From Myxococcota bacterium (GTDB taxonomy: Bacteria > Myxococcota_A > UBA9160 > SZUA-336): a DNA stretch of 64,000 nucleotides. Below the pieces are notes generated by a model, which worked only from the letters and a program-made list of their open reading frames with translations, was not told the origin of the DNA and made no database searches. The stretch is from contig CBDFGR010000002.1 of the NCBI GenBank assembly GCA_965247115.1, positions 1,504,001 through 1,568,000 on the forward strand, read 5' to 3'. The position numbers and the translations under genes are program-made. Below, piece by piece: positions 1 to 64,000 of the stretch (positions within the stretch are counted from its first letter, which is position 1; every line of letters begins with the position of its first letter).

Positions 1-1
1 C

Positions 2-172
2 CTGCAGGCCGTCTACTGCCTGGACCTGGAGCTGGTCCTCGACATCGAAGCACTCGTCTCGGACTTCGATTCCGGAGCACCCGCGCCCGAACGACTTCGC
101 GGCGAGCTCGTAGGACTCAAACGCAGGCTCGAAGATCGCCGCGCCGCGATCCTCGGCCTGGTCGGGGAGTGA
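2..172 (+). CDS. 3' end of a hypothetical protein (partial, runs off window start)
   Basis: Open frame LQAVYCLDLELVLDIEALVSD...LEDRRAAILGLVGE* with GC-rich third positions, ending at TGA 170-172, 5 nt before the next ATG. Confidence 0.6.
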   Translation: MQAVYCLDLELVLDIEALVSDFDSGAPAPERLRGELVGLKRRLEDRRAAILGLVGE

Positions 173-177
173 GCGGC

Positions 178-1314
178 ATGTCGCAGTTCATCGAGGTCAT
201 CGAAAGCCTGGACACAACGGGCGACACCATCGTGTCGCGCTATCCCGCGGACGGTTCCGCCGAGATCAAGCTGGGGGCGCAGCTCGTCGTCCGTGAGAGC
301 CAGGCGGCGGTTTTCTTCCGAGACGGACGAGCTCTGGATACGCTCGGGCCGGGGCGCCACACGCTGTCGACGCTGAACGTGCCCATCCTGACCAAGGTGC
401 TGTCGCTGCCGACCGGGTTCACGAGCCCCTTCCGCGCGGAGGTCTACTTCCTGAACCTCAAGACCTTCACGAATCAGAAGTGGGGAACCACAGAGCCCAT
501 CCTGTTCCGCGACGAGGAGCTGTCGATGGTTCGGCTGCGCTCGTTCGGCATGTTCTCGTTCCGGATCACAAACGCCCAGGTGTTTCTCAACACGCTCTCC
601 GGGACCGTCGGACGCCTTTACACCGACTGCATCGCGTCGTTCTTCCGCAGCTTCATCATCACGCAGGTCGCGGACTTCCTCGGCGAGCACCTGCGGAGCG
701 TGCTCGACCTCGCGCAGTACTACAACGAGCTGAGCGCGGGCATCAAGGCGCACCTGATCTCGGACTTCGAGAAGTACGGCGTCACCGTCAGCGACTTCAA
801 GATCCTGTCGATCTCGCCGCCCGACCACGTCCAGGAGATGATCGACAAGCGGGCCGGCATCGCGGCTGTTGGCAGCTTGGACAACTTCCTGCGCTATCAG
901 GCCGGACACGCGCTGGGTATGGTCGGCGAGGCGGAGGGTGGAGAGGGCAGCTCCCTCTTGGGAGCCGGCGTCGGTCTCGGTGCCGGTGTGGGGATGGGCA
1001 CCGGCGTTGCCGGCATGGTCTCGCAGGCGCTGTCCGGTGCAACGACTGGAGCTGCCGCGACAGGCTCGGTCTGCGCACGCTGTGCCGGCCAGATTCCGCC
1101 GGGCGCCGGCTTCTGTCCTGGTTGCGGAGGCCCGGTTGCGACCGCAACGAGCTGTACCAGCTGCCAGGCAAACGTCCCCGATGCGGCGAACTTCTGCCCC
1201 CAGTGCGGGGCCCAGCAAGGCGGCGCGCCATGTCCGAATTGCGAGGAGCAGATCGCGCTGGAGGCTCGTTTCTGCCCGAGCTGCGGGCACGGGCTCGAGG
1301 ATCCCGGCGCCTAG
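178..1314 (+). CDS. SPFH (band 7) domain protein with C-terminal zinc ribbons (YdjI-like)
   Basis: QLVVRESQAAVFFRDG, GPGRHTLST, KWGT and LRSFG motifs; Gly-rich linker; repeated CxxC...FCPxCG ribbons; ATG 178 preferred over GTG 169. Confidence 0.85.
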   Translation: MSQFIEVIESLDTTGDTIVSRYPADGSAEIKLGAQLVVRESQAAVFFRDGRALDTLGPGRHTLSTLNVPILTKVLSLPTGFTSPFRAEVYFLNLKTFTNQKWGTTEPILFRDEELSMVRLRSFGMFSFRITNAQVFLNTLSGTVGRLYTDCIASFFRSFIITQVADFLGEHLRSVLDLAQYYNELSAGIKAHLISDFEKYGVTVSDFKILSISPPDHVQEMIDKRAGIAAVGSLDNFLRYQAGHALGMVGEAEGGEGSSLLGAGVGLGAGVGMGTGVAGMVSQALSGATTGAAATGSVCARCAGQIPPGAGFCPGCGGPVATATSCTSCQANVPDAANFCPQCGAQQGGAPCPNCEEQIALEARFCPSCGHGLEDPGA

Positions 1315-1353
1315 CAGCAATCCGGGGCGGACCCGCTTAGACTTGGCTCCGAG

Positions 1354-2718
1354 ATGGGTCAGGGCTTACTTACCGATCTGTACCAGATCACGATGGCCAA
1401 CGCCTACTGGAACAGTGGCTTGGCCGAGCGCGAGGCGGTCTTCCAGCTCTACTTCCGCCGGAACCCGTTCGGCGGGGGCTATGCAGTGGCTGCGGGGCTG
1501 GCCGCGGCGATTGACTCACTGGAGTCCCTGTCTTTCGACGACGAGGATCTGGCCTACCTCGCGAAGCTCCAGGGAAACGACGGCCGCCCGCTCCTGGACC
1601 GAGGGTTCCTGGCGGGGCTCCGAAGCCTGCGCTTCGACTCCGACCTCGACGCGGTGCCTGAGGGGACCGTGGTGTTCGAGGGGGAGCCGTTGCTGCGCGT
1701 CCGCGGCGCCATCGTCCAGTGCCAGCTGGTCGAGACGGCTCTCCTGAACCTGCTGAACTTCCAGACCCTGGTGGCAACGAAGGCGGCCCGAGTCTGCCTC
1801 GCAGCGGCCGGAGATCCGGTGCTCGAGTTCGGGCTCCGGCGCGCGCAGGGACCGGATGGCGGGGTGTCGGCCAGTCGCGCCGCCTATCTCGGCGGCTGCG
1901 CCGCGACCTCGAACGTGCTGGCTGGCAAGCGCTTCGGCATCCCGGTCCGCGGCACGCACGCTCACAGCTGGGTCATGGCCTTCGACAGCGAGCAGGGGGC
2001 CTTCGAGGCGTGGGCCGAGGCTATGCCGAACAACTGCGTCTTCCTGGTGGACACCTACGACACGCTGGCGGGGGTGCGTCTGGCCGTGAAGGTGGGAACC
2101 CGTCTGCGCGAGCGCGGCCACGAGCTTGCCGGCGTCCGGCTCGATTCGGGGGATCTTGCCGATCTGAGTGTGGCGGCGCGCCAGCTGCTCGACGCGAGTG
2201 GCTTCCCGAAAGCGGAGATCGTGGCCAGCAACGATCTCGACGAGCACGCGATCGAAGCGCTCAAGCGACGAGGCGCTGCCGTCAGCGTCTGGGGAGTCGG
2301 GACTCGGCTCGCCACCGCGCACGACGATCCGGCCCTTGGCGGGGTGTTCAAGCTGGCGGCAATGCGAGATGCGGAGGGCCGCTGGACCTATCCCGTGAAA
2401 CACTCGGAGGACCCGGAGAAGTCGACGCTGCCTGGCATCCACCAGACGCGCCGCTTTCTGCACGGCCGCAAGTTCCTGCGAGACCTGATTTTCGACGCGG
2501 AGCTCGGCGCGGACCAGACCGACGAGCCACACGAGGATCTCCTCAGACCAGTTCTGCGGTCCGGACGCCGGGTCGAAGAGCCCCCTACCCTGGACGAGTC
2601 GCGCGCGCACGCGCTCGATCAGCTCGCGCGGCTTCCCGCCGGGACGAAGCGGCTCGTGAACCCCGACCCCTATCCGGTGGAGGTCGACACCCGCCTCGCA
2701 GCCCGCACGCGCACGTGA
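1354..2718 (+). CDS. pncB: nicotinate phosphoribosyltransferase
   Basis: [49 protein letters not shown] motifs. Confidence 0.95.
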
Positions 2719-2843
2719 GAGCACTCATCCTCGTCGACCTGCAGAACGACTTCCTGCCCGGAGGCTCGCTCGCGGTGCCCGATGGAAACGGCGTGATCGA
2801 CGTCGCCAACGCGGTCCAACCCCGCTTCCCCCTGGTCGTCTGA
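2715..2843 (+). pseudogene. pncA: truncated nicotinamidase/pyrazinamidase (first 42 aa only)
   Basis: GTG overlaps pncB stop (GTGA); [24 protein letters not shown] is the PncA N-terminus; stops before the TQDWH metal motif, which is not seen downstream. Confidence 0.8.
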
Positions 2844-2907
2844 GTCCGCCGAGGGACGTTCCCGACCTCCGAGGTCTGGCTGCTTGGGCTTGCGACCGCG
2901 GCGCAAC

Positions 2908-3702
2908 TTACGGAGAGATCAGCTTCGAGAGCGTGTGGAGCGCCCGCTCCATGCGCGGGCCGTACCAGCTCAGGAGCTCGCCCTCGATCACATGGATCCT
3001 ACCGCTACGAGCTGCGGCGCAATCGAGCTGCAAGAGCTCGTTCCGATCGGACTCACCGAAGCAGTACGGCTCCGTGGGCAGAAGGATCACCTCCGGTGCG
3101 GACTCCTCCAGTCGGCGCTCGTCGATGCGCGGATAGCGCTTCTGGCCAGCAAAGCAGTTGACGCCACCGCAGACCCGCATGAGATCGTGCGCGAAGGTGT
3201 CCTCACCGACCGCCATGTATGGGTGCTTCCAGATGAGCGCCGCCACCCGGTCTCCTTCCTCGCGCGGGGAGGTCTTTGCCCGCGCGAGTTCGACACGCAG
3301 GGCGATCTGCTCCGCTACGGGTGAGGTTCCCGTCAATAGGCCAAGTGTGCGGATGTCTTCGATGGCCTCGGCGAGCGTGCGCGCGTACGTGACGAACACC
3401 CGTACACCCGCGGCTTCCAGGCGCTCAACGTCGCGCCGCCGGTTCTCCTCCTTGTTCGCGATGACCAGATCGGGCTCCAGGCCCAGGATCGTGTCGAGCG
3501 AGGGATTCTTCGTCCCTCCGACGTGGGTCTTAGAGTGCACGCCCTCCGTCGGGTGAACACAGAACTCGGTAACTCCAACGATCTCGATGTCCAGACCGAG
3601 AGCGAAGAGCGTCTCGGTGATCGACGGGACGAGCGACACGACTCGCTGCGGAGGGCGCTCAAAGTCGTGGCTCCTGCCGAGCGCGTCCAGGATTCGCGGC
3701 AT
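2908..3702 (-). CDS. helical-backbone metal receptor / cobalamin-binding (BtuF-like) protein
   Basis: RVVSLVPSITETLFALG, VGVTEFCVHP, VGGTKNP, PDLVIANKEEN, LSWYGPR. Confidence 0.85.
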   Translation of the reverse strand: MPRILDALGRSHDFERPPQRVVSLVPSITETLFALGLDIEIVGVTEFCVHPTEGVHSKTHVGGTKNPSLDTILGLEPDLVIANKEENRRRDVERLEAAGVRVFVTYARTLAEAIEDIRTLGLLTGTSPVAEQIALRVELARAKTSPREEGDRVAALIWKHPYMAVGEDTFAHDLMRVCGGVNCFAGQKRYPRIDERRLEESAPEVILLPTEPYCFGESDRNELLQLDCAAARSGRIHVIEGELLSWYGPRMERALHTLSKLISP

Positions 3703-3703
3703 C

Positions 3704-4801
3704 TCAGCTCGGCGCGGCCCACGGATCGGGATCGAGGTCGAGGAAGCTCAGGGTCTCGGCCCCGAGCGCCGCGAGCGCCGCGTACAGGCGCTCGAGTCCC
3801 GGACGCTCCGTCGGGGCGTGTCCGGCATCGAGGAGACACATGCCTCGATCTTGGGCCGCTCGCGCAGCGTGGTGGCCCAGATCGCCCGTCACGACGGCGT
3901 CCGCGCCCGCCGCCGCGGCCAGGCTCAGCAGCTCAGAGCCCGAGCCGGGGATCACCGCGACCCGGTCGAGCACCCGGTCGGGGTCGCCGGCACGACGCAG
4001 CGTCTTCGTGTGTAGCTCCTCGGCCGCGCGCTGCGCCAGCCCCTGGAGCGTGGTCCCCGCGGCGGGTGTCCCGACTCGCCCGACCATTCCTGCGTTGCCA
4101 TGGCGCTCGTAGACGTCGTAGGTAGGCTCCTCGTAGGGATGTGCAGCCACGAGCGCTCCCAGTGCCAGAGCTTCCTTGGATCGCGGCACCACGAACTCGA
4201 GCCGTACCTCGGGTTCCTCGTTCAGCCGTCCCTGCTTGCCCGTGCGGGGCTGGGTAGCAGCTCCGGCGAAGAAGGTCCCCACGCCCTCGGAACGGTAGGA
4301 GCAGCTCGAGTAGTTCCCGATCCGCCCCGCGCCCGCGGCGGAGACCGCCTGGAGCACCGACGGCGCGGCCTCCACGGGCAGAAAGGTGACGATCTTCAGG
4401 ACATCTTGGCCGTACAGGGGGGCGAAGCCGGAGAGCTCGTCCAGGCCGAGTACCTCCGCCAGTGCGTCGGAGGTTCCTCCCTCGGCGACGTCGAAGTTCG
4501 TGTGGACCACGGCCAGCGCCGTGCCAAGGCGCGCCAGCCGCAACGTCCTGCCTTCCGGCGTCGCTCCACTGAGCAGAGTGTTCGTGGACCGGAACAGCAA
4601 CGGGTGGTAGCTGACGAGCAGGTCCACGGGACCTTGCTCCAGACGCGCGACGACCTCCTCGGTCACCTCGTGACACACTGCAACTCGTTCCACACGTGCA
4701 GAGGCATCTCCAAGCTGGAGGCCGACCGGATCCCAGGCCGCCGCCTTCTCAAACGGCGCACGCTGACCGAGCGAGGCGAGAAAGTCGGCTACCGTCCGCA
4801 C
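3704..4801 (-). CDS. Nif3-like dinuclear metal-centre hexameric protein (YqfO type with PII-like insert)
   Basis: WDPVGLQLG, YHPLLF, HTNFD, GAGRIGNYSSCSY, HPYEEP, DAGHAPTE. Confidence 0.9.
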   Translation of the reverse strand: MRTVADFLASLGQRAPFEKAAAWDPVGLQLGDASARVERVAVCHEVTEEVVARLEQGPVDLLVSYHPLLFRSTNTLLSGATPEGRTLRLARLGTALAVVHTNFDVAEGGTSDALAEVLGLDELSGFAPLYGQDVLKIVTFLPVEAAPSVLQAVSAAGAGRIGNYSSCSYRSEGVGTFFAGAATQPRTGKQGRLNEEPEVRLEFVVPRSKEALALGALVAAHPYEEPTYDVYERHGNAGMVGRVGTPAAGTTLQGLAQRAAEELHTKTLRRAGDPDRVLDRVAVIPGSGSELLSLAAAAGADAVVTGDLGHHAARAAQDRGMCLLDAGHAPTERPGLERLYAALAALGAETLSFLDLDPDPWAAPS

Positions 4802-4854
4802 ACGTCGGATGGTAGCGCCTTTGCCGGCGCTGCCGACTGAGGTACGATCCCGTG

Positions 4855-5073
4855 ATGCACATCTCGATTACGTACTGCGGGGCCTGAAACTACCTCCCGC
4901 AGGCCACCAGTCTGGCGGCCACGATCAAGGCAGAAGTCGGCGTCGAGACCGAGTTGATTCGCGGCGGCAGCGGCGTCTTCGACGTAGAGGTCGACGGCCG
5001 CACGATCTACTCCAAATCCGAGACCGGCCGCTTCCCCGAGCCGGACGAGATCCTCCCGGAGCTCAAGGGGTAG
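4855..5073 (+). CDS. SelW/Rdx family selenoprotein, 72 aa, Sec at UGA 4885-4887
   Basis: MHISITYCGA-U-NYLPQATSLAATIKAEVGVETELIRGGSGVFDVEVDGRTIYSKSETGRFPEPDEILPELKG*: CxxU plus GxFxV and SK..GRFP Rdx signatures; absent from ORF track. Confidence 0.85.
4902..4920 (+). promoter_or_regulatory. candidate bacterial SECIS hairpin
   Basis: GGCCACCA-GTC-TGGCGGCC stem-loop with G in the apical loop ~22 nt after the in-frame UGA. Confidence 0.6.
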
Positions 5074-5078
5074 TGGGC

Positions 5079-5168
5079 CTTTTGGGACCCGGCCGCGGGC
5101 GTCCGCGGCCACCCACCTCCGCTCAGGCCAGGGGCCTTCGCTGCGCGCGCCGCTCTCGCAGCGCTTGC
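5079..5168 (+). repeat. ~90-bp REP-like element, copy 1
   Basis: CTTTTGGGACCCGGCCGCGG..CCGCGGCCACCCACCTCCGCTCAGGCC..GGCCTTCGCTGCGCGCGCCGC..GCGCTTGC. Confidence 0.9.
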
Positions 5169-5238
5169 GCGGGTGCTTGGTCGAGGACGGGGTCGGGAGA
5201 TGTCGACAGGGATGGAGGCGCGGCCTAGGCTCCGTCGC

Positions 5239-5601
5239 ATGAGGCGTCGGCTTCTGGTTGTCACAACGGCCGCGATCCTCGGCGTGGGTTGTCTGGGGCC
5301 AACGCCGAATCCGGAAACTTGCAGGATCGAGATCGTCGGCGTCGAGAGCGCCGTCAACAACAACAGAGGCTTCGACATCTCGTACCGCGTGAAGGGGTAC
5401 GCGGGAACACCAGGGGTCGTCTCACTCGTCGCGCAACGACACGACGGCGGCTACCTGTCGGGAAAGGGCGTCGACGTCGGCCCCGGAGCTTTCGTCGCAA
5501 TCATCGAGCAAAAGCTCACCGGTCCCGCAACAGGCTACGTCGCCCTGCTCGAAGTCGCCGACAGCCGCTCCCGCGCCAACGCCAAACCACCAGAGGCCTA
5601 G
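5239..5601 (+). CDS. hypothetical lipoprotein
   Basis: Basic N-terminus, hydrophobic stretch and LGVGC lipobox-like site; start uncertain (5212 possible). Confidence 0.6.
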   Translation: MRRRLLVVTTAAILGVGCLGPTPNPETCRIEIVGVESAVNNNRGFDISYRVKGYAGTPGVVSLVAQRHDGGYLSGKGVDVGPGAFVAIIEQKLTGPATGYVALLEVADSRSRANAKPPEA

Positions 5602-5621
5602 CAGTCGACCTCGGCACCGCA

Positions 5622-5711
5622 GCAAGCGCCGCGAACGCGGCGCGCGCAGCGAAGGCCCTCGGCCTGAGCGGAGGTGGGTGGCCGCGGACGCCCGCGGCCG
5701 GGTCCCACAAG
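5622..5711 (-). repeat. ~90-bp REP-like element, copy 2
   Basis: Reverse complement of the consensus; abuts korB stop codon. Confidence 0.9.
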
Positions 5712-6737
5712 TTACGAGACGGTCCAGCGGTCGCCGGCGAAGAGGAGGTCGGCGAGGCCTGCGTCGCCATGCGCGAGCTCGGCCTGGGACTGCTCCTGCG
5801 TTTCACCGTCGAAGGTTGGCTCCTCCACGGCCCGCAGCACGCCGATCGGCGTGGGGAAGTCGGGCGCCTCGCAGCGGGCCAGCAACATGGACAACGTCGG
5901 GTCCCGATTCGTCTCGTCGTGCAGGACCTCCACGCCGTCGTCCTTGGCACCGACGTGACCAGCGTAGAGGCGCAGGTAGGTCGGGTTTAGCTTGAGCATA
6001 CGATCGTGATCGTTGCCGTAGATGAGCGGCTGACCGTTCTCGAGCACGAGCAGGTGGTCGGACTTGATCTTGCGGTCCTTGACCTCATCGAACACACCGT
6101 CGTTATAGACCGGGCAGTTCTGGTAGATCTCGAGGAAGGCAGAGCCTTTGTGCTCGGCCATCCGGCGAATCATTTCCTGCAGGTGACGGGTCTCCGTGTC
6201 TACCGTCCGCGCGACGAAGGTCGCCTCGGCTCCCAGCGCCAGCGAGAGGGTGCGAAATGGCCGGGCCACCGATCCGTTTGGCGACGACTTCGTCTTCATG
6301 CCGATCTCGGAGGTGGGCGAGAACTGACCCTTGGTCAGCCCGTAGACCTTGTTGTTGAACAGCAGGATCTTCAGATCCACGTTGCGACGCAGCATGTGGA
6401 TCAGGTGGTTTCCACCGATAGACAGCCCATCACCGTCGCCGGTCACCACCCACACGGACAGGTCGGGTCGTGCGATCTTCAGTCCGGTCGCGATGGCCGG
6501 CGCGCGCCCGTGAATCGTGTGAAAACCGAACGTGTCCATGTAGTACGGAAAGCGCGAGCTGCAGCCGATCCCGGACACGAAGACGATGTTCTCGCGCGGG
6601 ACGCCCAGCTCGGGCATGACCTTCTGCATCTGGGCGAGGATGGCGTAGTCGCCACAGCCCGGGCACCAGCGCACCGCCTCGTCCGGAATGAAGTCCTTCT
6701 TGGTCAGCTTCGGGGCATCTGCGGTCTGAATGCTCAT
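5712..6737 (-). CDS. korB: 2-oxoacid:ferredoxin oxidoreductase beta subunit
   Basis: WCPGCGD, SGIGCSSR, HGRA, GDGD TPP motif, YGLTKGQFSPT; substrate specificity not determinable. Confidence 0.92.
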   Translation of the reverse strand: MSIQTADAPKLTKKDFIPDEAVRWCPGCGDYAILAQMQKVMPELGVPRENIVFVSGIGCSSRFPYYMDTFGFHTIHGRAPAIATGLKIARPDLSVWVVTGDGDGLSIGGNHLIHMLRRNVDLKILLFNNKVYGLTKGQFSPTSEIGMKTKSSPNGSVARPFRTLSLALGAEATFVARTVDTETRHLQEMIRRMAEHKGSAFLEIYQNCPVYNDGVFDEVKDRKIKSDHLLVLENGQPLIYGNDHDRMLKLNPTYLRLYAGHVGAKDDGVEVLHDETNRDPTLSMLLARCEAPDFPTPIGVLRAVEEPTFDGETQEQSQAELAHGDAGLADLLFAGDRWTVS

Positions 6738-8617
6738 AGCCTCGCCTCGTGTAGGGCCCGTGTGGGAAGCAGCGGGCGAACAGCGTCGATGATCTCCTGA
6801 ACCTTGAAGGGTTGGCCCTGCACCTTGTTCAGGCCCTTTGCGTCGACCAGGAAGCGGTGCCGCAGGATCGAAAGCAGCTGGCCCATGTTGAGCTCCGCCA
6901 CGATCACGTTGCGGTAGCGGGACAGGAGCTCGCCCACGTTCGACTGCATGGGGTTCAGGTAGCGCAGGTGGAGATGCCCGACGTCCGCGCCCTCGCTGCG
7001 CAGCGCCGCGGCCGCCTGGTGCAGCGAGCCGAAGGTGCCACCCCAGCCGACCAGGAGTACGTCACCGTGCTCCGGACCGTCGATCTCCGCCAGCGGAATC
7101 CGGTGCGCGATGCGCTCGAGCTTGGCGTGTCGGACGCGGTTCATGTGCTCGTGGTTCAGCGGGTCGTACGAGACGTTTCCCGTCACGTCCTCTTTCTCCA
7201 GCCCTCCGATCCGGTGCTCGAGGCCCGGGGTGCCCGGCACCGCCCACGGGCGAACGAAATCGTCGTTGCGCAGGAACGGGTGGAATCCCTCGGGATCCAC
7301 GCAGTTCTCGGAGCGGATCGGCTCGAGCTGCTCGGGGTCAGGCAAGAGCCAGGGCTCCGAGCCGTTCGCGAGCGACGCGTCGGACAGGTAGACGACCGGC
7401 GTCATGAACTCGATGGCAAAGCGGACCGCCTGGATCATGACGTCGAAACAGTCGGCAGGCGTCGCGGGAGCCACCACGGCCACAGGGCAGTCGCTGTTCC
7501 GACCGACCAGCGCCTGCATCAGATCGCCCTGCTCGGGCTTGGTCGGCATCCCGGTCGAGGGTCCGGCCCGCTGCACGTCGACGATCAGGAGCGGGAGCTC
7601 CGTCACGACCGCGAGCGCGATCCCCTCCTGCTTGAGCGTGAACCCGGGCCCGGAGGTTCCAGTCGCCCCCAGGACACCTCCAAACGAGGCGCCGATCGCT
7701 GCCGTCACGGCCGCGATCTCGTCCTCGGCCTGGAACGCGGTCACTCCGTAGCGGCCGTATCCCGAGAGGTGGTGCAGGATGTCGGAGGCGGGGGTGATCG
7801 GATAGCTCGCGTAGAAGATCTTGCGGCCCGCGAGCTGTCCCGCGGCCACGATGCCGAGCGCGGCGGCCTCGTTCCCCGTCACGTGGCGGTAGGGTCCCGG
7901 CTCGAGCTTGGCCGGCGGGACCCGATAGGTCGCGTCCACGAGCTCCGCCGTCTCACCAAAGTGGAAGCCCGTCAGGAAGACCTTGGCGTTCGACTCGGCG
8001 ATCTCCGGTCGACGAGCGAACTTGGCTCGAATGGCCTCGACCTCGGGCTCGGGATCGCGGTTGTAGAGCCAGAACACGACGCCCAACGCAAACATATTTC
8101 GCGTCCGCTGCGTGTCCTTGGTCGATAGCCCACTGCCCTTGAGGGCTGCCGTCACGTGCTTGGAGAAGTCGATCTCGATCACGCGGTAGTCGGCGAGGCT
8201 CCCGTCCTCGAGCGGGCTTTTCTCGTAGCCTGCCAGCTCGAGGTTGCGCTTCTTGAACGACGAGTTGTCGACCAGAAGCATACCGCCGGGAATCAGGTCT
8301 GCGATGTTCGTCCTGAGCGCCGCGGGATTCATGGCCACGAGCACGTCGGGGGCGTCGCCAGCAGTAAATATTTCGTTGCTGGAGAACTGCAGCTGGAAGC
8401 CGGAGACGCCAGCGAGACTCCCCGCGGGCGCGCGGATCTCCGCGGGGAAGTCCGGGAACGTGGCGATGTCATTGCCGAACAACGCCGCCGAGCGCGTGAA
8501 CTCCGTCCCCGTGAGCTGCATCCCGTCACCCGAGTCGCCCACGAAGCGGACTACTACGGAGTCGAGCTCCTGGATGCGCGGATCGCCGACTTCGTCCGGG
8601 CCGTTCGGTTTTGTCAT
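6734..8617 (-). CDS. korA: 2-oxoacid:acceptor oxidoreductase alpha subunit
   Basis: GDSGDGMQLTG, PAEIRAP, YPITPAS, QAEDEIAA, TSGPG, QRAGPSTG. Confidence 0.92.
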   Translation of the reverse strand: MTKPNGPDEVGDPRIQELDSVVVRFVGDSGDGMQLTGTEFTRSAALFGNDIATFPDFPAEIRAPAGSLAGVSGFQLQFSSNEIFTAGDAPDVLVAMNPAALRTNIADLIPGGMLLVDNSSFKKRNLELAGYEKSPLEDGSLADYRVIEIDFSKHVTAALKGSGLSTKDTQRTRNMFALGVVFWLYNRDPEPEVEAIRAKFARRPEIAESNAKVFLTGFHFGETAELVDATYRVPPAKLEPGPYRHVTGNEAAALGIVAAGQLAGRKIFYASYPITPASDILHHLSGYGRYGVTAFQAEDEIAAVTAAIGASFGGVLGATGTSGPGFTLKQEGIALAVVTELPLLIVDVQRAGPSTGMPTKPEQGDLMQALVGRNSDCPVAVVAPATPADCFDVMIQAVRFAIEFMTPVVYLSDASLANGSEPWLLPDPEQLEPIRSENCVDPEGFHPFLRNDDFVRPWAVPGTPGLEHRIGGLEKEDVTGNVSYDPLNHEHMNRVRHAKLERIAHRIPLAEIDGPEHGDVLLVGWGGTFGSLHQAAAALRSEGADVGHLHLRYLNPMQSNVGELLSRYRNVIVAELNMGQLLSILRHRFLVDAKGLNKVQGQPFKVQEIIDAVRPLLPTRALHEARL

Positions 8618-8625
8618 CGCCTTTC

Positions 8626-9132
8626 TCAGCCGCCGTACTTCTTCGGGATCTTGGCGGGATCAGGGGGAACGTTTAGAACTGCGTCCGGAAACATCGACAC
8701 GATGAACTGCACAATGTCTCGCATGGCGACGATGCCCACCGGCCGACGTTGCCCATCCACCAGCGGGATGTGTCGGAAGCCGCCCTCCGCCATCTCGTTC
8801 AACGCGAGTGCGAGCCTGTGTTCGGGTCGGAGCACATCGGGGTCAGCCGTCATGACCTCACCTACGGAGATCGTGGACGTGTTGATTTCCTCCTGCACGA
8901 TCCGGAGCAGATCGCGCTCGGTGAAGATACCCGCCAGCTTCCCGTCCTCAACTACCAGAACACAACCGGTGTGGTGCTCGTTCATGAGCCCGATCGCCTC
9001 TCGAACCGATAGCTCGCCCGAGACCTCGATCGGCTTCCTCGGGTCCAGTACCGAAATCGGCTCGTTCATGATCGCTCCCCGGAGCGAAGTGGAATCCTCG
9101 TCGTATGCTTCGGAAAACTCGCTCTCCACCAT
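8626..9132 (-). CDS. CBS domain pair protein
   Basis: GIFTERDLL, VGEVMTADP, GGFRHIPLV; ATG 9132 preceded by GGAGG; the ORF-track extension only runs through a repeat. Confidence 0.85.
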   Translation of the reverse strand: MVESEFSEAYDEDSTSLRGAIMNEPISVLDPRKPIEVSGELSVREAIGLMNEHHTGCVLVVEDGKLAGIFTERDLLRIVQEEINTSTISVGEVMTADPDVLRPEHRLALALNEMAEGGFRHIPLVDGQRRPVGIVAMRDIVQFIVSMFPDAVLNVPPDPAKIPKKYGG

Positions 9133-9321
9133 GAAGGCCTCCCCGAGCCCCTCCGGGCAGTGCGAAAGAATCCGGCCAGTGGCTCCTGGCGTCGACCTGG
9201 AGCGTGTCCGCACCCGCTGGGAGGGGTCGTTTGCGCCTCCGCAGTCTACCCCATCCGCCAGAGCGCAACCCGAGATCGACCTAGACGCCGCGCCCGCTGG
9301 GTTGAGTACAGGGGCACTACT

Positions 9322-9411
9322 GCAAGCGCCGCGAAGACGGCGCGCGCAGCGAAGGCCGTAGGCCTGAGCGGAGGTGGGTGGCCGCGGCCGCCCGCGGCCG
9401 GGTCCCACAAG
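9322..9411 (-). repeat. ~90-bp REP-like element, copy 3
   Basis: Near-identical to copy 2; starts 11 nt after the adh stop codon. Confidence 0.9.
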
Positions 9412-9422
9412 ACCCGATCCCA

Positions 9423-10421
9423 CTAGATTCGGAGCACGGCGGACCCGACCACGTCCCCTCGCTTCAGGCGCTGCAGCGCGACGTTCGCCTGCTCGAGCGG
9501 GAAGCTGGTCGTGACGGGTCGGATGGGGATCTCCGCGGCCACGGCGAGCAGCTCCGCCCCGTCCCGGCGGGTGTTCGCCGTCACGCTCGTCAGTGTTCGC
9601 TCCTGAAACAGCTCTCCCTGGTAGCTGAGCGCCGGCACGTCGCTCATGTGGATGCCGGCACAGGCCAGGGTTCCGCCCGGCGCCAGCGCTCGCAGCGCGA
9701 GCGGGACGAGCTCACCCACGGGGGCGAAGTTGATCGCCGAGTCCAGAGCGCACGGAGGCTCCTCCGACAGGCCGCCCGCCCAGGTCGCGCCGAGCTCGAG
9801 GGCAAGCTCGCGGTGTGACGCCTCTCTCGTCACCACGTAGACCTCGCAATTCCAGTGCCGCGCCACCTGCAGCGACAGGTGAGCCGAGGAGCCGAACCCG
9901 TACAGGCCCAGGCTGCAGCCGGGCCGCACCGCAGCCCGCCGCAGGGCGCGGTAGCCGATGATGCCCGCGCAAAGGAGAGGTGCAGCCTCTTCTGGGCTGA
10001 AGATCTCCGGAATGGCGTACGCGTACGCTTCCGGAACCGTCAGACGCTCGGCGTACCCACCGTCGACGTGCCAGCCGGTAAAGGTGGGCGCCTGGCACAG
10101 GTTCTCGCGTCCGCTCTGGCAGTAGGGGCAGAGGCGGCATGTGTCGTGGAGCCAGGCGACGCCCACCCGCGTACCAATCGGGAAGCGCGCGGCAGCGGAG
10201 CCACGAGCCGAGACGGTTCCCACGACCTGATGGCCGGGCACGACGCGCGGCTGTGCCTGGTCGAGCTCGCCCTCGATCAGGTGCAGATCGGTGCGGCAGA
10301 CGCCGCAGGTGGACACCTCGACAAGGATCTCGGCGGGACCCGGCTCCGGATCGGGGAGCGACTCGAGAACGAGCGGCGACCGCTCGATCGGGGCGGGGTC
10401 GTGCAACACCATCGCGCGCAT
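9423..10421 (-). CDS. zinc-dependent alcohol dehydrogenase family protein
   Basis: CGVCRTDLH, PGHQVVG, CxxCxxC..ENLC, LLCAGIIGY, GLYGFG. Confidence 0.9.
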   Translation of the reverse strand: MRAMVLHDPAPIERSPLVLESLPDPEPGPAEILVEVSTCGVCRTDLHLIEGELDQAQPRVVPGHQVVGTVSARGSAAARFPIGTRVGVAWLHDTCRLCPYCQSGRENLCQAPTFTGWHVDGGYAERLTVPEAYAYAIPEIFSPEEAAPLLCAGIIGYRALRRAAVRPGCSLGLYGFGSSAHLSLQVARHWNCEVYVVTREASHRELALELGATWAGGLSEEPPCALDSAINFAPVGELVPLALRALAPGGTLACAGIHMSDVPALSYQGELFQERTLTSVTANTRRDGAELLAVAAEIPIRPVTTSFPLEQANVALQRLKRGDVVGSAVLRI

Positions 10422-10471
10422 CTGCGCCCGCCAGCTTGCCACACGAGCCCGCCGTGGGAACACTCGGCCGT

Positions 10472-11185
10472 GTGAATCTCATCCTGCTCGATCCCGAGGA
10501 CTTCGTGTCCCGAGACCGTGTGCGGCTCACGGGTCGACGCCTGGACCACGTGCGCCACGTGTGCCGCGCCAGCGTGGGCGAGAGTCTGCGCGTGGGCGAG
10601 GTTGGCGGCATGCTCGGCTCCGGTCGCGTCCTGAGCCTGGCTGAGCAAGCCCTCGAGCTCGAGGTCAGGCTCGATCAGGCCCCCCCGGCGCCGCTCGCGG
10701 TCACCCTGGCCGTGGCCCTGCCGCGGCCGCCGGCTCTGCGCAGGCTACTGCAGCAGGCAACTGCGCTAGGGGTCAAGCGCATCCTGCTCTTTCACAGCAG
10801 GCGGGTGGAGAAGAGCTACTGGCAGAGCCATGGGCTCGAGAGCGCGGCCATCGAGATGCAGCTGCGGCTCGGCCTGGAGCAGGCGCGCGACACGATCCTA
10901 CCCGAGGTCGGAACCCGCCGACGCTTCCGGCCCTTCGCCGAGGACGAGGTCCCGGAGCTGGCGAAAGTGGGCGCCGTCCTCGTGGCCGACCCGGGCGCCG
11001 CGCAGCTCACCGCTCCGGCTGATCCCGGCCAACCCTCGACGCTGATCGTCGGGCCGGAGGGGGGACTCGTGCCGTTCGAGCTCGAGCTACTGACGACGAG
11101 TGGCGCGCGCCTGCTGGGACTGGGCGAGCGCGTGCTTCGCGTGGAGACGGCCGTCGTGGCACTCCTCGCGCGCCTCGCGCTATAG
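10472..11185 (+). CDS. rsmE: 16S rRNA m3U1498 methyltransferase
   Basis: GTG start MNLILL; ALPRP, RVEKSYWQS, LEQARDT, IVGPEGG, LGERVLRVETA. Confidence 0.9.
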   Translation: MNLILLDPEDFVSRDRVRLTGRRLDHVRHVCRASVGESLRVGEVGGMLGSGRVLSLAEQALELEVRLDQAPPAPLAVTLAVALPRPPALRRLLQQATALGVKRILLFHSRRVEKSYWQSHGLESAAIEMQLRLGLEQARDTILPEVGTRRRFRPFAEDEVPELAKVGAVLVADPGAAQLTAPADPGQPSTLIVGPEGGLVPFELELLTTSGARLLGLGERVLRVETAVVALLARLAL

Positions 11186-11194
11186 ACAGGGACC

Positions 11195-12499
11195 ATGGAC
11201 ACGATGGAGAAGCTCGTCGCGCTCTGCCTCAACCGAGGCTTCATCTATCCCTCGAGCGAGATCTACGGGGGAATCGCGGGATTCTGGGACTACGGCCCCC
11301 TGGGAACGGAGCTGCGCAGCAACCTCAAGGCCGCCTGGTGGAACCGCATGGTGCGCGAGCGCGACGACGTCGTGGGCCTCGACTCCTCCATCATCGCGAA
11401 CCCCGAAGCCTGGGTCGCCTCCGGTCACGTCGCGAACTTCAATGATCCGATGGTCGATTGCAGAAGCTGCAAGCGCCGCTTCCGCCCCGATCAGATCGAC
11501 GCGAACGACCGCTGCAGCGAGTCGGAGAACGGCGAGCACGACCTGACCGAGCCCAGACAGTTCAACCTGATGCTCCGGACGCACGTCGGCGCCTCGGAGG
11601 ACTCGACCACGCAAGCGTACCTGCGCGGCGAGACCTGCCAGTCGATCTTTCTCGACTTCAAACGCGTGATGCAATCGAGCCGACTCAAGCCGCCCTTTGG
11701 CATCGCACAGATCGGAAAGGCGTTCCGCAACGAGATCACGCCAAGAAACTTCATCTTCCGCTCTCGCGAGTTCGAGCAGATGGAGCTGGAGTTCTTCACG
11801 CCTCCGTCGGATGCTCTCTCCTGGTTCGAACGCTGGCGCGAGCAGCGCTGGCAGTGGCATCTAGAGATCGGGCTCCCCGAGAGCAAGCTGCACTGGCACG
11901 AGCACGGTCCCGACGAGCTCGCCCACTACGCGAAGCTGGCTTTCGACATAGTGTTTGACTTCCCATTTGGTCGCCACGAGCTGGAGGGTACGCACTACCG
12001 GGGCGACTACGATCTCGCCGCACACGGCGAGCACTCCGGCAAAGACCAGTCGTATACGGATCCCGAGACCCGCGAGCGCTACCTCCCTCACGTCGTGGAG
12101 ACATCCGTCGGTGTCGACCGCTGCATGCTGGCGTTGCTCACGAGCGCATACTCGGAAGACGAGGTCGCCGGAGACAAGCGCGTTGTGCTACGGCTAGCGC
12201 CGCAGATCGCCCCGGTCAAGGTGGGCCTGCTGCCACTCTCGAAGAAGCTGGCAGAGCCGGTCCAGAAGCTCGCGGTCGAGCTGCGAAGACGCTTTCATGT
12301 CGCCTTCGACAGCACGGCCAGCATCGGCAAGCGCTACCGACGGCAGGACGAGATCGGGACGCCGTATTGCGTGACCTACGACTTTGAGTCGGAGACCGAC
12401 CAGATGGTCACCGTGCGAGAGCGAGACTCGACGGAGCAAGAGCGCATTGGGCTAAGCCAAGTGGCGACGTACTTGAGCGACAAGATCTTCGGAACGTGA
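11195..12499 (+). CDS. glyQS: glycine--tRNA ligase (homodimeric alpha2 type)
   Basis: SSEIYGG, DYGPLG, YLRGETCQSIF, GKAFRNEITP, FRSREFEQME, SIGKRYRRQDEIGTP. Confidence 0.95.
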   Translation: MDTMEKLVALCLNRGFIYPSSEIYGGIAGFWDYGPLGTELRSNLKAAWWNRMVRERDDVVGLDSSIIANPEAWVASGHVANFNDPMVDCRSCKRRFRPDQIDANDRCSESENGEHDLTEPRQFNLMLRTHVGASEDSTTQAYLRGETCQSIFLDFKRVMQSSRLKPPFGIAQIGKAFRNEITPRNFIFRSREFEQMELEFFTPPSDALSWFERWREQRWQWHLEIGLPESKLHWHEHGPDELAHYAKLAFDIVFDFPFGRHELEGTHYRGDYDLAAHGEHSGKDQSYTDPETRERYLPHVVETSVGVDRCMLALLTSAYSEDEVAGDKRVVLRLAPQIAPVKVGLLPLSKKLAEPVQKLAVELRRRFHVAFDSTASIGKRYRRQDEIGTPYCVTYDFESETDQMVTVRERDSTEQERIGLSQVATYLSDKIFGT

Positions 12500-12545
12500 G
12501 TCGGGCGGGGCGCGCCCGTCGCGAGCTTCGTCTTCCTCTGCGCGC

Positions 12546-13652
12546 TCAGTACTGGATCACGCTGCGGATGACCTCGCCAGCGTGCATCAGCTCGAAGGCG
12601 TCGTTTATTTTCTCGAGCGGCAGCGTCGCCGTGATCAGCTCGTCGATCTTGATGCGGCCGCTCATATAGCGATCGACGAAGCCCGGCAGCTGCGTGCGCC
12701 CGCGGGTCCCACCAAAGGCGCTGCCCCGCCACGAACGGCCCGTGACGAGGAGGAATGGCCGTGCCCTGATCTCTTCGCCGGCGCCGGCCACACCGATGAT
12801 GATCGCCTCTCCCCAGCCGCGATGTGTGCAGGCCAGCGCGGCGCTCATCACGTCGGTTCGACCGATGCATTCGAAGGAGTAATCGACCCCGCCATCGGTC
12901 ATGTCGACGATCGCGCCTGCGACGTCCTCCACTTCGCTCGGGTTCAGGAAGTCCGTCGCGCCGAGCTTCTCCGCCAGCTCGAACTTCTTCGGGTTGGTGT
13001 CGACGCCAACGATTCGCTCAGCCCCAGCGAGCACGGAGCCCTGGACGACGGAGAGACCGACGCCCCCCAGCCCGAACACCGCCACACTTGAGCCTGGCTC
13101 CACCTTCGCGGTGTGCAGGACAGCACCGATGCCGGTGGTGATCCCGCAACCGAGGAGACAGATTTTCTCGAGCGGCGCGTCCTTGCGCACCCTGGCGAGC
13201 GCGATCTCGGGCACCACACAGTACTCTCCGAACGTGGAGGTGCCCATGAAGTGGTGGATCAGCGTTCCCGATTGGGACAACCGACTCGTCCCGTCGGGCA
13301 TCAAGCCCTGACCCTGGGTGGCGCGAATACGGGCGCACAAGTTCGTTCTGCCCGAGAGGCAGAACTTGCAGTCCCTACACTCGGGAATGTAGAGCGGGAT
13401 GACGTGATCGCCGACCTCGACCGAGCGCACCCCGGTCCCCAGCTCCTCGACCACCCCTGCGCCCTCGTGACCCAGGACCGCGGGGAACACGCCCTCGGGA
13501 TCGGCGCCACTCAGCGTGTAGGCATCTGTGTGGCAGACGCCGGTCGCAGCGAGGCGCACCAGGCATTCGCCCTCACGAGGGCCGTCGAGCTCGACCTCCT
13601 CGACCTCGAGCGGATGTCCCGCCTCCCACGCAACCGCGGCCTTGATCCTCAC
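12546..13652 (-). CDS. frmA: S-(hydroxymethyl)glutathione dehydrogenase / class III ADH
   Basis: GVCHTDAYTLSGADPEG, GHEGAG, YIPEC, RPFLLVTGR; GTG 13652 with GGAGG upstream. Confidence 0.92.
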   Translation of the reverse strand: MRIKAAVAWEAGHPLEVEEVELDGPREGECLVRLAATGVCHTDAYTLSGADPEGVFPAVLGHEGAGVVEELGTGVRSVEVGDHVIPLYIPECRDCKFCLSGRTNLCARIRATQGQGLMPDGTSRLSQSGTLIHHFMGTSTFGEYCVVPEIALARVRKDAPLEKICLLGCGITTGIGAVLHTAKVEPGSSVAVFGLGGVGLSVVQGSVLAGAERIVGVDTNPKKFELAEKLGATDFLNPSEVEDVAGAIVDMTDGGVDYSFECIGRTDVMSAALACTHRGWGEAIIIGVAGAGEEIRARPFLLVTGRSWRGSAFGGTRGRTQLPGFVDRYMSGRIKIDELITATLPLEKINDAFELMHAGEVIRSVIQY

Positions 13653-13780
13653 GTCTCTGGGCCCCCTCCAAAGCAACGCTCGCAGCAGTATACTTACAGA
13701 TGGGCGCTTTGACGGAAATATCACAATCTCTGAGGTTCGAGGGGTACAGGGCAGGTCTGCAACCGGCTACTCTGCCACGC

Positions 13781-14836
13781 ATGCGTGAGAAGCGTGTTCT
13801 CGGCGACGCGATCGGCGTCCTCCCGACGGATTGCTACGACAACCCGACCTGGAAGGGTGTGGCCTGGCTGCTGCGCGACCTCGTCATCTACGCGACAGTG
13901 GTGATCGCGCTGGTGGCAGCCGATTCGATCTTCCTGGTCGTCCCGCTGTGGCTGCTCGCCTCGCTGAGCATCGCTGCGCTCTTCACTCTGGGACACGACG
14001 CTGCCCACGGTGCGCTGTTCCGCAGCGGGCGTCTGAACTACGTGCTCGGTCAGCTCGCGATGCTGCCCTCGCTGCATCTCTATGAGGCCTGGTGCTTCGG
14101 CCACAACCGGATCCACCACGGCCACACGACGCGCGAGAGCATGGACTACGTCTGGCACCCAGTGACGCCGCAGCAGTTCGCGGAGCTGTCCACCCGGCAA
14201 CGGCTCGCACACCGTCTGATGTGGTCGTGGATCGGCGGGGGAATCTACTACCTGCGCGACATCTGGTGGCGAAACATGGTGCACTTCACGCCCCCGAGCC
14301 GGATTGCGGGCAAGGTCCGCCGCGATCGGATCGTCGTGGGGACGTTCTTCGCCGCCGCGAGCCTGGCTCTGTTCGGGCTCGGCGCATCGCTCTCGGGGAC
14401 ACTTGGCGGCGCGCTCTGGATGTGGGTCAAGGTCTTCGGCGTGCCCTTCCTGCTCTGGAATTACTGCATCGGGATCGCCGTCTACGTCCACCACATCGCA
14501 CAGGACATCCCCTGGAAGAAGCGTCGTGACTGGACGAAGTTCACCGGGCAGGTCGAGGGCACGACCGTGCTCCATGTCCCGCGCTTCATTAACTTCTTCT
14601 TCCACAACATCTTTCTGCACGTTCCCCACCACGTGGACATGCGGATCCCCTTCTACGGCCTCCCCGAGGCTGTCGTCGCCCTGCGCGAGCATTTCGGCGA
14701 CGTCCTGCGCGAGCGCGAGTACCGCCTCCGCGACTACATCAAGACCACGCGCGCCTGCAAACTCTACGACTTCGAAGCCGGCGTCTGGCGCAACTATTCC
14801 GGCGAAGCCGCAGACCCCGCGACTGCCCAGGCCTAG
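13781..14836 (+). CDS. membrane fatty acid desaturase
   Basis: His boxes HDAAH, HNRIHH, HVPHH plus IPFY; hydrophobic segments. Confidence 0.88.
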   Translation: MREKRVLGDAIGVLPTDCYDNPTWKGVAWLLRDLVIYATVVIALVAADSIFLVVPLWLLASLSIAALFTLGHDAAHGALFRSGRLNYVLGQLAMLPSLHLYEAWCFGHNRIHHGHTTRESMDYVWHPVTPQQFAELSTRQRLAHRLMWSWIGGGIYYLRDIWWRNMVHFTPPSRIAGKVRRDRIVVGTFFAAASLALFGLGASLSGTLGGALWMWVKVFGVPFLLWNYCIGIAVYVHHIAQDIPWKKRRDWTKFTGQVEGTTVLHVPRFINFFFHNIFLHVPHHVDMRIPFYGLPEAVVALREHFGDVLREREYRLRDYIKTTRACKLYDFEAGVWRNYSGEAADPATAQA

Positions 14837-14880
14837 GTCACCCGTCCCGCGACTGGAGCCCGAGACGAAGGGTGGGGTCC

Positions 14881-14907
14881 GCGCCCCGACCTCCCGGTCG
14901 GAGGCGT
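14881..14907. other. hairpin between convergent desaturase and RAYT genes (candidate REP or terminator)
   Basis: GCGCC-C-CCGACC-TCCC-GGTCGG-A-GGCGT, preceded by GTGG at 14872. Confidence 0.4.
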
Positions 14908-14940
14908 CTTCCGAGCGCTACAGATTTCCCGAGGAACGAC

Positions 14941-15639
14941 CTAGGCAGGAGAGGCCCGCGTCCCACCTGGCACCGCCGAGGGATCCAGAAGCCCGTGGCG
15001 TCGCCAGCCGACTCTCAGGAGCCAGGTGTGCGCGTTGGCGACTGGTCGAGGCCGCTCTACACGCTCGAGTCGAGCCGTACCTCTCTTCCACCCATCAAAC
15101 CACCGGCCCGAGGAGGCGGGATCCAGAGCCGTGCGCGCAGTTCGGCGATGCCGGGCCGCGTTGAGCAGTACGTACCGGATTGCATTCCGGACTTCGTGCG
15201 GCGTCTTCAGAACCCGCATGTGGTAGCGATCCGCCAGCAGCAAACCTCGCCACCCGAACGCCCGCCGCATCGCCCAGATCATCCTTCTGCTCAAGGACTT
15301 CATCCCACGACCGAGGGCGTGCTGATCCTTCGCCTCAACGATCAGGTGTGCGTGATCCCGCAAGAGAGCGTAGTGCACCAGCCGAAACTCGCCCCTGTCG
15401 CACCCACGAGTGGCGAGCGTATCCTCGAACGCTCGCACAAAGGCCGGAGCCCGTAGCGACGGAACTCCCTCGCGTACTCGCAGCGTCACGTGGCACGGAT
15501 GTCTCGACGGCAGCTTTGGCCGACTCCGATGCTGAACCAGGGGGTTTGGGCCAGGCTTGCGCCCAGCCCCCGTGCGCCGCCCGCCATGACGCGCGGGAGG
15601 CCGTAGATCAAGGGAGAGCTGTCTGTTTGATTGCGTCAC
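14941..15639 (-). mobile_element. HUH/Y1 (IS200-superfamily) transposase, REP-associated tyrosine transposase (RAYT)-like
   Basis: HVTLR, HUH motif DHAHLIVE, DRYH, likely catalytic Tyr in IRYVLLN, N-terminal GGRRxGAGRKP; GTG start 15639. Confidence 0.8.
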
Positions 15640-15674
15640 TCTATCACCGATAAGTGTAGAATAGGGCGTTCTAA

Positions 15675-16238
15675 GAACGGGCCTTCGGCGAGTTTGGCCT
15701 GCCCCTGCGTGATCTTGACGGACAACGGGTCCCCTTTCGTGGCTCCGCGGGCTCACCGGCTCAGTGTGTGATGGAATGAGCCTCGGGATCCGCCCCGTTC
15801 GCATCGAGCCTGCCCACCCGGAGCAGAACGGGGCTCACGAGCGCATGCACCGGACCCTCAAGGCCGAGACCACGCATCCGCCTGCCGGAAACCGCGGCGT
15901 CCAGCAACGCCGCTTCAATCGCTTCCGGCAGATCTACAACGAGGAGCGGCCACACGAAGCGCTCGGTCAGGTCCCTCCTGCAAAGGTGTGTGGCGCCCTT
16001 CGGCTCGAGCCTTTCCCGAGCGGATCCCTCTTCCGGAGTATCCCGAACACTAGACAACAGAGTGTTACCCATGTTGCCGGTCTAACCGTTACCCATGTCC
16101 CGGGTTGAACAAAGATCGCCGCGCTAGAAGGCCCGCTTTATCGGGCTCGACGAGACCGAGGACGGGATCTGGTCGGTCTACTTCAGAGACGTCCTGCTCG
16201 GTCGCTACCACGAGGAAGAACGGAGGATCTTCTGGTAA
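15675..16238 (+). pseudogene. IS481-family transposase remnant (frameshifts, stops, internal IS end)
   Basis: Fragments in different frames: ERAFGEFGLP / ILTDNGSPF / PEQNGAHERMHRTLK / YNEERPHEALG / PEYPEH* / IGLDETEDGIWSVYF..LLGR. Confidence 0.8.
16063..16111 (+). mobile_element. IS481-type right end
   Basis: Two GTTACCCATGT direct repeats 24 bp apart (16064, 16088) and a terminal ACA. Confidence 0.65.
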
Positions 16239-16323
16239 GGCCGGGCTCCTGCGAGCCTGTGTCTCGAAGCCAATGAATGCAAGTGGAATAGAGAAGAAAG
16301 ACAGACGGGCCGATCCAACGGAC

Positions 16324-16611
16324 CTAGCGAGGGGCTCCGGAGGTGCCGTGGGCGTCGCGGCGCGCGGCTTCGTCGACGTGGATGGGGATCTGGAGGACCT
16401 GGCTCGGATAGATGCGGGCCGGGTCTTTGATCTGGTCTCGGTTGAACTTGTAGATGACTGGCCAGAGGTAGGGGTCGGCGTAGATGTCCGGCTGGCCAGC
16501 GATCGACCAGAGGGATTCGCCGCTCTCCACCGTGTGCTCGATGGTCTCGGCTGCGTTCGCTGACAGCGTCGTCAGGGCCAGGATTCCTATGCTCGCGGCG
16601 AAGCTCCTCAC
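16324..16611 (-). CDS. secreted LysM domain protein
   Basis: Signal peptide; HTVESGESLWSIA..YADPYLWPVIYKFNRDQIKDPARIYPSQVLQIP. Confidence 0.88.
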   Translation of the reverse strand: MRSFAASIGILALTTLSANAAETIEHTVESGESLWSIAGQPDIYADPYLWPVIYKFNRDQIKDPARIYPSQVLQIPIHVDEAARRDAHGTSGAPR

Positions 16612-18416
16612 TCGTCCGCGCTCTCGGTGACCACGCCGCGCAGCCGGATGCCGAGCTCCTGCAGCTGCTGGCCGGTCACGCTGCTGGGCGACTCCATGAA
16701 CATGTCCTGCCCGCGCTGCGTCTTCGGGAAGGCAATCACGTCGCGAAGACTGTCGCCGCCAGCGAGCAGCAGGCAGAGGCGGTCGAGGCCGAACGCGAAG
16801 CCCCCGTGCGGAGGGGCGCCGGTCTCGAGCGCCTCGAGCATGAAGCCGAAGCGCGCGCGCGCCTCGGCTTCGGGATAACCGAGCAGCTCGAGGATCTTCA
16901 GCTGCACGTCGGAGCGATGGTTCCTCAGGCTGCCGGAGCCCAGCTCTACGCCGTTCAGCACCAGGTCGTAGTGGGTCGTCTTGACCCGAAGCGGCTCGGA
17001 GTCGAGCAGCGGGATGTCTTGCTCTTCAGGTGCGACGAAGGGCATGTGCATGGGTGTGAGTCCGCCGCCCTCCGCCTCCTCGAAGAGCGGGAAGCCGAGC
17101 ACGAAGTGTACGTCCCAGAGACGGCCGTCGGTGCGCCCGAGGCGCTCGCCAAGCTCGACCCGCAGCCGCCCCAATACGTCGCTCACCAGGGCGGGCCGGT
17201 CGGCGCAGAACAGGAGCACGTGCCCGGGCTCCAGGCCAGCGCGTCCAGCGATCGCGCTGCGCTCCTCCTCGCTCAGGAACTTCGCGATCGGGGAGGCCCA
17301 GGAGCCGTCCTCCTTGACCCGCACCCAGGCCAGACCGCGCGCTCCCCACTTGCGGGCCTGCTCGCCAAGCCGGTCCAGGTCGCTCCTGGTCACCTCATCG
17401 GCGCGCGGGAGCGGGAGCCCTCGTACCACGCCCCCGCGCTCTATGGCGGAGGCGAACACCTCGAAGCCACTCTCTGCGACGACATCCGAGAAGTCGACGA
17501 GCTCGAGCTGGATGCGGCGATCCGGTCGATCCGAACCGTAGCGCGACATGGCCTCTTCGTAGCTGATGCGATCGAAGGGGCGCGGTAGCTCGACCCCTAC
17601 CACGTCCTGGAGCGCGCAGGCGGTGATCTCTTCCAGCACCTGCAGCACCTCGGCAACACCGACAAACGACAACTCGAGGTCGAGCTGCGTGAACTCGAGC
17701 TGGCGGTCGGCGCGCTGGTCCTCGTCACGAAAGCAACGTGCGATCTGAAAGTAGCTGTCGAATCCGGCGACCATTAGCATCTGCTTCATGATCTGCGGAG
17801 ACTGCGGCAGCGCGTAGAAGCTGCCGTGCTGAAGCCGACTCGGGACCAGGAAGTCCCTGGCGCCCTCGGGCGTGGCCCGCGCGAGCAGCGGCGTCTCTAT
17901 CTCGTACATGCCAAGGCTCGTGCACGTGCGACGCAATGACTGCAGCAGCCGGTGCCGCAGCTCGAGCCGACGCTGCATGACTGGGCGCCGCAGCTCGTGG
18001 ATCCGATGCCGTAGCCTGACGGCATCTTCCACCACCGTGTCGTCCTCGAGAGTGAACGGCGGCGTTGCCGCCGTGTTCAGGATCCGCACCTCGTCCGCGA
18101 TCAGCTCGACCTCGCCCGTCGGGAGCTTGGTATTGATCGCGTCGTCGGCACGCCGCTCGAGACGTCCGCGTACGGCCAGGACCCACTCGGAGCGGATTTG
18201 CTGCGCCCGCTCGTGCGCCTCGGGCGCGTTGTCAGGTTTGAACACCACCTGGGCAATGCCGGTGCGATCGCGCAGGTCGATGAAGACGACTCCGCCGTGA
18301 TCTCTGCGGCGTCTTACCCAGCCACACAGGGTGACTTGCTGCCCGACTCGTTCCGCGCGCACCTCGCCACAGAATTGTGTGCGACGCAAAGTTCCTAAGG
18401 GATCGAGCTGCACCAC
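16608..18416 (-). CDS. aspS: aspartate--tRNA ligase
   Basis: RRDHGGVVFIDLRD, TPEGARDFLVP, ALPQSPQ, QIARCFRDED, GAPPHGGFAFGLDR, DVIAFPKT. Confidence 0.96.
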   Translation of the reverse strand: MVQLDPLGTLRRTQFCGEVRAERVGQQVTLCGWVRRRRDHGGVVFIDLRDRTGIAQVVFKPDNAPEAHERAQQIRSEWVLAVRGRLERRADDAINTKLPTGEVELIADEVRILNTAATPPFTLEDDTVVEDAVRLRHRIHELRRPVMQRRLELRHRLLQSLRRTCTSLGMYEIETPLLARATPEGARDFLVPSRLQHGSFYALPQSPQIMKQMLMVAGFDSYFQIARCFRDEDQRADRQLEFTQLDLELSFVGVAEVLQVLEEITACALQDVVGVELPRPFDRISYEEAMSRYGSDRPDRRIQLELVDFSDVVAESGFEVFASAIERGGVVRGLPLPRADEVTRSDLDRLGEQARKWGARGLAWVRVKEDGSWASPIAKFLSEEERSAIAGRAGLEPGHVLLFCADRPALVSDVLGRLRVELGERLGRTDGRLWDVHFVLGFPLFEEAEGGGLTPMHMPFVAPEEQDIPLLDSEPLRVKTTHYDLVLNGVELGSGSLRNHRSDVQLKILELLGYPEAEARARFGFMLEALETGAPPHGGFAFGLDRLCLLLAGGDSLRDVIAFPKTQRGQDMFMESPSSVTGQQLQELGIRLRGVVTESADE

Positions 18417-18450
18417 CGCAGGCGGAGCCTACCAACCGCTCCCGACGCGG

Positions 18451-19866
18451 TCAAAAAAGACCTGGCAGCGGTCCGGGGTCGCTGAGCTCGTTGGCCGAGC
18501 AGACCTTGTTCCTGCCGAGCGCCTTGCCCAGGTACATCGCCTTGTCGGCGAGATCGAGGATCATCTCGGACGTTTCGCCGTTACCGGGGAAGCTGGCGAC
18601 ACCGATGCTGAGCGTCAGGCTGAGCTGCAGCCCTCGTTCTGCTCCGAACCGAGCGTCCTCCACGCTCCGGCGTATGCGCTCCGCGACCTCTAGCGCCTTG
18701 TCCTGGTCTGTGTCCGCCAGCAGGATCGTGAATTCGTCGCCGCCGTAGCGCCCGACGGTATCGATCGCCCGAATCTGCTTGTGCAGGAGCTGGCCGAGCT
18801 CCATCAGCACGCGCGAGCCCACCAGGTGTCCGAACTGGTCATTCACGTTCTTGAAGCGGTCCAGGTCCAGGAACAGCACGCTCAGCTGGCTGTGCGCGCG
18901 GGTGGCCCGGCTGACCTCTCGATCGAGGGCGGAGAGCAGGTAGCGTGCGTTGTAGAGCCCGGTCACGTCATCCACGAACGCGCGCTCGCGCGCCTGGACG
19001 AAGCGGTCTGCGTTGATAAGGGCCAGCTCGGACTGGGTGGCCACGAGCTCCCCGCGACGGGTCTCATCGGGCGTAAAGGCCCGGCCCTCCGGGAGCACCC
19101 AGATGCCCCCGGCAACGTGACCGTCGAGACACACGGGTAGACTCAGGATCTCCTCCCCCTCGGCCAAGCAGCCAAGCTGAGTCAGGAGCGCCTGGCTCGA
19201 CGCGTCACATCCGCCCTCGGACTCGAGCGCGCCGAGATCGAACAGCTTGTCGCGCTGGATGGAATCCCGCAGCTCGGGGACCCCTTCCACGGGAAAGCCC
19301 CTGAGGTGAACACCCTCCGAGGGACGGGCTTGCTCACCGTACGCGAGTCTCCCGATGGCCATGGAACGGCTCACGACTCGGAGGACGATGTCCAGAGCCA
19401 GGGGCAGCACGTCGGATGTCTCGAGGCAGGAGGCGAGGCTTCGTGTGGCCTCGAAAGCCTGGATGCAGCCACGCAGGGCTTCGTTCTCCGAGAGGAGATG
19501 TCGGCGCAGCAAGGTGCGCTTGACGCAGTAGACGATCTCTGGCGCGGTGACGGGCTTGCGCAGGAAGTCCGCAGCGCCCAGCCGCATGGCCTGGAGAGCG
19601 CTTTCCAGCGAGGCGTAGCCCGTCAGGACCACCACTTCGGTCGACGGCCAGTCCCGCCGCACCTGCTCCATCAGCTCGAAGCCGTCCATCTCGCGCATGG
19701 AGAGGTCCGTCAGGAGCAGCTCGACCGCGCCATTGCGACCCAGCCATTCCAGGGCTTCCATCCCGGAGGTCGCGAGGTGTACTCGGAAGCCCTCCTGCGC
19801 AAGGGCGTCCCGCGTCATTTCGCGAATCAGTAGATCATCGTCGACGACCAGAACTCGCCTGCTCAC
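18451..19866 (-). CDS. response regulator diguanylate cyclase (REC-GAF-like-GGDEF)
   Basis: VLVVDDD, LLTDLSM, DLDRFKNVND, RxxD I-site (RAID), RYGGDEF. Confidence 0.92.
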   Translation of the reverse strand: MSRRVLVVDDDLLIREMTRDALAQEGFRVHLATSGMEALEWLGRNGAVELLLTDLSMREMDGFELMEQVRRDWPSTEVVVLTGYASLESALQAMRLGAADFLRKPVTAPEIVYCVKRTLLRRHLLSENEALRGCIQAFEATRSLASCLETSDVLPLALDIVLRVVSRSMAIGRLAYGEQARPSEGVHLRGFPVEGVPELRDSIQRDKLFDLGALESEGGCDASSQALLTQLGCLAEGEEILSLPVCLDGHVAGGIWVLPEGRAFTPDETRRGELVATQSELALINADRFVQARERAFVDDVTGLYNARYLLSALDREVSRATRAHSQLSVLFLDLDRFKNVNDQFGHLVGSRVLMELGQLLHKQIRAIDTVGRYGGDEFTILLADTDQDKALEVAERIRRSVEDARFGAERGLQLSLTLSIGVASFPGNGETSEMILDLADKAMYLGKALGRNKVCSANELSDPGPLPGLF

Positions 19867-19901
19867 CAGATGGGCCCCTGGACAGTCCGTCCCATCGCGC
19901 T

Positions 19902-19929
19902 CTTTCGGCGAGCACTGCCTTTACCCTTA
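19902..19929 (-). promoter_or_regulatory. sigma-28-like promoter candidate
   Basis: TAAGG-N15-GCCGAAAG upstream of the diguanylate cyclase. Confidence 0.45.
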
Positions 19930-19943
19930 GGGGTGGCGCAGCC

Positions 19944-21131
19944 CTACTTGCGGAGCCTGAGTCGGAGGGCGTTCAGGCGGATGAAGCCGGTGGCGTCGCG
20001 CTGGTCGTAGCTGTCATCGGCCTCGAAGCTCGCGATGTCCTCTCGGTAGAGCGTGTTCGGGGACTTGCGACCCAGAATCGAGACGGCGCCCTTGTACAGG
20101 CGCACGCGCACGGTGCCGGTGACGAGCTCCTGGCTGTGCGCGACGGCTGCGCGCAAGAACTCCAGCTCCGGAGAGAACCAGAAGCCATTGTAGATCAGCT
20201 GCGCGATGCGCGGGATGAGGCGATCCCGCTCCAGCAGGACCTCGCGATCGACGCTGATCGACTCGAGTGCCCTGTGGGCCGCGTGAAGAACTGTCCCGCC
20301 TGGCGTCTCGTAGACCCCCCTCGCCTTCATGCCCACCGCCCTGCTCTCGACGATGTCCACGCGGCCGACCCCGTGTGACGCCCCCAGCAGGTTGAGCCTC
20401 TCCAACAGCTCGACCGGCCCCAGACGCTCCCCCTCGACCCGCACCGGGGCTCCCGCCTCGAAGTCAATCTCGAGCTCGGCAGGTCGGTCTGGCGCGTCTA
20501 CAGGGGACGTCGTCCACTCGAACATGGCCTCGTCCGGCGAGCGCCAGGGATCCTCGAGGACGCCACCTTCGTAGCTGATGTGGAAGAGGTTGCGGTCGAT
20601 CGAGTACGGCTGCTCGAGCGACGCCTCGACGGGGATGTCGAACTTGTCCGCGTAGCTCAGGAGCTCAGTCCGTCCGCGCAGGTCCCACTCGCGCCACGGG
20701 GCGATGATCTTGAGCTCAGGAGCGAGCGCCTGGAAAGCCAGCTCGAAGCGCAGCTGGTCGTTCCCCTTCCCGGTGCACCCGTGCGAGAGCGCATCCGCCC
20801 CGAACTCCCGAGCCACCCTCACCATCTCCTTGGCCAGAACGGGTCGCGCGAGCGAGGTCCCCAGCAGGTAGCTGCCCTCGTAGACGGCGCCAGACTGGAT
20901 CGCGAAGTAGCAGAAGTCGCGTACGAACTCCTCGCGCAGGTCCGACACGACGCACTCCACGGCGCCCGTGTCGAGGGCCTTCTTGCGGACGGCATCGAGG
21001 TCTTCGGCCTGGCCGACGTTCCCGCACCACGCGACCACCTCGGCACCGTAGGTCTCGATCAGCCACGTGAGGATCACGGAGGTATCGAGCCCGCCGGAGT
21101 AGGCCAGCAGGATGCGCTTTACGTCCGACAT
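19944..21131 (-). CDS. argG: argininosuccinate synthase
   Basis: LAYSGGLDTS, YLLGTSLARP, HGCTGKGNDQ, YSIDRNL, RGVYETPG. Confidence 0.96.
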   Translation of the reverse strand: MSDVKRILLAYSGGLDTSVILTWLIETYGAEVVAWCGNVGQAEDLDAVRKKALDTGAVECVVSDLREEFVRDFCYFAIQSGAVYEGSYLLGTSLARPVLAKEMVRVAREFGADALSHGCTGKGNDQLRFELAFQALAPELKIIAPWREWDLRGRTELLSYADKFDIPVEASLEQPYSIDRNLFHISYEGGVLEDPWRSPDEAMFEWTTSPVDAPDRPAELEIDFEAGAPVRVEGERLGPVELLERLNLLGASHGVGRVDIVESRAVGMKARGVYETPGGTVLHAAHRALESISVDREVLLERDRLIPRIAQLIYNGFWFSPELEFLRAAVAHSQELVTGTVRVRLYKGAVSILGRKSPNTLYREDIASFEADDSYDQRDATGFIRLNALRLRLRK

Positions 21132-21185
21132 CGTGGCGCATGATAGCCGGCTGGCCGGGGTGACGCGACGCCGCGTCGCGTCGGT

Positions 21186-21917
21186 TCAGGCGACGATCTT
21201 CTCACGGATCAGGCGCGCCAGCACCTCGAGCGTTCGTTGTCGGCTGCAGGTCGACAGGCTGAGCAGGTCGCCGATCGACACCTTGCCGTCGATCTGCGAG
21301 AGCATGTGGCCTTCCTCTCGGTCGAGCTTCAGCTTCAGCATCTCCTCGGTCGTGCAGTTCAGCTGCAGCGCGCGTCCCTGGTCTCCGATCTGCTTCGACC
21401 ACTTCTCGGCGCGCGCGTTGCCGACCAGCTGCAAGTAGCCCTGTACGTCGAGACGCTCCGAGTCGACCTTGGAGACCTTTTCGAGGTTCTTCCAGGCGTG
21501 ATCCAGCTCGCCGATCTTGTACGCTGCGAGCGCATCCGCGATCAGCTCCTCGTGGTCCTCTGACTTCACGACAACGACGTCGCCGATCGCTCGCGTCAGC
21601 GAGATCTCGTTGGGGTCCGGCGCATCGTCAGTCAGCTCGAATTAGGAGAAGGGCGTGGAATCATCGTCGAGCGCATCCGCCCCGAGCTCCTCGAGCTCCA
21701 CGAATTCCTCGACTTCCTCGACTTCCTCGACCTCCGCCACCTCCAGATCTCGTTCCTGGTACGCGTTGGCAAGGTAATCGTGGATGGCGTTGTTCTCCGG
21801 GTCGATCGCCCGCGCTCGCTCCCAGCAATCGATCGCAGCCTCGAGGTTGCTCAGCCCGTAGTGGTTGAGTCCCCGCTTGAGCAGGCGCGTAACCTCCTTG
21901 TTGCGATCCGCGGCCAA
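21186..21917 (-). pseudogene. TPR-like protein interrupted by a single in-frame TAA (21642-21644)
   Basis: ORFs 21642-21917 and 21186-21569 share a frame and are joined by 24 open codons; TPR-like N-terminus, acidic linker, C-terminal EGHMLSQIDG motif. Confidence 0.7.
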
Positions 21918-21921
21918 GCTC

Positions 21922-23484
21922 TCAGCCCTTGACTTGGACCGCGTACTCGGACGAGAGCTTCTCGACCTCTTCCTCGCTGAGCGCGCCGCGGGGGTTGACC
22001 TGGATCGATTGAGCCTGGTTCGTTGCGAGGTCCTTCGCAGAGACGCTCACGATCCCGTTCGCATCGATGTCGAAGCACACCGAAACCTCGCACTCCCCCT
22101 TGGGAGCCGGGATGATCCCCGAGAGGATGAACTCGCCCAGCAGGTCGTTCTCGTCGGCTCGTTCGCCCTCGCCCTGGAGCACTCGAACCTTGACCGCCGT
22201 CTGATTGTCCCGAGTCGTGGTGAAGATCTCCTTTCGAGACGTGGGCACCTTGGTGTTGCGCTCGATCAGCCTTGCGAAGTGGCCACCGAAGGTCGCGATT
22301 CCGAGCGAGAGCGGCGTCACATCGATCAGCAGCGGGCTCTCGCTTCCCTCGGTCAGCATCGCGGCCTGGATGGCGGCTCCGATCCCCACGACCTCGTCGG
22401 CGTTGACACCCTTGTGCGGTGGCTTTCCAAAGAACTCGGTGACGAGCCTCTGCACGAGCGGAGTGCGGGTCTGCCCACCGACGAGCAGTACCTGATCGAT
22501 GTCCGCCACTCCCAGGTTCGCGTCTTCCAGCACCCTCTCGCAGATGGTCTGCGTGCGGGCGACGATGTCGGTGATCAGCTCCTCGAACTTGGCGCGGTCC
22601 AGCAGCATGCTCATGTGCAGGGGCTGCTCATCGGCGTTCGCCGCAATGAACGGCAGGTTGATCTCCGTCGACTGGACCTGCGACAGATCACACTTGGCTT
22701 TTTCCGCCGCGTCTTTCAGGCGCTGCAGGGCCATGATGTCGTCGCTGAGGTCAACGCCTTCCTTGTCCGCGAAGACGTCGATGAAGTGCTGAACAAGACG
22801 CAGATCGAAGTCCTCTCCCCCAAGGCACGTGTCGCCGGAGGTGGCAAGCACCTCGATCAGTCCGGAGCCCAGCTGCAGAATCGAGATGTCGAACGTGCCC
22901 CCACCCAGATCGTACACGGCGATGTGCTCGTTTTGGTCGCGGCCCAGACCGTAGGCGAGGGCCGCCGCCGTCGGCTCGTTGATGATGCGCAACACTTCCA
23001 GCCCCGCGACACGCCCCGAGTCCCGCGTCATCTGGCGCTGGGAATCGTTGAAGTAGGCGGGAACGGTGATGACCGCCTCCTGGACGCTGTCCCCGAGATA
23101 CTCCTCCGCCACGCGCTTCATCTCCCGGAGCACGATCCCCGAGATCTCAGACGTCGTGTAGACGCGCCCGGCAATCTGAATGCGCGTATCCCCGTTCGGT
23201 CCCTCGACCACATCGTAGGGAAGGAGCTCCTTGGCGCGCACCACCTCTTCCGAGTCAAAGCTCCGGCCGATCAGTCGCTTGGCGGCATACACCGTGTTTC
23301 GGGCATTCGTCACCGCCTGCCGCTTTGCCAGATGACCCACCAGCCGCTTGCCCTCCTCGGTCACGGCAAAGATCGACGGTGTGGTCTTGTAGCCGCCCGT
23401 GTTCGGGATGACGACAGGCTGGCCGTCCTCCATGACCGCAACGCAGGAGTTCGTCGTCCCGAGATCTATTCCGACTACTCCCAA
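21922..23484 (-). CDS. Hsp70/DnaK paralog lacking most of the C-terminal helical lid (520 aa)
   Basis: [54 protein letters not shown]; ends ~20 aa after the beta substrate-binding domain. Confidence 0.9.
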
Positions 23485-23505
23485 TCTCTGTGCTCCTTTT
23501 TCGGC

Positions 23506-24522
23506 CTAGAGTGTCTGCAGCTCGGCCCGGACTTCTCGATCCATCGGATCCAGCTCCCACGCCCGCTGCAGGTACTTGCGCGCCGACGCGACCTTGCCGA
23601 GCTGCTTGAAGATCTGGCCGAGTACCTTGAGCGAATTGACCGAGTCTCCATCCAGCGAGATCGCCCGCTCCGCAAACGTTCGGGCCGTCTTGAGGTCTCG
23701 TTCCTTGAGCAAGAGCTCTGCTACCGTCGCCGCCAGCTCGGCATCGGTAGGTCGCAGCTGCGACGCCTCCGAGAGCATCTCGATCGCGTTCTTGCGTTCA
23801 CCTCGCTTCAGCATGGCGCGCCCGCGCGCCAGCGCTTCGTCCCCACGCGCGGCATTCGCCTGGATCACCACCTCGGCGAGCTCGTCGTGGATCGTCGTAT
23901 CCCGCGGGTCGAAGGCCAGCGCGTGCTTGAGAAGCGAGGCGGCTCGCTCCCAGTTCCCCGCCTCCTTGTGCTCCAGTGCCTCGTCGACGTGCCGCTTGGC
24001 TCTCGAGCGACTCTGCTTCAGCCGCCGCTCCAGGATCTCCAGCTGGCCCTTCGGGGAGCGCAGACCTTTCCTGTCGCGCAGCGACGGACCGCCGGTCGGC
24101 TGTGCAGTAGACGTGGCGTCGCGCGTCGGGTCCTCGTCGGCAGACGACTGGCTCTTCGAGGGAGCTCGGTCTTTTCTCGGTCCGCCCTCGTTGAGCAGCC
24201 GGTCGTAGCTCTGGCGGAGGGAGGGGTCCCGCAGAACGTCGTTCGCTGCAACTACGCGCTTGTAGATCTCGGTCAGCAGGGGCCCGTACATGCCTGTCTG
24301 CTTGTTGAAGTACCGATCGGGATGGAAGCGCTTGGAGCACTCGAAGAAGGCGTCGCGGACCGCGGCGTCGTCCACGTCAGGCTCCAGGCCTAGCAGCTCG
24401 TAGTAGTTGAGGGCGGGCAGAGCGCGAGCGAGGTCGCGGAGCTCAGCCTGGAACTCCGAAGACAGATCGACGGCCTCGTTGGCCGCCGCTTGTCCCGAAG
24501 AGCCTTCCCCGCTTTCGCTCAT
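23506..24522 (-). CDS. J-domain protein with C-terminal TPR repeats
   Basis: NYYELLGL..FHPDRY (HPD)..ANDVLRDPSLRQSYD followed by TPR-like helices. Confidence 0.85.
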   Translation of the reverse strand: MSESGEGSSGQAAANEAVDLSSEFQAELRDLARALPALNYYELLGLEPDVDDAAVRDAFFECSKRFHPDRYFNKQTGMYGPLLTEIYKRVVAANDVLRDPSLRQSYDRLLNEGGPRKDRAPSKSQSSADEDPTRDATSTAQPTGGPSLRDRKGLRSPKGQLEILERRLKQSRSRAKRHVDEALEHKEAGNWERAASLLKHALAFDPRDTTIHDELAEVVIQANAARGDEALARGRAMLKRGERKNAIEMLSEASQLRPTDAELAATVAELLLKERDLKTARTFAERAISLDGDSVNSLKVLGQIFKQLGKVASARKYLQRAWELDPMDREVRAELQTL

Positions 24523-24558
24523 ACTTCACCCACTCGGATACGCACCGGATCCCCAAAG

Positions 24559-24586
24559 CTATCGGGAACACTGGCGGGAAAGTTGA
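24559..24586 (-). promoter_or_regulatory. sigma-28-like promoter candidate
   Basis: TCAAC-N15-CCCGATAG upstream of the J-domain gene. Confidence 0.5.
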
Positions 24587-24650
24587 GCCAGTCTGGCGGC
24601 GGCGGACGTCGCTGACACGTCCTCCGCAGCGTTGGCCAGGACGGGAATTG

Positions 24651-25616
24651 CTACGCGAGCAGCCGCTCCAGGATCGCCTTTTGCGCGTGCAGGCGGTTCT
24701 CGGCCTGGTCGAACACGAGCGAGCGCTCGGATTCGAAAACCTCGGCCGTGATCTCCTCACCCCGGTGGGCCGGCAGGCAGTGGAGGATCCGAACGGACCC
24801 GGGTGCGGCGCGCAGGAGCGTGTCGTTGAGCTGATATGGCGCGAAGACCGAGCGACGCTCGGCCGCCTCGTCCTCTCTGCCCATGCTCGCCCAGACGTCC
24901 GTGTAGAGAAATGACGCATCCTTGACCGCCGCCTGGGGATCGTGCGAGAGGTGGATCTCCGCCCCAGAGGTCCTGGCGAGCTCGGCGCCGCGCCGAACGA
25001 TGGCTGGATCCGGGGCGTAGTCCGGGGGCGTACAGACCGTGAGCTTCATTCCCAGGCGCCCGGCCAGGTGGATTAGCGAGTGGGCCACATTGTTCCCGTC
25101 GCCGATGTAGACCACGAGATCCTGGCGGAGGTCTCCGTTCTCACGGATCGTAAGCGCATCTGCCATGGCCTGGCACGGATGCAGCAGGTCGGTCAACCCG
25201 TTCACGACGGGGACACTGCCCCAGCTCGCGAGTTTCTCTACCATGTCATGACCGAAGGTTCGCGCGACGATGCCGTGACACCAGCGCGACAGGTTGCGGG
25301 CGACGTCCTCGATAGGCTCGCGTTCTCCGATGTTCACCTGGCCCGTCGGTAGCTGTAGCGCGTGCGCGCCGAGCTCGGAGATGCCCACCTCGAACGTGAC
25401 AAAGGTGCGCAGGCTCGGCTTCTCGAAGTAGAGCAGGATCGACAAGCCCTGCAGCGAGCGGACCGTCTCGCGTCGGGCACGGCTGACCTTGAGCTCGCCA
25501 GCCCGCTCCAGCATCTTCTCGAGCTCGTCGCGCGGCCAGTCGGCGATCGAGAGGAAGCTGGTGGGGACCTTCTCGGTGTCACCTAACGCGGACAAGCTTT
25601 GTTCCCACGCCTCCAT
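24651..25616 (-). CDS. argF: ornithine carbamoyltransferase
   Basis: [39 protein letters not shown]; start uncertain (ATG 25616 or TTG 25595, both overlapping argB). Confidence 0.92.
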
Positions 25617-26439
25617 CCGTGAATATCTCGAGCAATAGCGCGTGCGAGACGCGGCCGTCAATGACGTGGGCTGACGTTACCGTGCCCTCGAGCCCACTGA
25701 TGCAGCACTCGAGCTTGGGGATCATTCCCCCTTGTACGCTGCCGTCGGCGATCGCTGCCAGCGCCTCAGCGCTCGTCATTAAGGTCCGCAAGACCCCGTT
25801 TTCGTCGAGCACTCCTTCCACGTCGGTGACGAGGATCAGCTTCTCGGCCCCTACGGCCTCCGCGATCCCGGCAGCCGCAACGTCTGCGTTCACGTTGTAG
25901 GTGCGACCCTCCGTATCGAGTCCGATCGGCGCAATGACGGGAATGAGGCCGCTGCGCGTCATGGTGGTGATCAAGCTCTCGTCGATGTGCTCGGGAGTCC
26001 CCACCCGCCCCAGGTCTTCGCCCGATGGCAGCTTGAGGGGACGCACGCGCATCAGCTCCCCGTCCTTGCCCGTCAAGCCCACTGCCCGACCACCGGCGCG
26101 GCCAATCAGCGAGACGATCTCCGCATTGACATGTCCGCCCAGCACCATCTCGACGACGTCCATGGTCTCTTCGTCGGTGACCCGCATGCCGTCGACAAAG
26201 CGGGTCTCTTTGCCGAGCCGCTTTAGCATGTCACCGATCTGCGGACCACCACCGTGGATGATGACCGGGCGCAGCCCGATGTAGCGCAGAAGTGTGACGT
26301 CAGTCGCAAACGAGGCCTTGAGCTCTGCATCGAGCATCGCCGCGCCGCCGTACTTGATGACGATGGTCTTGTCGTAGAACGCTCGGATGTACGGCAGCGC
26401 CTCTACCAGGACGCCGGCCTTCTCGATCAGCTTCTCCAT
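25579..26439 (-). CDS. argB: acetylglutamate kinase
   Basis: [34 protein letters not shown]. Confidence 0.96.
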
Positions 26440-26451
26440 CAGCTTCCGCGC

Positions 26452-27759
26452 CTAGAGCACGAACCGCGACAGGTCGCGGTTCCCTGCGATCTCTTCCAGC
26501 CGCTTCCTCACGACCGCCGCATCGAGGGTGACGGTTTCCCCTGCCATGTCCGGGGCGCCGAACAGCTCGAGCTCGAGCAGGCGTTCGAGCACCGTGTGCA
26601 GCCTTCGGGCACCGATGTTCTCTGTCGACCGGTTCACCTCCGAGGCGATCCGCGCGATCTCCTGAATCGCATCCGGTTTGAACTCGAGCTCCACCGCTTC
26701 AGTCGCCAGCAGCGCCTCGTACTGCTTTACGAGCGCGTTCTTCGGCTCCTGCAGGATGCGCACGAAGGCGGCCTCGTCCAGGTCATGGAGCTCGACCCGG
26801 ATCGGGAAGCGGCCCTGCAGCTCCGGAATCAGATCCGAAGGACGCGAGACGTGAAACGCCCCCGCCGCGATAAACAGGATGTGATCCGTGCGCACACTGC
26901 CGTGCTTGGTCTGCACGCTGCAGCCCTCGATCACAGGCAGCAGGTCGCGCTGCACCCCTTCGCGCGAAACGTCGGTGCCCCAGCTCTCGCGTCGTGCGAT
27001 CTTGTCGAGCTCGTCGAGAAAGACGATACCCGACTCCTCGACACGCTCGATCGCTCGCTCTCGGACAGCGTCCTGGTCGATCAGCCTGTGCGCCTCTTCG
27101 TCCTGCAGGAGCTCGCGCGCCTGGCGCACCTGTACGCGCCGCACGCGTTTGCCCTTGGACATCATGTTGCCCATCAGGTCCTTGAGGTTGAAGCCCATCT
27201 CTTCGACGCCCTGCGGCGAAAAGATCTCGAGCGTTGGACCCGCGCGCTCCTGGGTCTCGATCTCCACCTCCCGCTCTTCGAGGTCGCCTGCGCGCAGCTT
27301 CTCGCGCAGCCGTTCCCGCGTGGCGTCGGCGCCGCCTTCGCCGGGACGGGGAAACAGGGCGTCGAGCAGCCGTTCCTCCGCGATCCGCTCCGCGGAGGCA
27401 CGAACCTTGACGGCCTCTTCGTCGCGGACCAGCGTGATCCCTACCTCGACCAGATCGCGCACGATCGACTCGACGTCGCGCCCAACGTAGCCCACCTCCG
27501 TGAACTTGGAGGCCTCGACCTTGACAAACGGGGCGCCCGAGAGCTTGGCCAGCCGGCGGGCGATCTCCGTCTTGCCGACACCCGTCGGCCCGATCATGAG
27601 GATGTTCTTGGGATGGATGTCCTCGCGAAGGTCACCCTCCACCTGCTGCCGCCGCCAGCGATTTCGCAGCGCGATCGCGACCGCGCGTTTGGCATCGCTC
27701 TGGCCCACGATGTAGCGGTCCAGCTCGGAGACAACCTCGCGTGGCGTGAACGACTTCAA
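26452..27759 (-). CDS. hslU: ATP-dependent protease ATPase subunit
   Basis: [48 protein letters not shown]. Confidence 0.97.
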
Positions 27760-28298
27760 GCCGTGAGTTCCTCAATGCTGATCTGCTCGTTGGTGTAAAG
27801 GCAGATGCCCGCTGCAACCCGCATGGCACGCTCTGCGATCTCCCTCGCGGACAGGTCCGTGGCTTCCATCAGAGCGCGCGCCGCAGCGCGCGCGTAGCCG
27901 CCTCCCGACCCGATCGCGGCGATTCCGTCGTCCGGCTGGATCACGTCGCCGTTGCCGGAGAGCAGCAGCGTCTCGTTCGCATCGGCTACCACGAGCAGGG
28001 CCTCCAGGCTGCGCATGCTTCGGTCGGTGCGCCAGTCCTTGGCGAGCTCCACGGCCGCTCGTCGCAGGACTCCGAACTCCTCCAGCTTCGCCTCAAAGCG
28101 CTCGACCAGCGCCACCGCATCTGCCGTGGAGCCTGCGAAGCCCGCCAGTACGCTGCCTCCACGGAGCCGTTGGATCTTGGTCGCGCCGTTCTTCACCACG
28201 GTGTCGCCCATGCTGACCTGGCCGTCGCCCGCGATCACAACCGTATCGCCGCGGCGCACCGCGATCACCGTGGTCCCGCGCATCTCGAGCTGACTCAT
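27756..28298 (-). CDS. hslV: ATP-dependent protease peptidase subunit
   Basis: [38 protein letters not shown]. Confidence 0.96.
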
Positions 28299-29233
28299 CC
28301 TCTCTCCCTTACTGGAGAGCCCGCAAATCCATCGGGCTCTCGGGAGCGCGGATGCGCCTGCCGGTAGACCCGAGCCAGCCGCTCGGCCGACACCTGGGTA
28401 TAGCGCTGTGTCGTGCTGAGCCGCTCGTGCCCGAGCAGCTCCTGGATCGCGCGGAGATCGACGTCCGCATCGAGCAGATGCGTGGCATAGCTGTGGCGGA
28501 GAGTGTGCGGGCTCACTTGCCGCGGGATCCCGACCTCGAGCAGGCGACGCCTCAGGACCTTGCGGACCCCCCGCGCCGAGAGCCGTCCCCCCCGGGCGTT
28601 CAGGATCAGCGGCTCGTTCAGCAGTCCCTGTCGCACGCGCGGCTCGAGATACGCGAGCAGGGATTCGAGCGCCTGCCCTGGGATCGGGACCACCCTCTGC
28701 CGGTTCCCTTTGCCCTGGACCCGGAGCTCGGCGCGATCGCGGTCGAGGTCGCGAACGGAGAGACTCGTGAGCTCACCGACCCGGAGCCCGGTTCCGTAGA
28801 GCAGATCGAACACCGCTCGATCGCGAGCGTCCAGGGCCGGCCGCGGGTGCGGGCTCGCGGCGTCGATAAGTCGCTCGCACTCCGCGGCTCCCAGCGGAGC
28901 GGGCAGCCGCCGCTCGGGCTTGGGTCCGGGCAGCCCCTCGCTCGGGTCAGCGGCCCGTGCGCCGAGGCGCACCTGAAAGCGGAAGTAGGAGCGCAGGGCG
29001 GAGAGCCGCCGCGTTCGGGTCGCCGGCGTGTGCGTGCGATGGAAGCCCGCCAGGTAGGCGCGGAGCGAGAGCGCGTCCACCTGCGCGAGCCCTCCCGCAA
29101 GCGCGCACTCCGGACTCGAGGCCAGCCGCCGCACCTCGCTCGTATACGCCCGGACGGTGTGTGGCGAGAAGCCTCGCTCCGCCTCCAGGTAGCGGCGGAA
29201 CTCCGCATTGGAGCTGCGTTCCGCGGGCGTCAC
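28295..29233 (-). CDS. xerC: tyrosine recombinase XerC
   Basis: [47 protein letters not shown] overlaps trmFO stop; trmFO-xerC-hslVU context. Confidence 0.88.
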
Positions 29234-30552
29234 GGGAGCGAAGCCGGAACGGTGGAGGCCCAGGGAGCGAGGTCTGCCAGAGCTCGGGCGCTCACCCGCA
29301 GGTTGCGTTCGCGCTTCGGTGTGCGCCGAGTGCGGTCCGCGAGCGGCGGGAACAGTCCGTAGTTCACGTTCATGGGCTGGAAGCTGTCCGGACGCGCATC
29401 CCGTAGGTGACGCAGGAGAGCGCCCAGCGCTGTCGTCGGCGGAGGCGCCGTCGCCAGCGCACCCTTCGCACGGCCTGCGACGAAGATCCCGGCCAGCAGC
29501 CCGAGCGCCGCCGACTCCACGTAGCCCTCCACTCCCGCGATCTGCCCGGCAAAGTAGAGGCCGTCGCTCTTCCTGTGCTGGAGCTGCTCGTCGAGCAGGA
29601 GCGGCGCGCGGATGAACGTGTTGCGGTGGGTCGAGCCGTAGCGCGCGAAGACTGCCCCGGCCATGCCCGGGAGGCTCCGGAAGATGCGCCGCTGCTCGCC
29701 GATCCGCAGCTTGGTCTGGAAGCCGACGAGGTTGTACAGCGTCCCCGTCTTGTCTTCCTGGCGCAGCTGCACGACGGCGAAGGCTGGCTCCCCGCCGCGA
29801 GGATCGCGCAATCCGACGGGCTTCATGGGTCCGAAGGCCAGGGTATCGGCGCCGCGCTCCGCCATCACCTCGATCGGGAGACATGCTTCGAAATAGATCG
29901 CCTGCTCAAAGCGGTGCAGCGGCACCTTCTCCGCCTTCACGAGCTCGTCCACGAACGCGTAGTACTGCTCGCGATCGAGCGGGATGTTCAGGTAGTCGCC
30001 GGCTCCCGCCTCGTAGCGAGAGGCGCGAAAGACTACGTCGTAGTCCAGGCTGTCGGCGTAAACGGTGGGCGAGATCGAGTCGTAGAAGTAGAGCGAGTCG
30101 CCGCAGATCTGCGCGATCGCGGCCGCGAGCCCATCCGAGGTGAGTGGGCCGGTGGCGAGAATCGCGAGTCCCTCCGGAAGCTCTGTCACCTCCTCGCGCA
30201 CGACCTCGATACGTGGCTCCTGGGCGATGCTTTCCGTCACCTGGCTCGAGAACTGCGTGCGGTCCACGGCCAGCGCCTTGCCCGCGGGAACGCGGCACGC
30301 GTCTGCCGCACGAAGGATCAGGGAGTCGAGGCACCTCATCTCCGCATGCAGGAGCCCCACCGCGTTGGCCGGCTGGTCCGAGCGGAAGCTGTTGGAGCAA
30401 ACGAGCTCCGCCAGCCCCTCGCTCGTGTGCGCTGCGGAGAAGCGCGCCGGTCGCATCTCGTAGAGACGCACCGCCACACCCCTTCGGGCCAGCTGCCAGG
30501 CGGCCTCGCAGCCTGCCAGACCTCCGCCGATGACGCTCACAGGCTCGCTCAT
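29230..30552 (-). CDS. trmFO: folate/FAD-dependent tRNA m5U54 methyltransferase
   Basis: GGGLAGCEAAWQ, ELVCSNS, FGPMKPVGL, GFQT, AGQIAGVEGYVES. Confidence 0.95.
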   Translation of the reverse strand: MSEPVSVIGGGLAGCEAAWQLARRGVAVRLYEMRPARFSAAHTSEGLAELVCSNSFRSDQPANAVGLLHAEMRCLDSLILRAADACRVPAGKALAVDRTQFSSQVTESIAQEPRIEVVREEVTELPEGLAILATGPLTSDGLAAAIAQICGDSLYFYDSISPTVYADSLDYDVVFRASRYEAGAGDYLNIPLDREQYYAFVDELVKAEKVPLHRFEQAIYFEACLPIEVMAERGADTLAFGPMKPVGLRDPRGGEPAFAVVQLRQEDKTGTLYNLVGFQTKLRIGEQRRIFRSLPGMAGAVFARYGSTHRNTFIRAPLLLDEQLQHRKSDGLYFAGQIAGVEGYVESAALGLLAGIFVAGRAKGALATAPPPTTALGALLRHLRDARPDSFQPMNVNYGLFPPLADRTRRTPKRERNLRVSARALADLAPWASTVPASLP

Positions 30553-30570
30553 GGAACGCCCGAGGATAGC

Positions 30571-31659
30571 TCAGCGAAGAAGGACCACCCGGGCTCCCTC
30601 GCGCGCGATCCGGCCGCCCAGCTCGAGCTCGAGCAGTGTCGCGGCGAGGCTGGCAGCGGGAACGCCCAGCTTTCGCACGATGTCGTCTGCGGAGAGCGGA
30701 CCGTCGCGGAGCAGCGCCAGAACCTGCTCGGACACGCCCCTCTCCGGGGTGCCTACTCCGACGTCTCCCTGGGGACCCTTCTTCCGCGGCGGCCACACAT
30801 CGACCAGGAGGCGCAGGTCCGTCAGGTCCAGGATCGGCGCGGCCGCGCGCAGCAGCGCGTTCGATCCCCGACAGAGATCGCTATCCGTCGGACCCGGGAT
30901 GACGCCGAGATTTCGACCCTGGTCGAGCGCGTGCCGGGCCGTCCACAGGGTCCCGCTCTTCTCGCGCGCCTCCACGACGAGCGTCGCCCTGGCCAGACCG
31001 CTGATGAGCCGATTGCGTTCGGGGAAGTGGTACGGCCGATACTCCTGCCCTGGCGGGTACTCCGAGAGCCAGGCTCCCCCCGAGTCGAGGATCCGAGTGG
31101 CGAGCCGGCGATTTCCCGCTGGGCTTGGTCGCTCGAGGCCGGAGGCGAGAATGGCCACGGTGCGGCCGGCTCCACGGAGCGCTCCCTCATGCGCCGCTGC
31201 GTCGATCCCGTAAGCCAGGCCGCTGACGATGACCGCGCCGTCCACCGCCAGCTGCTCCGCGTACTGCTGTGCCGCAAGCCGGGCTCGTGAGGACGGGCGC
31301 CGCGACCCGACGATGGCGAGTCCCGGCTCAGCGGGGAGCGAGCCGCGAGCGTAGAGGACAAGAGGAGGGTCGGGCATCTGCAGGAGCGCCAGAGGGAAGC
31401 CGGGCATGCCGTAGAGCAGCACCGCCAGCTCCCGCTTCTGAACGGCCGCCAGCTCCTCGGAAGCCGCGGCCAGGTCCGGACCGCACTGCAGTGCCGCCGC
31501 CAGCACCTCGCCACACTCTTCCTTCAGCTCCGAGTAGCCTCGAGCAAAGATCTCGCCAGGCGAGCCCAGACGCTCGAGCAGGTGCACCGCAATGTCCCGA
31601 CGCATCCCGGGCACGTTCCGCAACGCGATCCAGAGCAGGGGATCGTCCAAGCTTTGCAT
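30571..31659 (-). CDS. dprA: DNA-processing protein DprA
   Basis: AIVGSR, IVSGLAYGIDAAAH, FPERNRLISGL, VVEA..SGT, C-terminal LLELEL. Confidence 0.93.
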   Translation of the reverse strand: MQSLDDPLLWIALRNVPGMRRDIAVHLLERLGSPGEIFARGYSELKEECGEVLAAALQCGPDLAAASEELAAVQKRELAVLLYGMPGFPLALLQMPDPPLVLYARGSLPAEPGLAIVGSRRPSSRARLAAQQYAEQLAVDGAVIVSGLAYGIDAAAHEGALRGAGRTVAILASGLERPSPAGNRRLATRILDSGGAWLSEYPPGQEYRPYHFPERNRLISGLARATLVVEAREKSGTLWTARHALDQGRNLGVIPGPTDSDLCRGSNALLRAAAPILDLTDLRLLVDVWPPRKKGPQGDVGVGTPERGVSEQVLALLRDGPLSADDIVRKLGVPAASLAATLLELELGGRIAREGARVVLLR

Positions 31660-31789
31660 CCGCGGGACCGCGTACGGGGTGCGAACTCAACCTAGCGAAT
31701 GCCGCCGCTCGCGCGTCAGATTCCTCGCCTGGCTGCGCTGGGACGGACGCTCACCGCCGCAGACGGCCGAAAAAGACCCGAGTGGCCTC

Positions 31790-31817
31790 TAAAGTACGCG
31801 TCTGACCCTGCCGACAA
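31790..31817 (+). promoter_or_regulatory. sigma-28-like promoter candidate
   Basis: TAAAG-N15-GCCGACAA upstream of the PilZ gene. Confidence 0.5.
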
Positions 31818-31836
31818 GAGATAGCAGGGAGAGACC

Positions 31837-32163
31837 ATGAACGACGAGCGACGCATAACGCCGCGCCAGGAGATCCGGGCCGCGGTGGCGTACTGGGGCT
31901 CCAGCCGCGAGGGCGGAGGCACCCTCGCGAACATCTCCAATACGGGGGCGTTGATCGAGCCCGCGTCTCCGCCGATCGTTCCCGGGACGCCCATCCGGCT
32001 GCGCATCAACGGGGTCACCTTCAGCTCCGTGGAGCTTCAGTCCGAGGTCGTTCGCACGACCCCAGCGGGCTTTGCGGTCTGCTTCGAGGACCTCGACCCA
32101 GAGCCGCGTCGCCTGCTGGAGGAGCTGCTGTCAGGCGACGACACTGCGGGAGCCGTCTACTAG
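31837..32163 (+). CDS. single-domain PilZ protein
   Basis: RxxxR (RRITPR) and NxSxxG (NISNTG) c-di-GMP-binding motifs; GGAGAG upstream. Confidence 0.85.
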   Translation: MNDERRITPRQEIRAAVAYWGSSREGGGTLANISNTGALIEPASPPIVPGTPIRLRINGVTFSSVELQSEVVRTTPAGFAVCFEDLDPEPRRLLEELLSGDDTAGAVY

Positions 32164-33005
32164 GGCAGACCAGCCCCCGGGACCTCGACCTCGGTGAACT
32201 CAATTCGCCCCCTAGCCTGAGCGCGCGTCTCGCGAGCGCTCGAGCTCGGAGCAGTGCAGACGAAGAGCGTGCGCCGCTCGGGACCACCCAGCATGCAGGC
32301 AAAGGCCTGCGTTGACACCGAGATGCGTCGCGTCACTTCGCCCCCCTCGCGCACGCGTAGCACTTCCGCGCTGGTGGGTGATGCCACCCAGATCGCGCCC
32401 TCCGCATCCAGGCAGATCCCGTCGGGCACCGCGCCGGGAGTGGCGGCCCACTCGCGCCGACCGGAGAGCCCGCCGTCGGCTGCCACGTCGAAGGCGGTGA
32501 GCCGCGCGCGGAACGACTCGCCGACGATCAGCGTGCCCCCATCGGGCGTGATCACAGTTCCGTTCGGAAAGCCGAGCTCATCGGCAACGACGCGAGTGTG
32601 GCCGTCGGGGGTCGCCAGGACAAGCTCGGCCGTCTTGAAGTCCGCCTGCGCCTCGAGGTCGAAGCCGAAGTTCCCGACGTAGGCCCGACCCTCCGCATCC
32701 ACGACCATGTCGTTGCAGTGGAACGACGCCAGAGCGGAGAGGTCCGCATGCTCGACCAGGCCCCCCGGATCCAGGCGCAGGAGCTTCCTGTCCGTCATGG
32801 AGACGACGAGCAGGCGACCGTCTGGCAGCCAGCCCAGACCAGACGGTTGCTGCGGGACCTCCACGATCGTCTCCGTGTTCCCCTGCATGTCCACGGCCAC
32901 GACGCGGTGAAAGTGCATGTCCGAGAACCAGAGCCGCCCGTCGTGCCAGCGCGGTCCCTCGGGGAACGCGAGACCATCGACGAGGATGGAGAGCTCAGCA
33001 CTCAC
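32160..33005 (-). CDS. SMP-30/gluconolactonase/LRE family protein
   Basis: FPEGPRW, CNDMVVD, FPNG, PDGICLDAEG. Confidence 0.9.
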   Translation of the reverse strand: MSAELSILVDGLAFPEGPRWHDGRLWFSDMHFHRVVAVDMQGNTETIVEVPQQPSGLGWLPDGRLLVVSMTDRKLLRLDPGGLVEHADLSALASFHCNDMVVDAEGRAYVGNFGFDLEAQADFKTAELVLATPDGHTRVVADELGFPNGTVITPDGGTLIVGESFRARLTAFDVAADGGLSGRREWAATPGAVPDGICLDAEGAIWVASPTSAEVLRVREGGEVTRRISVSTQAFACMLGGPERRTLFVCTAPSSSARETRAQARGRIEFTEVEVPGAGLP

Positions 33006-33080
33006 GCTGCTGATTCTAGCAGCGGCCCCTGGACCCGTGGGTGGGACCTCCTATCCTGCAGTGCCCGAGAGGAGTCCTGG

Positions 33081-35681
33081 TTGCGAGAGATTCCGGAGAA
33101 GTACGACCACGCGGAGGGCGAGGCTACCTGGAAGGAGCGCTGGGAGTCGGAGGGTCTCTACCGCTGGGACCCAACGCGGCCGCGCGAGGAGACCTTCGTG
33201 GTGGACACCCCCCCGCCGACGGTCTCGGGCTCGCTCCACGTCGGGCACGTGTTCAGCTACACGCACCAGGATGTGATCGCGCGTTACCAGCGCATGCTCG
33301 GCAAGAATATCGCCTACCCCATGGGCTGGGACGACAACGGGCTCCCCACAGAGCGCCGCGTGCAGGACTCGTTCGGGATCCGTCCCGATCCCGGCCTGCC
33401 TTACGACCCGAGCTGGAGACCTCGCCGCGACAAGAGCAAGAAGGAGCCCGTCGAGGTGGTCTCGCGCCGCAACTTCGTCGAGGCCTGCGCGCTCGTCACG
33501 GAGGAAGACGAGGCCGCCTTCGAGGAGCTGTGGCGCAACCTCGGCCTCTCGGTGGACTGGGGGCAGCAGTACGCGACGATCGACGCGCACTGCCGGCGCC
33601 TGGCGCAGCTGTCATTTCTCGACCTCACCGAGAAGGGAGAGGTGTACCAGAGCCTGTCCCCCACCATGTGGGATGTGGACTTCCAGACCGCGGTCGCGCA
33701 GGCTGAGGTCGAGGATCGCGAACGGCCGGGCGCCTACCACGACATCCGCTTCGACATCGAAGGCGGCAGCGAGCTAGTCATCTCGACGACGCGACCCGAG
33801 CTGCTCGGCGCGTGCATTGCGGTCGTCGCCCACCCCGAGGACGAGCGCTACCGGCCGATCTTCGGCAAGCAGGCGATCGTTCCGCTGTTCGGCGCAGCCG
33901 TGCCGATTCTTCCGGCGGAGCACGCGGACCCCGAGCGGGGCACGGGCATCCTGATGGTCTGCACGTTCGGCGACCTCGCCGACGTCGAGTTCTGGCGCGG
34001 TAGCGGGCTGCCACTCCGTCAGCTGCTCGCCGCCAACGGTCGGATCGCTCCGGTGCGCTTCGGCCAGGAGCCCTTCGCGAGCCGGAACGCCGCGGCTGCC
34101 AACACCGCCCACGCGGAGCTCGAGGGCAAGAGCGTCGTGCAGGCACGCAAGAGGGTCGCCGAGCTGCTTCGCGACGCCGGCCGGCTGGTCGGCGAGCCGC
34201 AGCCCGTGCGCCACCCTGTCAAGTTCTACGAGCGCGGCGAGCGGCCGCTCGAATTCGTTCCCACACGGCAGTGGTTCGTCCGGTTGCTCGAGCACAAGCA
34301 GCAGCTGATCGAGCAGGGGCGCAAGATCGCCTGGCATCCGGAGTTCATGCGCGCGCGCTACGAGGACTGGGTGGAGGGCTTGAACCAGGACTGGTGCATC
34401 AGTCGCCAGCGCTACTCGGGCGTGCCCTTTCCCGTCTGGTACCCGCTCTCCGCCGAGGGCGAGGTCGAGTACGACCGCCCGATCTTTGCGACGCTCGAGC
34501 AGCTCCCGGTCGACCCCACCTCCGAGACACCGCAGGGCTACGAGGAGGCCCAGCGCAACCAGCCCGGTGGCTTCGCCGGCGACCCCGACGTAATGGACAC
34601 GTGGGCTACTTCCTCCCTGTCGCCGCAGATCATGAGCCACTGGAAGCTCGATCCGGCACGGCACGCGCGGCTCTTTCCGATGGACGTCCGCCCGCAGTCC
34701 CACGAGATCATCCGCACATGGGCCTTCTACACGATCGTCAAGGCGTGGATGCACGAGCGCGAGGTGCCCTGGCGGAACGTCGTCATCAGCGGCTGGATCC
34801 TCGACCCCGACCGCAAGAAGATGAGCAAGTCTCGCGGCAACGTCGTGACGCCCGGCGAGCTCCTTGCCGAACACTCGGCAGACGCCGTGCGCTACTGGGC
34901 GGCGCGCGCTCGCCTCGGCGCGGACACCGCCTACGACCCGAAGATCTTCAAGCTCGGCAAGCGGCTCTGCACCAAGCTCGTGAACGCGAGCCGCTTCGCG
35001 CTCGCGCGTGTGGAGGAGAATGAGGGCGCGAGCCTCGGCGCTGAGCAGATCGTGGAGCCTCTGGACGTCGACTTCGTGACGCGCGTGCGCCGGGTCGCGG
35101 CCAAGGCCAGCAAAGAGCTCGATCGCTTCGAGTACTCCGGCGCGCTGCAGGTGACTGAGCAGGCGTTCTGGGAGTTCTGTGATCACTATCTGGAGCTGGT
35201 GAAGAGCCGCTCGTACGCGCAAGTGGACACACCGGGTCGCCGCTCAGCGCTCGCCACGCTACAGCTCGCGCTCCGGACCTTCCTGCGCCTGTTCGCACCG
35301 TTCCTGCCCTTCGTGTGCGAGGAGATCTGGTCCTGGCGTTTTGCAGGTCCGGGACGGGAGAGCTCGATCCATACGGCGCCGTGGCCCACCCCAGAGGATT
35401 CGGCCAACGTCGCGAGCGGCGATGGCGCGGATCGCTATGCCTGCGCGATCGAGCTCAGCCAGAAGATCCGTGCTGCAAAGACTCGCGCGCGGAGGAGCCT
35501 GCGCTGGCCCGTCGAGAGCCTCGACGTCTCAGGCCAGGGGGACGACGTCGCTGCCCTGCGCACGGTGCTGGCCGATGTGCTTGCCGCGGGAACGATCGCC
35601 GAGGAGCGCTGCAGAATCCGGACGGGCCCGGCTCCCGAGGGCGAGCGCTTCTCCGTAGAGGTAGTCCTGGCGGAGGAGTGA
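33081..35681 (+). CDS. valS: valine--tRNA ligase (type 2, archaeal/actinobacterial-like)
   Basis: TTG start after AGGAG; DTPPPTVSGSLHVGH, GWDDNGLPTER, DWCISRQR, KMSKS; no C-terminal coiled-coil arm seen. Confidence 0.92.
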   Translation: MREIPEKYDHAEGEATWKERWESEGLYRWDPTRPREETFVVDTPPPTVSGSLHVGHVFSYTHQDVIARYQRMLGKNIAYPMGWDDNGLPTERRVQDSFGIRPDPGLPYDPSWRPRRDKSKKEPVEVVSRRNFVEACALVTEEDEAAFEELWRNLGLSVDWGQQYATIDAHCRRLAQLSFLDLTEKGEVYQSLSPTMWDVDFQTAVAQAEVEDRERPGAYHDIRFDIEGGSELVISTTRPELLGACIAVVAHPEDERYRPIFGKQAIVPLFGAAVPILPAEHADPERGTGILMVCTFGDLADVEFWRGSGLPLRQLLAANGRIAPVRFGQEPFASRNAAAANTAHAELEGKSVVQARKRVAELLRDAGRLVGEPQPVRHPVKFYERGERPLEFVPTRQWFVRLLEHKQQLIEQGRKIAWHPEFMRARYEDWVEGLNQDWCISRQRYSGVPFPVWYPLSAEGEVEYDRPIFATLEQLPVDPTSETPQGYEEAQRNQPGGFAGDPDVMDTWATSSLSPQIMSHWKLDPARHARLFPMDVRPQSHEIIRTWAFYTIVKAWMHEREVPWRNVVISGWILDPDRKKMSKSRGNVVTPGELLAEHSADAVRYWAARARLGADTAYDPKIFKLGKRLCTKLVNASRFALARVEENEGASLGAEQIVEPLDVDFVTRVRRVAAKASKELDRFEYSGALQVTEQAFWEFCDHYLELVKSRSYAQVDTPGRRSALATLQLALRTFLRLFAPFLPFVCEEIWSWRFAGPGRESSIHTAPWPTPEDSANVASGDGADRYACAIELSQKIRAAKTRARRSLRWPVESLDVSGQGDDVAALRTVLADVLAAGTIAEERCRIRTGPAPEGERFSVEVVLAEE

Positions 35682-35694
35682 GTGCGGCGGCGCG

Positions 35695-36957
35695 CTAGCG
35701 TTGGCTGCGGAAGCGGTCACCGACCAGGACGTCGGTGCGAGCCCGGGTGACCAGCGCGAGTGAGGTCTTCTCCGACACTTTGACCACGAAGGCGCCGCCG
35801 ATCACGTCGTCCGGCACGATCACCCTCTCGAGGGTGGCCGGATCCCGAGCTTCCTGTGACGCGCGGTAGAGCTCGAAGCGGCGCCCGGGCGTGATCCCCT
35901 CGCGCAGCCCACGGTCCAGGATGACCATGTCGCCGGAGCTGGCGCGCAGCCGGTACGGCTGGTAGGCGAGCACCCGACCCTCTACGCGCTCCTCCGAGTG
36001 AACCTCGACGAACTCCGTCGGTTGCTCGACGTAGGGCATCACGCGGTCACCGGGCTCGATCTCCGAATAGGACATGGTGATGCGGACGTAGGACGACCCG
36101 GGGTGGATCTCGGTGACCTCGGCGTGGCCAAGGACCTGGACGAAGTAGCCAAGGTTCTCGAGCGTCTCCGGATGGCGGACCCTCTTGATGGTGCGAAAGA
36201 TGGTCAGCGCATCGCCCATGTGGGCCTTGCCCTCGCCCAGGCTCACGATCGTGCGCTGCCCCTGAGACGACCAGTAGTGCGCCTCGTGGCTGCCCATGAT
36301 CGCTGCGGTGCCCGTGTACTGAAGGTCGCTGACAAAGCCGTAGCGATGCAGACCCGAGAAACGCATCACCCGGCTGACACCCGTCTCCCCTTGATCCAGT
36401 GCGGCGAAGGGATCGTCCAAGGACGGAGCCTCTTCCAGCTCTTCCCCGAGGTCCGCCGGGTACGGAAGCAGCCCTTCGTCCCCCGGGATCCCGCCGGCAT
36501 ACTCCGAGCCATCGGAGTACTCCGAGCCGTCACCCGCTTCGGACCCGTCGCGGGCCTCGGAGTCAGCAGCGGCCATGTCCTCCGAACCGTCCTCGGATCC
36601 CAGGATCTCCAGGGCAGAGCTTGCGCTGAAGTCCTCGCCCGCCTCGGCCATTGCCTGCCGCAGCCGTTCCGCCTCTTCGGGCGTGAGCTTGCGCATCAGC
36701 CGCTCGCTGATCCAGACCTCGTCCTTGGGGTAGATCAGGTGAGGATTGGCGATGTACTCGTTCTCGGTCCAGACCGAGGGCCACACCCACGGAGTCCCCA
36801 GATAGTGATTGGAGATGTCCCAAAGGGTGTCTCCCCTGATGATCAGGTGGATGTACCCCTTCTCGCCGTCCCGAACCTCGACCTTGCCCTGCGCCGAGGA
36901 CAGACCGGGAAGCGTGAGGACGAGCGCGACGAGTGAGATGAGCCAGAACGAGGGCAT
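35695..36957 (-). CDS. secreted LysM protein with acidic linker, TsaP-like
   Basis: Signal peptide; IIRGDTLWDIS..LGTPWVWPSVWTENEYIANPHLIYP; C-terminal beta domain VILDRG..GITPG; DGSE(Y/A) repeats in the linker. Confidence 0.75.
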   Translation of the reverse strand: MPSFWLISLVALVLTLPGLSSAQGKVEVRDGEKGYIHLIIRGDTLWDISNHYLGTPWVWPSVWTENEYIANPHLIYPKDEVWISERLMRKLTPEEAERLRQAMAEAGEDFSASSALEILGSEDGSEDMAAADSEARDGSEAGDGSEYSDGSEYAGGIPGDEGLLPYPADLGEELEEAPSLDDPFAALDQGETGVSRVMRFSGLHRYGFVSDLQYTGTAAIMGSHEAHYWSSQGQRTIVSLGEGKAHMGDALTIFRTIKRVRHPETLENLGYFVQVLGHAEVTEIHPGSSYVRITMSYSEIEPGDRVMPYVEQPTEFVEVHSEERVEGRVLAYQPYRLRASSGDMVILDRGLREGITPGRRFELYRASQEARDPATLERVIVPDDVIGGAFVVKVSEKTSLALVTRARTDVLVGDRFRSQR

Positions 36958-36978
36958 GCACATTCCCCTTCCGGGAAA

Positions 36979-37006
36979 GCATCGGCAGCGCGGAAAGTGC
37001 CCTTGA
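36979..37006 (-). promoter_or_regulatory. sigma-28-like promoter candidate
   Basis: TCAAG-N15-GCCGATGC upstream of the LysM/TsaP-like gene. Confidence 0.5.
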
Positions 37007-37024
37007 GATGGCGAAGCTGCGGCG

Positions 37025-38374
37025 CTAGCCGGACCCCCGGTTCTTCCGCCAGCTCGGGTGGGTGATTCCGAGGCGCTGCACGCGATAGTTGAGCTTGCGT
37101 CGGCTCATGCGAAGCAGATGGGCCGCGTCTTTCTGTACCCAGCTGGCGCGTTCCAGGGCCTGCAGGACGAGCGAGCGCTCTACCTCTCGGTAGTCGACAC
37201 CTTCGGCGGGCAGGCGCACCGCCATGCCTTCCCCGCCCTCGTACTCGGGCGCGTCCAGACACAGGTCGCAGCGCTCGACGCACTCGGAGTCGCCCATCAA
37301 GACCGCTCGCTCGACCACGTTGCGAAGCTCGCGCACGTTCCCTGGCCAGTGGTGTCGCATGAGCGCATCCAGCGCCCCGGGCGAGAAGCCGCGCTTGGGT
37401 CTGGCCTCCAGCCGGTTGAACTCGCGCAAGAACTCCTGCGCCAGCTCCGGGACGTCGCAAGCTCGCTGGCGCAGCAGGGGCAGCCGAATGGTGATGACGT
37501 TCAGCCGGAAGAGCAGCTCCGCCCGGAACTGACCCGCTCGGATCATCTCGCGCAGGTCCTGGTTCGTGGCCGCGATCACCCGTACGTCGACGCGCAAGGA
37601 CTGCGAGCCACCCAGACGCTCGAACTCGCGCTCTTGCAGCGCGCGCAGCACCTTGCCCTGAGTGCGCAGACTCATGTCTCCGATCTCGTCGAGGAACAGA
37701 GTCCCGCCGTCCGCCTCCTCGAAACGTCCGAGACGACGCTGCTCGGCTCCCGTGAACGCGCCACGCTCGTGACCGAACAGCTCGCTCTCGAGCAGCGGCT
37801 CTGGCAGCGCGGCGCAGTTCACCTTGACGATGCGCTGCGTGCGTCGAGGCGACAGAGCGTGAATAGTGCCGGCAACCAGCTCCTTGCCAGTCCCGGTTTC
37901 GCCGATCACGAGCACGCTGGCGCGCGAGCCAGCCACCTTCTTGATCTGCCGTCGCACGGCTTTGATCTCCGGACCGGAGCCGAGTATCGAGCGCTCGGTC
38001 TCGAGCGCCGCACTCTCGCCACGCAGACGCGCGAGCTCTACACGCAACCCAAGCTGTGCAAGCGCGCGATCGAGCTTGATGCCCAGCTCGTCCAGATCAA
38101 AGGGGAAGGCGACAAAGTCGTCCGCCCCCTGCTTGAGTGCTGCCACCTGTGCCTCGACGCAGCCGCGCGCGCAGAGTGCCAGGATCGCCGGACGCGGTGA
38201 GAGAGCGGCGAGCTCGCGCAGTCGCGCAGCGGCTGCGGGGTAGTCGAGGATCGCTGCCCGCGGGACGCCTCCCGCCAGGCGCTCCTGTACCTCGTAGCCC
38301 TGCCCGGTGAGCCATCGCTCCAACTCCGAGCGGACTTTCGAGTCCCCGCAGACCAAGACCACGCGCTCGTGCAC
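37025..38374 (-). CDS. sigma-54 enhancer-binding protein with degenerate receiver domain
   Basis: GETGTGKE, ESELFGHERGAFTGA, LFLDEI, WPGNVREL, Fis-type HTH. Confidence 0.9.
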   Translation of the reverse strand: MHERVVLVCGDSKVRSELERWLTGQGYEVQERLAGGVPRAAILDYPAAAARLRELAALSPRPAILALCARGCVEAQVAALKQGADDFVAFPFDLDELGIKLDRALAQLGLRVELARLRGESAALETERSILGSGPEIKAVRRQIKKVAGSRASVLVIGETGTGKELVAGTIHALSPRRTQRIVKVNCAALPEPLLESELFGHERGAFTGAEQRRLGRFEEADGGTLFLDEIGDMSLRTQGKVLRALQEREFERLGGSQSLRVDVRVIAATNQDLREMIRAGQFRAELLFRLNVITIRLPLLRQRACDVPELAQEFLREFNRLEARPKRGFSPGALDALMRHHWPGNVRELRNVVERAVLMGDSECVERCDLCLDAPEYEGGEGMAVRLPAEGVDYREVERSLVLQALERASWVQKDAAHLLRMSRRKLNYRVQRLGITHPSWRKNRGSG

Positions 38375-38437
38375 TCGTCACCCGAGTTTCAAAAATGCAC
38401 TCGAAGTATCGGAGCGCGGCGTCCGGAAGTGAAACCG

Positions 38438-39748
38438 CTAGCGGCCGACTCCCGTATAGCGGAAGCCCAGCTTCTCGACCTCACTGCGATCGTAGACGTT
38501 GCGCAGGTCGACGAGGACCGGGCTCAAGAGGTACTCCCTGAGCCTCACGAAGTCGAGCGAGCGGAACTCGTTCCACTCCGTGGCCAGGACCAGACAGTCG
38601 CTGTCTTTCGCGACGTCGTACGCATCCTTACAGAAGGTCACATCCACGAGCTCTTCCCGAGCCCTCGGCATGGCTTGCGGGTCGAAGCAGCGCACCCCGG
38701 CACCCTCCTCCTGCAGACGTCGGATGATCCCCAGTGCGGGCGAGTCTCGCACGTCGTCCGTGTTCGGCTTGTAGGAGAGACCGAGCACGCCCACGGTCTT
38801 GCCGACCAGGGCTCCGATCTGCTCGGAGATCTTCTCGATCATGCGCTCGCGCTGTGCGTCGTTGGCGGCGATCGCCGCGGAGACGACGCGCTGCTCGACT
38901 CCGAACTCGCGGCTGAAGCTCACGAGCGAAAGGGTGTCCTTGGGAAAGCAGGAGCCGCCGTAGCCCGGCCCGGGATGCAGGAACTTGCTGCTGATCCTGC
39001 CGTCCAGTCCCATCGCGCGCGCCACGTGGTGCACGTCCGCACCGACCCTTTCCGCCAGGTTGGAGATCTCGTTGATGAAGCTGATCTTCGCCGCGAGGAA
39101 AGCGTTCGACGCATACTTGATGAGCTCGGCTGTCGCGATGTTCGTGACGACGAAGGGCACCTCGATCAAGTAGAGCGGACGGTAGAGGTCCCTGAGAATC
39201 GCGATCGCCTCATCGTCCTCCGCGCCGATCACGATACGATCGGGGCGCAGGAAGTCCTCCACCGCGCTGCCCTCGCGCAGGAACTCCGGGTTCGCGACAA
39301 CGGAGCAGCGATGCTGTTCGTTGCCGCTCTCTGCCATGGCAGCTTCGATCGTCCTCTTGACCCGCTCCGCCGTCCGCACCGGGACGGTGCTCTTCGTGAC
39401 GACCACCTTGTAGCCATCGAGACTGGCACCGATGGTGCGTGAGACGTCGTCCACGTATGAGAGGTCCGTGCTGCCGTCCGGTTGCGGAGGAGTGGGGACG
39501 GCAATGAAGATGACCAGGGCTCGCTCGACGGCTTCGCGCGCGTTCGTCGTGAAGCGGAGGCGGCCGTTGCTCGTGTTGCGGCGCACGATCTCCTCGAGTC
39601 CGGGCTCGAAGATCGGAACCTCGCCCTCCCGGAGCTTGTCGATCTTGGCCCCATCCTTGTCGACGCAGGTGACACTGATCCCGAACTCGGCGAAGCAAGC
39701 GCCCGTAACGAGCCCGACGTACCCCGTTCCGATCACCGCCACGTTCAT
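38438..39748 (-). CDS. ugd: UDP-glucose 6-dehydrogenase
   Basis: GTGYVGL, KSTVP, NPEFLREG, ELIKYASNAFLA, GYGGSCFPKD. Confidence 0.93.
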   Translation of the reverse strand: MNVAVIGTGYVGLVTGACFAEFGISVTCVDKDGAKIDKLREGEVPIFEPGLEEIVRRNTSNGRLRFTTNAREAVERALVIFIAVPTPPQPDGSTDLSYVDDVSRTIGASLDGYKVVVTKSTVPVRTAERVKRTIEAAMAESGNEQHRCSVVANPEFLREGSAVEDFLRPDRIVIGAEDDEAIAILRDLYRPLYLIEVPFVVTNIATAELIKYASNAFLAAKISFINEISNLAERVGADVHHVARAMGLDGRISSKFLHPGPGYGGSCFPKDTLSLVSFSREFGVEQRVVSAAIAANDAQRERMIEKISEQIGALVGKTVGVLGLSYKPNTDDVRDSPALGIIRRLQEEGAGVRCFDPQAMPRAREELVDVTFCKDAYDVAKDSDCLVLATEWNEFRSLDFVRLREYLLSPVLVDLRNVYDRSEVEKLGFRYTGVGR

Positions 39749-40119
39749 GACCGCTCCCTCTTTCGCGCCGAGAACCGGACGCCCTCGAACACCACGATCC
39801 CGATCAAGACTCCCACGGCGTTCGCGCGAAGATCAGCGAATGAGGCAACCCGACTGGGAACCGACGCCTGGAGCCACTCCCCTAGCGCGGCAAAGCCCAG
39901 ACACGCGGCCAGCGCGATCGGGATCCGTAGCTGGGGAGGACCACCGAGGCTCCACAGGGTAACCCAGGAAAGACCGACGAACAGCGGGATGTGTACGAGA
40001 TCCATCGTGGAGGCCGAGAGCCCGAGCCGCACCAGATCTCTCGCCGGCGTGGCGGAGAGCAACAGGATCCCGCCGAGGTAGATCAGGACGACCGGGAGCC
40101 GCCGCAGCGCTGGAGTCAC
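39745..40119 (-). CDS. VanZ family membrane protein
   Basis: Hydrophobic segments; DLVHIPLF, EWLQASVPSRVASFADLRANAVG. Confidence 0.8.
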   Translation of the reverse strand: MTPALRRLPVVLIYLGGILLLSATPARDLVRLGLSASTMDLVHIPLFVGLSWVTLWSLGGPPQLRIPIALAACLGFAALGEWLQASVPSRVASFADLRANAVGVLIGIVVFEGVRFSARKRERS

Positions 40120-41069
40120 GGAGACTCCTCTCGCAGCCAGCGGACGAACTCGCGCAGACCAAGATCGAGGTCCACACGAGGCTCGTAGCCAAGCTCGGCG
40201 CGGGCGAGATCAATCGCCGCCCAGGTTCTTGGCACGTCCCCAGCCTGAAGCGGGTGCACCTCGCGCTTGATGGAGACTCCGAGCGCACGCTCCAGCGCGG
40301 CGATCGTCTCGTTCAACGTCACCGGTGCTCCCCTGCCGAGGTTGTAGACGTGGAAGCCCTCAGCTCGATCGAGGGCACGGAGAATCCCATCGACCAGATC
40401 CGAAACGAAGGTGAAGTCGCGCTCGCTACTCCCGTCTCCGAAGACGGGAATGGCCTCGCCGGCCAGAGCTCGGCGCGCAAAGGTGTGAATGGCGAGATCC
40501 GGGCGCTGGCGTGGCCCGTAGGCCGTAAAGAAGCGCAGGCATGTGATGGAAAAGTCAGCACTCGCGTGGAAGGAGTGACAGAGCAGCTCACCCCCGCGCT
40601 TGCTCGCGCCATAGGGCGAGAGCGGGCGGTCCGGGCGGTCCGCCTCGTTGAACGGCTCCCGCGGCCGATCTCCGTAGACACTTGCCGAGGAGGCAAAGAT
40701 CACGCGTGAGACCTCCGCTTGCGCGGCCGCATGGAGCAGCGTCGCCGTCCCCGTCATGTTGACGTCCATGTACTCCTCGGGCTCGAGCAGGCTCGGTCGA
40801 ACACCTGCACGCGCGGCGAGGTGGATCAGCGCAGCGGGACGGAACTCGCGAAGACAACGCGTGACACCGTCCCGATCGCGGATATCGAGCTCCCAGACAC
40901 CGGCGAAGCCCCGCTGGCTGCGGGCGCCTGCCAGGTTTCGCTCCTTCATCCGTCGCGGATAGAAGTCGTGAAAAGAGTCGAGCACAGCGACTTCATCCGA
41001 GCGCGCGAGCAGAGCGTCCACCACGTGCGACCCAATGGCCCCAGCCCCGCCCGTAACCAGAACCTTCAT
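40116..41069 (-). CDS. NAD-dependent epimerase (UDP-glucuronate 4-epimerase-like)
   Basis: VTGGAGAIG, HLAARAGVRPS, YGASK, LRFFTAYGPRQRPDLA, RDFT. Confidence 0.88.
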   Translation of the reverse strand: MKVLVTGGAGAIGSHVVDALLARSDEVAVLDSFHDFYPRRMKERNLAGARSQRGFAGVWELDIRDRDGVTRCLREFRPAALIHLAARAGVRPSLLEPEEYMDVNMTGTATLLHAAAQAEVSRVIFASSASVYGDRPREPFNEADRPDRPLSPYGASKRGGELLCHSFHASADFSITCLRFFTAYGPRQRPDLAIHTFARRALAGEAIPVFGDGSSERDFTFVSDLVDGILRALDRAEGFHVYNLGRGAPVTLNETIAALERALGVSIKREVHPLQAGDVPRTWAAIDLARAELGYEPRVDLDLGLREFVRWLREESP

Positions 41070-41091
41070 GAACAAAGCATAACGAAAAGCA

Positions 41092-41139
41092 AACCCCTAC
41101 CCGATCGGCAACCTGAACCCCTAGCCGATCGGCAACCTG
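41092..41139. repeat. 24-bp tandem direct repeat (2 copies) with palindromic CCGATCGG core
   Basis: AACCCCTACCCGATCGGCAACCTG / AACCCCTAGCCGATCGGCAACCTG. Confidence 0.8.
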
Positions 41140-41223
41140 CAAGCGCCGCAATTGCGGCGCGCGCAGCGAAGGCCTGAGCGAAGGTGGGTGGCCCGCGGAC
41201 GCCCGCGGGCCGGGTCCCACAGG
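41139..41223 (-). repeat. REP-like element, copy 4 (middle hairpin collapsed)
   Basis: Consensus ends retained; AGGCC-loop-GGCCT reduced to AGGCCT. Confidence 0.88.
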
Positions 41224-41226
41224 GAC

Positions 41227-42663
41227 TCACTCCGCGAGGCCACACTCCTTGATCTTCTGGAGGAGGGTCTTGTAGCTCACCTCGAGGATCTTGGCGGCCT
41301 TCTTGCGGTTCCAGTTCGTCTGATACAAAACTTGTCGCAGCGCCCGCCGTTCCGCCGCTCGAGCGGCTCGCTTGCCGATCTCGCGCAGCGACACACCCTC
41401 CTGCGTCGGATCGAGCTCCGGAGCCGCCTCGTCCTCTTCCTCCACTCTCGGGTGGACCGAAGCACTGGTTCCAAAAACCTCGTCCGCGATGACCTCCTCG
41501 CTTTGCAGCACGACGATGCGCTTCAGCATGTTCTCGAGCTCACGCACGTTCCCCGGCCAGGGATACTCCTTGAAGCCCTGCCGGAGGCGCTTGGACAGCG
41601 TGACTTGCTCGCGCCCGTACTCGCGGCTGTACAGCGTCAGGAAGTGGTCGGTGAGAAGCGGGATCTCCTCTGGCCGCTCGCGGAGCGGCGGCACGCGGAC
41701 GTTCACGACGTTCAGCCGGTAATACAGATCCTCGCGGAACGTGCCTTTGCGAACCATCTCCTCCAGGTTGCGGTTCGTCGCGGCCACGACGCGGACGTCG
41801 ACGCGGACCTCGGTGTGGCCGCCGAGCCGTGAGAACTCGCCGTCCTGGAGGACCTGCAGGAGCTTCGCTTGGAGCTTGGGACTCATCTCCCCGATCTCAT
41901 CGAGGAACATGGTGCCACCGCAGGCGACCTCGAACTTGCCCGGCTTGCGGGACGTCGCGCCCGTGAAGGCCCCGCGCTCGTAGCCGAACAGCTCGCTCTC
42001 GAGCAGCTCCTCGGGCAAGGCCGCGCAGTTCACCTTGACGAAGCGCTTCGTGCGCCGCGTGGACAGCTCGTGCACGGTACGCGCCACGACCTCCTTGCCC
42101 ACGCCACTTTCACCGTGGATCAATACGGTCACCCCGGCGTCGCCGATCTGCTCGAGGATCTCCCGGATCCGGTTCATCTGCTCGGAGGCCCAGAGGAACG
42201 TCGCCTTGCCGCGACCGCGTTGGCTCCCGGGCAGCTCGTCCTGGTGGACCTCGGGGGCAGAGTCGAACGCCCGCTCGAGCGCGTCCCCGAGCTCCTTCTC
42301 CTCGAAGGGCTTGTTCAGGTAGTCAACCGCGCCGATGTTCATCGCCTCCACTACGGTGGCCGCCTTGCGCACCACCGAGAGCATGATCACGGGCATGCTC
42401 GGCAAGCGGCGGCGAATCTCGCGCAGCGTGTCCAGACCACCCAGGTCCGGCATCATGACATCGAGGAAGATCGCGTCCGGCTGGGTTTCCCGCTCGAGGA
42501 GCTCTAGCGCCGCGGCGCCGTCCGCGGCCAGCACGACGTCGTATCCCAAAAGAGGCAGCAGGTTCTGCAGGTAAGCCCGAATGGCCTCTGCGTCGTCAAC
42601 GACCATCACCCGTCTGCGCGAGGGAATACTTCGCGGCGCTCCGGACCTAGTCATGGCGGTCAC
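41227..42663 (-). CDS. sigma-54-dependent response regulator (NtrC family)
   Basis: VMVVDD, FLDVMMP, GESGVGKE, GAFTGA, WPGNVREL, HTH; start 42663 or 42654. Confidence 0.92.
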   Translation of the reverse strand: MTAMTRSGAPRSIPSRRRVMVVDDAEAIRAYLQNLLPLLGYDVVLAADGAAALELLERETQPDAIFLDVMMPDLGGLDTLREIRRRLPSMPVIMLSVVRKAATVVEAMNIGAVDYLNKPFEEKELGDALERAFDSAPEVHQDELPGSQRGRGKATFLWASEQMNRIREILEQIGDAGVTVLIHGESGVGKEVVARTVHELSTRRTKRFVKVNCAALPEELLESELFGYERGAFTGATSRKPGKFEVACGGTMFLDEIGEMSPKLQAKLLQVLQDGEFSRLGGHTEVRVDVRVVAATNRNLEEMVRKGTFREDLYYRLNVVNVRVPPLRERPEEIPLLTDHFLTLYSREYGREQVTLSKRLRQGFKEYPWPGNVRELENMLKRIVVLQSEEVIADEVFGTSASVHPRVEEEDEAAPELDPTQEGVSLREIGKRAARAAERRALRQVLYQTNWNRKKAAKILEVSYKTLLQKIKECGLAE

Positions 42664-42684
42664 AGCTCGAGTCCATCGCTCACT

Positions 42685-42712
42685 CTATCGGCGAGGAACT
42701 CCGCGGGCTTGT
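42685..42712 (-). promoter_or_regulatory. sigma-28-like promoter candidate
   Basis: ACAAG-N15-GCCGATAG, immediately adjacent to the repeat pair. Confidence 0.45.
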
Positions 42713-42895
42713 CTTGTGGGACCCGGCCCGCGGGCGGCCGCGGGCCACCCACCTTCGCTCAGGCCAAAGGCCTTCGCTGCGCGCGCCGCTTCCGCGGCGC
42801 TTGCCTTGTGGGACCCGGCCCGCGGGCGGCCGCGGGCCACCCACCTTCGCTCAGGCCAAAGGCCCTCGCTGCGCGCGCCGCTTCCGCGGCGCTGC
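42713..42895 (+). repeat. REP-like element, copies 5 and 6 (tandem, ~92-bp unit)
   Basis: Units start at 42713 and 42805 and are nearly identical. Confidence 0.92.
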
Positions 42896-43074
42896 GCGCG
42901 CCGCTGCATGGGTGGGGACTCCGCAACGGGTTGCCGATTCTTCACGGAATCTGAACTTGGGAATCTGAACTTGGGGACGGTCCTTAATCTTGCACTCGCT
43001 GCTGGCGCGGAAGGCGTGCGCTGGCGCATGCTGTCGCCACAAAGGTGCGGATTTTTGCTGAGGTCGGGGCGTAG

Positions 43075-45072
<1,998 letters not shown>

Positions 45073-45102
45073 TCCGGGTGATGCTTTGGGGTTCGTGACG
45101 CC

Positions 45103-45136
45103 GTCGGAGGGCGGGGACCACTCCTCGCCCTCCGAC
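45103..45136. terminator. strong hairpin between convergent ligA and rsmI
   Basis: GTCGGAGGGCGGGGA-CCAC-TCCTCGCCCTCCGAC; no clear U-tract. Confidence 0.45.
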
Positions 45137-45171
45137 TCCTTGCCCGCGCTTCGTGTTCGGGTCGGGGGAGG

Positions 45172-46026
45172 CTAGTCGGGGGGGTCGGGTTTCTGTGCGG
45201 GGACGTGGGCGAGGATGCTGCGGTAGGCGGTAGTTCTGGAGACGCCCAGCTCCGTGGCCAGCTTCCGGGCTACGTCGCGGACGCTCAGGCCCGAGGCGAG
45301 GAGCTCCTCGATGTGGGGGGCGAGGTTCGTGGGGTCGGGCTCCGCGGCGGAGGCGGGGCCCTCCACGATCAAGGTGACCTCGCCCCGCGTCCGGTCGAGG
45401 TGGACCTCGCCGAGCCGGCCGCGGACGAATTCCTCGTAGAGCTTCGTGAGCTCCCGTCCGATCGCGATCCGCCTCGGGCCGAGCGTACGAAACAGGTCCG
45501 CGAGCGTGTCGTTCACCCGCCCCGGCGCCTCGTAGAATACGAGCGTTCCCGGGAACGCGGCTACGCGTTCCAGTGTCAGGTGTCGCGCGCGGCCTTTGCG
45601 CGGCAGGAAGCCCTCGAACGCGAAGGGCCGTGTCGCAAAGCCACTGCCAACGAGCCCTGCCAGCAGTGCGGACGGCCCGGGAACAGGCACGACCTCTATC
45701 CCGCCTGCAAGGGCGGCGCTCACCAGCGCAAGGCCTGGGTCCGAGAGCAGTGGGGTCCCCGCGTCCGAGACGAGCGCGATCGAGTCGCCGGTCTTCAAGC
45801 GGCCCAGGAGCATCGGGACACGCCGCGCCTCGTTGTGCGCGTGGAGTGAGACGCGCCGGGTCGGGATCTCGAAGCGCTGGCACAGGCGCGCGGTCCGCCG
45901 CGTGTCCTCGCACGCAATCAGCGCGACCTCTCGCAGCGTGCGCAGCGCTCGCACGCTCGCGTCATCTAGATTCCCGATCGGCGTCGCGACCACGTAGACG
46001 CGGCCCGGATTCTCCGATATCGTCAC
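45172..46026 (-). CDS. rsmI: 16S rRNA C1402 2'-O-methyltransferase
   Basis: YVVATPIGNL, ACEDTR, VSDAGTP..SDPG, FEGFLP, RELTKLYEE. Confidence 0.95.
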   Translation of the reverse strand: MTISENPGRVYVVATPIGNLDDASVRALRTLREVALIACEDTRRTARLCQRFEIPTRRVSLHAHNEARRVPMLLGRLKTGDSIALVSDAGTPLLSDPGLALVSAALAGGIEVVPVPGPSALLAGLVGSGFATRPFAFEGFLPRKGRARHLTLERVAAFPGTLVFYEAPGRVNDTLADLFRTLGPRRIAIGRELTKLYEEFVRGRLGEVHLDRTRGEVTLIVEGPASAAEPDPTNLAPHIEELLASGLSVRDVARKLATELGVSRTTAYRSILAHVPAQKPDPPD

Positions 46027-46060
46027 CCGTGCCTCACCCCGGCTCTCGGTCCCGAAGGCG

Positions 46061-46438
46061 CTGGATATTCCCACCGAGCGGAACACGCGAGCACTGGGCC
46101 GCCGCGGCGAGGACATCGCACAGTCCTTCCTGGAGGACCGGGGCTACCGTATTCTCGCACGCAACGTTCACCTCCGGCACGCGGAGCTGGACCTCGTGGC
46201 CCTCGACGGCGACACACTCTGCTTCGTCGAGGTACGACTGCGCAGGAGCCGGCGCTTCGGCAGCGCCGAGGAATCGATCGATAAGCGAAAGCAGCGCCGC
46301 ATCCTTCGCGCCGCCTCGCAGCTCCTGGCCACCCGAAGCCTCCCTCGCTTCCGCAAGATTCGCTTCGACGTAATAGCAATCGACGCCTCCCATCACCCCC
46401 CGGAGGTAGGTCACTTCCGAAACGCCTTCCACCGCTAG
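46061..46438 (+). CDS. YraN family (UPF0102) nuclease-like protein, apparent non-canonical start
   Basis: LGRRGEDIA..FL..RGYRILARN..ELDLVA..LCFVEVR..RFDVIAI; no in-frame ATG/GTG/TTG between TAG 45995 and GTG 46196. Confidence 0.85.
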   Translation: MDIPTERNTRALGRRGEDIAQSFLEDRGYRILARNVHLRHAELDLVALDGDTLCFVEVRLRRSRRFGSAEESIDKRKQRRILRAASQLLATRSLPRFRKIRFDVIAIDASHHPPEVGHFRNAFHR

Positions 46439-46451
46439 CCGAGCCAACCGG

Positions 46452-46544
46452 GCAAGCGCCGCGGAACGCGGCGCGCGCAGCGAAGGCCGAAGGCCTGAGC
46501 GAAGGTGGGTGGCCCGCGGACGCCCGCGGGTCGGGTCCCACAAG
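46452..46544 (-). repeat. REP-like element, copy 7
   Basis: Between convergent yraN and rplS; starts 6 nt after the rplS stop. Confidence 0.9.
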
Positions 46545-46550
46545 ACAGGT

Positions 46551-46901
46551 CTATTCGGCCGTGTAGCGCTCGCGGATCCGCGCTGCCTTGCCCCGCAGCT
46601 CGCGCAAGTAGAAGAGGCGCGAGCGGCGCACGCGGCCGCGCGACTTGAGCTCGATCCGGACCACGTTCGGCGACTGCAGGGGGAAGACGCGCTCGACGCC
46701 GACGCCGTAGGACACCTTGCGTACGGTGAACGTCTCGTGCATCCCACCCCGATGGCGCTGGAGCACAACTCCCTCGAAGACCTGCACGCGCTCCTTGTCC
46801 CCCTCCGTGATCCGGACGTGCACGCGAACGGTGTCACCGCTGCGAAACTGCGGGTGGTCGGTCCGCATGCCCTCTCTCTCGATCTCTCGAATCTCTCTCA
46901 T
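46551..46901 (-). CDS. rplS: 50S ribosomal protein L19
   Basis: [41 protein letters not shown]. Confidence 0.97.
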
Positions 46902-47626
46902 TTTCCTAACTCCCGGAGGAACTTCCGATCCTCCTCGCTCAAGCGCTCCGTCTCGAGCAGCTCCGGCCTGCGGCGCCGCGTCACGCGAAGGGACTCCTCG
47001 CGCCGAAAGCGTTCGATGCGTGCGTGATTGCCCGACAGCAAGGGCTCCGGGACGGTGCGGCCCCGGAACTCCCGGGGTCGCGTGAAGATCGGGTGCTCCA
47101 GAAGCCCCTCGCTAAAGGTGTCGGCCTGCGGCGAGATGGGATTTCCGACGACGCCGGGCACGAGCCGGGTCACAGCCTCGGTCACGACCAGGGCCGCCGC
47201 CTCTCCGCCCGAAATCACGAAGTCCCCAATTGAAAGCTCCTCGGCGCCCGTCTCCTCGAAGATCCGCTCGTCGAAGCCCGCATAGCGGCCACAGAGCAGG
47301 AGCAGCTGCCGCTCTGCAGCCAGCTCCTGGGCCAGGACCTGATCGAAGAGGCGTCCTCGAGGACCCAGCGCGCAGATCCGCGCACCTGGGAACGCGAGGG
47401 CCTCGACGGCCGCGACGACCGGCTCGCACTTGAGCACCATCCCGTCGCCCCCACCGTAGGGCTCGTCGTCCACGCTGCGCTGCTTGTCCGTGGCGTACGC
47501 TCGCAGGTCGCTGACCCGAACCTCGACGACCCCCTCGCGGCGAGCCGCGCCGAGCAGCGAGCCCTTGAGAAAGTGCTCCACCAGCTCGGGAAAGATGGTG
47601 ACGATGTCGATACGAGGGCCCGCCAT
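46898..47626 (-). CDS. trmD: tRNA (guanine-N1)-methyltransferase
   Basis: [46 protein letters not shown]. Confidence 0.95.
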
Positions 47627-47627
47627 A

Positions 47628-48209
47628 TCAGGCCTCGTCCTCGATCATTCCTGCTGGAGGATCCAGCCAGATCTCTCCCGCCTCGAGATCCACCCGAACT
47701 AGGAGCTCGCGCAGGGCGGGTACCAGGTTTTGGTGCGAGCCCTTGCACACCACGAGCACGTCGCTGGCGCGCGTCGACCAGATCTCTTCGACTCGCCCCA
47801 GCTCGCTCCCGTCGGGGAGGCGCGCACGCAGACCGATGATCTCGCGCCAGTAGAACTCGCCCGCCGGCAGCGCTTGGATCGCTGCTTCGCGCAGCGAGAG
47901 CCGCGCTCCCTTCCACTCCACGGCCTGCTCGCGGCTGCCGAGTCCCAGCAGCTCGAGATGGGCCCGCGCGTGCCCGGCGCGGCTCGGACTCGCCGCCAGC
48001 GCGTGGCGGATCCGAAAGGGGATCTCGCCGGGGCCGCCCTCGAGACGGACCTCCGTCGCCTCTAGGAGATTCTTGAGATCCTCGCCGTGAAGCTCGACCA
48101 GCAGGCGGCCCTCGCGACCCGTCGGTCGCAGCAGCCACCCGATCTCGACCCACGTGCCGCTCCCAGTGTCGGGCAGGCTCGAAAGCTCACTTGCGCCTCT
48201 CGCAGCCAC
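47628..48209 (-). CDS. rimM: ribosome maturation factor RimM
   Basis: LPAGEFYWREIIGL, SDVLVV, LVPA; lies between rpsP and trmD; start uncertain. Confidence 0.88.
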   Translation of the reverse strand: MAARGASELSSLPDTGSGTWVEIGWLLRPTGREGRLLVELHGEDLKNLLEATEVRLEGGPGEIPFRIRHALAASPSRAGHARAHLELLGLGSREQAVEWKGARLSLREAAIQALPAGEFYWREIIGLRARLPDGSELGRVEEIWSTRASDVLVVCKGSHQNLVPALRELLVRVDLEAGEIWLDPPAGMIEDEA

Positions 48210-48234
48210 GTCCGCACAACCCGATCGCGCTCGC

Positions 48235-48504
48235 TCAGCTGGCCGCGGGCTGCGGCTCTTCCGCTGCCTCGCGCGCGCGCTTGCGAATGAGCGATGCGAC
48301 GCTGTCGCTGACGCGCGCTCCCTTACCGACCCAGGCGTCGAAAGCCTGCCGCTTGAGCGAGAGCTCGGTGCCGGGCGCGAGCGGGTCGTAGGTTCCCAGG
48401 AACTCCAGCGCGCGACCGCTGCGCTTGGTCCGGGAGTCGACAGCTACGATGCGGTACTTCGGGCGCTTCTTGGCACCCGCTCGAAACAGGCGAATGGTCA
48501 CCAT
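48235..48504 (-). CDS. rpsP: 30S ribosomal protein S16
   Basis: MVTIRLFRAGAKKRPKYRIVAVDSR..GTYDP. Confidence 0.96.
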   Translation of the reverse strand: MVTIRLFRAGAKKRPKYRIVAVDSRTKRSGRALEFLGTYDPLAPGTELSLKRQAFDAWVGKGARVSDSVASLIRKRAREAAEEPQPAAS

Positions 48505-48572
48505 ACTGGAGTCCTCACGGAAGGTCCGAGGCGCGCCGCGAGGCACCCTCGGAAGAAGTGAAGTGGGCGAAA

Positions 48573-48782
48573 TTATAGGCGCTTTGCGCTCGAGTCAAGC
48601 GCGCCGGTACGGCGCGCCTCCTTCTCTCGGGAGCAGTCCCGACAGGCGTACCGGACTGGGTGACGCTGGGGGAGTCTGTCATAGCCCTGATCCAATGCGA
48701 TCCTGCGCACGTGCGTTACCGGGCGTCCGCAGAAATCGCACTTCTCGAGTCCGCCCTGGTCCACGCTGGCGCAAGGTAGCAC
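48573..48782 (-). CDS. small hypothetical protein with two CxxC motifs
   Basis: CDFC ... CRDC; fills the gap between rpsP and the DUF721 gene; start 48782 or 48764. Confidence 0.55.
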   Translation of the reverse strand: MLPCASVDQGGLEKCDFCGRPVTHVRRIALDQGYDRLPQRHPVRYACRDCSREKEARRTGALDSSAKRL

Positions 48783-48816
48783 AGGCGCCGCGGGGGGCGT
48801 CTGCTAGGGTTGCGGT

Positions 48817-49134
48817 GTGCGTGGCCGGCACCCAGGACGGCGCAAGAGTGGGCCACCCGAAGCGGTGGCGACTCTGTTGCCCAGCGTGCTCGACGAAGTG
48901 GGACTCGGCGCGACGTCAGACGCGGTGCAGCTCGTCCACGTCTGGGACGAGACCCTCGGCGAGCCCTTTGCTGCGAACTGCCGCCCCGAGGGTGTCCGCA
49001 AGGGGGTGGTGGTGGCCCGAGTCCCCGACTCGGCCTGGATGCAGCGTATCCAGCTCGAGAAGCCACGCATCCTGAAGCGCCTGGCAGAAGCGCTCGCGGA
49101 GCCCCCGCACGACATCCGACTCCTCATCGGCTGA
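48817..49134 (+). CDS. DUF721/DciA family protein
   Basis: W...LGE..A..CRP, DSAWMQRIQLEK..IL.RL pattern. Confidence 0.75.
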   Translation: MRGRHPGRRKSGPPEAVATLLPSVLDEVGLGATSDAVQLVHVWDETLGEPFAANCRPEGVRKGVVVARVPDSAWMQRIQLEKPRILKRLAEALAEPPHDIRLLIG

Positions 49135-49723
49135 GCACGGCCGCCTCCAGGATCGCGTCGAAGCGGATCGCCCCCTCGCGCAGGAGACGCAGGTTCCCGT
49201 CGGGATCGAGTGCAACGACGCTCGACGGGGCAAGATTCCCGGCCGTCCCCGCGACGACTGGCAGCTCCTGGCCGAAGAGCTCGTGAACCTCGCAAGCGGT
49301 CCCACATGGCGCTTCCCCGCTGCGATTGCAGCTCGTCGCGGCGATCGGCCGCTCGTACAGCCGCGCCAGGCGAGCGGCGACCGGGTGCGAGGAGCACCGA
49401 AAGCCGACACCGAACTCTGTAGCCACCTGCGCGAACGCGACGTCGACCTGTTGCAGCACCAGGGTGAGGGGACCGGGCCAGAAGCGCTTGGTCAAAAGAA
49501 GCGCTGGTTCGGGAAGGCTCGGGAGCCAGGCCTCCAGCGCGCTCGCGTCCCGGACCAGCACCGAGAGCCCGCGCTCGGGCGCCCGCCCCTTGAGGACTTG
49601 GAGTGCCTCGAGCGCGCTCGGCTCGAAGACGTCGACACCGAGGCCAAAGACGGTCTCGGTGGGATAGGCCACGACCCGCCCAGTCCCGAGGAGGCGAACG
49701 GCCTCGTCCGCAGAAACGATCAA
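49124..49723 (-). CDS. tsaC: L-threonylcarbamoyladenylate synthase (YrdC/Sua5)
   Basis: VAYPTETVFGLG, LKGR, FWPGPLTLV, ATSCNRSG, LLREGAI; TTG overlaps purD stop. Confidence 0.9.
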   Translation of the reverse strand: MIVSADEAVRLLGTGRVVAYPTETVFGLGVDVFEPSALEALQVLKGRAPERGLSVLVRDASALEAWLPSLPEPALLLTKRFWPGPLTLVLQQVDVAFAQVATEFGVGFRCSSHPVAARLARLYERPIAATSCNRSGEAPCGTACEVHELFGQELPVVAGTAGNLAPSSVVALDPDGNLRLLREGAIRFDAILEAAVLSR

Positions 49724-51291
49724 CCCGCGTGGTCCCGGAGCGCCCGGAGCGCAATGTCGCTCCTGAGCTGGGCACCCTCGAACTGGATGCGACGCGCGGC
49801 GGCGTAGGCACGATCGCGGGCGGCGGCGATGCTGGCACCGCGGGCCGTGATGCCGAGCACGCGCCCACCTGCCGTCTCCCAGCGACCGCCAGAGCGGCGG
49901 GTGGCGGCGTGAAACACGAGAACCTCCGGCTCGCTCTCGAGCTCCTCGAGCCCCCTGATCTCTCGCCCCACCGGGTAGCTGCGCGGATAGCCCTCGCTCG
50001 CCAGCACGACGCACACGGCCGGATCCCCGAAGACGGGGCCTGCGGGACCCGGCGCGCGAGCGGTCGCGCGCCACCCACCTCCGCTCGGCTTCGCCTCGCT
50101 GCGCGCGCCGCTATCCGCGGCGCTTGCACCTGCGGGACCCGGCGCGCGAGCGGTCGCGCGCCACCCACCTCCGCTCGGCTTCGCCTCGCTGCGCGCGCCG
50201 CTATCCGCGGCGCTTGCACCTGCGGGACCCGGCGCGCGAGCGGTCGCGCGCCACCCACCTCCGCTCGGCTTCGCCTCGCTGCGCGCGCCGCTATCCGCGG
50301 CGCTTGCACCTGCGGGATCCGGCGCGCGAGCCGCTTGCAGAGGGAGCTGGCCCTGGGCCGCACCCACGAGCAGCGGGACGAGGTCGGACTCCATTCGGTA
50401 CAGCAGAGGCTGCGTCTCCGGGTCGCCGAAGCGGACGTTAAACTCCACCACAACGGGCTCGGCCTCGACGACCATCACGCCGACGTAGAGCACTCCCCGA
50501 TAGGGCGTGCCCTCCGCACGCAGGCCGTCGAGCGTGGGCTGAACGATCTTCTCGATGATTCGCTGCTCCACGTCGGGGCTCACAACCGGGGCCGGGGAGT
50601 AGGCGCCCATGCCTCCTGTGTTCTCGCCGCGGTCACCGTCTAGCGCGCGTTTGTGATCCTGCGCAGCGGCCAGGCACACGCTGCGCTCCCCGTCGGAGAT
50701 CGCGTAGTACGAGGCCTCCTCGCCAACGAGCCAGTCCTCGATCACGACCTCGGCACCGGAGTCGCCGAAGCGCCGCTCGCGCATGATCTCCGAGAGGGCA
50801 ACGCTCGCCTCATCCGGACCCGCGCACATGTACACGCCCTTGCCAGCCGCGAGCCCGTCCGCCTTCACGACAAGCGGCCCGCCGCGAGCGCGCACATACC
50901 GCTCCGCTTTGTCTGGGTCCGCGAAGCCCTGGTAGGCGGCAGTCGGGATGCCGTGGCGCTGCATGAAGGCCTTGGCGAAGCTCTTGCTGCCCTCAAGGCG
51001 AGCCGCGGCCGCGCCGGGCCCGAATACCGCGATCCCGGCAGCCTCGAGGTGATCCGCCAATCCCGCGACCAGGGGAACCTCGGGACCGACGACCACCAGC
51101 TGAACGTCCTCGCGTTTCACGAGCTCCACGACGGAGTCGGGGCTGGCCAGCCGCGCCTCCGCACAGCGGCCGTGTCGCCCGATGCCGTCGCTGCCCGGGG
51201 CGCAGAGCACCTCGTCGACCAGCGGGCTGCGGCCGATCGCCCAGACCAGCGCGTGCTCACGACCTCCCGAGCCCAGAACCAGGACGCGCAT
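49720..51291 (-). CDS. purD: phosphoribosylamine--glycine ligase with a 100-aa repeat-derived insertion
   Basis: GSGGREHAL, VVGPE, LEGSK, KADGLAAGKGV, QDHKR, NTGGMG, EFNVRFGDPE, VVLASEGYP, GGRV. Confidence 0.95.
   Translation of the reverse strand: MRVLVLGSGGREHALVWAIGRSPLVDEVLCAPGSDGIGRHGRCAEARLASPDSVVELVKREDVQLVVVGPEVPLVAGLADHLEAAGIAVFGPGAAAARLEGSKSFAKAFMQRHGIPTAAYQGFADPDKAERYVRARGGPLVVKADGLAAGKGVYMCAGPDEASVALSEIMRERRFGDSGAEVVIEDWLVGEEASYYAISDGERSVCLAAAQDHKRALDGDRGENTGGMGAYSPAPVVSPDVEQRIIEKIVQPTLDGLRAEGTPYRGVLYVGVMVVEAEPVVVEFNVRFGDPETQPLLYRMESDLVPLLVGAAQGQLPLQAARAPDPAGASAADSGARSEAKPSGGGWRATARAPGPAGASAADSGARSEAKPSGGGWRATARAPGPAGASAADSGARSEAKPSGGGWRATARAPGPAGPVFGDPAVCVVLASEGYPRSYPVGREIRGLEELESEPEVLVFHAATRRSGGRWETAGGRVLGITARGASIAAARDRAYAAARRIQFEGAQLRSDIALRALRDHAG
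50039..50338 (+). repeat. REP-like array inside purD: three identical 90-bp copies (8-10) plus a 30-bp internally deleted copy
   Basis: Units 50039-50128, 50129-50218, 50219-50308; mini-copy 50309-50338 keeps both termini. Confidence 0.95.
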
Positions 51292-51299
51292 CACTCCTC

Positions 51300-51419
51300 C
51301 TTGTGGGACCCGCGCGCGGGCGGCCCTCCCGCGGGTCAACGACCCGCGGGCCGCTGACGGCTTCCCACCTTCGCTCAGGCCTACGGCCTTCGCTGCGCGC
51401 GCCGCTATGCGGCGCTTGC
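51300..51419 (+). repeat. REP-like element, copy 11 (expanded first hairpin)
   Basis: Consensus ends plus an extra CCCGCGGGTC-AAC-GACCCGCGGG palindrome. Confidence 0.85.
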
Positions 51420-51470
51420 AGGCTGCCTATTCTAGCGCTCAGGCTTACGACCTTCGGCGCGTTTCTTGGG

Positions 51471-52592
51471 TCAGCAGATGACCCGGGGGATGCGCGGGCC
51501 GATCCGGACCAGGATCTCGTAGGAGATGGTGTCGGCGGCCAGGGCCAGCTCCTCGACACGAAGCTCGAGCGCGGCGCGCCGGCCGAAGAGGAGCACCTCG
51601 TCTCCCTCGTGGCCCTCCCCGACCCGACCCACGTCGACGGTCGCCAGGTCACAAGAGACGCGGCCCACGAGCGGGACGCGTCGGCCGCGATGGCCGACCT
51701 GCAGGCGATTCCCCGCCGCCCGCGGCAGACCGTCCGCGTAGCCGATCGGCAGGGTCAGGATGCGCGTCGCATCCGGCGTCTCGTACGTCCCCCCGTACCC
51801 GATGCGCATGCCCGCAGGGACGTCCTTCGCCAGGCAGACACGCGCACACAGCGTCATCACCGCCTCGAGCGCGTGCCCGCCCTCGAGCGTGGGGTCGGCC
51901 CCGTACAGCGCGAGGCCGGGGCGTACTGCCGTCGTGTCCGGGGTCGCGCCCCGCACGATCCCTGCGGAGTTGTCGATGTGGGTCCACTCCGGCTCGAAGC
52001 CCGCGTCGCGGACCTGCGCGAGGAGCTCCCCGAACAGCTTGCGTTGGCGCTCGGTCACGGCGGACGAAGGATCGTCCGCCTCCGCCAAGTGGCTCATGAC
52101 CCCTTCCAGACCGACCTCCGGGGTCGAGCCCAGACGCTCGAGGATCGGCGTCAGATCCCGCGGCAGGAAGCCCAGGCGTCCCATCCCCGTGTCCAACTTC
52201 AGGTGGACAGGCGCACGCACTCCCGCCCGCTTCGCCGCAGCCGCGACCGCTTCCAGATGCTGCAGGCGCAGCAATGTTGGCACCACCTGAAGGGCCAGCA
52301 GCTCGTCCGCGTGTTGCGGCGTAAGCGGCCCCGCCAGCAGGAGAATCGGTGCTCGGATCGAGGCCTGCCGCAGCTCCCGCGCCTCCTCCAGCGTGACCAC
52401 GGCGAGCGCGTCGCAACCTGCGCGCACGAGGGCATGCGAGACCGGAACGACACCGTGTCCGTAGGCGTTCGCCTTGACGACCGCGATCACGCGTCGGTCC
52501 CGCGCCTGCTGCCGGAGCTGGGCGTAATTCCGCTGCAGCGCGCCGAGGTCGATCTCGGCCCAGGCGCGCGCCTTCTCCTCGGTCACCTTCAC
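51471..52592 (-). CDS. alr: alanine racemase
   Basis: AWAEIDL, VVKANAYGHG (PLP Lys), HLKLDTGMGRLG, IGYADG, TISYEI. Confidence 0.95.
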   Translation of the reverse strand: MKVTEEKARAWAEIDLGALQRNYAQLRQQARDRRVIAVVKANAYGHGVVPVSHALVRAGCDALAVVTLEEARELRQASIRAPILLLAGPLTPQHADELLALQVVPTLLRLQHLEAVAAAAKRAGVRAPVHLKLDTGMGRLGFLPRDLTPILERLGSTPEVGLEGVMSHLAEADDPSSAVTERQRKLFGELLAQVRDAGFEPEWTHIDNSAGIVRGATPDTTAVRPGLALYGADPTLEGGHALEAVMTLCARVCLAKDVPAGMRIGYGGTYETPDATRILTLPIGYADGLPRAAGNRLQVGHRGRRVPLVGRVSCDLATVDVGRVGEGHEGDEVLLFGRRAALELRVEELALAADTISYEILVRIGPRIPRVIC

Positions 52593-52670
52593 GCCCCAGA
52601 CTGTAGGGGCGCCCGCAAGTGGTGTCTTGCGTTTGAACTTCCACACTGCATCGCTTACCGTCGAAACTGG

Positions 52671-52871
52671 ATGAGATTCGAACTCAACGGCGAGTCTCAG
52701 CACGTCCCGGAACCCCTCAGCGTGCGCGATCTGCTGGAACGCTTCGGGCTTGGGAAACGTCGTGTCGCCGTGGCGATCAACGCCGAGGTCGTGCCGAGAT
52801 CTCGGTTCGAGCTGGCCCGGATCCACGAGGGCGATCACATCGAGGTCATCCAGGCCGTCGGAGGCGGATAA
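52671..52871 (+). CDS. thiS: sulfur carrier protein ThiS
   Basis: 66 aa, [12 protein letters not shown], ends AVGGG; stop overlaps thiG ATG. Confidence 0.93.
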
Positions 52872-53650
52872 TGTCCGGGAGCTATCGACTCGGGGATGCC
52901 GAGTTCCACTCGCGCTTGATCATCGGCTCGGGGAAGTACAAGTCTTTCGAGGAGAACCGCCAGGCGCTGGACGAGAGCGGTGCGGAGCTGATTACGGTCG
53001 CCGTGCGCCGTATCGATCTCTCGAGCCGCGACGCCGGCTCCCTGCTCGATTACATCCCACCGGACCAGTTCCAGCTGCTGCCGAACACGGCCGGCTGCTA
53101 CACCGCGAAGGAGGCCGTCACCACCGCCCAGCTGGCTCGCGAGCTCCTCGACACCCCACTCGTCAAGCTCGAGGTGATCGGCGACGAGCGTACGCTGTTC
53201 CCCGACACTAGCGAGACGCTGGAGGCGGCCCGGATCCTGATCGCGGAAGGCTTCACCGTGCTGCCGTATATCACCGACGATCCGGTGGCCTGCCTCAGGC
53301 TCGAAGAGCTGGGCTGTGCTGCAGTCATGCCGCTGGGGGCGCCAATCGGCTCCGGCCTCGGAATCCGCAACCCGACGAACATTCGCATCATCCTGGAGAG
53401 CGTCAGCGTCCCGGTCATTGTAGATGCTGGTGTGGGCACGGCCTCCGATGCCGCGATCGCTATGGAGCTCGGCTGTACCGCGGTCCTGATGAACACCGGA
53501 ATCGCCGCGGCGAAGGACCCCCTCAAGATGGCGCGCGCAATGCGTCTGGCGGTGGAGAGCGGGCGCATGGCCTACGAGGCCGGGCGCATGCCGAGCCGAC
53601 TCTACGCCCAGGCCTCCAGTCCCATGGAGGGGCGAATCGACGTACCGTGA
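52871..53650 (+). CDS. thiG: thiazole synthase
   Basis: [29 protein letters not shown]. Confidence 0.96.
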
Positions 53651-54270
53651 TCCCGCGCCTCTGCTACATCACAGATGCCGAGCGAGGGACCGGCGGGCGC
53701 CCGCTGGCACAAGTGCTGAAGGACTCGGCCCGCGGCGGAGTGGAGCTCGTGGTGCTGAGAGAGCCCCAGCTAGAGGGCAGCGAATGGGAGGCTCTCTTGC
53801 AGCAGATCGCCCCGCTGCGCGAGGAGGGGCTCAGAGTGGTCGCCAGTCGCCGCTTGGACGTGGCTAGAGCCTGCGAGCTGGATGGCGTCCACCTGGCGGC
53901 CGACGCGATCAGCGTAGCCGAGGCTCGCGCCTGGCTGGGGCCGGGGGCCCTGATCGGATATTCGGCCCACTCGGGCAGCGAGGCTCGCGACGCTGCCGCC
54001 GCCGGCGCAAGCTATGTGACACTTTCGCCGATCTACCAGACAGCGTCCAAACCCGGGACTGCCGGTCGGGGCTGCGCCTGGCTGGCGCAAGAGCTGCGGG
54101 AGGTGGAACTTCCCGTACTCGCACTCGGCGGCCTGACACCGGAACGCACACCGGAGGTGCTGGAGGCCGGAGCCTGGGGCGTCGCGGCAGTGTCCGCGAT
54201 CGGCGCGGCTCCGGACGTCAGGGCGGCCGTCGGTGAATTTCAGAACGCACTCAAGGAGAACGCACCATGA
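53647..54270 (+). CDS. thiE: thiamine phosphate synthase (ThiE/TenI family)
   Basis: [27 protein letters not shown]; follows thiG; could be TenI-like. Confidence 0.75.
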
Positions 54271-55721
54271 CTCGCGCCTCACTCCTCGTACCGTTCGTCG
54301 CGAGCTTGGTCGGCTGCACAAGCCTGCCGAGCGCGCTCGCGAACGATCCGCTGGAGGCCCTGCAGACCCGGGTCATCGACGTCAACCACGCGGCGAGCCC
54401 CTCCGTCGTCCACATCGAGGCGGCGCTCAAGGTCAACAACCGGCGCAAGCTGGTGACAGGCTCCGGCTTCATTACCCATCCCGAGGGCATCGTGGTGACA
54501 AACGAGCACGTGGTCGAGCGGGCGCAGAAGGTCACCGTCCTGGTTCCTGGACGCGAGGGTCGCTATGCGGCGCAGGTCGTGGGAACGGACAAGCAGACGG
54601 ACCTCGCGGTCCTGCGCATCGAGCCGCGCGAGGGGGAGCCGCCTTTCGCCGCAGCCGCACTCGGTGACTCCGACCAGCTGCGCGTTGGGGAGTGGGTGAT
54701 CGCGATCGGAAATCCCTACGGGCTGGAAGGGACGGTCTCGCTTGGGATCGTGTCGGCCAAGGGCCGGGATCTGAAAGAAGGGAATCTGCTGAACGACTTC
54801 ATCCAGACGGACGCCATGATCGATCACGGCTCGTCGGGCGGACCTTTGCTCGATCTGGACGGGCTGGTCGTAGGCGTGAATTCCCGCGGCCAGGGTCGCG
54901 GCATCGGCTTCACCATCCCCATCAACACGGCCAAGCAGGTCGCGGCCGATCTGCTGGGCGAGGGGCGCATCGCGCGCGGCTATCTCGGCGTGTCCATTCA
55001 GCCGCTCGATCGCGAGCTCGCCCGCTACTGGGGCATCGAGCAGATCCACGGCGTGATCGTCGGCGCGGTGACGCACCAATCGCCTGCCCAGAATGCCGGG
55101 CTCCACGTGGGCGACATCATCACGCGCTTCGACGGCGAGGAGATCCGCGCGGAGAAGGACGAGGACATGGGCCAGTTCCAGCGCCTGATCGCGGCCATGC
55201 AGGCGGGGGAGGAGGTCGCGATCGACGTATTGCGCGGTGGTGAGCACAAGACCGTTACCGCGACGCTGAGCGCCCAGCCCAAGGTCGTACCCGATGAGGA
55301 AGAGACCGAGCTCGGCTTCACCGCCCAGGAGGTGACCGAGATCCTCTATCGATCCCACCGTCTCGAGCAACGCTCCGGGGTGCTCTGCTCCTTCGTCGAG
55401 CGCGGCTCGGAGGCGGCTGAGGCGGGCATGGCACCTGGAGACCTGATCGTGGAGGTCGAGGGGGTCGAGATCCGCGACATCGAGGAGTTCCGGCAGGCGA
55501 TGAGGGACCTGCGTCCTGGCACTCCGTTCCTGATCCGGGCGCTGCGTGGCGACAACATGCGGTACATGCTGGTCGTGCCGCGTTCCGGCGACTTCCGGGC
55601 CGCAAGCGCGAGACCCGAGCGGCAGCTTGCGCGCAAGATCGATGTGCGAGCCAGAGACGAGGGCGGGGAGGGAACAGATCTTGCGCAGTCATCCTCTGAA
55701 GGCAGGCGGATCACCAAATAG
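54267..55721 (+). CDS. HtrA/DegP-family serine protease 1 (lipoprotein, atypical active-site loop)
   Basis: LVGC lipobox; TNEHV, TDLAVL, QTDAMIDHGSSGGPL; two PDZ-like domains. Confidence 0.88.
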   Translation: MTRASLLVPFVASLVGCTSLPSALANDPLEALQTRVIDVNHAASPSVVHIEAALKVNNRRKLVTGSGFITHPEGIVVTNEHVVERAQKVTVLVPGREGRYAAQVVGTDKQTDLAVLRIEPREGEPPFAAAALGDSDQLRVGEWVIAIGNPYGLEGTVSLGIVSAKGRDLKEGNLLNDFIQTDAMIDHGSSGGPLLDLDGLVVGVNSRGQGRGIGFTIPINTAKQVAADLLGEGRIARGYLGVSIQPLDRELARYWGIEQIHGVIVGAVTHQSPAQNAGLHVGDIITRFDGEEIRAEKDEDMGQFQRLIAAMQAGEEVAIDVLRGGEHKTVTATLSAQPKVVPDEEETELGFTAQEVTEILYRSHRLEQRSGVLCSFVERGSEAAEAGMAPGDLIVEVEGVEIRDIEEFRQAMRDLRPGTPFLIRALRGDNMRYMLVVPRSGDFRAASARPERQLARKIDVRARDEGGEGTDLAQSSSEGRRITK

Positions 55722-55755
55722 GGCGGCGGAGCCCGCCGTCAAAGGGACTGGCCCG

Positions 55756-57111
55756 ATGAAGAGCACCCTACTCGCTTGGGTCGTCCTTCCGATCCTCGCG
55801 ATCGGGAGCACGGCTGTAGCCGACGTCGACACGCGCCGCACCCCCATTGTGAAGGCCGTAGAGCGCGTTGGCCCAGCCACAGTGAACATCACCTCGACCC
55901 AGGAGGTGCGCCAGCGGGCCAATCCCTTCTTCAGCTCGGACCCGTTCATCGAGAAGTTCTTCGGCACCTTCCTCGATCCCCGGCGCCGAACGGTCAGCAG
56001 CCTGGGTACCGGCCTCATCATCGGGCCAGAGGGCCAGGTGCTGACGAACGAGCACGTCCTGGCCGGCGCGACACAGATCCACGTCGTGCTCGCCGACGGG
56101 CGCGAGTTCGACGCCGAGCTCATCGGCGCGGACCCGGAGACGGACCTCGCGGTCGTGCAGATCAGCGCGGACGAGCCGCTGCCCTTCGTGGAGCTCGGGA
56201 GCTCGGAGGATCTGCTGATTGGCGAGACCGTGATCGCGATCGGGAACCCTTTCGGCCTGCACCACACGGTAACAACCGGCGTGCTCTCAGCGGAGAACCG
56301 CTCGATCCGCGCGGGCGACCGCGAGTACCACGGGTTCCTGCAGACCGACGCAAGTATCAACCCAGGGAACTCGGGCGGACCGCTGCTCAACATCGACGGC
56401 GACGTGATCGCCATCAATACCGCCATCTTTCGCGAGGCGGAGGGAATCGGCTTTGCCATCCCGATAGACAGGGCGAAGCGGGTCGTCGACGACCTCTTGA
56501 CCCACGGCGAGGTCATTCCGGTCTGGCTGGGCCTTCGCCTGCAAGACCTCACCCAGAGCCTCCGCGACGCGTTCACTGCCCGCGCGACGGGCGGCGTCCT
56601 GATTACGCACGTCTTCGCTGACTCCCCCGCGCAGCGCGCGAAGCTGCGCCGTGGCGACATCCTGCTCGAGCTGGATGGGACGAAGATCGGCACCGCGCGC
56701 AACTACTTCGAGGTCCTGGCCGGGCTGACCGATGGGGACCGCGCCGAGCTCGTGATCGACCGCGGGGGAGATCAACATCGGCAGGAGACGCACGCTGAGA
56801 TCTTTCCGGAGAGCAGGGCCGACGAGCTGGCTCAGATCCTTCTCGGTGTGGAAGTTGCGGAGATAGACAGTGAGCCGGGGGCCCGCCGCCGGGGCAACCG
56901 CGGCCTCGTAGTGCGGCGTGTCATCCCCCGTAGCTCAGCGGATTACAAGAGGATTCGACCAGGCGATGTGATCCTGAAGATCGACCAGGACCCGGTCGAG
57001 GATCGTGTTGCCTTTCGCAAGGCGATTACTAAGCTTCGCGGACGTGGACAGGTGCTCCTTCTCGTCCAGCGCGAGCGCTATGGCTACTACGTGACCCTGG
57101 ATCTGTCCTAG
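55756..57111 (+). CDS. HtrA/DegP-family serine protease 2
   Basis: Signal peptide; TNEHV, TDLAV, QTDASINPGNSGGPL; two PDZ-like domains. Confidence 0.92.
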   Translation: MKSTLLAWVVLPILAIGSTAVADVDTRRTPIVKAVERVGPATVNITSTQEVRQRANPFFSSDPFIEKFFGTFLDPRRRTVSSLGTGLIIGPEGQVLTNEHVLAGATQIHVVLADGREFDAELIGADPETDLAVVQISADEPLPFVELGSSEDLLIGETVIAIGNPFGLHHTVTTGVLSAENRSIRAGDREYHGFLQTDASINPGNSGGPLLNIDGDVIAINTAIFREAEGIGFAIPIDRAKRVVDDLLTHGEVIPVWLGLRLQDLTQSLRDAFTARATGGVLITHVFADSPAQRAKLRRGDILLELDGTKIGTARNYFEVLAGLTDGDRAELVIDRGGDQHRQETHAEIFPESRADELAQILLGVEVAEIDSEPGARRRGNRGLVVRRVIPRSSADYKRIRPGDVILKIDQDPVEDRVAFRKAITKLRGRGQVLLLVQRERYGYYVTLDLS

Positions 57112-57130
57112 ACCGCAGGAGAGGAATTCG

Positions 57131-58579
57131 ATGAGACACGGCAAGGTTCTGGCGGCGATCGGCTTCGCGTTTGGGGGATTGCTGATCCTCACCCAACCGC
57201 TGGGCCTGGAGCTGCGGCTGAGCGAAAAGAGTGCCCACGCCCGCGTCGCGGGCGACGCCTTCTGGACGGACGGACAACCCGGCCCCACGCTCGGCAGGCC
57301 CGACTCGGTGGCGGATCTGGCCGAGGCCCTGTCTCCCGCGGTCGTGAACATCAAAACGGAGCGGAAGAGCAGCGCTCGCAGTCCCGACATCTTCGAGGAG
57401 TTCTTCGGGCGCCGCCGTCCTCGGGGAGGACCGCCTCCACAGTTCCGCACCGACGCGACGGGCTCGGGCTTCGTAATCTCCGAGGACGGCTACATCGTGA
57501 CGAACAACCACGTGGTGGAGGGAGCCGACAAGATCGTTGTGGTGCTGGACAACGGAGAGGAGCTCGATGCGGAGATCGTCGGTCGTGACCCGGAGACGGA
57601 CCTGGCGTTGCTCAAGATAGACGCCGATCACGAGCTCAACGTCGCACCGCTAGGTGACTCCGACGCCATCCGCGTCGGCGATTGGCTCATGGCGATCGGC
57701 AATCCCTTCGGACTCGATCACACGGTTACCCTCGGCATCCTGTCCGCGCGCGGCCGCAACATCAACGCAGGAAGGTACGACGACTTCCTGCAGACCGACG
57801 CGAGCATAAATCCTGGCAACTCGGGTGGACCGCTGTTCGACATGCGCGGGCGCGTGATCGGGATCAACACGGCAATCAACCAGAACGGTCAGGGCATCGG
57901 CTTTGCCATCCCGATCAACATGGCGAAGGATCTGCTCCCTCAGCTGCGCGCCGTGGGCGCGGTGACGCGAGGCTGGCTCGGTGTGCAGATTCAGCGCGTG
58001 AACCCGGCCCTGGCGAAGAGCTTCGGGCTCGATGAGCCGCGCGGCGCCCTCATCTCCATGGTCTTCGAGGACGGGCCGGCGGACAAGGCCCGGATCAAGC
58101 GCGGCGACGTGATCGTCGAGTTCGACGGCTCCGCGATCGACGAGTTCAACGACCTTCCGAGAATCGTGGCGAATACCGCTCCCGAGAGCGAGGTCTCGGT
58201 CAAGGTGCTGCGCGACGGTAAGGCCAAGACCCTCAAGGCAAGGCTCGGCAAGCTGGAGGAGGACCAGGTCCAGCTGGCATCGACCGAGCGCCACGATTCC
58301 GAGTGGGGCTTCGAGGTGGAGGCCCTGACCAGCGACATCGTGGAGAGGCTCGATCTGGACAAGGACCTGTCCGGCGTCCTGGTAACGGGCGTCGATCCCG
58401 AGTCAGGTGCCTACGATGAGGGGCTGCGCCAGGGCGACATCATTCTCGAGGTGAACCGCACCGAGGTCTCCCGGCCCGACCAGGTGACCCGGGCGCTCGA
58501 GAAGGAAGACGAGCACGCCGTGCTTCTCGTGCAGCGAGGCGAGGCGACGCTGTATCTCGCGATCGAGCGGGAGCGGTAG
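57131..58579 (+). CDS. HtrA/DegP/DegQ-family serine protease 3
   Basis: TNNHVV, TDLAL, QTDASINPGNSGGPL, RGWLGV; two PDZ domains. Confidence 0.94.
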   Translation: MRHGKVLAAIGFAFGGLLILTQPLGLELRLSEKSAHARVAGDAFWTDGQPGPTLGRPDSVADLAEALSPAVVNIKTERKSSARSPDIFEEFFGRRRPRGGPPPQFRTDATGSGFVISEDGYIVTNNHVVEGADKIVVVLDNGEELDAEIVGRDPETDLALLKIDADHELNVAPLGDSDAIRVGDWLMAIGNPFGLDHTVTLGILSARGRNINAGRYDDFLQTDASINPGNSGGPLFDMRGRVIGINTAINQNGQGIGFAIPINMAKDLLPQLRAVGAVTRGWLGVQIQRVNPALAKSFGLDEPRGALISMVFEDGPADKARIKRGDVIVEFDGSAIDEFNDLPRIVANTAPESEVSVKVLRDGKAKTLKARLGKLEEDQVQLASTERHDSEWGFEVEALTSDIVERLDLDKDLSGVLVTGVDPESGAYDEGLRQGDIILEVNRTEVSRPDQVTRALEKEDEHAVLLVQRGEATLYLAIERER

Positions 58580-58582
58580 GGC

Positions 58583-59251
58583 TCAGCGCGCAATCAGCAG
58601 TCGGATCCGATTGCCTGCCTTCTCGGAGTGGTCGGCGAGGTCCCCGATCCACCCAATGATTTGGTACCAGAACACCACGGTGACCGGTGCGAGCGTATCC
58701 TCGAGCGTGAAGAGCTCTCTTCGGAGCGAGCCTTCCAGCTGGTCACAGTTCTCTTCCAGAGCGCCGAGGTCCTCGATCATCCGCGCGACGTAGTCCGCCT
58801 CTCGACCCCGAAAGCCGGTCTCGATCAGCTCGTCCAGCTCATCGACGACCGTCGCGACCTTCTCGCACGCCAGCACCACCTCGCGTGAGAGCTGGATCAG
58901 AATCGCCTTCATGGACTCGGGCACGCTCATCTGGCGCTCGACCAGCAAGCCGGCAACGTCCTGAGCGATGTCTGCGATGGAGTCCTGTACGTCGAGGATC
59001 TCGAGCAAGTCACGCCGGTCGACCGGCAGCAGCAGGCGACGCGGCAAGTGGGCGCGCAGATCGTTCTTGAGCTTGTCCGCCTCGCCTTCGAGCTCATCGA
59101 TTTGCCGCTCCAAGCTGCGCACGCGTTCCATGTCATCCTCGCAGAGTGCGAGGACGAGCGGCGGCACCCGGCGGGCACACTCGAGCACCACGTGCATGTG
59201 TTCCTGTAGAGGCTTGAACGGAGACTTTGCAAAGAGATCGAGAAACGCCAT
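58583..59251 (-). CDS. DUF47/TIGR00153 phosphate transport regulator
   Basis: LFAKSPFKPLQEHM, LE.EAD.LK, PVDRRDLL, QDSIAD; next to a PiT gene. Confidence 0.88.
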   Translation of the reverse strand: MAFLDLFAKSPFKPLQEHMHVVLECARRVPPLVLALCEDDMERVRSLERQIDELEGEADKLKNDLRAHLPRRLLLPVDRRDLLEILDVQDSIADIAQDVAGLLVERQMSVPESMKAILIQLSREVVLACEKVATVVDELDELIETGFRGREADYVARMIEDLGALEENCDQLEGSLRRELFTLEDTLAPVTVVFWYQIIGWIGDLADHSEKAGNRIRLLIAR

Positions 59252-59263
59252 CTCGTACGCCTC

Positions 59264-60505
59264 CTAGGCGGTCAGCAGACCCCGGTAGAAGTAGAAGAAG
59301 AAGATCGCGAGTCCCGCGCCCACGGGCAGGGTCACCACCCACGCCAGAACGATGGTTCCGATCACCCGAAAGTCGATCGCGGCGATCCCTCGCGCGAGCC
59401 CCACCCCGAGAACGGCGCCGACGAGAGTGTGGGTCGTCGAGACGGGCAGGCCGAAGCGGCTGGCAATCACGATCGTGGTCGCGGCGGCGAACTCCGCTGC
59501 ATAGCCGCGGGTCGGGGTGAGCTCGGTGATTTTCTCTCCGATCGTGAGCATCACGCGGTAGCCGAGAGTCGCGAGCCCCACGACGATACCAGCGCCTCCG
59601 ACCAGCAACAGCCAGCCTGGAACGGGCGACTCGGCCTCGATGAGGCCCCCCTGAGCCGTCTCGATTACCGCCGCCATGGGCCCGATCGCATTCGCCACGT
59701 CGTTGGAGCCGTGCGCGAAAGCCACGGCGCAGGCGCTCATCACCTGCAATGAGCCGAACATGCGCTCGACCGTAGCAAAGTGGAAGCTGCGATCAGCGTT
59801 CGGGTCGGGCTGAAGCCGGCGCAGCAGCAGGGCCGCAACAACCGCCCCGAGCACCCCGAGAACCCCGGTAATGGTCAGGGCCTGCGGCAGGCTGAAGTCA
59901 TTCCAGTTCTTCAGACCCTTGAACAATGTCACCATGCCGATCACCGCGATCACGGCAAAGACGTACAGCGGTCCCCACCTCTTAACCTCCCGCACAGGAT
60001 CTTCGCGATCCAGGATCAACCAGCGGGTACCCGTGAAGATGATGAAGGCCAGAGAGCCGGACAGAAGCGGCGAGACGACCCACGACACCGTGATCCGGCC
60101 GAGCTTGGCCCACTCCACGGCATCCCAGCCCAGCGCGACCGCTCCGAATCCCGCAATGGCCCCGACGATCGAGTGCGTCGTGGACACGGGCCAGCCTAGA
60201 CGCGACGCGATGAGGAGCCAGGTGCCGGCGGCCGTAAGGGCCGCGAGCATCCCGGCGATCAGCACGTCCGGACGTTCTCCGACCACTGCCGGATCCAGGA
60301 TCCCGCCTCGGATCGTCTTTGTGACGTGCCCACCGACGAGGTACGCGCCGGCGAACTCGAGGACGGCGGCGACGACGATCGCCTGCCGGATGGTCAGCGC
60401 GCGCGAGCCGACCGACGTTCCCATGGCGTTCGCGACATCGTTGGCGCCGATCGAGAACGCAGTATAGAGACCGAGCGCAATCGCCAGACCAATGACGAGG
60501 TCCAA
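59264..60505 (-). CDS. inorganic phosphate transporter (PiT family)
   Basis: GANDVANAMGTSVGS, PVSTTH (twice), HGSNDVANA. Confidence 0.95.
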   Translation of the reverse strand: MDLVIGLAIALGLYTAFSIGANDVANAMGTSVGSRALTIRQAIVVAAVLEFAGAYLVGGHVTKTIRGGILDPAVVGERPDVLIAGMLAALTAAGTWLLIASRLGWPVSTTHSIVGAIAGFGAVALGWDAVEWAKLGRITVSWVVSPLLSGSLAFIIFTGTRWLILDREDPVREVKRWGPLYVFAVIAVIGMVTLFKGLKNWNDFSLPQALTITGVLGVLGAVVAALLLRRLQPDPNADRSFHFATVERMFGSLQVMSACAVAFAHGSNDVANAIGPMAAVIETAQGGLIEAESPVPGWLLLVGGAGIVVGLATLGYRVMLTIGEKITELTPTRGYAAEFAAATTIVIASRFGLPVSTTHTLVGAVLGVGLARGIAAIDFRVIGTIVLAWVVTLPVGAGLAIFFFYFYRGLLTA

Positions 60506-60606
60506 CTCTTCCCCCTCCTGGAGAACTCGGCGCCAACTTACCCGATTGCCCTTTCGTAGGAAAGCTCGCTCAGCAGAGCCGACTTGCCTGGGCTACTGTC
60601 AGGGCA

Positions 60607-61386
60607 ATGGGCGCGCTCGGCTCGTTTACGTCCCTCATACGTAGTATCGCCTGCTGGCCGCTGATCGTGCTGTCCACGCTGTACTACTGCACCACCGCGA
60701 TCATCATGGCGTTGCGGGGCCGGACCCCCGAAGACATTCACCGCGCCTACCTTGGCTTTGCAAGGCTCTGCATGCGCGTGGCGGACACACGTATGACAAT
60801 CCACGGCGCAGAGCAGCTCGGTCCGGATGAAGCATACGTCGTGGTGTCGAACCATGAGAGCAACTGGGACTCGCCTATACTCATCGCAGCGTTTCCACAG
60901 CTCTGCATCAGGTTCGTGGCAAAGAAACAGCTGCTGCAGATCCCGGTCTTCGGTCGGGCGCTTCGAGTCTCGGGCAACATCATCGTCGACAGGGATCGAC
61001 GCGGTACGGACCTGAAGCGGATCGATCAGCAGATGAGCGTTCGCGCCTCGAACGTGTCGATCCTGTTCTTCGCCGAGGGCCGACGATCGCGCGACGGGTC
61101 TTTCCACGCCTTCAAGATGGGAGCCTTTGCCACTGCACTCTCGCACGGGCTCCCGATCTTGCCAGTGGCCGTTGCGGGCCCGCGGAGGCTATGGCCCCCA
61201 GGAGGCCTGAGGATTCGGCCGGGTCCGGTGGCGATCGAGGTAGGCGCGCCCATTCCGGTAGACGGACTCGAGTTCGCTGATCGGCAGGCACTTCGCGACC
61301 AGACGCGTGAGCTCATCGGCAAGCTTCGCGCGCGAGCCCGAGAGCGGCTGCGCGACATGGACGTGGACCCCGGGGGGATCGATTAG
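60607..61386 (+). CDS. lysophospholipid acyltransferase (PlsC-like)
   Basis: NHESNWD (HxxxxD), FVAKK, FAEGRRS, FKMGAF. Confidence 0.9.
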   Translation: MGALGSFTSLIRSIACWPLIVLSTLYYCTTAIIMALRGRTPEDIHRAYLGFARLCMRVADTRMTIHGAEQLGPDEAYVVVSNHESNWDSPILIAAFPQLCIRFVAKKQLLQIPVFGRALRVSGNIIVDRDRRGTDLKRIDQQMSVRASNVSILFFAEGRRSRDGSFHAFKMGAFATALSHGLPILPVAVAGPRRLWPPGGLRIRPGPVAIEVGAPIPVDGLEFADRQALRDQTRELIGKLRARARERLRDMDVDPGGID

Positions 61387-61402
61387 GGTAGAATCCGGCC
61401 CC

Positions 61403-62260
61403 ATGCAGCCCAGCACCCGTCGCGCTCCCGGCAAGGACGGCATAGAGATCAACGTCATCGAGTGGAGTACCGCAGGTACGCCACTCGTCTTCGTTCACGG
61501 GTTTGGCAACGACGCACATGTATGGGACGACATCGCTCCGATCATGGCGCCCCACTACCGTGTGGTCTGCCTCGATCTGCGCGGACATGGTGATTCCGGA
61601 CGCGATCCCGACGCTGACTACCACCCGGACAGCATGGCTACCGACCTGGAGTGTGTCTTCGATTCGCTTGGCATCGAACGGCTGGTGCTCGTCGGTCACT
61701 CGCTGGGCGGACGCGTCTCGATGCACTACGCCGGACGCAACCTGGAGAGGCTGGCCGGACTCGTGATCGTCGATACGGGACCGGAGCACGATCCGCGCGG
61801 AGCCACGCGGATCAGCATGGACATCCAGCAGAGCTCGCACAGCTATGACTCGATCCGGGAATACGAGCGGGTACTCGTCCGCCAGTACCCCGTAACGCCG
61901 CCGGAGGCACTGTCTCGCCTGGCCAGGGAGTGGCTACGCGAGCGTCCGGACGGGCGCTTCGAGCTGAAGCTCGATCCGAACCTGATGAAGGGGCGCGCAC
62001 GTGCCTCGGAGCCGGAGCAGGAGAAGCGCTCCCGCGAGGATACGGAGTTGCTGTGGGAGACGCTGAAGAAGCTGCCCTGCCCCACCCTGGTAGTGCGTGG
62101 CGCGGCTTCGGACATTCTGGATGCGGATACCGCGGACAGGATGGTGGACGAGGCAATTCCGAATGGGAAGTTGGCGGTGATCGGGCGTGCCGGGCATTCG
62201 GTGATGCTGGATAACCCGGGGGAGTTCGAGAAGGTTTTTTGCGACTTCGTGTTGGGGTGA
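61403..62260 (+). CDS. alpha/beta hydrolase
   Basis: HGFG, DLRGHGDS, GHSLG nucleophile elbow, AGHSV. Confidence 0.9.
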   Translation: MQPSTRRAPGKDGIEINVIEWSTAGTPLVFVHGFGNDAHVWDDIAPIMAPHYRVVCLDLRGHGDSGRDPDADYHPDSMATDLECVFDSLGIERLVLVGHSLGGRVSMHYAGRNLERLAGLVIVDTGPEHDPRGATRISMDIQQSSHSYDSIREYERVLVRQYPVTPPEALSRLAREWLRERPDGRFELKLDPNLMKGRARASEPEQEKRSREDTELLWETLKKLPCPTLVVRGAASDILDADTADRMVDEAIPNGKLAVIGRAGHSVMLDNPGEFEKVFCDFVLG

Positions 62261-62264
62261 GGTC

Positions 62265-63626
62265 CTAGGTCGTTTCGTCGGAGGCGTCGCTCTCAGGTGG
62301 TTGTGGGGGTGGACGAGGGGGTGTTGGGAGGCGGGTTAGGATTAGCATGGCCAGGGTGGCCGCTATGCCGGAGGCGGCGAGGATTCCGACTTTGGCTGCG
62401 TCCAGGGTGGAGGCGTCCAGCGCGAGGCCCGCGATGAAGAGGGCCATCGTGAAGCCGATGCCTGCCAGCAGGCCTCCACCGAGGAGGGCTGCCCAGCCAA
62501 CGCCCTCGGGCAGCGCGGCTAAACCGAAGCGGATTGCGAGCCAGCTAAAGAGCAGGATGCCGAGCGGCTTGCCGACCACAAGGCCCGCGGCAACCGCGAT
62601 CGCGACCGGGTCGCCAAAGTCGGAGAGCGAAATCGCCACGCCGGCATTGGCTAGCGCGAACAACGGCATGATGATGAAGCTCACCCAGGGATGGAGCACC
62701 AGCTCGATATACTCGAGCGGGGAGACCATCTCTCGTGTAGTGCGGCGCAAGCGCTGCACGCGCGCTGCACGCTTCGACGGGCTCGCCCCCTCCCCGCGCA
62801 GAACCTCCTCGGCACGCCGCAACAGGTTGCCGAAGAACGTCTCGCTCAGATAGGAGCGTGCGGGGGTCAAGAGGCCGAGGATCACGCCGGCGATCGTGGC
62901 GTGCACACCCGACTCGTGAAACGCGACCCAGACCGCCACTCCGCACAGCGAATAGAGCCCGACGGAACGCACTCCGAGCCTCTGGAGGCCCAGGATCAAC
63001 ACGAGCAAGAGGGCCGCCACAACGAGCGCGCCCAGGTGAATCGCCTCGGTGTAGCCGACAGCGATCACCAGGATCGCCCCAATGTCGTCTGCGATCGCCA
63101 GCGAGAGGATTAACACGCGGAACCCGCGCGGTATGCGCGAGCCGAGCAGCGCGAGACAGCCCACGACGAAGGCAATGTCGGTCGCCATCGGAATGCCCCA
63201 GCCGGATTGCCCGGGCTCGCCGAGCTGGAGCAACAGATAGAGCGAGGCAGGCGCGATCATCCCGCCGAGCGCGGCTGCGATAGGCAGGCTCGCCGCGCGC
63301 AGGTTACGCAGCTCGCCGATCACGAGCTCGCGCTTGACCTCGAGCCCGATCACGAAAAAGAAGATCGCCATCAGACCATCGTTGATCCAGTGCTGCAGGG
63401 AGTGGTGCATCTCGAGCGATCCGACGACGAAGCCCAACGGTGTGCTCCAGAAGGCCAGGAAGCCATCGGCGGCGGGAGAGTTGGCGAGCACGAGCGCAAC
63501 GAGCGTCGCCGCGAGAAGCACGAATCCGCTCGCGGCCTCCACGTGAAGGAAGCGATCGAACGGTGCTACCAGGCGATGGATGGGCTCCCGGGGCAGCTCG
63601 ATTCGATCGGAGGACGGCTGGGCCAT
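62265..63626 (-). CDS. nhaA: Na+/H+ antiporter NhaA
   Basis: WINDGLMAIFF, GLEVKRE, GWGIPMATDIAF, LAIADD, GIGFTM. Confidence 0.95.
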   Translation of the reverse strand: MAQPSSDRIELPREPIHRLVAPFDRFLHVEAASGFVLLAATLVALVLANSPAADGFLAFWSTPLGFVVGSLEMHHSLQHWINDGLMAIFFFVIGLEVKRELVIGELRNLRAASLPIAAALGGMIAPASLYLLLQLGEPGQSGWGIPMATDIAFVVGCLALLGSRIPRGFRVLILSLAIADDIGAILVIAVGYTEAIHLGALVVAALLLVLILGLQRLGVRSVGLYSLCGVAVWVAFHESGVHATIAGVILGLLTPARSYLSETFFGNLLRRAEEVLRGEGASPSKRAARVQRLRRTTREMVSPLEYIELVLHPWVSFIIMPLFALANAGVAISLSDFGDPVAIAVAAGLVVGKPLGILLFSWLAIRFGLAALPEGVGWAALLGGGLLAGIGFTMALFIAGLALDASTLDAAKVGILAASGIAATLAMLILTRLPTPPRPPPQPPESDASDETT

Positions 63627-63634
63627 CTTCGCGG

Positions 63635-64000
63635 CTACGGGGCGGGGACTTCTTCTATAGGCTCGTCGATGTCGTCGTATTCGAGGCGGAGGGCCCGGCT
63701 CATGGTTGCGTGGAGGGCATAGGTGCAGATGACGTAGGTGAGCTCGAGGATGGTCTCGTCGGAGAGTTCCGCTTGGAGGGCAGAGAACGTGCCGTCGGAG
63801 ACGCGGCCTCCGGAAAGGACCAGGGCGTCTGAGTAGGAGAGGACGGCGCGTTCCAGCGGGGAGTAGTGCTCGGAGGTGGTCCAGGAGGGGATGTCACGGA
63901 TCTGGTTCTCGCTGAGACCTACTGCGCGGGCGGCCTTGCAGTGCTGGGAGTAGACGAATTTGCTGGCGCCGCCGAAGCCGGCGCGCAGGATGCCGAGCTC
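63635..64000 (-). CDS. carboxymuconolactone decarboxylase/AhpD-like protein (partial, 5' end outside window)
   Basis: Open frame ELGILRAG..FVYSQHCKAARAVGLSE..YSPLERAVLSYSDALV..GRVSD..ILELTYVI; not in ORF track. Confidence 0.8.
   Translation of the reverse strand, partial: ELGILRAGFGGASKFVYSQHCKAARAVGLSENQIRDIPSWTTSEHYSPLERAVLSYSDALVLSGGRVSDGTFSALQAELSDETILELTYVICTYALHATMSRALRLEYDDIDEPIEEVPAP

Follow-up and report, generated by a model that had tools for sequence, protein, structure and literature searches.

A likely selfish, REP-like repeat array of variable unit number in the linker of a single-copy PurD

Introduction

Repeats that are read through inside genes are an established phenomenon. 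REPs of the GTAG/CGTC type are abundant, GC-rich, single-hairpin repeats of 20-40 nt. Most of them lie between genes, with an enrichment where genes converge, and they often provide or adjoin a stop codon; a minority lies in frame within genes; DNA-repair genes are over-represented among the latter, and clusters of repeats encode tens of residues (PMC3733652). In the parts drawn on here, the catalogue of that paper includes dnaE2 rows of up to 81 aa together with purL, recD and recBCD genes, and its supplement 3 holds no purD row. Rickettsia palindromic elements (RPEs) are repeats of 100-150 nt with terminal inverted repeats and a conserved peptide, nearly half of them intragenic, that are read in frame through conserved enzymes and were tolerated in one enzyme assayed, Gmk (PMC10969869, PMC2229807). 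RPEs were the precedent named in a first-pass annotation of the locus studied here; the precedent is wider, since intragenic REPs reach 82 aa and occur in dnaE2 and recBCD genes (PMC3733652).

Two further systems are relevant. E. coli BIME-2 loci hold near-identical tandem copies whose number varies between strains; their units are intergenic REP/iREP pairs, for which circle or rolling amplification has been modelled (PMC3333891). TIRtrons, or TIRYTs (TnpA-Y1 subclass 2.1), consist of a Y1 gene with long inverted repeats of GGGG-A-C core and a C-terminal HTH-like extension, accompanied by a dispersed family of the TIR sequence, and in Pseudomonas putida a TIR is combined with stem-loops unrelated to it (PMC3733652, PMC6006769). 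Here, a repeat array found within purD of a Myxococcota bacterium, in a 64,000-nt stretch of DNA (the window), is compared with these systems.

Results

Organization of the purD array

The features of the window are collected in Table 1. The purD product comprises the N, A (ATP-grasp) and C domains of PurD in one open reading frame, over curated cut-offs, and its nearest named relatives come from Myxococcota/Deltaproteobacteria MAGs. The gene is single-copy, with one GARS_A and one GARS_C match above cut-off in the 98%-complete genome (G000), and no second intact purD was found there.

Table 1. Coordinates of the array, its neighbours and other repeat copies in the window
Feature	Position	Strand	Remark
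purD (phosphoribosylamine-glycine ligase, 523 aa)	49720..51291	-	TIGR00877 492.9 bits, cut-off 288
Truncated copy, 31 nt (8 nt head + 23 nt tail)	50309..50339	-	first in gene direction
90-nt unit 1	50219..50308	-	first full unit in gene direction
90-nt unit 2, identical	50129..50218	-	
90-nt unit 3, identical	50039..50128	-	holds SD-like GGAGG and GTG in frame with tsaC/sua5 ORF
101 codons, L318-G418, replacing 5 sister-genome codons	50038..50340	-	predicted disordered loop
tsaC/sua5 (Pfam Sua5_yciO_yrdC), downstream of purD	49124..49723	-	start inferred to overlap purD stop
Repeat copy directly upstream of purD	51300..51420	-	tail abuts ribosome-binding site
Intergenic copy	5078..5169	-	absent at G002 orthologous site
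Intergenic copy	5620..5713	+	absent at G002 orthologous site
Intergenic copy	9318..9413	+	G002 keeps tail remnant only
Intergenic copy	41134..41224	+	
Intergenic tandem pair	42710..42893	-	period 92
Intergenic copy	46450..46542	+	

Several claims made from the sequence of the window alone were borne out. The gene carries three 90-bp copies that are 100% identical, with a period of 90; the array is free of stop codons in the purD frame; and the insert sits in the linker that precedes the C-terminal domain, between Pfam GARS_A (101-293) and GARS_C (425-515). The mini-copy described beside the units is also present, with a size of 31 nt instead of 30 bp, and the repeat-derived DNA in purD totals 301 nt instead of 300 bp. 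This truncated copy corresponds to a 59-nt internal deletion, sets the frame, and is retained in every allele seen in the species. Compared with the sister genome G002, 303 nt stand in place of 15 nt, and the protein measures 523 aa versus 427. Five codons gave way to the insert, which leaves a net gain of 96 residues, and the addition of "exactly 100 residues" put forward earlier does not hold. The inserted sequence is rich in Ala, Gly, Ser, Pro and Arg. Folded as DNA, the 300-nt array was no better than shuffles (z -0.93).

Regarding the surroundings of the gene, the repeat copy upstream of purD ends 8 nt before the start codon (51292-51420 examined), and G002 carries a different repeat copy at the same place. 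In addition, the SD-like GGAGG and the GTG in unit 3 open a frame of 316 codons (49124-50074, minus strand) that runs through the purD C domain into tsaC/sua5; this frame is probably due to chance in GC-rich DNA.

Alleles of the array

Both array junctions lay within contigs from all four runs searched, which belong to four studies, three of the runs carrying SNPs of their own; the assembly artefact that had been named as a possible refutation was thus not observed. In run X1, possibly the source, the contig with the unit junction had a depth of 32.2, about 3-fold that of the flanks (8.9 and 11.4), and two further assemblies encode 523-aa proteins with three units and different substitutions. 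An artefact of repeat expansion or mis-joining might be suspected from the perfect identity of the three units and from the fact that none of the contigs examined spans the whole array, but the junction contigs from independent studies, the depth of the unit contig and the two other three-unit assemblies make it extremely improbable.

The number of units differs between alleles, as had been anticipated. The protein collection contained three alleles of 523 aa, one of 463 aa and one of 433 aa, with three, one and zero units respectively, a series in which the conservation of frame is partly an ascertainment effect, protein databases showing in-frame alleles only. A 2-unit (493-aa) allele was absent from the three proteins listed out of 8000 candidates scored. 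Unit-bearing alleles were present in five of seven DNA runs. In a second set of three DNA runs, contigs of X7 and X8, from two studies, pass over exactly 270 nt while retaining the truncated copy, the joined form being the zero-unit one, and X6 contains both paths. The one RNA run of this set (X20) gave no records. Since independent assemblies and runs hold the 523-, 463- and 433-aa alleles, the array is polymorphic and not an artefact. A scan of JGI metagenomes with a junction pattern returned 17 matches, all of them chance matches outside purD. Three unrelated peptides of 38-40 aa (P0004, P0005, P0008) placed in the PurD cluster of P0001 represent a database clustering error.

The most diverged allele (98%) has the truncated copy only, with three substitutions, a hint that the state without full units may be the older one. 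A contraction through the 13-nt tract that the truncated copy shares with unit 3 would give the same zero-unit sequence, so that the zero-unit allele may be either the ancestor or a contraction.

PurD of relatives, predicted fold and selection

No insert was found in PurD homologues: the linkers of all 86 parsed were 37-42 long, and the 23 others of the 109 loci, which the linker pattern did not match, were read by eye and likewise had none. A long match in a Stenotrophomonas purD (L210) was considered and is not a linker insert. Excision of 50039-50338 from the present gene does yield a stop-free 423-aa protein, as previously stated, but its junction is not the clean, ancestral one, because its linker of 35 is shorter than that of every parsed homologue; the natural allele without full units has 433 aa.

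In the AlphaFold model, whose input of 66 aligned insert-free homologues favours a normal fold, 407 of 523 residues have a pLDDT of at least 90 and residues 332-412 fall below 50. The model superposes on Aquifex PurD 2yw2 with a TM of 0.96 and an rmsd of 1.6. The fold is thus predicted to be intact with a disordered surface loop, in line with the disordered linker that the first reading had proposed. Relative to G002, and including the time that preceded the insertion, dN/dS was 0.083 before the insert (codons 1-317) and 0.22 in the C domain (last 105 codons). Within the species, 11 of 13 classified SNPs were synonymous, once those inside the array, outside purD or only on short or highly divergent contigs had been dropped. 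Amino-acid changes numbered 14 on the insert-bearing branch versus 31 on the G002 branch.

These data bear on whether the long alleles cripple PurD, the strain drifting to purine auxotrophy or being purged and the zero-unit allele being the working form. That the 96-residue insert exceeds the 82 aa maximum found in the parts of PMC3733652 drawn on here, that zero-unit alleles are common in the second set of runs and that dN/dS reaches 0.22 in the C domain would agree with such a loss. Against it stand three 523-aa alleles without stop or frameshift, a branch without excess of amino-acid change, the mostly synonymous SNPs, the absence of a second purD and the unit-bearing alleles in most DNA runs, and we consider it quite unlikely. 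Selection on PurD looks unrelaxed from these indirect comparisons, and the enzyme likely tolerates the insert.

The repeat family

A profile search of G000 returned 195 copies at 168 loci, confirming that the purD units belong to a wider element, here a genome-wide family. The unit measures ~90 nt and forms three hairpins (30 aligned copies). Two-sided changes were present at 10 of 25 pairs, a level reached by none of 500 shuffles and far above that of slid controls, kinship among copies inflating such covariation scores. Conserved GA steps border the middle hairpin, whose loop is often of the GNA type; both traits are features of stable single-stranded DNA hairpins. The tail end of the unit is sharp and the head end frayed, and both carry CAAG in direct, not inverted, orientation. 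A search of Rfam gave two matches, both far under the gathering threshold.

According to a simple in-house gene caller, 158 of the 168 loci are intergenic. Spacers between convergent genes are enriched, with 59 of the 158 intergenic loci compared to 256 of all 1896 spacers. Copies often supply or abut stop codons, and among those beside a stop codon the tail faces the stop in 70 cases versus 17. Head-to-tail lengths were distributed over the three length classes as 45/44/38 (n=127), which gives no support to a length divisible by three as a family trait, contrary to what the first-pass annotation had supposed; the periods of other tandem arrays include 76, 92 and 93. In purD, the 90-nt period is the one that could persist in the reading frame. 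An intergenic array of six head-truncated units with a 76-nt period is located at G000:C3:1870739-1871231.

When 56 G000 loci were mapped to an 800-kb subset of G002, 25 had no HMM match there, and the reverse comparison gave 12 of 43; turnover of the family is fast. The covariance model matched 23 of 41 related genomes, and some members of the class, scattered within it, showed a strong amplification of the head pattern (for example 390 matches versus 16 controls in G010). To judge from these matches, the family has expanded patchily across this Myxococcota-type class. Within G000, housekeeping-rich regions hold up to 21 repeat copies per 200 kb, and stretches at C2:1.8-2.2 Mb, C3:2.4-2.64 Mb and C1:0.2-0.31 Mb are free of the repeat. 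A second repeat family, with the motif GGAGTCGGAGG and 30 matches, shares some spacers with the three-hairpin family in G000 and G002.

In-frame copies in other genes

A scan of the genome for further intragenic copies located five genes besides purD. The six of 168 loci at which copies are internal and in frame are purD, dnaE2 (in the PHP domain), imuB, an AddA-like helicase-nuclease gene, a CheW-like gene and the junction of lpxI with a Gfo/Idh/MocA oxidoreductase gene, so the earlier idea that the family colonizes proteins stands apart from the divisible length attached to it. Copies lie at predicted C-termini at four further loci. All six internal copies of G000 have the sense orientation but are read in different frames, and therefore encode no conserved peptide.

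The imuB, dnaE2 and AddA-like genes, each with an in-frame copy, lie within 13 kb (G000:C3:1783348-1796305; L040, L321). The dnaE2, cheW, imuB and lpxI insertions are common to G002, where they have different indels and the frame is kept, and the addA site of G002 holds a tail remnant only. In G001, the dnaE2, cheW and lpxI sites are empty, and the imuB paralogues carry two independent insertions, one of them antisense and in frame. Six insert variants, in frame, occur among ten members of the dnaE2 cluster. In G005, the PHP-domain loop of dnaE2 that takes up the repeat elsewhere carries an insert of comparable length that is not related to the repeat (L061), which suggests a permissive site.

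In G000, lpxI and the oxidoreductase gene form one open reading frame (G000:C2:1436772-1438709; L039), which contains the sole LpxI_C match of the genome, and the same is true of G002 (L100). In both genomes, the repeat lies exactly on the overlapping stop and start of the two genes. The unfused state, with LpxI ending where the next gene begins, was found in 10 of 10 same-family genomes in which the LpxI end was parsed; G001 is among the family members with separate genes. The repeat has replaced the overlapping stop and start and thereby fused the two genes. The fusion recurs in six database proteins of 632-653 aa, each with a linker length of its own. For G030, an open frame of 649 aa across the two genes was also considered; its translation shows a stop between them, and it is therefore not counted as fused. 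The best family of the oxidoreductase partner was UDP-GlcNAc 3-dehydrogenase, under the cut-off; this partner of LpxI may have a lipid A role (GnnA-like).

Such variation raises the question of a contingency locus, in which reversible changes of unit number would tune the activity, stability or partner binding of PurD. The 0-, 1- and 3-unit alleles, mixed within one run, and the in-frame variation of dnaE2 and of the lpxI fusion linker could be read in this way. However, amplification needs no benefit, because the same family forms intergenic tandem arrays of any period; in addition, neither peptide nor frame is conserved and the array is absent in all relatives parsed, which makes such tuning very unlikely. 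An action of the units at the RNA level, in the purD message, by pausing, stabilization or re-initiation at tsaC from the GGAGG/GTG, is also highly improbable. It would fit the covarying hairpins, the sense orientation of all six internal copies, which is kept even though open frames are more numerous on the opposite strand, and the continuation of the 316-aa frame into tsaC, but the stop-adjacent intergenic copies are mostly oppositely oriented, an antisense insertion is read in frame in the imuB of G001, and unit-free strains exist.

A candidate mobilizer

At 45 of the 168 loci, a TIR module lies at most 150 nt upstream on the same strand, versus 6 in other arrangements. As inverted 31-nt repeats, this module also flanks a Y1/HUH gene (L033:1010-2000; G000:C3:2.177 Mb), which scored 76.2 bits with NF047646, below the cut-off of 80, and is frameshifted in the assembly before its C-terminal HTH-like domain; homologues have a C-terminal HTH-like extension. 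The TIR core motif occurs in 87 copies genome-wide, and at this gene it reads GGGGACGG, with one mismatch to the published GGGGWSAS, a consensus that only some TIRs share in the parts of PMC3733652 drawn on here. Of 10 other homologue loci, one (L298, in G036) has this core at its flanks, and none of the 28 element loci L126-L153, mostly from other genera, contains it. Genes of the L033 type were present in 7 of 41 genomes and not found in the repeat-rich G002, G004 and G010, and PF01797 matched one of five element-bearing genomes tested.

The TIR module is absent at the purD copies. No three-hairpin copies flank a RAYT gene, the nearest lying at least 3.4 kb from each of the six G000 Y1 matches, and neither the repeat nor the TIR motif was found within 1.2 kb of the five other Y1 genes (L034-L038) or of the Y1 locus in the window. 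No transposase was recognizable by eye between closely spaced copies. Target-site duplications were not seen by eye in 37 filled/empty pairs, whose sites are noisy at ~87% identity, or at purD, cheW and lpxI. Insertion of the IS200/IS605 type into the lagging strand would predict an orientation bias between replichores; none was apparent, single copies being 74 plus and 73 minus and mixed in most 200-kb bins. IS91-type elements have a Y2 transposase beside their ends and tandem junctions with a single target tetranucleotide. A mobilizer of this type, suggested by the CAAG ends, was unsupported: one partial Y2 match was obtained (L154, G000:C2:1293173-1293439), with no repeat nearby, and the tandem junctions keep both the tail and the head CAAG/CAGG. 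Tentatively, the TIR-flanked RAYT-like gene at 2.177 Mb, or its kin, may be what mobilizes the repeat; outside this genus, the link to such a mobilizer is weak.

Discussion

We consider it likely that the linker of this single-copy PurD harbours a selfish, REP-like repeat array, with zero to three full units between strains, which is tolerated as a predicted disordered loop and is not an adaptation. After the split from G002, the family would have landed in the PurD loop and replaced five codons. At the purD junctions, a single full unit (92 nt for 15) would have broken the frame, and a first copy with 59 nt deleted (33 nt for 15) would for this reason have kept purD readable. From then on, a 90-nt period would be frame-neutral, and units may have been gained and lost by slippage, by unequal recombination or by integration at the shared 13-23-nt tail tract. 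Mobility could proceed by single-strand cut-and-rejoin of the HUH/Y1 type, as modelled for BIMEs.

How does the family compare with the described systems? It shares with REPs a high copy number, a mostly intergenic location near the 3' ends of genes, the enrichment between convergent genes, the GC-rich hairpins and the minority of in-frame copies encoding tens of residues, with DNA-repair genes making up three of the six here (dnaE2, imuB and addA-like). By contrast, its unit has ~90 nt and three hairpins, the 101 codons in purD exceed the 82 aa maximum, and a repeat-made fusion of two genes is not among the intragenic REPs in the parts of PMC3733652 drawn on here. The GTAG/CGTC end tag is absent from logos of 149 heads and 142 tails, the G that CGTC would require at tail position 14 being present in 15%; CTAC/GTAG occurs in the upstream module at 21 loci and not at the purD copies. 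Like RPEs, the units are palindromic repeats read in frame through conserved enzymes, but only 6 of 168 loci are intragenic, several frames are used, the unit has no terminal inverted repeat and head-to-tail arrays are formed. The lack of terminal inverted repeats on the unit and of a visible target-site duplication also sets it apart from MITEs.

With BIME-2 the array has in common near-identical tandem copies whose number varies between strains, and the partial duplications of head and tail in this family agree with the circle or rolling models; unlike the REP/iREP pairs, the units are direct, and one array lies in an essential-pathway gene (PMC3333891). As for TIRtrons, the resemblance covers the Y1 gene with its long inverted repeats and core, the HTH-like extension, the dispersed TIR sequence, here the upstream module only, and the composite with unrelated stem-loops, whereas the three-hairpin module does not flank the Y1 gene and occurs where no such gene was found (PMC3733652, PMC6006769). 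The purD array thus behaves like an intragenic REP or RPE insertion with BIME-like tandem amplification, and falls outside the strict definitions of GTAG/CGTC REPs, MITEs and RPEs.

A bolder proposal would make the composite of TIR module and three covarying hairpins a previously undescribed cargo of a TIR-associated Y1 nuclease, of a subclass without known REP-like substrate, which in this genus would insert linkers of variable length into DNA-repair and housekeeping enzymes, turn PurD into a contingency locus at the population level and have created a fixed fusion of LpxI with an oxidoreductase, in the lipid A pathway, by overwriting an overlapping stop and start. Taken as a whole, we find this proposal unlikely.

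The purD insert is unusually large and variable. Literature searches returned no description of this family, of an insertion in purD or of two genes fused by a repeat, although supplements and subscription papers may contain one, and a search on repeat-made gene fusions gave only reviews. In the parts of PMC2229807 drawn on here, tolerance of repeat-derived sequence was assayed for one Rickettsia enzyme. The PurD forms of 427, 433, 463 and 523 aa constitute a natural series with which the tolerance of a single-copy metabolic enzyme for repeat sequence may be followed. The lpxI fusion provides a sequence-level case of a small repeat making a two-domain protein, the unfused state of which is kept in a congener, and the TIR link gives a substrate that can be tested with TIRYT nucleases, which have been little studied.
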